Source: Bdellovibrionia bacterium (lineage in GTDB: Bacteria > Bdellovibrionota > UBA1018). From it: a DNA stretch of 21,084 nt. The notes under the pieces were generated by a model, which ran no database searches, was not told the origin of the DNA, and was given only the letters and a program-made list of their open reading frames with translations. Below are positions 1-21,084 of the stretch, one piece after another. Location: the NCBI GenBank assembly GCA_045805065.1, contig JBJMMA010000007.1, positions 1-21,084 on the forward strand, read 5' to 3'. How positions within the stretch are numbered: position 1 is the first letter of the stretch; every line of letters starts with the position of its first letter. The translations under genes were made by a program, and so were the position numbers.

Positions 1-2
1 AT

Positions 3-248
3 CAGCTCGGAGGCGCGCTTTCTGAAATTGCAGTCAGCTACTGCGAGAAGAAAGTCACGCCTACGCCAAGCCCAAGCCCTACGGTGACAGCTTCGCCTAG
101 CCCAAGTCCTACGGTAACGGCTTCGCCTAGCCCAAGTCCTACGGTAACGGCTTCGCCTAGCCCAAGCCCTACGGTGACAGCTTCGCCTAGCCCAAGTCCT
201 ACGCCAACTTGCTCTGGTCCATTCTGTGGTCCAGGCGGTGCAACCTAA
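3..248 (+). CDS. 3' end of a protein with a Ser/Pro/Thr-rich tail (5'-truncated by window edge)
   Basis: Not in the ORF track. Frame 3 is open from the window edge: [22 protein letters not shown]([10 protein letters not shown])x4 [19 protein letters not shown], then TAA at 246-248. It converges on glpD with an 11-nt gap. Confidence 0.75.
69..203 (+). repeat. 30-bp coding tandem repeat, 4.5 copies
   Basis: Unit agcccaagYcctacggtRacRgcttcgcct. Copies 1 and 4 are identical, and copies 2 and 3 are identical. The differences are synonymous and each unit encodes [10 protein letters not shown]. Confidence 0.95.
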
Positions 249-259
249 CCGAGTGAGAG

Positions 260-1996
260 TTACTTGAGTTGGCTTTGCCAGCGAGAGCGCTCAGCGATCT
301 CCTGGCGAAGCTGCTCAAGCTCGCGGATACGATCTGCGACATCCTTACCCAGCTCGTCAGCCCAGATATGAGAAAGAGCTTCAGCCCAAGGAAGCCCGTG
401 ATCCGCGCGACTCGCATACAGTGGCACGCGCCTGAAATAAAAATCGCGAAGATGCATCGTCATCTCATAGCGAATGCAGAAACGAAGCTGCCCACCTAAA
501 TCCGGGAAACCCTCCGGCCAGGCGATCGCCGGAGCAGGATCTTTTTCGGAAAGCTCACGAACAACCCATGCGTTGGCGCCGTAGCGCTCCAGAAGCTCGC
601 GAGGAAGATCGATCTTCTTTGAAGCCGCCATGAGCTTTGCCTTGGCAATCGCCTCAGGCGTTGCATGCGGGTTCATAGGCTCGCGCGTGTTAGGGTTTTG
701 CAAAGAAGCTGGAGGCTGATCGTCTCTTTCGCGCTCAGCGTCCGCACTCCAACGCTCAAGTGTGAATTCCACGATCTCTTCTGCCATCTTTCGGTAGGTC
801 GTGTACTTACCGCCGGCCACGACCGTTGTGCGGCCCGGACCTACATCAATATGATGCTCGCGCGAAACCTTTTGAAGCTTTTCAATCGATGCATCATCCC
901 CACCGACCAGAGGCCTCACTCCCACATAAGCGCTGAGGATATCCGAAGCTTTAAGCTCCAGGTCTGGGAAATAGCGATTGAGAAGATCGAGAAGATAATC
1001 GACATCATCGCGCCCTACGTCTGCAAGCGAGGGCTCTGCCGGGGATGGTCCGTCCGTTGTTCCAACAACCACGACTCCGCTTCCAAAATCCGGGCGTGGA
1101 ATCACAAAAGAGATGCGTCCATCCACAGGATGACTCATCACCATCGCGCCTTGGATCGGAATGCGTTTCAGATCAAAGATCAGATGAACGCCTTTGCTTG
1201 GGCTCAGCCAAGTTTTCCAATCACGAGCCATGCGCTGCCCGAGCTCATCGGTCCAGGGGCCTGCGCAAACGATCGTACGATGAGCTTTAATTTCAAACTC
1301 CTCGCCTTTTGGATTCAAAGTGTCGCGAACCTTGAAACCTGAGATCTTGTCCCCTCGCGGTGATTTGGTCCAAAGCGGCGAGACCGCTTCGCAGTAGTTT
1401 GCGATCACTGCATCGCTTTGAGCTGCGGACCTCATGACCTCAACGACCATGACATCATCCCACATCGATGCATCATAATAGCTGAAGCCACCTTGAAGGC
1501 CCTGCTTCTTGAGAAACGGAATTTCTCTCAACATCCTTTTGCGCGAGAGACTCTTATGAAAACCGGGAGCGCGGAAAAGCGAAAGCAGGTCGTAAAGCCA
1601 CATTCCGCACATCAGGACGAAGCGTCCGTTGGCATCGCCTTGATAGACCGGAAAATAAAACTTCAGTGGCCGCACCATGTGCGGCGCGGTCTTGAGAAGA
1701 TTGGCGCGCTCTGAAAGAGCCTCGAAAACCAGGCCAAACTCGAAGTTCTCCAGGTAGCGCAAACCACCATGAATGAGCTTTGAGCTTCGCGAGGAAGTCC
1801 CGACAGCGAAGTCCGAGCGCTCGACCAGCGCCACCTTGAGCCCGCGTCTGGCGGCATCGCGCGCGACGCCTGCGCCCGTGATGCCTCCGCCGATCACCAG
1901 AAAATCAAACGTCTCCTCTTTCAGCCTGCGAAGATTGCGCTCGCGCACGCGATGAGAGAAATCCGTCTGCGTCTCTGTTTGAACCGGAAAAGTCAT
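260..1996 (-). CDS. glpD: FAD-dependent glycerol-3-phosphate dehydrogenase/oxidase
   Basis: FDFLVIGGGITGAGVARDAA FAD motif, GTSSRSSKLIHGGLRYLE, SKGVHL, GVRPL and GGKYTTYRKMAE are all GlpD signatures. Confidence 0.93.
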   Translation of the reverse strand: MTFPVQTETQTDFSHRVRERNLRRLKEETFDFLVIGGGITGAGVARDAARRGLKVALVERSDFAVGTSSRSSKLIHGGLRYLENFEFGLVFEALSERANLLKTAPHMVRPLKFYFPVYQGDANGRFVLMCGMWLYDLLSLFRAPGFHKSLSRKRMLREIPFLKKQGLQGGFSYYDASMWDDVMVVEVMRSAAQSDAVIANYCEAVSPLWTKSPRGDKISGFKVRDTLNPKGEEFEIKAHRTIVCAGPWTDELGQRMARDWKTWLSPSKGVHLIFDLKRIPIQGAMVMSHPVDGRISFVIPRPDFGSGVVVVGTTDGPSPAEPSLADVGRDDVDYLLDLLNRYFPDLELKASDILSAYVGVRPLVGGDDASIEKLQKVSREHHIDVGPGRTTVVAGGKYTTYRKMAEEIVEFTLERWSADAERERDDQPPASLQNPNTREPMNPHATPEAIAKAKLMAASKKIDLPRELLERYGANAWVVRELSEKDPAPAIAWPEGFPDLGGQLRFCIRYEMTMHLRDFYFRRVPLYASRADHGLPWAEALSHIWADELGKDVADRIRELEQLRQEIAERSRWQSQLK

Positions 1997-3840
1997 GTAC
2001 GCGTGGGTGGCTGACGAACTGAGATTCCAACTTCCACAAGCTGCTCAGGAGTGACGGTCGATGGCGTTTCGGCCATGAGATCCGTACCCTTCTGGGTTTT
2101 TGGAAATGCCATGACGTCGCGAATCGGACCAACACCGCAAAGAAGCGCGGTCAAGCGCTCGACGCCAAACGCGATCCCTCCATGCGGAGGAGTTCCATAT
2201 TGAAGCGCTTCGAGGAAAAATCCGAACTTCAGTTTTGCTTCCTCATCGGTGAGTCCCAGAACGCGGAACATCGCCGATTGAACATCCGGGCGGTAAATAC
2301 GAAGGCTTCCGCCCCCGATCTCCACGCCGTTCAAGACCATGTCGTACGCAGAAGCTTCGATTTGATCGAGGTTGCGGCTTTGAACAAAGTCTTCGAAATG
2401 TTCCGGACGGGGCGAAGTAAACGGGTGGTGACATGCATAGTAGCGGTTTTCCTTATCGTCGAATTCAAGAAGCGGAAAGTTCATGACCCAGAGGAACGCT
2501 GGTTTCCCCTCGCCCGGCTTTGGAATCATTCCCAAGCGCGCACCCACCATCAGGCGGAGCGCTCCGAGCGAGTCAAACACGATCTTGTCTTTTGGATCAG
2601 CCACAACCAGAACCAGATGCCCAGGTTGAAGTCCCAAGCGGGTTTTGAGGGCAGCTTTTTCATCTTCACTGAAGAACTTCGCAGCAGGCGACTGAAGCTC
2701 TCCTCCGGCCTGAACCTTGATCCAGAGCAAGCCCTTGGCGCCGTGAGTTGTGGCATGAGCTTGAAGATCATCAAGATCCTTGCGAGAGAATTTCTCAGCC
2801 TGCCCTTCCAGTACAATTGCACGAACTGAGCCGCGGCGGCCTCTTGCGTTCTTAGCAAGCGCGCCTTGAAAAACCTGAAACGTGCTTTTTTCAAAGACAT
2901 CGGAAATATCTTGAAGCTCAAGGCCAAAGCGGACATCGGGCTTATCACTTCCAAAGCGCGCCATCGCTTCGCGATACGGCATGCGTGGGAATGGGCGTGG
3001 AATGTCCTCGTTGAGAATCTCTTTCCAGAGCTTTGCGATCATCTCTTCAAGAATCGGGAAGAACTGCTCTTCGTTCAGGAAGGATTGCTCGATATCGATT
3101 TGAGTGAACTCAGGCTGACGGTCAGCGCGCAAGTCCTCATCGCGGAAGCAACGTGCGACTTGATAGTAGCGATCCATGCCCGAGATCATCAGGAGCTGCT
3201 TGAGCGTCTGTGGCGACTGCGGAAGCGCGTAGAAAGTTCCCGGATTGATGCGAGACGGGACAATGAAGTCACGCGCGCCTTCTGGCGTGGACTTGTAAAG
3301 AATCGGCGTCTCGACTTCACAGAAGCTGTGCTTGTCGAGGTGATTGCGAACGATCGAGAGCATGCGATGGCGAGTCAGAAGATTTTTCTGAAGCGATGGC
3401 CTGCGAAGATCGAGATAACGATATTTTAAACGAAGGGTCTCAGCGACATCCGCTTCATCGTCGATTGCAAACGGAGGAGTCTTGGCTTCAGACAAAATCA
3501 CAATGTCAGTGCATGCGACTTCGATCTCGCCTGTGGCCATCTTTGAATTGGCCATTCCTTGAGGGCGATTGCGAACCTTGCCTTTCACCCAAAGGACAAA
3601 TTCAGAACGAATCCTGCCTGCTGTCGTGTGAGCTTCCGCTCCTCCTGCCAATGCAGGGTCAAAAACGATTTGGGTCAGTCCATAGCGATCGCGCAAATCC
3701 GCGAAAACCAAACCCCCGTGGTCACGACGTTTCGAAACCCAACCACAGAGCATCACCTCTTGGCCAAGATTGGCTGCGCGAAGCTCGCCGCAAGTGTGAC
3801 TTCTATTTATCTGCTTGGTAGTTTGTACGGAGGTTTCCAT
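1993..3840 (-). CDS. aspS: Aspartate--tRNA(Asp/Asn) ligase, probably non-discriminating
   Basis: RSHTCGELR, RRDHGGLVFADLRD, RLKYRYLDLRR, STPEGARDF, YALPQSPQ, CFRDEDLRADRQPEFTQID and PPHGGIAFGVER. The stop codon overlaps the glpD start (ATGA). Confidence 0.97.
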   Translation of the reverse strand: METSVQTTKQINRSHTCGELRAANLGQEVMLCGWVSKRRDHGGLVFADLRDRYGLTQIVFDPALAGGAEAHTTAGRIRSEFVLWVKGKVRNRPQGMANSKMATGEIEVACTDIVILSEAKTPPFAIDDEADVAETLRLKYRYLDLRRPSLQKNLLTRHRMLSIVRNHLDKHSFCEVETPILYKSTPEGARDFIVPSRINPGTFYALPQSPQTLKQLLMISGMDRYYQVARCFRDEDLRADRQPEFTQIDIEQSFLNEEQFFPILEEMIAKLWKEILNEDIPRPFPRMPYREAMARFGSDKPDVRFGLELQDISDVFEKSTFQVFQGALAKNARGRRGSVRAIVLEGQAEKFSRKDLDDLQAHATTHGAKGLLWIKVQAGGELQSPAAKFFSEDEKAALKTRLGLQPGHLVLVVADPKDKIVFDSLGALRLMVGARLGMIPKPGEGKPAFLWVMNFPLLEFDDKENRYYACHHPFTSPRPEHFEDFVQSRNLDQIEASAYDMVLNGVEIGGGSLRIYRPDVQSAMFRVLGLTDEEAKLKFGFFLEALQYGTPPHGGIAFGVERLTALLCGVGPIRDVMAFPKTQKGTDLMAETPSTVTPEQLVEVGISVRQPPTRT

Positions 3841-3932
3841 TCCATCTAGTTAACATCCAGCATCAGAAAAAAGCAATTGTCGCGCGTTCAAAGATTCAGC
3901 AAATTCCACAGCTTTTCCGGGCATTCGCCTTT

Positions 3933-3948
3933 GGGTATATCGTTTGCT
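3933..3948 (+). promoter_or_regulatory. Putative sigma-54 (-24/-12) promoter for the PLD-ybhP pair
   Basis: GGGTATATCGTTTGCT has exact GG-N10-GC spacing and a TTGCT -12 box. The -24 box is imperfect. Confidence 0.4.
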
Positions 3949-3963
3949 TTCCTTTGATCCCGC

Positions 3964-6162
3964 TTGTCAACGCATCCGGCCCAATGGCCAAACCCTTTCA
4001 TTGATGACTCCGTGCAACAACCAGTAACGGCCCCGGCTCCATTGTCCCGGCGGTCCTATGGACAGCTTTCTGTTGCCACGAGCTGGGAAGAAATCTGGGA
4101 AGCGGGCAATTACTACGATCGCGTTGCAGAGCTTTTGGAAGACGCACGGCATTCGATTGTGCTCGTTGGCTGGCAGATTGACTCGCGGCTTCCAATGAAG
4201 CGCCCTCAACGCGTCACAGGACGCAACACGAACGCGCCATCGATCGAATCCCTCAAGCAGAAGATCGTTCGCCTCTGCGACTCAAAGCCTGACCTACAGG
4301 TCTATATTCTGATGTGGGACCATGCCTGGTTCTATGTCTATGAGCGAGAAGTCTGGCAGGGACGAGTCTGGGAAGATATTCATCCCCGGGTTCACTTTAT
4401 ATTTGATAGCCGCCACCCGCTTGGAGCCAGCCATCACGAAAAGCTTTGTCTGATCGATGGACGGATCGCTCTTTGCGGAGGCATTGATCTTTGTGATGAA
4501 CGCTGGGACACGCGAGCGCATCTTCATCACGACTCAAGACGCTCGCTCGATCTCAAAGAAGAGCATCATGGACCTTACCATGACCTGGCCGTTCAGGTCA
4601 GTGGCCCGATCTGCCTTGAGATCCATCGCCATATCGCCGAGAGGTGGGAACGGATTTCCAGCATTCCGTTTCCTCAGGAACCTAAGTTTCCTGAAAACGC
4701 CAGCGGGCACGCGGTTTACTTCAGCAGAACATTGGCTCGAATCGACATCGAGCGCGGCCAGCCTCATGTCGTTCGGGAAGTCGAGTTTCTCTATCGTGAT
4801 CTGATCGACCGGGCGCAGAAGCGACTGATTCTGGAGGGTCAATATTATTGGTCCTGTGAATTCAACGATCTATTGATCCGGAAGGTCCAGAAGATGCGCG
4901 GCCAGGATTTTGAGATCTTCCTGATTCTGGCTGATCTCCGAAAAACCAAATCACTAACGCGCGTGATGTCTCAATATGAGCTCAGGCTTCTGGATCGATT
5001 GGTTGTCGCCGCTCAGACTGCCGGTGTGCGCCTGACACTCGGGATGCCTTACAGCTATCCGTTGGAAAATGCTCAAGGGGAAAACTCTCAAGGCCCGGCT
5101 CGTCCAGTTTACGTGCATTCGAAAACCGTTATTGTGGATGATCACTATCTTTCCATCGGGTCCGCGAACTTTGCGGCTCGTGCGCTTCGACTCGATAGTG
5201 AAGTCAATCTCACGTTTGAGGCAAGAACCGAAGCAGAGAGAAGGCATATCCAGAACTTCGGCAATCGTCTCTTAGCTCACTGGCATACCGGCACGGTCGA
5301 GCTCAGGCCGATCAACCCTGCCCTGCTTCTTCATCATGGCCGCGGCTCGAATCGCTGGTTTGAGCCCCCCTCGCCAAATTTCACCTGGATCGCCTGGGAA
5401 AAGTTCTTTGATCCTGAGATCTCGCCTCTTTACCCTTTCAAGCGCTGGCTCAGGCGCTGGAACTCCGACCGCACACCAATACAAAGAGCGATCGGAAAAT
5501 TCGCGCTGACTTGTCTTGCGGCAGCCATCGTCCTGTTTTTCAGCGGAACCGGCCGCACACCCGACATGCAGATGCGCTCAGTTGCTTACGCTTTGCTTCT
5601 TTGCACATCCTGGGTTCTGCCCGTCCCGTTTCTACCGACCGCGCTCTTTTGCGCAGTGGATCTCTCTCACCTGGCGCGCCTCACGCGGAGTGATCTTGCG
5701 GCATCCATCAAAATTCCAATCATTTCCTTCTGGCTCGTCTCGCTTCTGGGATATTTTGCCGCGCGAATGTATCCCTCTCGGGCCGGCCTGCTGTACGGAA
5801 ACCTGAAGCAAAGCTCTCTGGCCAGATATTTAGGAAAGAGATTTTTTCCGTCTTTGCTCTTGGCCGTTTTTGATCCCGCAGTCCCTCTTCACTACAAAAT
5901 CATCTATGAAGGGATTTATTGCCTGCCGCTGGCATGGTTTGCGCTGGTCAATGGGTTGATCCTTCCGTCTGTTCTGTACGGACTCTTATCTGTTTGGAAC
6001 TGGGTCTGGTCCATTGCAGCATCACCTCAGCTGATTGAGCTGATGAGTGAACTTGCACTGCCGTGGATGATCATTATGTTTTTCATTGGAGCCGCGCGAC
6101 GTAGCAAAGTCGATATTCATCATGCAAAAAAAGCTGAAAATTCTGTCTTACAACATTCATAA
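3964..6162 (+). CDS. Phospholipase D family protein (two HKD motifs) fused to a C-terminal DedA/VTT-like membrane domain
   Basis: HHEKLCLIDGRIALCGGIDL and VHSKTVIVDDHYLSIGSANF. The last ~220 aa are hydrophobic. The start is uncertain (TTG 3964 or GTG 4012). Confidence 0.88.
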   Translation: MSTHPAQWPNPFIDDSVQQPVTAPAPLSRRSYGQLSVATSWEEIWEAGNYYDRVAELLEDARHSIVLVGWQIDSRLPMKRPQRVTGRNTNAPSIESLKQKIVRLCDSKPDLQVYILMWDHAWFYVYEREVWQGRVWEDIHPRVHFIFDSRHPLGASHHEKLCLIDGRIALCGGIDLCDERWDTRAHLHHDSRRSLDLKEEHHGPYHDLAVQVSGPICLEIHRHIAERWERISSIPFPQEPKFPENASGHAVYFSRTLARIDIERGQPHVVREVEFLYRDLIDRAQKRLILEGQYYWSCEFNDLLIRKVQKMRGQDFEIFLILADLRKTKSLTRVMSQYELRLLDRLVVAAQTAGVRLTLGMPYSYPLENAQGENSQGPARPVYVHSKTVIVDDHYLSIGSANFAARALRLDSEVNLTFEARTEAERRHIQNFGNRLLAHWHTGTVELRPINPALLLHHGRGSNRWFEPPSPNFTWIAWEKFFDPEISPLYPFKRWLRRWNSDRTPIQRAIGKFALTCLAAAIVLFFSGTGRTPDMQMRSVAYALLLCTSWVLPVPFLPTALFCAVDLSHLARLTRSDLAASIKIPIISFWLVSLLGYFAARMYPSRAGLLYGNLKQSSLARYLGKRFFPSLLLAVFDPAVPLHYKIIYEGIYCLPLAWFALVNGLILPSVLYGLLSVWNWVWSIAASPQLIELMSELALPWMIIMFFIGAARRSKVDIHHAKKAENSVLQHS

Positions 6163-6907
6163 AGGATTCAGCACGTACAACCGCCGTTTCGTGCTGACCA
6201 GAATCCGTGACGCTCTCAGAGAGATTCACCCGGATCTGGTATTTTTGCAGGAGGTCCTCGGCGAGCATCAACTCTACCGGCACCGCGTACTGGACTGGCC
6301 CGAGCAGTCCCAGTTTGAGTATCTGGCTGATGAACTCTGGCCGCATTATGCGTACGGAAAAAACGCGGTTTATTCGTCCGGCCATCACGGCAACGCGATT
6401 TTGAGCAAATATCCGATTACACATTGGGATAATATTGATGTCTCGACCAGCGCCATGGAAAGACGAGGAATTTTGCACGCGGTGCTCGATGTTCCCGCAT
6501 CGCTTGTGGGAGAAAGCAGTCGAAAGCCCGTTCCTCTTCATGCCATCTGCGTTCATCTCGGTCTTTTGGAAGCAGATCGAACCAAACAGATTCAACAACT
6601 GGTGAACCGGATCGACTCTCATGTGCCGCATGACGAGCCGCTCGTGATCTGTGGCGACTTTAACGACTGGCGGCTTCGCGCGAGCCGGCCCCTTCGTCAC
6701 CAGCTGGAAGTCACCGAAGCGTTCTATACGCTCACCGGCAATCATGCGCGTACGTTTCCAAGCTGGATGCCCGCGTTAAGACTCGATCGAGTCTATTTCC
6801 GTGGCATGCACGCTAAAAGTGCAAAATGCCTCACAGGAAAGCCCTGGAGTGAGCTCTCCGATCACACTGCCCTTTTAGTGGAGCTCGATCGGCCGAAGCT
6901 GGCTTAA
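6122..6907 (+). CDS. Endonuclease/exonuclease/phosphatase family protein, YbhP-like
   Basis: LSYNIHKG, LQEV, HHGNAILS, VHLGL, GDFNDW, LDRVY and LSDH. ATG 6122 is preferred over the track start at 6086. It overlaps the 3' end of the PLD gene by 41 nt. Confidence 0.92.
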   Translation: MQKKLKILSYNIHKGFSTYNRRFVLTRIRDALREIHPDLVFLQEVLGEHQLYRHRVLDWPEQSQFEYLADELWPHYAYGKNAVYSSGHHGNAILSKYPITHWDNIDVSTSAMERRGILHAVLDVPASLVGESSRKPVPLHAICVHLGLLEADRTKQIQQLVNRIDSHVPHDEPLVICGDFNDWRLRASRPLRHQLEVTEAFYTLTGNHARTFPSWMPALRLDRVYFRGMHAKSAKCLTGKPWSELSDHTALLVELDRPKLA

Positions 6908-6922
6908 ACAGTGAGCGACAAA

Positions 6923-7288
6923 TCAAGCTGCGCCTTGATTGGAAACCGCTTCGACCAGAATATCAGCCAGCTCTTCAATGGTATAAGGCTTGGCCAGGAA
7001 CCACGCTCCAGGCAAGTGGCGAGCGCGAGCTTCCCCATGCTGAACCGCTGAGAGTACGACGGTCGGTGGAACGCGTCCAAATTGAGCCTGAATCTGCTGG
7101 TAAACGTCTTCGCCGCTCATTCCCTGAAGGGTCAGATCGAGGAGCATGACGTCAGGCCACTCTATCTTGAGTTGCTCGAGAGCTTGTTCGCCGCTGTCTA
7201 CAAGAATGGGCTGATGCTGATACGCCTCAAGGACCATTCCCAGCGTTTCACGGACAGAAGTATCGTCTTCGACCACTAGAACTCTCAT
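6923..7288 (-). CDS. Single-domain response regulator (receiver only)
   Basis: MRVLVVEDD, LLD (phospho-acceptor), VVLSA and LAKPY. A GGAG RBS lies upstream of ATG 7288. Confidence 0.9.
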   Translation of the reverse strand: MRVLVVEDDTSVRETLGMVLEAYQHQPILVDSGEQALEQLKIEWPDVMLLDLTLQGMSGEDVYQQIQAQFGRVPPTVVLSAVQHGEARARHLPGAWFLAKPYTIEELADILVEAVSNQGAA

Positions 7289-7395
7289 TATACTCTCCAG
7301 AGCGATCTCTTTAGATTTCCACTCAAACAATCAAGAAGGCAATTCAAGAAGGCGACTCGACCAGTTGCTTCATATAAAAGCTGGTGCAGACTTCT

Positions 7396-7411
7396 TGCAT
7401 ATCTGGAGCCA
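7396..7411 (-). promoter_or_regulatory. Putative sigma-54 promoter for the response regulator
   Basis: The minus strand reads TGGCTCCAGATATGCA (TGGC...TGCA, GG-N10-GC), in the divergent intergenic region. Confidence 0.5.
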
Positions 7412-7448
7412 GGATTCCAGCCATTATAATTGGCTAGTGACGAAAATT

Positions 7449-8873
7449 ATGCCCCTTTCTAATGCTGCAAGTCAGACACAGATTCAAAATAGAATTGAAA
7501 AAGACTCGCTCGGCGAGGTGCGACTTCCCCGTGATGCTTTATACGGTGCACAAACTCAGCGAGCTCTTGAGAATTTTCCGATTTCGGGTCGCTCTATTCA
7601 TCCTGAATTGATCCGAGCTTACCTACGCCTCAAATGGGCAGCAGCGGTGTCAAATGAAACCACTGGCGCCATTTCCTCCGAAGTCTCAAGGCTCATCCAA
7701 ACAGCCGTAAACGATTTGCTCGCCATGCCCATTGCGTCATGGAAGGAGTTTTTTCCGGTCGATAGCCATCAGGCCGGCGCGGGCACAAGCTCCAACATGA
7801 ACGTGAACGAGGTGATCGCCAATCTTGCGAACGTGATCGCAGGAAGCTTACTCGGAAGTTACAAACCGGTTCACCCGAACGATCATGTCAATCGCTCTCA
7901 ATCCACGAATGACACCTTCCCCACCGCAATGCGAATGGCGCTGGTCGAGGCCTCGCGCGAACTTTGGCGTGAGCTTGAAAAACTTGCGGCAGCGTTGGGT
8001 TCAAAAGCGCGCGCCTGGATGCACATTCCGAAATCAGGTCGCACGCATCTTCAAGACGCGGTTCCGATGATGTTAGGTCAGGAGTTCGCGGCGTACTCGC
8101 TCACCGTTTCTCGTTGCGCGCGCTGGATTGAACAAGCTCGCAAGGAAATGATGGAGCTAGGAATTGGAGGCAGCGCCGCAGGCACAGGGCTCACCGTTCC
8201 TGATGGTTATTCTGAAAAAATCGTTCACGAAATTTCAAAACTTACGGGTGAGTCTTTTAGACTTGCACCCAACCTCGTCGAATCGATGCAGTCCCAATCG
8301 CCTGTGATGTATTACTCATCGACGCTGAGACTGATGGCATTGGAGCTCACACGCATCTGCAATGACTTAAGACTCATGGCTTCTGGTCCTATGACCGGTC
8401 TTGCAGAAATCCTTTTGCCATCGGTTCAGCCTGGAAGCAGCATCATGCCGGGAAAAGTGAACCCTTCTATTTTGGAAATGGCGAACCAAGCCTGGTTCGC
8501 CGTTCTGGGAGAGGATCAAACGGTGGCCTACGCTACGCAATCCGGCCAACTTGAGCTCAACGTCATGATGCCCATTATGGCTCAATCACTCCTGGAAGCC
8601 ACGGGAATCGCGACCGCCGCTTTGAAAACCATGCGCGAGCGCGCCGTCGAGGGAATGCAGCCCAACGAAGAGAAGCTGCGCAAATACTACGAGAGCACTC
8701 CACAAGTGGCGACTGCACTCTCGCCTCGCCTCGGATATGCCCAGACCGCTGAGCTGGTGAAAGAAGCTTTAGCGCAGGGAACTTCGGTGCTTGAGCTCGT
8801 GCGATCGCGCGGACTCATGCCTGAAGATGAGCTTCGCTCGTTAACTGATCCTCATAAGCTCACAGGAACTTGA
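7449..8873 (+). CDS. aspA: Aspartate ammonia-lyase (aspartase/class II fumarase superfamily)
   Basis: RIEKDSLGE, YGAQTQRA, QAGAGTSSNMNVNE (closer to aspartase GAGTS than to FumC TGSGT), GRTHLQDA and GSSIMPGKVNP. FumC activity is not excluded. ATG 7449 is the preferred start. Confidence 0.8.
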   Translation: MPLSNAASQTQIQNRIEKDSLGEVRLPRDALYGAQTQRALENFPISGRSIHPELIRAYLRLKWAAAVSNETTGAISSEVSRLIQTAVNDLLAMPIASWKEFFPVDSHQAGAGTSSNMNVNEVIANLANVIAGSLLGSYKPVHPNDHVNRSQSTNDTFPTAMRMALVEASRELWRELEKLAAALGSKARAWMHIPKSGRTHLQDAVPMMLGQEFAAYSLTVSRCARWIEQARKEMMELGIGGSAAGTGLTVPDGYSEKIVHEISKLTGESFRLAPNLVESMQSQSPVMYYSSTLRLMALELTRICNDLRLMASGPMTGLAEILLPSVQPGSSIMPGKVNPSILEMANQAWFAVLGEDQTVAYATQSGQLELNVMMPIMAQSLLEATGIATAALKTMRERAVEGMQPNEEKLRKYYESTPQVATALSPRLGYAQTAELVKEALAQGTSVLELVRSRGLMPEDELRSLTDPHKLTGT

Positions 8874-8884
8874 GAGCCTGAACT

Positions 8885-11884
8885 TCACGGCGAAGGCTCT
8901 GAGGCAAGGTTCTTTTTCAACATGTTATAAATACAGCCGCGAATGGAGAATGCGGGCCCCTTGCCCTGTTCTGCCCGCTCTATTCCCGTTTTCAATCTCT
9001 GATAAGTCGGAACCAACCCTCCAGTCAGTTTTCTTAACTCAGGATGGTCCTTCCAGTGGGGCAAAGAGAAAACCTCGTTATCGATGCGCTTTACGGATTC
9101 CAAAACATTTTCACTTCCGTCCGATTCGATTGCTTTGATCAACAAAGGAATGAACTCAGGGTGATTTTTTGCGTGAGGCTGAGATAAAGTGTAATGAGCG
9201 ACCAGGCTCCAAAGACCTCGCTTGCTCCAAGTACCTCGCTTCTTCAGCACTTTTTCAATGAACTCAGGCTGATCCATCCACTGAGGTTCGGAAAGAATCT
9301 GGTGCCCAAATAGGTCATATAAGCTCCAATTCCCTGTACTTGGAGAGCGATAAAGGGAATTAAACACCTCTGCATCGTCCAAGACCATGAATGCCCAATC
9401 CTGACGATAGTTCCAATGAGGTTGAGTTAGAACATATTGCGTGATCGCAAGACTGGCCGCCCCTTTTTTAATTAATGACTCGACGAACTCTGGATGATCC
9501 TTCCAATGCGGCTGAGCCAAAACATATTTGGCAATTGCGGGAGAGAGATTGTTGCGGAAGTCCCAAGACTCCAGTTTATCAATCAGTTTGCTCACAAATT
9601 CAGGATGATCCTTCCAATGAGGCTTAGAAAGAGCAAAGCGCGCGATTTCCTCATCCGCGCTCCCTCTTTTTAGGAGAGTCTCCACCCACTCGGGATGGTC
9701 TTTGGAAAACGGTTGGGACAAAACATATGCAGCGATATATGGATCGACTGTTCCCTTTTTTAAAAGGCTTTCCACAATGAAACGGGACTGAGGAGTCTCA
9801 TGAGGCTGGCCAATCACACCTCCAAAGAGAGTCCTTCTTACGTTGACGTCAACACCCTCCTTTGCGGCTAACTCAATGACCCACTCCGGATGATCTTTCC
9901 AATGCGGTTGAGTCAAAACATACTTCGCAAGCTCCACGTCCGCATTGCCCTCGTTCAAAATGGTCCTGACCCATTCGGGATGCTCTTTTGTATCAGGTTG
10001 AGATAAAATCCGCTTTGCAATATCAGGATGGAGTTGTGAATATCGTATCGCGCTTCGAATCCAATCCGGATGCTTCTGAATAATGGGATGACTCACAATA
10101 TAGCGGGCCACCCGCTCATCACGCTGCTGATCCCTGACGAACCTAGCCCCCCATTCTTCGACCCACTCGTCCTGTTTCAACCAATGCGGTAAGCTCAGAA
10201 TTCGCTCTGCGATCCAGCCGTCCTCAATTCCCTTGCTCCTTAAAAGATGAATCATGTCTGGATAGTTTTCAGACCCAGGCAAGGCGCTCCACTCGGCTAG
10301 TAACCGAGAACTCATGATGTCGACACCTGAAGCATTTTTGATTTTAGTTTGAACGACTTCAAAGATCTCATTCAACTGCCGCTCATCCAAGGCCAGCATC
10401 TTATTCCCGATCCGCCTTTTGAATTTTTCGATGATGCCCCGATCACCGAACCCAAACCCAAAGCTATCGCCAGCCAGAATTCGGAAGTATTCGACCGGGC
10501 CAATGCTTAGACTTTCAGGAATGACTCTCAAAGCAGCTTTGTTTTTGACAACAACGTAATCATGCTCCTTGAGATAATCAAAATCAGCGCCCTGTCGTGC
10601 ATCAGGATCCAAGTGAAAGCGGATCGTCAAACCCGTGCCTCGAGCTCCTTCTCGACCTACGCGGGCGTAAAAACCGTTTCCATAAGCAGCCACTTCTCCC
10701 GGATTATTTTTCCGAGATATTAAGACATTGGGGTCACCCGTATGAGCTTTGGTGATACTCTCATAAGCTAAAAAGTTGTTGGTCTCATGTGCGACAACGT
10801 CAATCCCAAGCTCTTGAGCAGTCTTTCTAAATCCTTTTCCAAGAGGCTTGGTTCGTAGAGGTTCTTTGTTCATCCACCAGGCTAAGGAATCCGTGTCGCC
10901 TGCATTGTCATTGATCCGGATGAGCTTCTGTCTCAAACCCAAGCCTTCGAGCGTATCCCAGGCGTATTCGATATTAACGGCATTCTGAATCAGCTTCTTT
11001 CCATTCTTTTCGATCCAGTTTGCGACATATGAGTTTTTAGTGCCTTTTTGGGGGTTAAAACCATCAATCACTTTCTTAAGATGCTTAAGATCTTCGGGCC
11101 TAATCTCCAGCTCGTACTGAAAAGCCTTGGTGAGAAATCGGATCACAGAAAGGATCGGAGGATTTCTGCCCTCTTTGGCAAACTTGGTCGATCCATGACT
11201 TGGAGAAAAATAGTAGTGAAGCATTCCATCGTGAACGTCTTTCAGGAAGAAAGGCTCTTTGGAATTCCAGTCCCTCACATCTCTGACAACGGACTCCCCT
11301 GCTTGTGGCTTTGTGATTTCGATGAGACCTGTGGAGTTTGAGTCGGAATGTTGGTTGAGAAAGTCTGGGTTTTTCAGAATTGCAAGCTTATCGCCCATGT
11401 CTTGCGTAAGGAGTCTCACTTCCCACGCGGTCTTTGAGCCTTGAAGGTGCGGATACTTTTCCTGCAGCGCCGTTTGAAGTTTTTGCGCTTGATCAGCGTT
11501 TCCATCAATCACGATGTCCAAGTCTTGAGTGGAGCGATAGATATTGGTGTAGTCGTAATCAAAACGATCTTGTTGAAAACGCGTATCGCCCTTCTCGCGC
11601 TGCATGTCCCATTTTACGTAATGCGCATAGCCCGCAGCCGTCCCCCCAAAGAGCCAGGCTCGCACTCCAAGCTTTGCAGCCTCTTGCTCGATAAATCGAA
11701 ACTCTTCGACTCGCTTGAGTCGATCTGCGATCCCTTGCTCAAGATCTTGAAGAGAAGGAGTTTGGGTCGAATGGGCTATTTCAGACGTTGCCGCAAGCGA
11801 CAGCTGTGGCATCCAACATGCCTGCGACGTAGCAAGCAGCATCATCGAAACAATCATCTGAAATAGACTCAACCGATTTCGCAT
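8885..11884 (-). CDS. Putative secreted NTase-like + ART-like + helical-repeat protein (paralogue A, 999 aa)
   Basis: Hydrophobic N-terminus ending SLA-A. WLFGG...DLD (D121/D123)...WEV, then AHET (H366)...YGNGFY (Y406)...DYVVV, ~13 repeats, and the tail FSIRGCIYNML. Confidence 0.85.
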   Translation of the reverse strand: MRNRLSLFQMIVSMMLLATSQACWMPQLSLAATSEIAHSTQTPSLQDLEQGIADRLKRVEEFRFIEQEAAKLGVRAWLFGGTAAGYAHYVKWDMQREKGDTRFQQDRFDYDYTNIYRSTQDLDIVIDGNADQAQKLQTALQEKYPHLQGSKTAWEVRLLTQDMGDKLAILKNPDFLNQHSDSNSTGLIEITKPQAGESVVRDVRDWNSKEPFFLKDVHDGMLHYYFSPSHGSTKFAKEGRNPPILSVIRFLTKAFQYELEIRPEDLKHLKKVIDGFNPQKGTKNSYVANWIEKNGKKLIQNAVNIEYAWDTLEGLGLRQKLIRINDNAGDTDSLAWWMNKEPLRTKPLGKGFRKTAQELGIDVVAHETNNFLAYESITKAHTGDPNVLISRKNNPGEVAAYGNGFYARVGREGARGTGLTIRFHLDPDARQGADFDYLKEHDYVVVKNKAALRVIPESLSIGPVEYFRILAGDSFGFGFGDRGIIEKFKRRIGNKMLALDERQLNEIFEVVQTKIKNASGVDIMSSRLLAEWSALPGSENYPDMIHLLRSKGIEDGWIAERILSLPHWLKQDEWVEEWGARFVRDQQRDERVARYIVSHPIIQKHPDWIRSAIRYSQLHPDIAKRILSQPDTKEHPEWVRTILNEGNADVELAKYVLTQPHWKDHPEWVIELAAKEGVDVNVRRTLFGGVIGQPHETPQSRFIVESLLKKGTVDPYIAAYVLSQPFSKDHPEWVETLLKRGSADEEIARFALSKPHWKDHPEFVSKLIDKLESWDFRNNLSPAIAKYVLAQPHWKDHPEFVESLIKKGAASLAITQYVLTQPHWNYRQDWAFMVLDDAEVFNSLYRSPSTGNWSLYDLFGHQILSEPQWMDQPEFIEKVLKKRGTWSKRGLWSLVAHYTLSQPHAKNHPEFIPLLIKAIESDGSENVLESVKRIDNEVFSLPHWKDHPELRKLTGGLVPTYQRLKTGIERAEQGKGPAFSIRGCIYNMLKKNLASEPSP
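9035..10291 (-). repeat. ~13 protein-level repeats, ~30-aa core, paralogue A
   Basis: For example LSQPDTKEHPEWVRTILNEGNADVELAKYV, LSQPFSKDHPEWVETLLKRGSADEEIARFA and LAQPHWKDHPEFVESLIKKGAASLAITQYV. Confidence 0.9.
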
Positions 11885-11894
11885 TCCTGAGCCT

Positions 11895-13901
11895 CTATGG
11901 TTTTACGTCCATTTGTTGAAGGTGCCCGATCATACATGGCCCAGCACCTAAAGTGCTACTCAAAGTCTCGCCACGTGCGAAGGCTTGGGCTAGTTTTTCT
12001 GCCGTAGGCTTTTCTCCGCCAGTCAGCTTGAGAAGCGAAGGATGCTCTTTCCAATGAGCCTTGGAAAGCGCAAGGGCTTGGACATAATACTGCGAGTTTC
12101 CGGCCTTGTTTTTGAGAATGTACTCAATCAGCTCGGGATGGACCTTCCATTCGGGTCTATTGAGAACGCTCGTTATCACTGCTTGAACGTCGTGATCTCC
12201 GGGACTCTTGTCCAAAATCGCTTTTACGATCTCGGGATGATCCAATGAGATCGGCATATCAAACCATTCGGAAAGAACGGGGATCATGCCCGTTTTCTTG
12301 CTCCACATATCGCCGACTTCAATGGAAACCGATGGCGCGCGATCAACGCTTTCTTTGATCGTGTTTAAAATCTTGTCCACCTGATCTTTTGACCAGGTCT
12401 TGGATTTAGCAGCGATCTTTCTCTTCACTTTATCAAGCATGCTGCGAGTGCCATTATCTAGCTTACGCTGATGCCGAGCAAGAGACTGAAAGTACTCAAC
12501 AGGATCGCCGTTGACACTCTCTGGGATCACGTGGATGGCGGCCTTGTTGTGGATAATCACGTAGTTTTTTTCAAGAACTCGGGTAAAGTCCTCGCCTTCG
12601 CGAGCGTTGGGATCTAAGCGAAACTTGATATTCAGTCCCCCGTTTCGATCGCCCTGTTCGCCGACTTTGGTGTAGAAACCTTCGCCGTATTTCGCAGCTT
12701 CGTCCACGGCACTATCGCGGGAACTCAGAACGTTTGCATCACCCATCAATGAGCTTGTGATGATTTCATAAGCCTGGATGCTATTCGTCTCATGAGCGAG
12801 GGTATCCAGACCAAGCTCTCGCGCTGTTTTTCCGGTCCCTTTGCCAACAGGTTTCGCGCGAAGTGGTTCTTTAGTTAACCACCAAGCCAAAGATTCGGGT
12901 TGGTACACATTGCCGGGGATGGCTTGAAGCTTTTTCTTGAGCCCAAGTTTTTCCAAAGTATCCGACACCAACTCGATATTGGTTGCGTGCTGAAAGAGCT
13001 TCCGTCCATTGTATTCCACCGCATGAGAGGCGTACTGTGTTTGAAGATCTTTCGCGGGATTGAACTCTTCGACTACTTTTTTGATTTGAGCAAGATCCTG
13101 GGGCGGGATCTGCAGATCATATTGAAAGGCCTTAGTCAGATAACGGATGACCGATAAGATCGGCGGGTTTCGTCCATCTTTTGCAAACTGTGTTGTCGAG
13201 TGAAGCGGAGAAAAATAATAGTGAACGACGCCATCATGGACATCTTTTAAGAAAGCAGGTTCTTTCGCGTTCCATTCTCGAACATCCCTGACAACGCCTT
13301 CGCCTGCTTTTGACTTCGTAATTTCAATCATGCCGACGGAGCTTGAATCCGTGTGCTGATTCATGAAATCAGGGTTATTTAAAATAGCGAATTTCTCTCC
13401 CTTGTTTTGGGCGAGAAGGCGCACCTCCCATGCACTCTTATCACCTTGGCGATGTGGATATTTCAGTTCGAGCATGCGTTGCAGCTGTTCTGCCTGCTCG
13501 GGACTGCCATCAATCACAACGTCCAAGTCTTGCGTAGAGCGATAAATGCTTGTGTAGTCGTAATCAAAACGGCCTTTTTGAATGCGCGAATCGCCACTTT
13601 CACGCTGCATATCCCATTTCACATAATGCGCGTAGGCTGAGGCAGTACCACCAAAGAGCCAGGCTCGCACGCCAAGCTTTGCAGCCTCTTGTTCAATAAA
13701 ACGAAACTCTTCGACTCGCTTGAGTCGATCCGAAATTCCATGCTCAAGCTCTTGAAGCGTTGATGCTTTGATAGATTGAGTATTTACCGTACTGCCAGAG
13801 GGCGTAGCCCATGCACGGTTTGAAATCCCTGCGGCCTGGAACACTACTGTAAGCGCGATCCAAGCGGTCACTTGAAAAACGACATGAAATGGCGTCTTCA
13901 T
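11895..13901 (-). CDS. Putative secreted NTase-like + ART-like protein (paralogue B, 668 aa, 3 repeats)
   Basis: Signal peptide ending AWA-T. WLFGG...DLDVVID, AHET...YGEGFY...NYVII, and the tail GAGPCMIGHL. The start overlaps the stop of paralogue C (ATGA). Confidence 0.85.
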   Translation of the reverse strand: MKTPFHVVFQVTAWIALTVVFQAAGISNRAWATPSGSTVNTQSIKASTLQELEHGISDRLKRVEEFRFIEQEAAKLGVRAWLFGGTASAYAHYVKWDMQRESGDSRIQKGRFDYDYTSIYRSTQDLDVVIDGSPEQAEQLQRMLELKYPHRQGDKSAWEVRLLAQNKGEKFAILNNPDFMNQHTDSSSVGMIEITKSKAGEGVVRDVREWNAKEPAFLKDVHDGVVHYYFSPLHSTTQFAKDGRNPPILSVIRYLTKAFQYDLQIPPQDLAQIKKVVEEFNPAKDLQTQYASHAVEYNGRKLFQHATNIELVSDTLEKLGLKKKLQAIPGNVYQPESLAWWLTKEPLRAKPVGKGTGKTARELGLDTLAHETNSIQAYEIITSSLMGDANVLSSRDSAVDEAAKYGEGFYTKVGEQGDRNGGLNIKFRLDPNAREGEDFTRVLEKNYVIIHNKAAIHVIPESVNGDPVEYFQSLARHQRKLDNGTRSMLDKVKRKIAAKSKTWSKDQVDKILNTIKESVDRAPSVSIEVGDMWSKKTGMIPVLSEWFDMPISLDHPEIVKAILDKSPGDHDVQAVITSVLNRPEWKVHPELIEYILKNKAGNSQYYVQALALSKAHWKEHPSLLKLTGGEKPTAEKLAQAFARGETLSSTLGAGPCMIGHLQQMDVKP

Positions 13902-16753
13902 TCGTTTGCCTCCACAGCCAGCCGTTTATTGAGCATGTTGTAGATACAACCACGAATCGAGAAAGCAGGCCCCCTGCCTTGCTCCGCGCGCTTCATCCCT
14001 ACTTTCAGATTTTTATAAGTGGGCGGAAGCCCTCCCGTTAGCCGTCGAAGCTCGGGATGATCCATCCAGTGAGGTTGAGAAAGAACCTTCTTATTGAAGT
14101 ACTCAATCTGGTCGCTATCAAGGGGGCGTTTCATGAGCTGGATGACAAACTCTGAATGATCCTTCCATTGCGGAAGAGAAACCAGGTCCATGCCAGACCG
14201 GCCCATTGACCTATTGAGGATAATTTCAACGAACTCGGGGTGATCTTTCCAAAGCGGTTTTGAAAGTACATCGGCCGCGACTAGATCCATTACGTGAGTG
14301 GTTTTTACGAACCGCTCAAGGAGCTCGGGATGTGCGGCCCATTGCTTCTGCGAAAAAACATTCCTGATCAGCTGAACATCAACTTTCCAATTTCGTTTAT
14401 TCATCAGGCTTTTGATAAACTCAGGATGCTCTATCCAATGGGGTTGAGATAAAACTACTGTTCCCAAAACATCAGCAGCGCGATCAACCTCAGCTCCATA
14501 AAGCTCCGGATGCGTGATCACATCCATCACCAAACGCTCCATTACCGGCCACTGAGTTTTCCAGTGAGGCATGGAAAACACGTATTTGATCAAACGCATC
14601 CGCGCATTAAAGTCTCTTATCGAAAACCGCTCCAACCATTCCGGATGATTCGCTGACTCAGGTTGCGTCAGAATGCTTGTCATGATCGTTTCGTCAACCT
14701 TCCCACGCGCCATCAGAAGATCTATCCACTCGGGATGTGCCTTTATAGTGTCAGGCTGAACGAGAATGAATCTGCTGATCTCCTCATCTGCCGTTCCTCT
14801 TTTCAAAAGGTCATCAACCCAGCCTGGTCGGTCCTTCCAATGAGGCTGAGAGAGAACGTCTCGTGCGAGAACTCTATCGATGTCTCCATGACCGAGTAAA
14901 AGATCCACCCACTCTGGATGTGCTTTAGCTTCCGGTTTTGAAAGAACACGGGATGCGATCGCAACACGAACGTCTTTGACTTTTCTATGGAGAAGCTCAG
15001 AGATCCATCGCGACCATTGCGGAAGCTCGAGCCAGCGCGATTGACTAAGTACTGATTCCACCAGGAAAGAATCCGCAGTACCATGCTTAACGACCCAGTC
15101 TACGATCTCAGGCCATCGAGAAGACTGAGGCGAATCAAACCAAGCCTTTAAAACAGCGGAACGCTTTAAATCTTGCGAGTTAATGATTTCGTTTTTGACG
15201 ATTTTTAATATTTCTTGAATCTCACTTTCACTCGCGGCCGAAAGCTTGGCGCCGATTCGTCGCTTTAATTTTTCTAGAATCCCAAGATCGCTGTGATCAA
15301 TGGCCGCTTGATCCTGTGCAAGCATTTCAAAATACTCGACTGGCCCGACATTCAGACTTTCAGGAATGACCTTGAGCGCGGCTTTATTTCGGACAATGAT
15401 AAAATTAGCGTCACTTTCTCTGATAAAATCGACGTTCTCTCGAGCCTCCGGATTCAAATGAAAGCGGATGGTCAGTCCCGTGCCGCGCGCCCCTTCCTTT
15501 CCTATCTTTGTGTAAAAACCATTGCCATAGTGTGCCGCCTCGCCAACCGCGTCATTACGCGAGATCAAAACATTGGGATCACCAGTATGAGCACGCGTGA
15601 TGCTCTCATAAGCCAAAAAACTGTTTGTCTCGTGAGCAACAATATCGAGGCCAAGCTCTCTGGCAGTCTTTCCAAAACCTTTTGCTAACGCTCGGGTCCG
15701 CAAAGGCTCTTTGTTCATCCACCAAGCCAAGGTCTCGACTGTGTTGGGATCGTCTTTGATCGCGATCAGCTTTTTTCGAAGGCCGAGCTCTTCAAGCGTG
15801 TCCCAGGCATATTCAATATTGACCGCGTTCTGGATGAGCTTCTTTCCATTCTTTTCGATCCAATTCGATACATAAGAGTTTTCCGTGTCTTTCTTTGGAT
15901 CGAACTCCGCGATCACTTTTTTTATGCTCTTAAGTTCCTCAGGCCTGACCTCGAGTTCGTATTGGAAAGCCTTGGTGAGATAACGGATTACGGACAGTAT
16001 CGGAGGATTACGACCTTCTTTAGCGAACTTGGTCGATTTATGATTTGAAGAAAAGTAATAGTGAAGCTTTCCTTCGTGTACGTCTTTAAGAAAGAATGGC
16101 TCTCTCGAGTTCCAGTCTCTGACGTCTCGTACGACAGAATCCCCTGCTTTTGGCTTTGTAATTTCAATCAGCCCTGTGGAATTTGAGTCGGTATGCTGAT
16201 TGAGAAAATCCGGGTTATTTAAGATCGCAAGCTTATCGCCCATGTCTTGAGTGAGCAGACGCACTTCCCAGGCAGTCTTGGAGCCCTGCAGATGCGGATA
16301 TCTTTCTTGGAGCGTCGCCTGGAGCTTTTGTGCCTGGGACGCATCACCATCAATGACGATATCGAGATCTTGCGTGGAGCGATAGATATTGGTGTAGTCG
16401 TAATCAAAGCGATCCTTCTGAAACCTTGGATCACCCTTCTCACGCTGCATGTCCCACTTTACGTAATGGGCATAGCCTGCAGCTGTTCCACCAAAGAGCC
16501 AGGCTCGCACGCCAAGCTTTGCGGCCTCCTGCTCAATGAAGCGAAACTCGTCGACTCTTTTCAGCCGATCCGCGATTCCATGTTCAAACTCTTGAAGCGT
16601 CGGAGATTTGACAGTTTGAGAGGCTGTATCTTTTTCAAATGGCGCAGCAAAGGTCGCACAAGGCACCCAAAGTGCCTGCGGCGCCACCAAAAGCGCAATC
16701 AAAACAACGGCGTGAGAAATACCCCCCAAACGAGTCCTCATCCATGGACTCAT
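13898..16753 (-). CDS. Putative secreted NTase-like + ART-like + helical-repeat protein (paralogue C, 951 aa)
   Basis: Signal peptide ending TFA-A. WLFGG...DLDIVID, AHET...YGNGFY...NFIIV, ~12 repeats, and the tail FSIRGCIYNML. The start could be ATG 16753 or ATG 16741. Confidence 0.85.
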   Translation of the reverse strand: MSPWMRTRLGGISHAVVLIALLVAPQALWVPCATFAAPFEKDTASQTVKSPTLQEFEHGIADRLKRVDEFRFIEQEAAKLGVRAWLFGGTAAGYAHYVKWDMQREKGDPRFQKDRFDYDYTNIYRSTQDLDIVIDGDASQAQKLQATLQERYPHLQGSKTAWEVRLLTQDMGDKLAILNNPDFLNQHTDSNSTGLIEITKPKAGDSVVRDVRDWNSREPFFLKDVHEGKLHYYFSSNHKSTKFAKEGRNPPILSVIRYLTKAFQYELEVRPEELKSIKKVIAEFDPKKDTENSYVSNWIEKNGKKLIQNAVNIEYAWDTLEELGLRKKLIAIKDDPNTVETLAWWMNKEPLRTRALAKGFGKTARELGLDIVAHETNSFLAYESITRAHTGDPNVLISRNDAVGEAAHYGNGFYTKIGKEGARGTGLTIRFHLNPEARENVDFIRESDANFIIVRNKAALKVIPESLNVGPVEYFEMLAQDQAAIDHSDLGILEKLKRRIGAKLSAASESEIQEILKIVKNEIINSQDLKRSAVLKAWFDSPQSSRWPEIVDWVVKHGTADSFLVESVLSQSRWLELPQWSRWISELLHRKVKDVRVAIASRVLSKPEAKAHPEWVDLLLGHGDIDRVLARDVLSQPHWKDRPGWVDDLLKRGTADEEISRFILVQPDTIKAHPEWIDLLMARGKVDETIMTSILTQPESANHPEWLERFSIRDFNARMRLIKYVFSMPHWKTQWPVMERLVMDVITHPELYGAEVDRAADVLGTVVLSQPHWIEHPEFIKSLMNKRNWKVDVQLIRNVFSQKQWAAHPELLERFVKTTHVMDLVAADVLSKPLWKDHPEFVEIILNRSMGRSGMDLVSLPQWKDHSEFVIQLMKRPLDSDQIEYFNKKVLSQPHWMDHPELRRLTGGLPPTYKNLKVGMKRAEQGRGPAFSIRGCIYNMLNKRLAVEANE
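14048..15142 (-). repeat. ~12 protein-level repeats, ~30-aa core, paralogue C
   Basis: For example LSKPEAKAHPEWVDLLLGHGDIDRVLARDV and LSQPHWKDRPGWVDDLLKRGTADEEISRFI. Confidence 0.9.
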
Positions 16754-16783
16754 CGGAGCTTTTTAGAAAAAGAATTACTGTGG

Positions 16784-16806
16784 AACCGGTTAAAATTTAA
16801 CCGGTT
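16784..16806. repeat. Perfect inverted repeat (11-1-11), possible operator or RNA hairpin
   Basis: AACCGGTTAAA-A-TTTAACCGGTT. It overlaps the csbD stop codon and lies 30 nt upstream of paralogue C. Confidence 0.8.
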
Positions 16807-17033
16807 TTCTTAAACTTATCTTTGATGTCCTCAGTAACGTCTTCGGTCTTATCTTTTACGTCACCCATCAAGCCTTCGCCCTTACCTTTTAGGTTTTGAG
16901 TCTGGCCTTCTGTTTTCATATTCTCGGCATTTTTATCTTCAGATCGATGTTCAGACATATCGGCCATTTTTTCTTTAGCCTTGCCGACCGTTTCATCGAA
17001 TTTGCCTTTGAGCTTGTCTGTAAAACCACTCAT
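16797..17033 (-). CDS. csbD: CsbD-like general stress protein (78 aa)
   Basis: DKLKGKFDETVGKAKE...EGQTQNLKGK...GDVKD. An AGGAGG RBS at 17046-17041 precedes ATG 17033. Confidence 0.85.
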   Translation of the reverse strand: MSGFTDKLKGKFDETVGKAKEKMADMSEHRSEDKNAENMKTEGQTQNLKGKGEGLMGDVKDKTEDVTEDIKDKFKKTG

Positions 17034-17059
17034 AAATGAGCCTCCTGACAAGATGACGC

Positions 17060-17075
17060 AGCAAGACACATGCCT
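17060..17075 (-). promoter_or_regulatory. Putative sigma-54 promoter for csbD
   Basis: The minus strand reads AGGCATGTGTCTTGCT, a close match to TGGCACG-N4-TTGCW. The predicted +1 (~17049) falls just before the RBS. Confidence 0.65.
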
Positions 17076-17083
17076 AAGAGTGC

Positions 17084-18316
17084 TTAGTCTTCCATGTCGG
17101 AAGCGCCAGCAATACCTGGAGCTTCGTCATTAGAGGACGATGGAGATGAGATCATCGTTGGATGCGCCAACTGTTCGGTTAGCTCGTCGAGCTCCTCGAC
17201 TTCGGCTTCTTCCTCAAGATCCGGATTTGCGCCTGGCGAGCAGCCTGGAGCGCCTGGATGGTCACCGATACGGACGTGGACATGGTTGCGGTGGCCTTTT
17301 TGATGCTTGAGGAAGCGTCCGTAAAGGGCCCACTCTTCATCGCGTGCGGCCACCTTGGCGATCTTGCGGATGTGGCGACGATCCAGGAACATGACCTTCA
17401 CGCAAGCGTAAGGGTTTTTCATGATCTGCTTGATCATCCACCAGTTTTCTTTGGCATCGAGCGTATTGCTAAACGCTGCCGGAGAACGACGATTCTTCAA
17501 TACATTGAGAAGACCAACGTCCACATCGGATCCGTTCGTGTGAGAGAGATGCCCGCGGCGTCCGGATGGACCTGCAAGACAGCCTCCACGAGGCGCTGCG
17601 ATATCTCCAATGTTCAATCTGACGCCGGAAAACTCGGGCGCCGAGAAACGGCTTGCCACCTGGCGACCGAGCCACTCCAGCATCCCGATCATATTATCGG
17701 TTCCAAAACGGGTGCAGCGCTCAGGTGAGCGAAGCTGAATACGATTCTTCTCGCTAGGAACAATCGGGCGGCCATGCGCAAGAAATCCGTTATTTGCCGT
17801 ACAATAAGATTGATCCTTGCGTCCCATGTCTTGAGTGATCGCCTCAAGCGGATCAAAAGAAGGATTCGGACTCTCAAGTGCCTCGATGTATTCCTTTTGC
17901 TCGTCAGTCATCTCCCCGCAATAATTTCCGCGAGGGCGTTTCGAGAAACAGCTGACGCGCGTTTTCTTTCCACGAGCACTTGCGATGCTCCGGCAACAGC
18001 GATGACCATTAAAAGGAAACTCAGGGTTCCAATCAGCGCAGAAATCAATCGTTGGAATCTTCTCAAGACCCGGATCGTTTGGCGTTGGAAACGCGCTGAC
18101 CATGCGCTCACGGTCATGAGTAAAGGATGACTCCGGCATGTCCGGATCAAACTCAGGCATCAACGAAGAAGCGATAACGCGATTCGAGTTATCCTTCTCT
18201 CGATGAACGCGAGGAGAAGCCTTTACAGATCCTTCCGCCGCAAAAGACAAAGGAGCCAAACTGCTGACAGCTCCCAACACAGTAATGATGTACAACGCTC
18301 TTAGTCGTAGACGCAC
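17084..18316 (-). CDS. Penicillin-insensitive murein endopeptidase family protein (MepA-like Zn peptidase), exported
   Basis: Signal peptide (SFA-A), NGFLAHG, RFGT, IGDIAAPRGG...GHLSHTNGSDVD (H-x6-D) and GHRNHVHVR (HxH). Confidence 0.85.
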   Translation of the reverse strand: MRLRLRALYIITVLGAVSSLAPLSFAAEGSVKASPRVHREKDNSNRVIASSLMPEFDPDMPESSFTHDRERMVSAFPTPNDPGLEKIPTIDFCADWNPEFPFNGHRCCRSIASARGKKTRVSCFSKRPRGNYCGEMTDEQKEYIEALESPNPSFDPLEAITQDMGRKDQSYCTANNGFLAHGRPIVPSEKNRIQLRSPERCTRFGTDNMIGMLEWLGRQVASRFSAPEFSGVRLNIGDIAAPRGGCLAGPSGRRGHLSHTNGSDVDVGLLNVLKNRRSPAAFSNTLDAKENWWMIKQIMKNPYACVKVMFLDRRHIRKIAKVAARDEEWALYGRFLKHQKGHRNHVHVRIGDHPGAPGCSPGANPDLEEEAEVEELDELTEQLAHPTMISSPSSSNDEAPGIAGASDMED

Positions 18317-18364
18317 GACAAAACAATAACGAACAAGAAGCGCTTAAGTCAAATTTTGAGTTCA

Positions 18365-19432
18365 TTAGAATTTTTTCATGAGCAGAAGCTGTTCTTCGAG
18401 ATCTCTCAACTGCTCCTGCCAATAGCGATGAGTTCCGAACTGCGGAAAGGCCGCAGGAAAGGCAGGATCACTCCAACGTCTTGCAATCCACGCCGAGTAA
18501 TGAACGAATCTCAGCGCGCGAAGAGGCTCTATGAGCCTGAGCGTCAAAAAATTGAACTCGCGCATCTCCTCGTACCCTTCAAGCAGAATCTGGCGCTGGC
18601 GAATCGACTCCTCATCTCTTCCGGGCACCAATAACCAGATGTCCTGCACCGCAGGGCCACGAACCATATCATCAAAATCCAGGAAGAAAGGCCCGCTCTG
18701 GTTCCAGAGAAGATTTCCCAGATGACAGTCGCCGTGAATGCGATGAATCGCGCTGACAGGAAGCGCAGAAAATAAGTCATCTGAAAATGAGCAAATCTCT
18801 TCCACGACTTGCTGATAGCGAGCGGCGTACTCCAGCGGGATCCAGTTCCCTTCTAAAAGCGACGCAAGATTTTTTCGTCCGTAAGTTTCTGGACCGATCC
18901 CGATTCGATGAAGCGCGGGCTTGAGCGCTCCTACTGAATGAATCCGCGCAAGAAGCCGCCCGATCCATCGGAGCTGATCATCCTGAAGCTCATCTGGGGA
19001 TCGTCCCCCCACTTTCGGAAAAAGTGCGTAAAAAATTCCGCTCTCTTGAGCAACATGAAGGGTCTGCGATTTTTCTGCTCCCATCTCAAACTCGATCGGA
19101 GCAACAACAGGAATTTCTGATTTCTTGAGATCCAGAAGAAACTCATGCTCTTCGAGGATCTGCTCGCGATTCCATCTGCCGGGCCGATAGAATTTCACCA
19201 CGCGTCGTCGGGCAAATGCGGCCGATGCTGAGCGATCGGAAGAATCATCCTCTTCCTCGAGCTCAATCTCGTAGACGCGATTTTCAAAACTATTGAGCGC
19301 GGTACAGCGTCCACTGCAGCGAAGCCCCAAGGCTTCGACAGCTTCCAGAACTCGATCAGGAGTCAGCTCAAAGAAGAACCGAGTCTGAGCATCTCCCCAG
19401 GCATTTCCACTCGGAGCCTGCGTTTCATTCAT
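18365..19432 (-). CDS. srkA: Stress response Ser/Thr kinase SrkA (RdoA/YihE)
   Basis: LNSFENRVY, VKFYRPGRW, ILEEHEFL, HGDCHLGN, DFDD, GPAVQDIW and WSDPAFPAAFP. The true start is ATG 19432, which overlaps the HNH stop. Confidence 0.93.
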   Translation of the reverse strand: MNETQAPSGNAWGDAQTRFFFELTPDRVLEAVEALGLRCSGRCTALNSFENRVYEIELEEEDDSSDRSASAAFARRRVVKFYRPGRWNREQILEEHEFLLDLKKSEIPVVAPIEFEMGAEKSQTLHVAQESGIFYALFPKVGGRSPDELQDDQLRWIGRLLARIHSVGALKPALHRIGIGPETYGRKNLASLLEGNWIPLEYAARYQQVVEEICSFSDDLFSALPVSAIHRIHGDCHLGNLLWNQSGPFFLDFDDMVRGPAVQDIWLLVPGRDEESIRQRQILLEGYEEMREFNFLTLRLIEPLRALRFVHYSAWIARRWSDPAFPAAFPQFGTHRYWQEQLRDLEEQLLLMKKF

Positions 19433-19775
19433 CAGAATCACCCGAGTCGCTTGGGCGTGCTGCTCTCTCCTGGGCGAGCTGTTCGAAGATTTGATCAACC
19501 GGTGTCGAAAGCTTTTTGTCCTGGTTGCAGTTTTTGCAGGCGGGAACCACATTGCCTTGCGTGCTGGTTCCACCGCGGGCGATAGGAACCACATGGTCCA
19601 TGGTCAGATCTTTCGCGCTGAACTTTTTACCGCAGTAATGGCAGATGCCAGCGGCAAGCTTTTGCTTCCACCATTGGGATTTTTTCAGCTTTTGCGCCTT
19701 CTCGCGCTCTTTGCGCACGCGTACTGGATCCGTATGTGCCGGATCCAAAGTAAAGTACTCCCGCTCTTTGGACAT
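19425..19775 (-). CDS. Small HNH endonuclease family protein
   Basis: CHYC...TMDHVVPIARGG...NVVPACKNCN. Confidence 0.9.
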   Translation of the reverse strand: MSKEREYFTLDPAHTDPVRVRKEREKAQKLKKSQWWKQKLAAGICHYCGKKFSAKDLTMDHVVPIARGGTSTQGNVVPACKNCNQDKKLSTPVDQIFEQLAQERAARPSDSGDSDE

Positions 19776-19783
19776 AGCTCTTT

Positions 19784-20560
19784 TCAGTAGCTGTTTGGGG
19801 GCGCGGGGTCAAGACCACCTTGACGTTCGGTCGGCTGCGCGGCTGCTTTATGCTCAAAAGTGTAGATATTGTAAGCATGTCGAATCACGTTCAAAGCCAC
19901 GTTTCGAACCGGCACTCCTCCGGGCGTGACTCCACGCTCAACGCCTTTGTGAGCATGCCCATGAAAGGCTGCATCCGCCCCACTCGAATCAATGGCCTCA
20001 GCCAGCAGATAACTTCCCAGAAAAGGATAGATCTCTCGCTTTTCACCCAGAAGAGTTCCATCAACCGGAGCGAAATGCGTCAATGCGAACCGATACTCCG
20101 TATCGAGCGCCATGAGGTTTGACTTCAGAATCTCAGCTTGCACGCGCGCGTGATGGGCAAAGCTTCTTGTTTCGCGCTCGCCAAACTCCGTCACACAAGC
20201 TCCGAAAAAACCTCCGCCAAAACCTTTGATGCCCGCGACGCCCACGCGAATCCCATGGACGTCAAAGGTCGCGTTCTGCCCTTCAAGGACGGTGATCTCG
20301 GCCTCCCGAAGCAAATCGGAAATTTCCTCTTGCTGGTCGGAGTGAAAATCATGATTTCCAAGAACCGTCACAACGGGAATTTGAACGTCGCTCAGATCCG
20401 ACACCAAGGCGGATGCCTCTTCGACCGTTCCCGCCTGCGTGAGATCGCCTGCAATCAGCAGCAGATCCGCCCGATCCCCAAGAGCAGCAAAATGAGCGCG
20501 CATCTCTTTGCGAGGATGACGATCATAGTGGACATCCCCGACGGCAGCGATTCGAATCAC
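19784..20560 (-). CDS. Calcineurin-like metallophosphoesterase
   Basis: GDVH, AGDLT, LGNHD, THFAP and HGHAH motifs. The GTG start overlaps the upstream stop (GTGA). Confidence 0.92.
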   Translation of the reverse strand: MIRIAAVGDVHYDRHPRKEMRAHFAALGDRADLLLIAGDLTQAGTVEEASALVSDLSDVQIPVVTVLGNHDFHSDQQEEISDLLREAEITVLEGQNATFDVHGIRVGVAGIKGFGGGFFGACVTEFGERETRSFAHHARVQAEILKSNLMALDTEYRFALTHFAPVDGTLLGEKREIYPFLGSYLLAEAIDSSGADAAFHGHAHKGVERGVTPGGVPVRNVALNVIRHAYNIYTFEHKAAAQPTERQGGLDPAPPNSY

Positions 20561-21084
20561 TCAATTTCCTCCACTTCGGAAGGCTCATTGAAGTGAATCA
20601 CGCGAATTTGATTTTCAATGTCGTAATTTGGAAAGCACTCACGAGCGATTTTCTCGACAGTCTGACGACGCTCAGGAACCGAAACCTCTCCTCGCAGGAG
20701 AATGTGATCCTGCGCCTGCTCGATTTGGATATCGAGCTCATTGGTCCGCGGGTCCTCAGCCAACCTCTCATGAAGATGCCCGATCGCATAAGCTTCAGAA
20801 GCGCGTTCCTGGGATCCGGCGGCCGCTGGCGGGACAACTGAAAGCGGCGCGTGTGTATGAACCTGCCTTGGATTGGGTGGAGGACCTGCCGTAAAAGACG
20901 GTGAGGCTCTCGAAACATTCACCTGACTTGTCTGCTGATGCTGCGACACCTGTGGAATCTGGGGCATCTGACGGGAGGCATCCCCGAAGATCCCTTGATA
21001 AAGCTCACTGATCACGAAGTTCGGAACCCAGATGTCGTTGGATTGGGCATACAGCAACAAGCTCAGCACTCTGCGAGGTGCACG
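20557..21084 (-). CDS. 5'-truncated protein with a C-terminal BON domain, possibly a nucleotidyltransferase-family fusion
   Basis: The frame is open to the window edge (RAPRRVLSLLLYAQSND...). A Q/P/S-rich linker is followed by LHERLAEDPRTNELDIQI...ILLRGEV...IENQIRV (BON). Confidence 0.75.
   Translation of the reverse strand, partial: RAPRRVLSLLLYAQSNDIWVPNFVISELYQGIFGDASRQMPQIPQVSQHQQTSQVNVSRASPSFTAGPPPNPRQVHTHAPLSVVPPAAAGSQERASEAYAIGHLHERLAEDPRTNELDIQIEQAQDHILLRGEVSVPERRQTVEKIARECFPNYDIENQIRVIHFNEPSEVEEIE

Follow-up and report, generated by a model that had tools for sequence, protein, structure and literature searches.

A predicted ART-fold domain accompanies a class II nucleotidyltransferase-like part in a multicopy family of Bdellovibrionia proteins

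Introduction

The H-Y-x branch of ART domains comprises PARP, diphtheria toxin and Tpt1, the last of which (Tpt1/KptA) has an N-terminal lobe that bears an Arg-His-Arg-Arg catalytic tetrad. Class II CCA-type enzymes carry a nucleotidyltransferase (NTase) head and neck together with a body and tail that hold the tRNA. Phage Gad2 (Gabija anti-defence 2) is predicted by its authors to contain an NTase domain, and the accessible part of that preprint reports no ART-like part (bioRxiv 10.1101/2023.05.01.538930).

The proteins described here differ from each of these systems. Their ART-like core spans ~120 aa, versus ~190 in the catalytic domains of mono-ART PARPs, and, unlike those enzymes, they contain extra invariant S-R, E and D-F motifs, are bacterial, have a leader and are fused to an NTase. 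Unlike diphtheria toxin and exotoxin A, they lack translocation and receptor domains and do not conserve the catalytic Glu site across the family, and there is no indication that eEF2 is a target. Where Tpt1/KptA has its N-terminal lobe, the upstream region here is instead a CCA-enzyme neck with the NTase fold. Compared with class II CCA- and A-adding enzymes and poly(A) polymerase I, there are ~40 residues inserted between the GG and DxD motifs, a leader is present, and an apparent ART-fold domain and helical repeats stand in place of the body and tail. For the module as a whole (NTase plus ART-like domain), the nearest clusters by embedding are those of Gad2 (PF26128), at a score of 0.88 that lies below the 0.9 lead threshold of the look-up, and the PF26128 HMM has no match in proteins A, B or C.

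Results

Organisation of the locus

The window analysed here, the whole 21,084-nucleotide stretch of Bdellovibrionia contig JBJMMA010000007.1, contains three adjoining minus-strand paralogs (A, B and C), which we delineated from an ORF list with translations. The source is an uncultured environmental bacterium of a predatory type. The features are as follows.

8885-11884, minus strand: gene A, 999 aa (ORF list and translation)
11895-13901, minus strand: gene B, paralog, 668 aa (sequence comparison)
13898-16753, minus strand: gene C, paralog, 951 aa (sequence comparison)
11789-11884, minus strand: gene A hydrophobic leader, signal-peptide-like, aa 1-32 (sequence)
10868-11752, minus strand: gene A class II NTase-like head and neck, aa 45-339
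11636-11650, minus strand: gene A NTase motif FGGTA
11501-11527, minus strand: gene A NTase motif QDLDIVIDG
10508-10867, minus strand: gene A predicted ART-fold domain, aa 340-459 (models, fold searches, column statistics, motifs)
12513-12872, minus strand: gene B predicted ART-fold domain
15353-15712, minus strand: gene C predicted ART-fold domain
9047-10207, minus strand: gene A variable C-terminal repeat array (boundaries approximate)
8888-9046, minus strand: gene A conserved C-terminal tail, HPELRKLTGG ... GPAFSIRGC ...

Gene A thus encodes a leader, the NTase, the ART-like domain, ~10 helical 30-aa repeats and the conserved tail, and its module shares 65% identity with that of gene B and 80% with that of gene C. 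The leader of gene A reaches a Kyte-Doolittle maximum of 2.2 (11-residue window), and by the same heuristic a hydrophobic leader segment is found in 183 of the 207 family proteins that have a leader of 20-100 aa; judged by this sequence signal, proteins A, B and C are probably exported. The unit of the gene A array, LSQPHWKDHPEWVxxLLxxGxADxxIAxYV, is ~30 residues long, and the repeats give Ank, HEAT and Pumilio-like matches, all of them weak. The conserved tail has a single Cys 16 residues before the C-terminus in gene A and is present in most of the 45 tails listed, drawn from 241 family proteins.

The NTase part and the distribution of the module

The head and neck fold, together with an invariant GG...DxD metal-binding motif, places the upstream part among class II NTases, and PF01743 (PolyA_pol) has no match in proteins A, B or C. 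Downstream of the neck come the ART fold and then helical repeats, with no body or tail tRNA-binding domains. Among 150 listed representatives of 649 clusters, matches span query positions ~1-427 nearly always, and so the NTase and the ART-like domain travel together as a fixed pair. The source genome has 27 matches to the module. Of 201 Bdellovibrionota genomes sampled, 12 were found to carry it, and, clustered at 50% identity, the currently unannotated family amounts to at least 649 clusters. Paralog expansion is large, and the repeat tails vary among paralogs.

The pairing bears on whether the downstream domain could be an NAD+ glycohydrolase toxin that destroys NAD+ in a target cell independently of the NTase, in the manner of ART-related NADase toxins. 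We consider this most unlikely: those toxins score below PARPs, diphtheria toxin and Tpt1, the ORF list has no immunity-like gene between or beside genes A, B and C, and an obligatory and equally conserved NTase partner would be left unexplained.

Models of the domain following the NTase

Structure prediction gave a model of the module with a pLDDT of 92.7 and a pTM of 0.91, and a model of the ART-like domain alone with a pLDDT of 89.0 and a pTM of 0.81; these two models, predicted separately, agree with one another. The original prediction had proposed that the NTase is followed by an ART domain of the PARP/diphtheria-toxin type, and had named a missing split beta-sheet ART core as one outcome that would speak against it. 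It had further suggested that the domain may be a mono-ART, an NADase or an NAD+-sensing module and might act on the product of the NTase. The models have this core, and fold searches with both the module and the domain-only model returned matches almost exclusively to ART-superfamily structures, the match list for the domain being almost purely of this superfamily among 48,161 unrelated representatives. The fold is thus supported by the models, with the domain assigned to the H-Y-x type. Among the top structural neighbours, several (TASOR, PARP13 and RCD1/SRO1) are pseudo-PARPs that lack activity. A Foldseek search of the PDB with the domain model yielded zero matches at E ≤ 0.001, with ART entries frequent in the weak rows, among GroES, AMPK and others, and a Foldseek search of viral predicted structures with the whole model found only tRNA NTase and PolyA-polymerase-head proteins, together with weak PARP rows. 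In a protein-language-model look-up with the domain alone, which we used only as a lead, the nearest named clusters (scores of 0.85-0.87) were all ART families, namely PARP, Tox-ART-HYD1, Arr-ms, Exotox-A_cataly and ART-PolyVal.

In the domain model, H27 lies on strand 24-29, after which comes a helix; G65-F-Y67 lies on strand 65-70, the central strand; and D103 (aa 442 of the protein) immediately precedes strand 104-107. As modelled, these residues occupy the positions that the accessible text of PMC3482391 gives as canonical for the three ART motifs. In gene A numbering, H366-E-T368 falls on strand 1 and G404-F-Y406 on the central strand, within invariant H-x-T and G-x-G-F-Y-T motifs, and the domain further carries S390-R391, E397, D434-F435 and N448. 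The correspondence of H366, Y406 and aa 442 to the PARP and diphtheria-toxin H, Y and E was set by strand position and end-anchored counting against the residue numbers of those proteins; the fold comparison itself consists of aligned ranges, not residue pairs. Of the features that define the H-Y-E clade, the domain has the ART core, the His of motif 1 (H-x-[ST]), which sits on core strand 1, and the motif 2 Tyr, and it lacks motif 3, a conserved catalytic Glu where the C-terminal strand begins (aa 442 is variable, n=238).

On the strength of these models, the domain very probably has a true ART fold. It is most unlikely, in our view, to be some other small alpha/beta domain that looks ART-like through convergence or a model artefact and that keeps its H and Y for unrelated reasons, given the near purity of the match list, the agreement of the two models, the position of the motif residues on canonical strands and an independent embedding look-up that yields only ART families.

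Conservation of the ART-like domain across the family

The motifs of the domain lie at the following positions.

10781-10792, minus strand: gene A AHET, aa 365-368
10712-10723, minus strand: gene A LISR
10667-10681, minus strand: gene A GNGFY, aa 402-406
10541-10561, minus strand: gene A DYVVVKN, aa 442-448
12786-12797, minus strand: gene B AHET
12672-12686, minus strand: gene B GEGFY
12546-12566, minus strand: gene B NYVIIHN
15626-15637, minus strand: gene C AHET
15512-15526, minus strand: gene C GNGFY
15386-15406, minus strand: gene C NFIIVRN

These coordinates bear out the earlier description of AHET..AYExIT, G[NE]GFY and [DN][YF]hhhxN in all three genes, within the intervals then given, as well as the numbering of H366 and Y406 in gene A. 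In column statistics from 238 non-redundant family sequences aligned to the module HMM, H366, S390, Y406 and D434 are each invariant (238/238); E397 and G404 (237/238 each), R391 (236/238), N448 (235/238) and T368 (230/238) are nearly so, and F405 is found in 220/238. Conservation across these 238 sequences indicates a motif pattern that exceeds chance. The ART-like domain is conserved to the same degree as the NTase (mean pairwise identity of 57.7% versus 57.1%, 236 sequences).

The third catalytic position had been described as D in gene A and N in genes B and C. Those residues are indeed found at aa 442, but the position is not conserved in the family, where it is D in 116 sequences, N in 32, G in 18, E in 17, K in 13 and others in the remainder (n=238). 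Because aa 442 is not conserved, the domain is of the H-Y-x type, like Glu-less mono-ART PARPs or Tpt1.

A domain of this kind might be a pseudo-ART, with the fold and without the chemistry, such that only the NTase is catalytic and the ART-like part binds a nucleotide, NAD+/ADP-ribose or an RNA end, or has a regulatory role, as a substitute for the tRNA-holding body and tail of class II CCA enzymes. We regard this as rather unlikely. Pseudo-PARPs usually lack the H and/or the Y, whereas H366 and Y406 are kept in 238/238 sequences here; the conserved polar residues S390, R391, E397 and D434 resemble an active or ligand site; and Glu-less ARTs such as mono-ART PARPs and Tpt1 are active enzymes.

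Searches at the sequence level

Neither Pfam nor NCBIfam assigned proteins A, B and C to any family at a meaningful score, and Pfam searches with 50 isolated ART-like domains gave only chance-level hits (for example, DUF3990 at E 0.033 in one member). PHROGs and PADLOC searches gave no match, and among PDB sequences phmmer and profile searches returned only ARF1, CopA, Pumilio and GyrB, at E 0.1-1. The Pfam HMMs PF00644 (PARP), PF12120 (Arr-ms) and PF15633 (Tox-ART-HYD1) had no match at E ≤ 10 in the whole genome. There is therefore no kinship detectable by PF00644 with mono-ART PARPs (PARP10/14/15/12/16 type), and the domain differs from the H-Y-D type, Tox-ART-HYD1/2 and Arr, both in the negative PF15633 and PF12120 results and in having D in only 116/238 sequences. 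Sequence-level searches thus lend no support to ART membership, and we count this against our preferred reading.

We also considered kinship with KptA, since the C-terminal DF....NGxGVVWLNG of divergent paralogs resembles by eye the KptA consensus KFYQADNGVWLT, and dropped it as unsupported. Using hhalign (local, greedy and global modes) against an alignment of 31 KptA sequences, built starting from E. coli kptA, we obtained probabilities of at most 0.2%, and H-G-T was not aligned to H-E-T. PF01885 (Tpt1/KptA) was found in 0 of 151 Bdellovibrionota genomes, the source genome included. Neither a profile match nor an N-terminal tetrad lobe, the two marks of Tpt1/KptA, was found, with an NTase fold upstream. 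Literature searches, which included the accessible portions of PMC9503650 and PMC3482391, returned no account of this family and none of an NTase fused to an ART; within the literature searched, the pairing of an NTase with a predicted ART fold thus appears to be previously undescribed.

Discussion

We favor, tentatively and at a little short of probable, the reading that a minimal H-Y-x ART domain, cryptic in sequence, spans aa 340-459 of protein A and the equivalent stretches of B and C, packs against a class II CCA-adding-enzyme-like NTase and acts as an NAD+-using transferase. Catalytic activity as an NAD+-consuming transferase is, taken by itself, likewise quite possible rather than probable, and both the use of NAD+ and any coupling to the NTase are what we infer here. 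NAD+ would be bound by the H/Y pocket and, since the family has no fixed residue at the canonical catalytic Glu site, a single ADP-ribose would be transferred without Glu, either as in Glu-less mono-ART PARPs or in a Tpt1-like manner with a phosphate acceptor. The most likely acceptor would be a nucleic-acid (RNA) end that is also bound or extended by the fused NTase, with S390-R391, E397 and D434 perhaps providing phosphate or ribose contacts. After export, the proteins would act within prey or host cells, which contain NAD+ and NTPs, and the repeat arrays may govern the choice of target. Set against this reading are the G and K found at the canonical Glu site, the pseudo-PARPs among the top structural neighbours, the finding of no immunity-like gene between or beside genes A, B and C, and the fact that a protein in the periplasm or outside the cell meets NAD+ or NTP only after delivery into another cell.

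A more specific scheme would make these proteins a new class of exported two-enzyme effectors of predatory or host-associated Bdellovibrionota, in which the CCA-enzyme-like NTase extends an RNA end and a Glu-less, Tpt1/PARP10-like ART caps or blocks that end with ADP-ribose on the terminal phosphate or ribose, with dozens of paralogs per genome whose differing 30-residue repeat arrays select the target. We consider this scheme speculative and, as a whole, distinctly unlikely.

Conflict between organisms draws heavily on ART domains, and the study of ADP-ribosylation at RNA and DNA ends is young and as yet limited in extent. A sequence-orphan ART-fold family would constitute a new branch of the superfamily, one fixed to a tRNA-nucleotidyltransferase-like enzyme, and would give a function-bearing label to an unannotated family of at least 649 clusters (50% identity). 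The family has a predicted export-type leader and, within a phylum of bacterial predators, reaches copy numbers above 20 per genome. Even if inactive, the domain would represent a bacterial pseudo-ART standing in for the body with which a CCA-type enzyme binds tRNA; if active, it would be a candidate source of a new modification of nucleic-acid ends that serves predation.

Organization of the locus and architecture of the encoded proteins

The window belongs to a 4.2-Mb genome (262 contigs, 94% complete) and carries three paralogs, genes A, B and C, arranged in tandem on the minus strand, with a gap of 10 bases between A and B and an overlap of 4 bases between B and C.

Features of the three paralogs, in window coordinates
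8885-11884, minus strand: gene A, 999 aa
8888-9046: conserved C-terminal tail of gene A (in genes B and C, the last ~50 codons)
9047-10207: repeat array of gene A
11895-13901, minus strand: gene B, 668 aa
~12000-12400: repeat array of gene B
13898-16753, minus strand: gene C, 951 aa
~14040-15200: repeat array of gene C

The flanking genes encode a glycerol-3-phosphate-type FAD oxidoreductase, AspRS, a PLD-like protein, an EEP-family nuclease/phosphatase, a response regulator, fumarase, a CsbD-like protein, an M74 peptidase, an APH-type kinase, a metallophosphoesterase and a BON protein, and look like common housekeeping or envelope genes. The window gene list contains no small immunity-like gene between or adjoining genes A, B and C. 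GC content is 0.47-0.49 over the three paralogs (window 9001-17000) and 0.51-0.56 in the flanks.

Common to all three proteins is a module of ~430 residues (gene A aa ~45-480; 65% identity to gene A in B and 80% in C), preceded by a hydrophobic, signal-peptide-like leader. By a hydropathy heuristic, rather than a signal-peptide predictor, such a leader (an 11-residue window of mean hydropathy at least 1.9) occurs in 183 of the 207 family proteins with a leader of 20-100 residues. Downstream of the module, ~30-residue repeats of the two-helix type (consensus LSQPHWKDHPEWVxxLLxxGxADxxIAxYV) form arrays of variable length, numbering roughly 10 (A), 3 (B) and 11 (C), and have only weak matches to Ank, HEAT and Pumilio-like repeats. 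The C-terminal partners of the module in relatives include HEAT, Ank, FGE-sulfatase and RasGEF domains, the latter two taking the place of the repeats. After the last repeat, a conserved tail (PHWKxHPELRRL[TA]GG..PT..NL..AF.RGE....C....L, present in most tails listed), with a lone Cys 12-16 residues before the protein end, closes the proteins; it might act in sorting, processing or anchoring, and a search of NCBIfam matched it to no known C-terminal sorting family.

In its N-terminal part the module carries a class II NTase-like enzyme whose metal site is intact. In class II CCA-adding enzymes the nucleotide-selecting motif is EDxxR. In the present family this motif is replaced by N197/R205/K209, which are invariant (RNPPILSVIRFLTK; residues numbered apart from gene A, where the region is aa ~237-256, window 11200-11300); compared at the level of motifs, this suggests an NTP preference unlike that of CCA-adding enzymes.

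The C-terminal part of the module adopts a predicted ART fold

The original prediction placed a cryptic ADP-ribosyltransferase (ART) domain of the PARP/diphtheria-toxin clade behind the NTase. "Cryptic" proved apt: neither the module nor 50 isolated ART-like domains matched Pfam, NCBIfam, PHROGs or PADLOC in a meaningful way, PDB sequence and profile searches returned nothing relevant, and the Pfam HMMs PARP, Arr-ms, Tox-ART-HYD1 and Tpt1 matched nothing in the source genome. In a language-model look-up, the named clusters nearest to the domain alone were exclusively ART families (PARP 0.87, Tox-ART-HYD1 0.86, Arr-ms 0.86, Exotox-A_cataly 0.85 and ART-PolyVal 0.85), a lead only, as all scores fall under the 0.9 threshold. 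The whole module lay nearest to phage Gad2 clusters (0.88, likewise below threshold); Gad2 is predicted by its authors to contain an NTase domain (bioRxiv 10.1101/2023.05.01.538930).

An AlphaFold2 model of the module, built from a 50-sequence alignment, had a mean pLDDT of 92.7 and a pTM of 0.91, and a separate model of aa 340-480 had values of 89.0 and 0.81. The H-Y-E clade is defined by N-terminal, central and C-terminal motif positions (PMC3482391). In the model of the domain alone, the motif-bearing strands are predicted to be these three positions: strand 24-29 (VVAHET), followed by a helix; strand 65-70 (GFYARV); and strand 104-107 (YVVV), just preceded by D103 (aa 442). On PARP10 (residues 872-1003 against model 10-120) H27 (H366) falls near 889 and D103 near 986, and on PARP1 (..1004 against ..120) D103 falls near 987, these positions being approximate, since they are counted from the ends of aligned ranges without residue pairs. 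The corresponding sites, which we take to be H887 and I987 in PARP10 and E988 in PARP1, are close by.

Further PARPs, tankyrases and Tpt1 of mouse, yeast and Runella are among the structural neighbours, as are ParT, pertussis toxin, DarT, SpvB, cholix toxin, exotoxin A, TccC3 and Arr. Of the 50 fold-search rows, at least 34 are ARTs by title, and 14 more are presumably ART/RES-type NAD+ enzymes (Scabin, CARDS, MbcT, NatT, Tne2, RES, TreX, RhsP2, VPA0770, TreTu, 6b, Tse2, SAIP and 9ld3); the remaining two, 9k3a_B and 2aua_B, were not assigned to either. The structural part of the original prediction is thus supported at the level of the fold, and on the predicted structures we consider the ART-fold assignment highly probable and a chance resemblance to ARTs very unlikely.

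Conservation of the ART-like domain

The predicted motifs were located in all three copies, each within the interval given for it in the original prediction, with H366 and Y406 correctly numbered for gene A. A third catalytic residue restricted to D or N did not hold up: aa 442 is variable (D in 116, N in 32, G in 18, E in 17, K in 13 and others; n=238), which makes the family H-Y-x rather than H-Y-[DN].

Conserved columns, counted in 238 non-redundant family sequences
H366: 238/238
T368: 230/238
E375: 235/238
N386: 237/238
S390: 238/238
R391: 236/238
E397: 237/238
G404: 237/238
Y406: 238/238
G410: 238/238
R422: 233/238
D434: 238/238
F435: 236/238
N448: 235/238
K/R449: 236/238

The minimal ART-fold domain, rigidly joined to the NTase, has invariant H-x-T and G-x-G-F-Y-T motifs. 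H-x-T, ISR, GE.A, G.GFYT, DP.A.EG.DF and the Asn also persist in three divergent paralogs of the same genome, whose ART-like domains align to that of gene A at 34-42% identity. Family members share on average 57.7% pairwise identity in the ART-like domain and 57.1% in the NTase, and by this measure the two are under equal constraint.

The domain most closely resembles Glu-less mono-ART PARPs and Tpt1, in looks and in its putative working. It fails every sequence-profile test against the curated ART families tried and lacks the catalytic Glu of the H-Y-E clade; for these reasons we class it as a new, divergent branch of the ART superfamily, not as a member of PARP, DT, Arr or Tpt1. In full-text literature searches and in portions of comparative-genomics surveys of ART and toxin domains (PMC9503650 and PMC3482391), neither this family nor a fusion of a CCA-type NTase with an ART came up.

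Distribution of the module

A scan of 1.84 billion representatives yielded 649 clusters matching the module at E<=0.001, of which 470 pass E<=1e-30. Among the 150 listed, query residues about 1-427 are nearly always covered, indicating that the NTase and the ART-like domain travel together. Proteins of ~1100-1230 residues in genome G103 (contigs C27 and C114) match the NTase part only (query about 2-270, 26-34% identity), so a further lineage of the phylum has the NTase without the ART-like domain. The 78 loci retrieved from species-representative genomes all come from MAGs, many sharing one genome, and are labeled Bacteriovoracaceae, Pseudobdellovibrionaceae, Bdellovibrionales, Bdellovibrionia, Bdellovibrionota or Oligoflexia, or broadly "Deltaproteobacteria" or "Proteobacteria".

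The module was detected at E<=1e-10 in 12 of 201 genomes sampled evenly across the phylum; of the 13 further genomes in the source's own taxonomic family, just 1 has it. The source genome has 27 matches, 21 covering both domains; the family is therefore patchy, yet strongly expanded where present. Tandem clusters also occur on contigs C247 (four) and C188 (three) of this genome. A divergent sub-family in the same genome (L001:875-2980 on contig C139, L002:1422-3350 on C178 and L003:315-2495 on C148) is 37-38% identical over the whole module and retains the H-x-T, ISR, GFYT and DF motifs, but has differing C-termini; in L003 a unit that contains Cys (...LNPSHSSVLNFCS...) recurs in long repeats.

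Possible activity of the module

Catalytic use of NAD+ by the ART-like domain is, on the predicted structure, a tentative reading to which we give somewhat less than even weight. The H/Y pocket would bind NAD+, with S390-R391, E397 and D434 as candidate phosphate or ribose contacts. Since the Glu position varies freely, any reaction would be a single ADP-ribose transfer that proceeds without Glu, as in Glu-less mono-ART PARPs or Tpt1/RES. Tpt1 and RES enzymes use phosphate as the attacking group, according to a general statement in PMC9503650. Because the NTase partner is of a kind that works on RNA 3' ends, the substrate that the two domains would most economically share is a nucleic-acid end. 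Alternatively, the domain might be a pseudo-ART that binds nucleotide or RNA without catalysis where the CCA-enzyme has its body, which we consider rather unlikely, or a plain NADase toxin, which we consider very unlikely. For catalytic NAD+ use, the proteins would have to enter another cell, where NAD+ and NTPs are available; the module family is present in multiple copies in a phylum whose members are known to prey on bacteria.

What the first reader, a model, noticed from the sequence alone, without database searches (positions are those of the whole stretch)
8885..16753. Tandem trio of exported NTase + ADP-ribosyltransferase + repeat proteins: candidate undescribed effector system
Seen: three co-oriented, tightly coupled paralogues (ATGA overlap at 13898-13901, 10-nt gap at 11885-11894). 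They have divergent signal peptides, a highly conserved ~420-aa core, variable repeat arrays and related C-terminal caps. No small immunity ORF lies between them. Established: class II NTases use NTPs and RNA 3' ends and ARTs use NAD+, so both need cytoplasmic substrates. Inference: exporting such enzymes makes most sense if they are delivered into another cell (prey, host or competitor), and export would also remove the need for an antitoxin. I do not recognise this architecture from any described system. It may be a dual-warhead effector acting on RNA, translation or nucleotide pools.
Basis: partly seen in the sequence, partly recalled or inferred. Interest (0 to 1): 0.9.

Follow-up and report, generated by a model that had tools for sequence, protein, structure and literature searches.

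The report
Exported NTase–ART repeat proteins of a predator
Three neighbouring genes in a soil Bdellovibrionota genome belong to a large, undescribed family of exported proteins that join a CCA-enzyme-like nucleotidyltransferase to a diphtheria-toxin/PARP-like ADP-ribosyltransferase, probably weapons sent into other cells.

Summary
Three co-oriented minus-strand genes (951, 668 and 999 aa) are paralogues, joined by an ATGA overlap and a 10-nt spacer, with no ORF between them. Each has a signal-peptide-like N-terminus, a conserved ~470-aa core, a variable array of 30-aa helical repeats and a C-terminal cap.

The trio is not a three-part system. It is three of 27 paralogous ORFs in this 4.2-Mb genome, from a family of 655 clusters found patchily in Bdellovibrionota.

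New here: a conserved C-terminal Cys motif, which other signal-peptide-bearing proteins of this genome also carry, including a protein kinase.

Most likely these are Sec-exported effector enzymes acting in another cell. Target, chemistry and delivery are untested.

The parts
13898..16753 (-). Gene 1 (P0001, 951 aa): signal peptide, NTase, ART, helical linker, about 11 repeats of 30 aa, Cys-tagged cap
   Evidence: ORF and translation. The public protein collection holds it from the second Met as 947 aa.
16643..16753 (-). Signal-peptide-like N-terminus of gene 1 (aa 1-37: MRTRL, AVVLIALLVA, TFA|AP)
   Evidence: Sequence and a crude n/h/c rule. Not run through SignalP.
15749..16618 (-). Gene 1 NTase head and neck (aa 46-335). 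G88-G89, D129-x-D131, R165, D189, D210, D224, H238 and K261 are >=97% conserved.
15314..15748 (-). Gene 1 ART-like domain (aa 336-480). H374, S398-R399, E405, Y414, R430 and D442 are >=97% conserved; E465 is 90-97% conserved.
14048..15118 (-). Gene 1 array of 30-aa repeats, consensus V..LL.rG.aD..ia..VLSQPHWKDHPEW (aa 546-902)
   Evidence: Repeat parsing. The ESM Atlas model resembles HEAT/ARM/LRV solenoids, TM 0.5-0.6.
13901..13966 (-). Gene 1 C-terminal Cys tag (C936, RGCIYNMLNKRL...). It is the only Cys beyond the signal peptide.
13898..13901 (-). ATGA: the stop of gene 1 overlaps the start of gene 2
11895..13901 (-). Gene 2 (P0002, 668 aa): same plan with about 3 repeats; core at 12366-13781; Cys tag C656 at 11898-11954
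11885..11894 (-). 10-nt spacer AGGCTCAGGA (contains AGGA) between gene 2 and gene 3
8885..11884 (-). Gene 3 (P0003, 999 aa): same plan with about 11 repeats; core at 10358-11773; Cys tag C984 at 8888-8953

Best explanation
The three genes encode members of a large paralogous family of Sec-exported, multi-domain enzymes found in Bdellovibrionota.

Each protein has, in order:
- a cleavable signal peptide;
- a Pol-beta-type nucleotidyltransferase built like the head and neck of class II CCA-adding enzymes;
- a diphtheria-toxin/PARP-like (H-Y-E) ADP-ribosyltransferase domain, packed against the NTase where CCA enzymes carry their tRNA-binding body;
- a helical linker;
- a variable alpha-solenoid of 30-aa repeats;
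- a short C-terminal motif with a single conserved Cys.

Inferred mechanism: the proteins leave the cytoplasm by Sec and probably cross the outer membrane through a secretin-type route. They then reach a compartment that contains NTPs and NAD+, namely the cytoplasm of a prey bacterium or another target cell. There the two catalytic domains modify a macromolecule chosen by the variable solenoid. The likeliest targets are an RNA or tRNA end or a translation factor.

Export replaces an immunity protein. Many diverged copies give a repertoire of target specificities.

Shown: the gene structure, the paralogy, the folds, the conserved catalytic-type residues, purifying selection, and the taxonomic range and copy number. 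Inferred: signal-peptide cleavage, secretion, delivery, the substrates and toxicity.
For: Folds:
- The core model has pLDDT 93.3 and pTM 0.91.

Catalytic-type residues:
- In 236 homologues G88, G89, D129, D131, D189, H374, S398, R399 and Y414 are >=97% conserved, and E465 is 90-97% conserved.
- H374 lies on the first strand of the ART model, Y414 on the third, and E465 follows a later strand.

Selection: dN/dS is ~0.04 in the NTase part and ~0.08 in the ART part, with dS saturated.

Export:
- 19 of 19 complete paralogues have signal-peptide-like N-termini, against 24.9% of other ORFs.
- The genome has 4 secretin genes, and no T6SS sheath gene was found at 94% completeness.

No immunity or partner gene: nothing lies between the genes, and no neighbour recurs across 17 loci.

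Expansion and range:
- 27 ORFs make up 1.48% of the genome, in arrays of 2-4.
- There are 655 clusters at 50% identity.
- 19 of 301 Bdellovibrionota genomes and 18 of 170 genera hold a match. High candidate counts occur only in G000, in G263 of the same genus and in G027.
- Named relatives are Bacteriovoracaceae and other Bdellovibrionota MAGs.

Other ATP-using enzymes of this genome carry a signal peptide plus the same C-terminal Cys motif: a Pkinase-domain protein, and at a weaker tag score a circularly permuted ATP-grasp protein. A shared exported-effector class would explain this.
Against: - No experiment or expression data exist. No RNA run holds the sequence.
- No sequence method links either domain to a named family.
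- Signal peptides were judged by a crude rule that also flags a quarter of all ORFs.
- How a Sec-exported protein would cross a prey inner membrane is unknown, and no delivery machine is linked to these genes.
- Some distant relatives have lost the NTase motifs or lack the ART. The two activities therefore need not work together.
- That this MAG is predatory is assumed from its lineage name and has not been shown.
Confidence: 0.55

Rival explanations
1. The proteins are anti-eukaryote toxins. The architecture and export are as above, but the targets are protists or other eukaryotes, either grazers or hosts. The diphtheria-toxin-like ART would act on a eukaryotic factor and the solenoid would bind a eukaryotic protein.
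For: Diphtheria toxin and its homologues, and the PARPs, are the top ART matches. The sequence reads G-F-Y-[ST] around Y414, which I recall as typical of the diphtheria toxin/exotoxin A group; that is recall, not a test. HEAT/ARM-like solenoids are common in effectors aimed at eukaryotes. The tail is a Cys followed by an amphipathic basic helix, which loosely recalls eukaryotic membrane-targeting tails. The runs that hold the sequence are labelled soil metagenome.
Confidence: 0.15
2. The proteins are envelope or periplasmic enzymes of the predator itself. The N-terminus exports or anchors them, and they modify the producer's or the prey's cell-envelope polymers with nucleotide-activated donors, as NTase-fold phosphotransferases of the LicD/fukutin type do. 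In this reading the ART-like domain binds the substrate.
For: The proteins are extracytoplasmic by their N-termini. There is a faint LicD hit in P0002, E 0.13, which does not pass the cut-off. No immunity gene is needed.
Against: The best structural matches are RNA-end NTases and not LicD. Nucleotide donors and NAD+ are not known to be available in the periplasm. The ART H, Y and E residues are conserved as in active enzymes. Twenty or more diverged copies with variable solenoids fit target diversification poorly with a housekeeping envelope role.
Confidence: 0.15
3. The proteins are cytoplasmic RNA-end repair or defence enzymes, with a CCA-like NTase and a Tpt1-like NAD+-dependent phosphotransferase. 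In this reading the 'signal peptides' are miscalled starts or membrane anchors.
Against: The hydrophobic N-termini with AxA sites are kept in 19 of 19 complete paralogues although their sequences diverge to 22-35% identity. No PADLOC or PHROGs match was found. No phage match was found by tblastn. The genome has its own canonical PolyA_pol-family gene, which is unrelated at the sequence level.
Confidence: 0.07
4. The proteins are non-catalytic binding or adhesion proteins in which the enzyme-like core serves only as a scaffold.
For: A long variable solenoid dominates many members. One distant relative has lost GG and DxD.
Against: Within the main family the catalytic-type residues of both domains are >=90-97% conserved and dN/dS is 0.04-0.08.
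Confidence: 0.05

Closest known systems
Class II CCA-, CC- and A-adding enzymes and bacterial poly(A) polymerase (Pfam PolyA_pol)
   Different: There is no sequence match to PF01743, and hhalign against the genome's own PolyA_pol gene gives 0.4% probability. About 39 residues separate GG from DxD. The tRNA-binding body and tail are replaced by an ART domain. The proteins carry a signal peptide.
H-Y-E ADP-ribosyltransferases (diphtheria toxin group, PARPs, Tpt1)
   Same: The fold is shared, and a conserved His, Tyr and Glu sit on successive strands.
MenT/AbiEii nucleotidyltransferase toxins
   Same: They are a functional analogy. They are NTase-fold toxins that block growth by adding nucleotides to tRNA acceptor ends; I saw this only in the abstracts listed (PMC7450476, PMC10435456, PMC11541572).
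   Different: MenT toxins are cytoplasmic and are paired with antitoxins. I recall them as DUF1814-type. They have no ART, no signal peptide and no repeats. Relatedness was not tested here.
Legionella SidE-family effectors (recalled, not looked up here)
   Same: They are a precedent for one secreted effector joining an ART domain to a second nucleotide-processing domain, with the two acting in sequence on one substrate.
   Different: From recall, SidE proteins have an R-S-E-type ART and a phosphodiesterase rather than an NTase, are delivered by a type IV system without a Sec signal, and act on ubiquitin in eukaryotic hosts.
Phage anti-Gabija protein Gad2 (PF26128)
   Same: Gad2 clusters are the nearest by language-model features at 0.87. 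Gad2 is a ~400-aa protein predicted by AlphaFold2 to hold an NTase domain; one tested version was toxic in bacteria and its mechanism is unknown (passages read in 10.1101/2023.05.01.538930).
   Different: A score under 0.9 is only a lead. PF26128 is not in the local Pfam copy. No phage match was found by tblastn or PHROGs. The viral fold library returned only phage tRNA nucleotidyltransferases at E ~1e-3.

Membership tests
Class II nucleotidyltransferases (CCA-adding / poly(A) polymerase, PF01743) | Pol-beta NTase head plus helical neck fold | tested here: met
Class II nucleotidyltransferases (CCA-adding / poly(A) polymerase, PF01743) | G[GS] turn and DxD catalytic carboxylates | tested here: met
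   G88, G89, D129 and D131 are >=97% conserved in 236 sequences. They sit after strand 1 and on strand 2 of the model. The spacing is unusually long, about 39 residues.
Class II nucleotidyltransferases (CCA-adding / poly(A) polymerase, PF01743) | Match to the family's sequence model | tested here: not met
   No PF01743 hit at E<=1. The family search of the whole genome finds only one other locus. hhalign against that gene gives probability 0.4%.
Class II nucleotidyltransferases (CCA-adding / poly(A) polymerase, PF01743) | Helical body and tail domains that hold tRNA | tested here: not met
   Residues 336-480 form a beta-rich ART-like domain instead.
ADP-ribosyltransferase superfamily, H-Y-E clade | ART fold | tested here: inconclusive
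ADP-ribosyltransferase superfamily, H-Y-E clade | His, Tyr and Glu on strands 1, 3 and 5 | tested here: met
   H374 and Y414 are >=97% conserved and E465 is 90-97% conserved. Strand positions come from the model. Their clustering in space was not checked, because no coordinates were available to me.
ADP-ribosyltransferase superfamily, H-Y-E clade | Match to a sequence model of a named ART family | tested here: not met
   No hit in Pfam or NCBIfam at E<=1. The PDB profile search gave nothing below E 0.1.
ADP-ribosyltransferase superfamily, H-Y-E clade | NAD+ binding and ADP-ribose transfer | not testable with these tools
   Needs biochemistry.
Sec (SPase I) signal peptide | Basic n-region, hydrophobic h-region and an AxA-type site | tested here: met
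   Seen in all three proteins. 19 of 19 complete paralogues pass a crude rule, against 24.9% of other ORFs. No trained predictor was run.
Polymorphic toxin / toxin-immunity systems | Cognate immunity gene next to the toxin | tested here: not met
   There is no ORF between the genes. No recurrent neighbour appears among 123 flanking ORFs at 17 loci.
Gad2 (PF26128) | Match to the family model | tested here: inconclusive
   Only an Atlas feature score of 0.87. The model is not in the local library.
HEAT/ARM-type alpha-solenoid | Stacked helical hairpin repeats | tested here: inconclusive
   30-aa period. The Atlas model (whole-protein pLDDT 0.65) aligns to LRV, HEAT and ARM clusters at TM 0.5-0.6. 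The three proteins have no Pfam repeat hit. HEAT_2 hits occur in some homologues.
Exosortase / MYXO-CTERM-type sorting tags | Signature motif followed by a transmembrane helix and a basic cluster | tested here: not met
   Only 4-16 residues, mostly amphipathic, follow the Cys. No NCBIfam tag model matches.

The most novel reading that the evidence does not exclude
The family, together with the C-terminal Cys motif, may mark a previously unrecognised effector class of Bdellovibrionota.

In this reading, Sec-exported enzymes that depend on ATP or NAD+ (NTase-ART fusions, a protein kinase, perhaps an ATP-grasp enzyme) share a C-terminal 'Cys plus amphipathic helix' signal. That signal would couple them to a carrier or route into the cytoplasm of the attacked cell, for example through a reducible disulfide.

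Inside the target, the NTase and the ART, held rigidly together, would act in sequence on one substrate. One possibility is ADP-ribosylation of an RNA or protein end followed by nucleotide addition, or the reverse order. That chemistry has not been described for any toxin. The variable solenoids would set the target range.
Probability: 0.2. Interest if true: 0.9.

Novelty: new variant of a known kind. Interest (0 to 1): 0.72.

Why it matters
How predatory Bdellovibrionota disable prey from outside the prey cytoplasm is largely unknown, and few of their effectors have a defined chemistry.

This family is large: 655 clusters at 50% identity, and up to roughly 30-40 candidate copies per genome. 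It is under strong selection and has no entry in the family libraries searched here. It joins two nucleotide-using catalytic folds, each of which alone underlies potent toxins.

If the proteins are delivered, they would give a testable handle on prey killing. They might also reveal a new two-step modification and a new C-terminal delivery signal.

The arrangement of a conserved enzyme core with a variable solenoid also offers a natural set of targeting modules for study.

Tried and rejected
Searches that found nothing:
- Sequence searches for a named family found nothing usable. Pfam and NCBIfam were run at E<=1, PHROGs and PADLOC at E<=1. A PDB profile search gave a best E of 0.12, unrelated. 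tblastn against 50,697 phage records gave no match at E<=1.
- hhalign of the family profile against the genome's own PolyA_pol gene gave probability 0.4%.
- hhalign against four other Cys-tagged proteins gave probabilities <=2.7%.
- The Pfam domains precomputed for some homologues (RasGEF, Ank, PTS_EIIA, DUF4116) turned out to be short stretches that do not pass on their own. I reject them as evidence for eukaryote-like domains. Of 36 long homologues scanned, 32 had no Pfam family at E<=1e-4.
- The search for short proteins carrying the ART part gave 30 hits. They appear to be mostly fragments on short contigs, and none carries a named ART domain.
- The viral fold library gave only phage and giant-virus tRNA nucleotidyltransferases at E>=1.4e-3 and no two-domain match.

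Leads and signals that could not be settled:
- Gad2 could not be tested because PF26128 is not in the local library.
- Expression: no RNA holder is listed. Five DNA runs from two studies, labelled soil metagenome, hold 0.09-0.33 of the sampled words.
- The promoter and terminator scan was no better than shuffles: 3 promoter-like sites against a mean of 7.3, and 14 terminator-like sites against 9.4.
- GC content: the family averages 49.4% against 52.5% (sd 1.9) for other long ORFs. This is too small a difference to argue for recent transfer.

Readings rejected for the tail:
- A lipobox or twin-arginine signal: the sequences do not fit.
- A CaaX box: the Cys lies 4-16 residues from the end.

Not done or not available:
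- No complex prediction was run, because no binding claim is made.
- The earlier-findings tool was not open.
Full report
**1. What is there**

The window carries three minus-strand ORFs at 13898-16753 (P0001, 951 aa), 11895-13901 (P0002, 668 aa) and 8885-11884 (P0003, 999 aa).

The stop of the first overlaps the start of the second in ATGA. A 10-nt spacer, AGGCTCAGGA, separates the second from the third. Nothing is encoded between them.

The flanking genes are ordinary. On one side lie a GlpD-like oxidoreductase, aspartyl-tRNA synthetase, a PLD-like protein, an EEP-family protein, a response regulator and fumarase C. On the other side lie a CsbD-like protein, an M74-like peptidase, an APH-type kinase, a metallophosphoesterase and a BON-domain protein.

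The three proteins align over their whole length, at 54% and 59% identity to the first. Identity differs sharply by segment:

| Segment | Pairwise amino-acid identity |
|---|---|
| NTase part | 70-86% |
| ART part | 56-68% |
| Signal region | 22-35% |
| Repeats | 24-36% |
| Cap (genes 1 and 3) | 73% |

Synonymous sites are saturated, while dN/dS is about 0.04 in the NTase part and 0.08 in the ART part. These are old duplicates kept by selection.

**2. Export signals**

All three proteins begin with M + K/R, a hydrophobic run of 15-20 residues and an AxA-like site.

In the whole genome, 19 of 19 paralogues complete at both ends pass a crude rule of mine for such N-termini. The rate is 24.9% for other ORFs of 150 aa or more. 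The rule is permissive and no trained predictor was available. The pattern is nevertheless kept while the sequence drifts, which fits a real Sec signal.

The sequences fit neither a lipobox nor a twin-arginine motif.

**3. Folds**

AlphaFold2, run on a 40-sequence alignment, models residues 42-518 of P0001 with mean pLDDT 93.3 and pTM 0.91.

*NTase part*
- Foldseek against the PDB gives 13 matches at E<=0.001. All are class II CCA-, CC- or A-adding enzymes. The best is 3h3a_B at E 1.3e-4, with TM up to 0.44 by target.

*ART part*
- Foldseek gives no significant match for this domain.

**4. Conserved residues**

I examined 236 family sequences.
- In the NTase part, G88, G89, D129, D131, R165, D189, S190, S192, D210, D224, H238 and K261 are >=97% conserved. 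This is the GG turn and the DxD strand of Pol-beta NTases, with about 39 residues between them.
- In the second domain, H374, E383, N394, S398, R399, E405, Y414, R430, D442 and N456 are >=97% conserved, and E465 is 90-97% conserved.
- In the model, H374 ends the first strand, Y414 lies on the third, and E465 follows a later strand. This is the H-Y-E layout.
- The local sequence G-F-Y-T around Y414 resembles what I recall from diphtheria toxin and exotoxin A. That is recall, not a test.

**5. No named family**

- Pfam, NCBIfam, PHROGs and PADLOC give nothing usable at E<=1.
- A profile search of PDB sequences gives nothing below E 0.1.
- The genome has one canonical PolyA_pol gene. The family profile does not align to it.
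- The proteins therefore work like, but are not sequence members of, the CCA/PAP family or any named ART family.

**6. The C-terminal half**

A 30-aa unit with consensus V..LL.rG.aD..ia..VLSQPHWKDHPEW repeats about 11, 3 and 11 times in the three proteins.

Across 235 homologues, 93 have two or more such anchors, and 162 of the spacings counted are exactly 30. The least conserved positions are 9, 12, 13, 16 and 17 of the unit.

The ESM Atlas model of this part aligns to LRV, HEAT and ARM solenoids at TM 0.5-0.6. Many homologues carry other, unannotated C-terminal regions: 32 of 36 long ones have no Pfam family at all.

**7. A family, not a trio**

- The core is found in 27 ORFs of this 4.22-Mb, 94%-complete genome, making up 1.48% of its bases.
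- They occur in arrays of 4 (C247), 3 (C7, C188) and 2 (C176, C213, C222), and as single genes.
- In 8 of the 17 contigs a family ORF runs off the contig end, so the count is approximate.
- No neighbouring gene recurs among 123 flanking ORFs.
- Public collections hold 533 hits among 8000 scored candidates. Nearly all of the 120 listed are unnamed or called 'hypothetical protein'.
- An exhaustive search finds 655 clusters at 50% identity, 472 of them at E<=1e-30.
- In named genomes, 25 of 27 related loci lie in MAGs titled Bacteriovoracaceae, Bdellovibrionota, Pseudobdellovibrionaceae or Bdellovibrionales. The other 2 are in 'Proteobacteria bacterium SG_bin7'.
- Within the phylum the family is patchy. 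It is found in 19 of 301 genomes, 18 of 170 genera and 4 of 34 genomes of the same family. High candidate counts occur only in G000 (32), a genome of the same genus (41) and one distant genome (35).
- Phyla other than this one were not sampled systematically.

**8. Modularity**

- A 1146-aa protein of G103 has the NTase part with GG and DxD but no ART.
- A 624-aa protein of G286 aligns throughout but has lost GG and DxD, while it keeps the His, the S-R and the G-x-G-Y-Y-T of the ART.
- A 612-aa protein of G142 has only the neck and the ART.
- The two activities can therefore be separated in evolution, which weakens any claim that they must act together.

**9. The C-terminal Cys motif (new here)**

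- Of 235 family proteins, 202 have their last Cys 3-20 residues from the end, most often 8-11.
- Cys makes up only 0.22% of residues beyond position 45. For 91 of those 202 proteins it is the only Cys there.
- The consensus is [SGAT]-C-[VIL]-x-x-[LF]-L-[KR]-x-L-L-[KR].
- In the window the Cys residues are C936, C656 and C984.
- I built a position matrix from 180 tails of other genomes and scored the ORFs of this genome. Twenty score 6 bits or more, 12 of them family members, against 1.8 expected from internal windows.
- Of the 8 non-family ORFs, 7 have signal-peptide-like N-termini, against a 24.9% background (Fisher p 3.8e-4).
- One of these is a Pkinase-domain protein of 383 aa. A circularly permuted ATP-grasp protein scores just below the line at 5.9.
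- No transmembrane helix follows the Cys, so the motif is not an exosortase- or MYXO-CTERM-type tag. It is not a CaaX box either.
- I read it as a candidate sorting, tethering or delivery signal shared by exported ATP-using enzymes. This rests on one genome and a home-made matrix.

**10. Mechanism**

Shown: exported-looking proteins with two intact-looking nucleotide-using active sites, a variable binding module, no immunity gene, strong purifying selection, and lineage-specific expansion in a phylum of bacterial predators.

Inferred: the proteins pass Sec and a secretin-type outer-membrane route. The genome has 4 secretin genes, and no T6SS sheath gene was found. They then reach a compartment with NTPs and NAD+, most simply the cytoplasm of an attacked cell, and there they modify RNA ends or translation components.

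The rivals are eukaryotic targets, an envelope role, a cytoplasmic RNA-repair or defence role, and a non-catalytic role. They are listed with their odds in the rival explanations.

**11. Literature**

Seven full-text searches returned no paper describing an exported NTase-ART family in Bdellovibrionota. I read passages of three papers:
- PMC9503650 and PMC8120803 mention no such fusion in the passages found.
- 10.1101/2023.05.01.538930 and PMC13670838 describe Gad2 as a ~400-aa predicted NTase of unknown mechanism.

Supplements were not read. Subscription journals are not covered, so prior description cannot be excluded.

**12. Verdict**

The effector role is plausible but untested, and the 'trio as a system' reading is replaced by 'three members of a large expanded family'.

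I rate it a new variant of a known kind: secreted enzymatic effectors built from known folds in an undescribed architecture. Interest is 0.72.

Noticed in passing
window 13901-13966, 11898-11954, 8888-8953; also L041-L048 (G000 contigs C247, C180, C38, C51, C82, C12, C78, C183): A conserved C-terminal motif, [SGAT]-C-[VIL]xx[LF]L[KR]xLL[KR], sits 4-16 residues from the end in 202 of 235 family proteins, and is often the only Cys. The same motif occurs in 8 non-family ORFs of this genome, 7 of which have signal-peptide-like N-termini. It may be a new sorting or delivery tag.
   Followed up: partly
L046 (G000:C12:18138-19289, minus strand) and L049 (G000:C126:8157-9878): A 383-aa Pkinase-domain protein (E 1.3e-17) and a 573-aa circularly permuted ATP-grasp protein (E 3.8e-36) both have signal-peptide-like N-termini and a C-terminal Cys tail, with tag scores of 7.4 and 5.9. 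They are further ATP-using enzymes that look exported.
   Followed up: partly
L041 (G000:C247:37120-39234, minus strand): A 704-aa ORF with a signal-like N-terminus and the best non-family tag score (13.1) lies directly upstream of the four-gene family array on contig C247. It has no Pfam hit and no detectable similarity to the core.
   Followed up: partly
L038 (G286:C8, ORF 1710-3584, minus strand); L037 (G103:C27, ORF 1497-4937); L039 (G142:C52, ORF 1371-3209, minus strand): Distant relatives show modular loss. One has a degenerate NTase (GG and DxD lost) with the ART motifs kept, one has the NTase without an ART, and one has only the neck and ART.
   Followed up: partly
protein P0191 (2327 aa, from the public collection): One homologue carries AAA+/ClpB-like and M41 peptidase domains before the core and an FGE-sulfatase domain after it. 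FGE-sulfatase is also precomputed for two other listed homologues, P0106 and P0120. Whether P0191 is a true fusion or a gene-calling artefact was not checked.
   Followed up: no
G000 contigs C9, C134, C148, C171, C188, C213, C214, C222: In 8 of the 17 contigs that hold the family, a family ORF runs off the contig end. The paralogues probably break the assembly, and the copy number of 27 is approximate.
   Followed up: no
window about 16775-16800, minus strand: A perfect palindrome, AACCGGTTAA...TTAACCGGTT, spans the stop of the CsbD-like gene just upstream of gene 1, followed by a T-rich stretch. It may be a terminator that sets the trio apart as its own transcription unit. The consensus scan did not list it.
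   Followed up: no
window 3964-6162 and 6086-6907, plus strand: A 732-aa PLD-motif protein and a 273-aa endonuclease/exonuclease/phosphatase-family protein overlap by 77 nt as listed, upstream of the response regulator and fumarase. Whether these hydrolases are exported was not examined.
   Followed up: no
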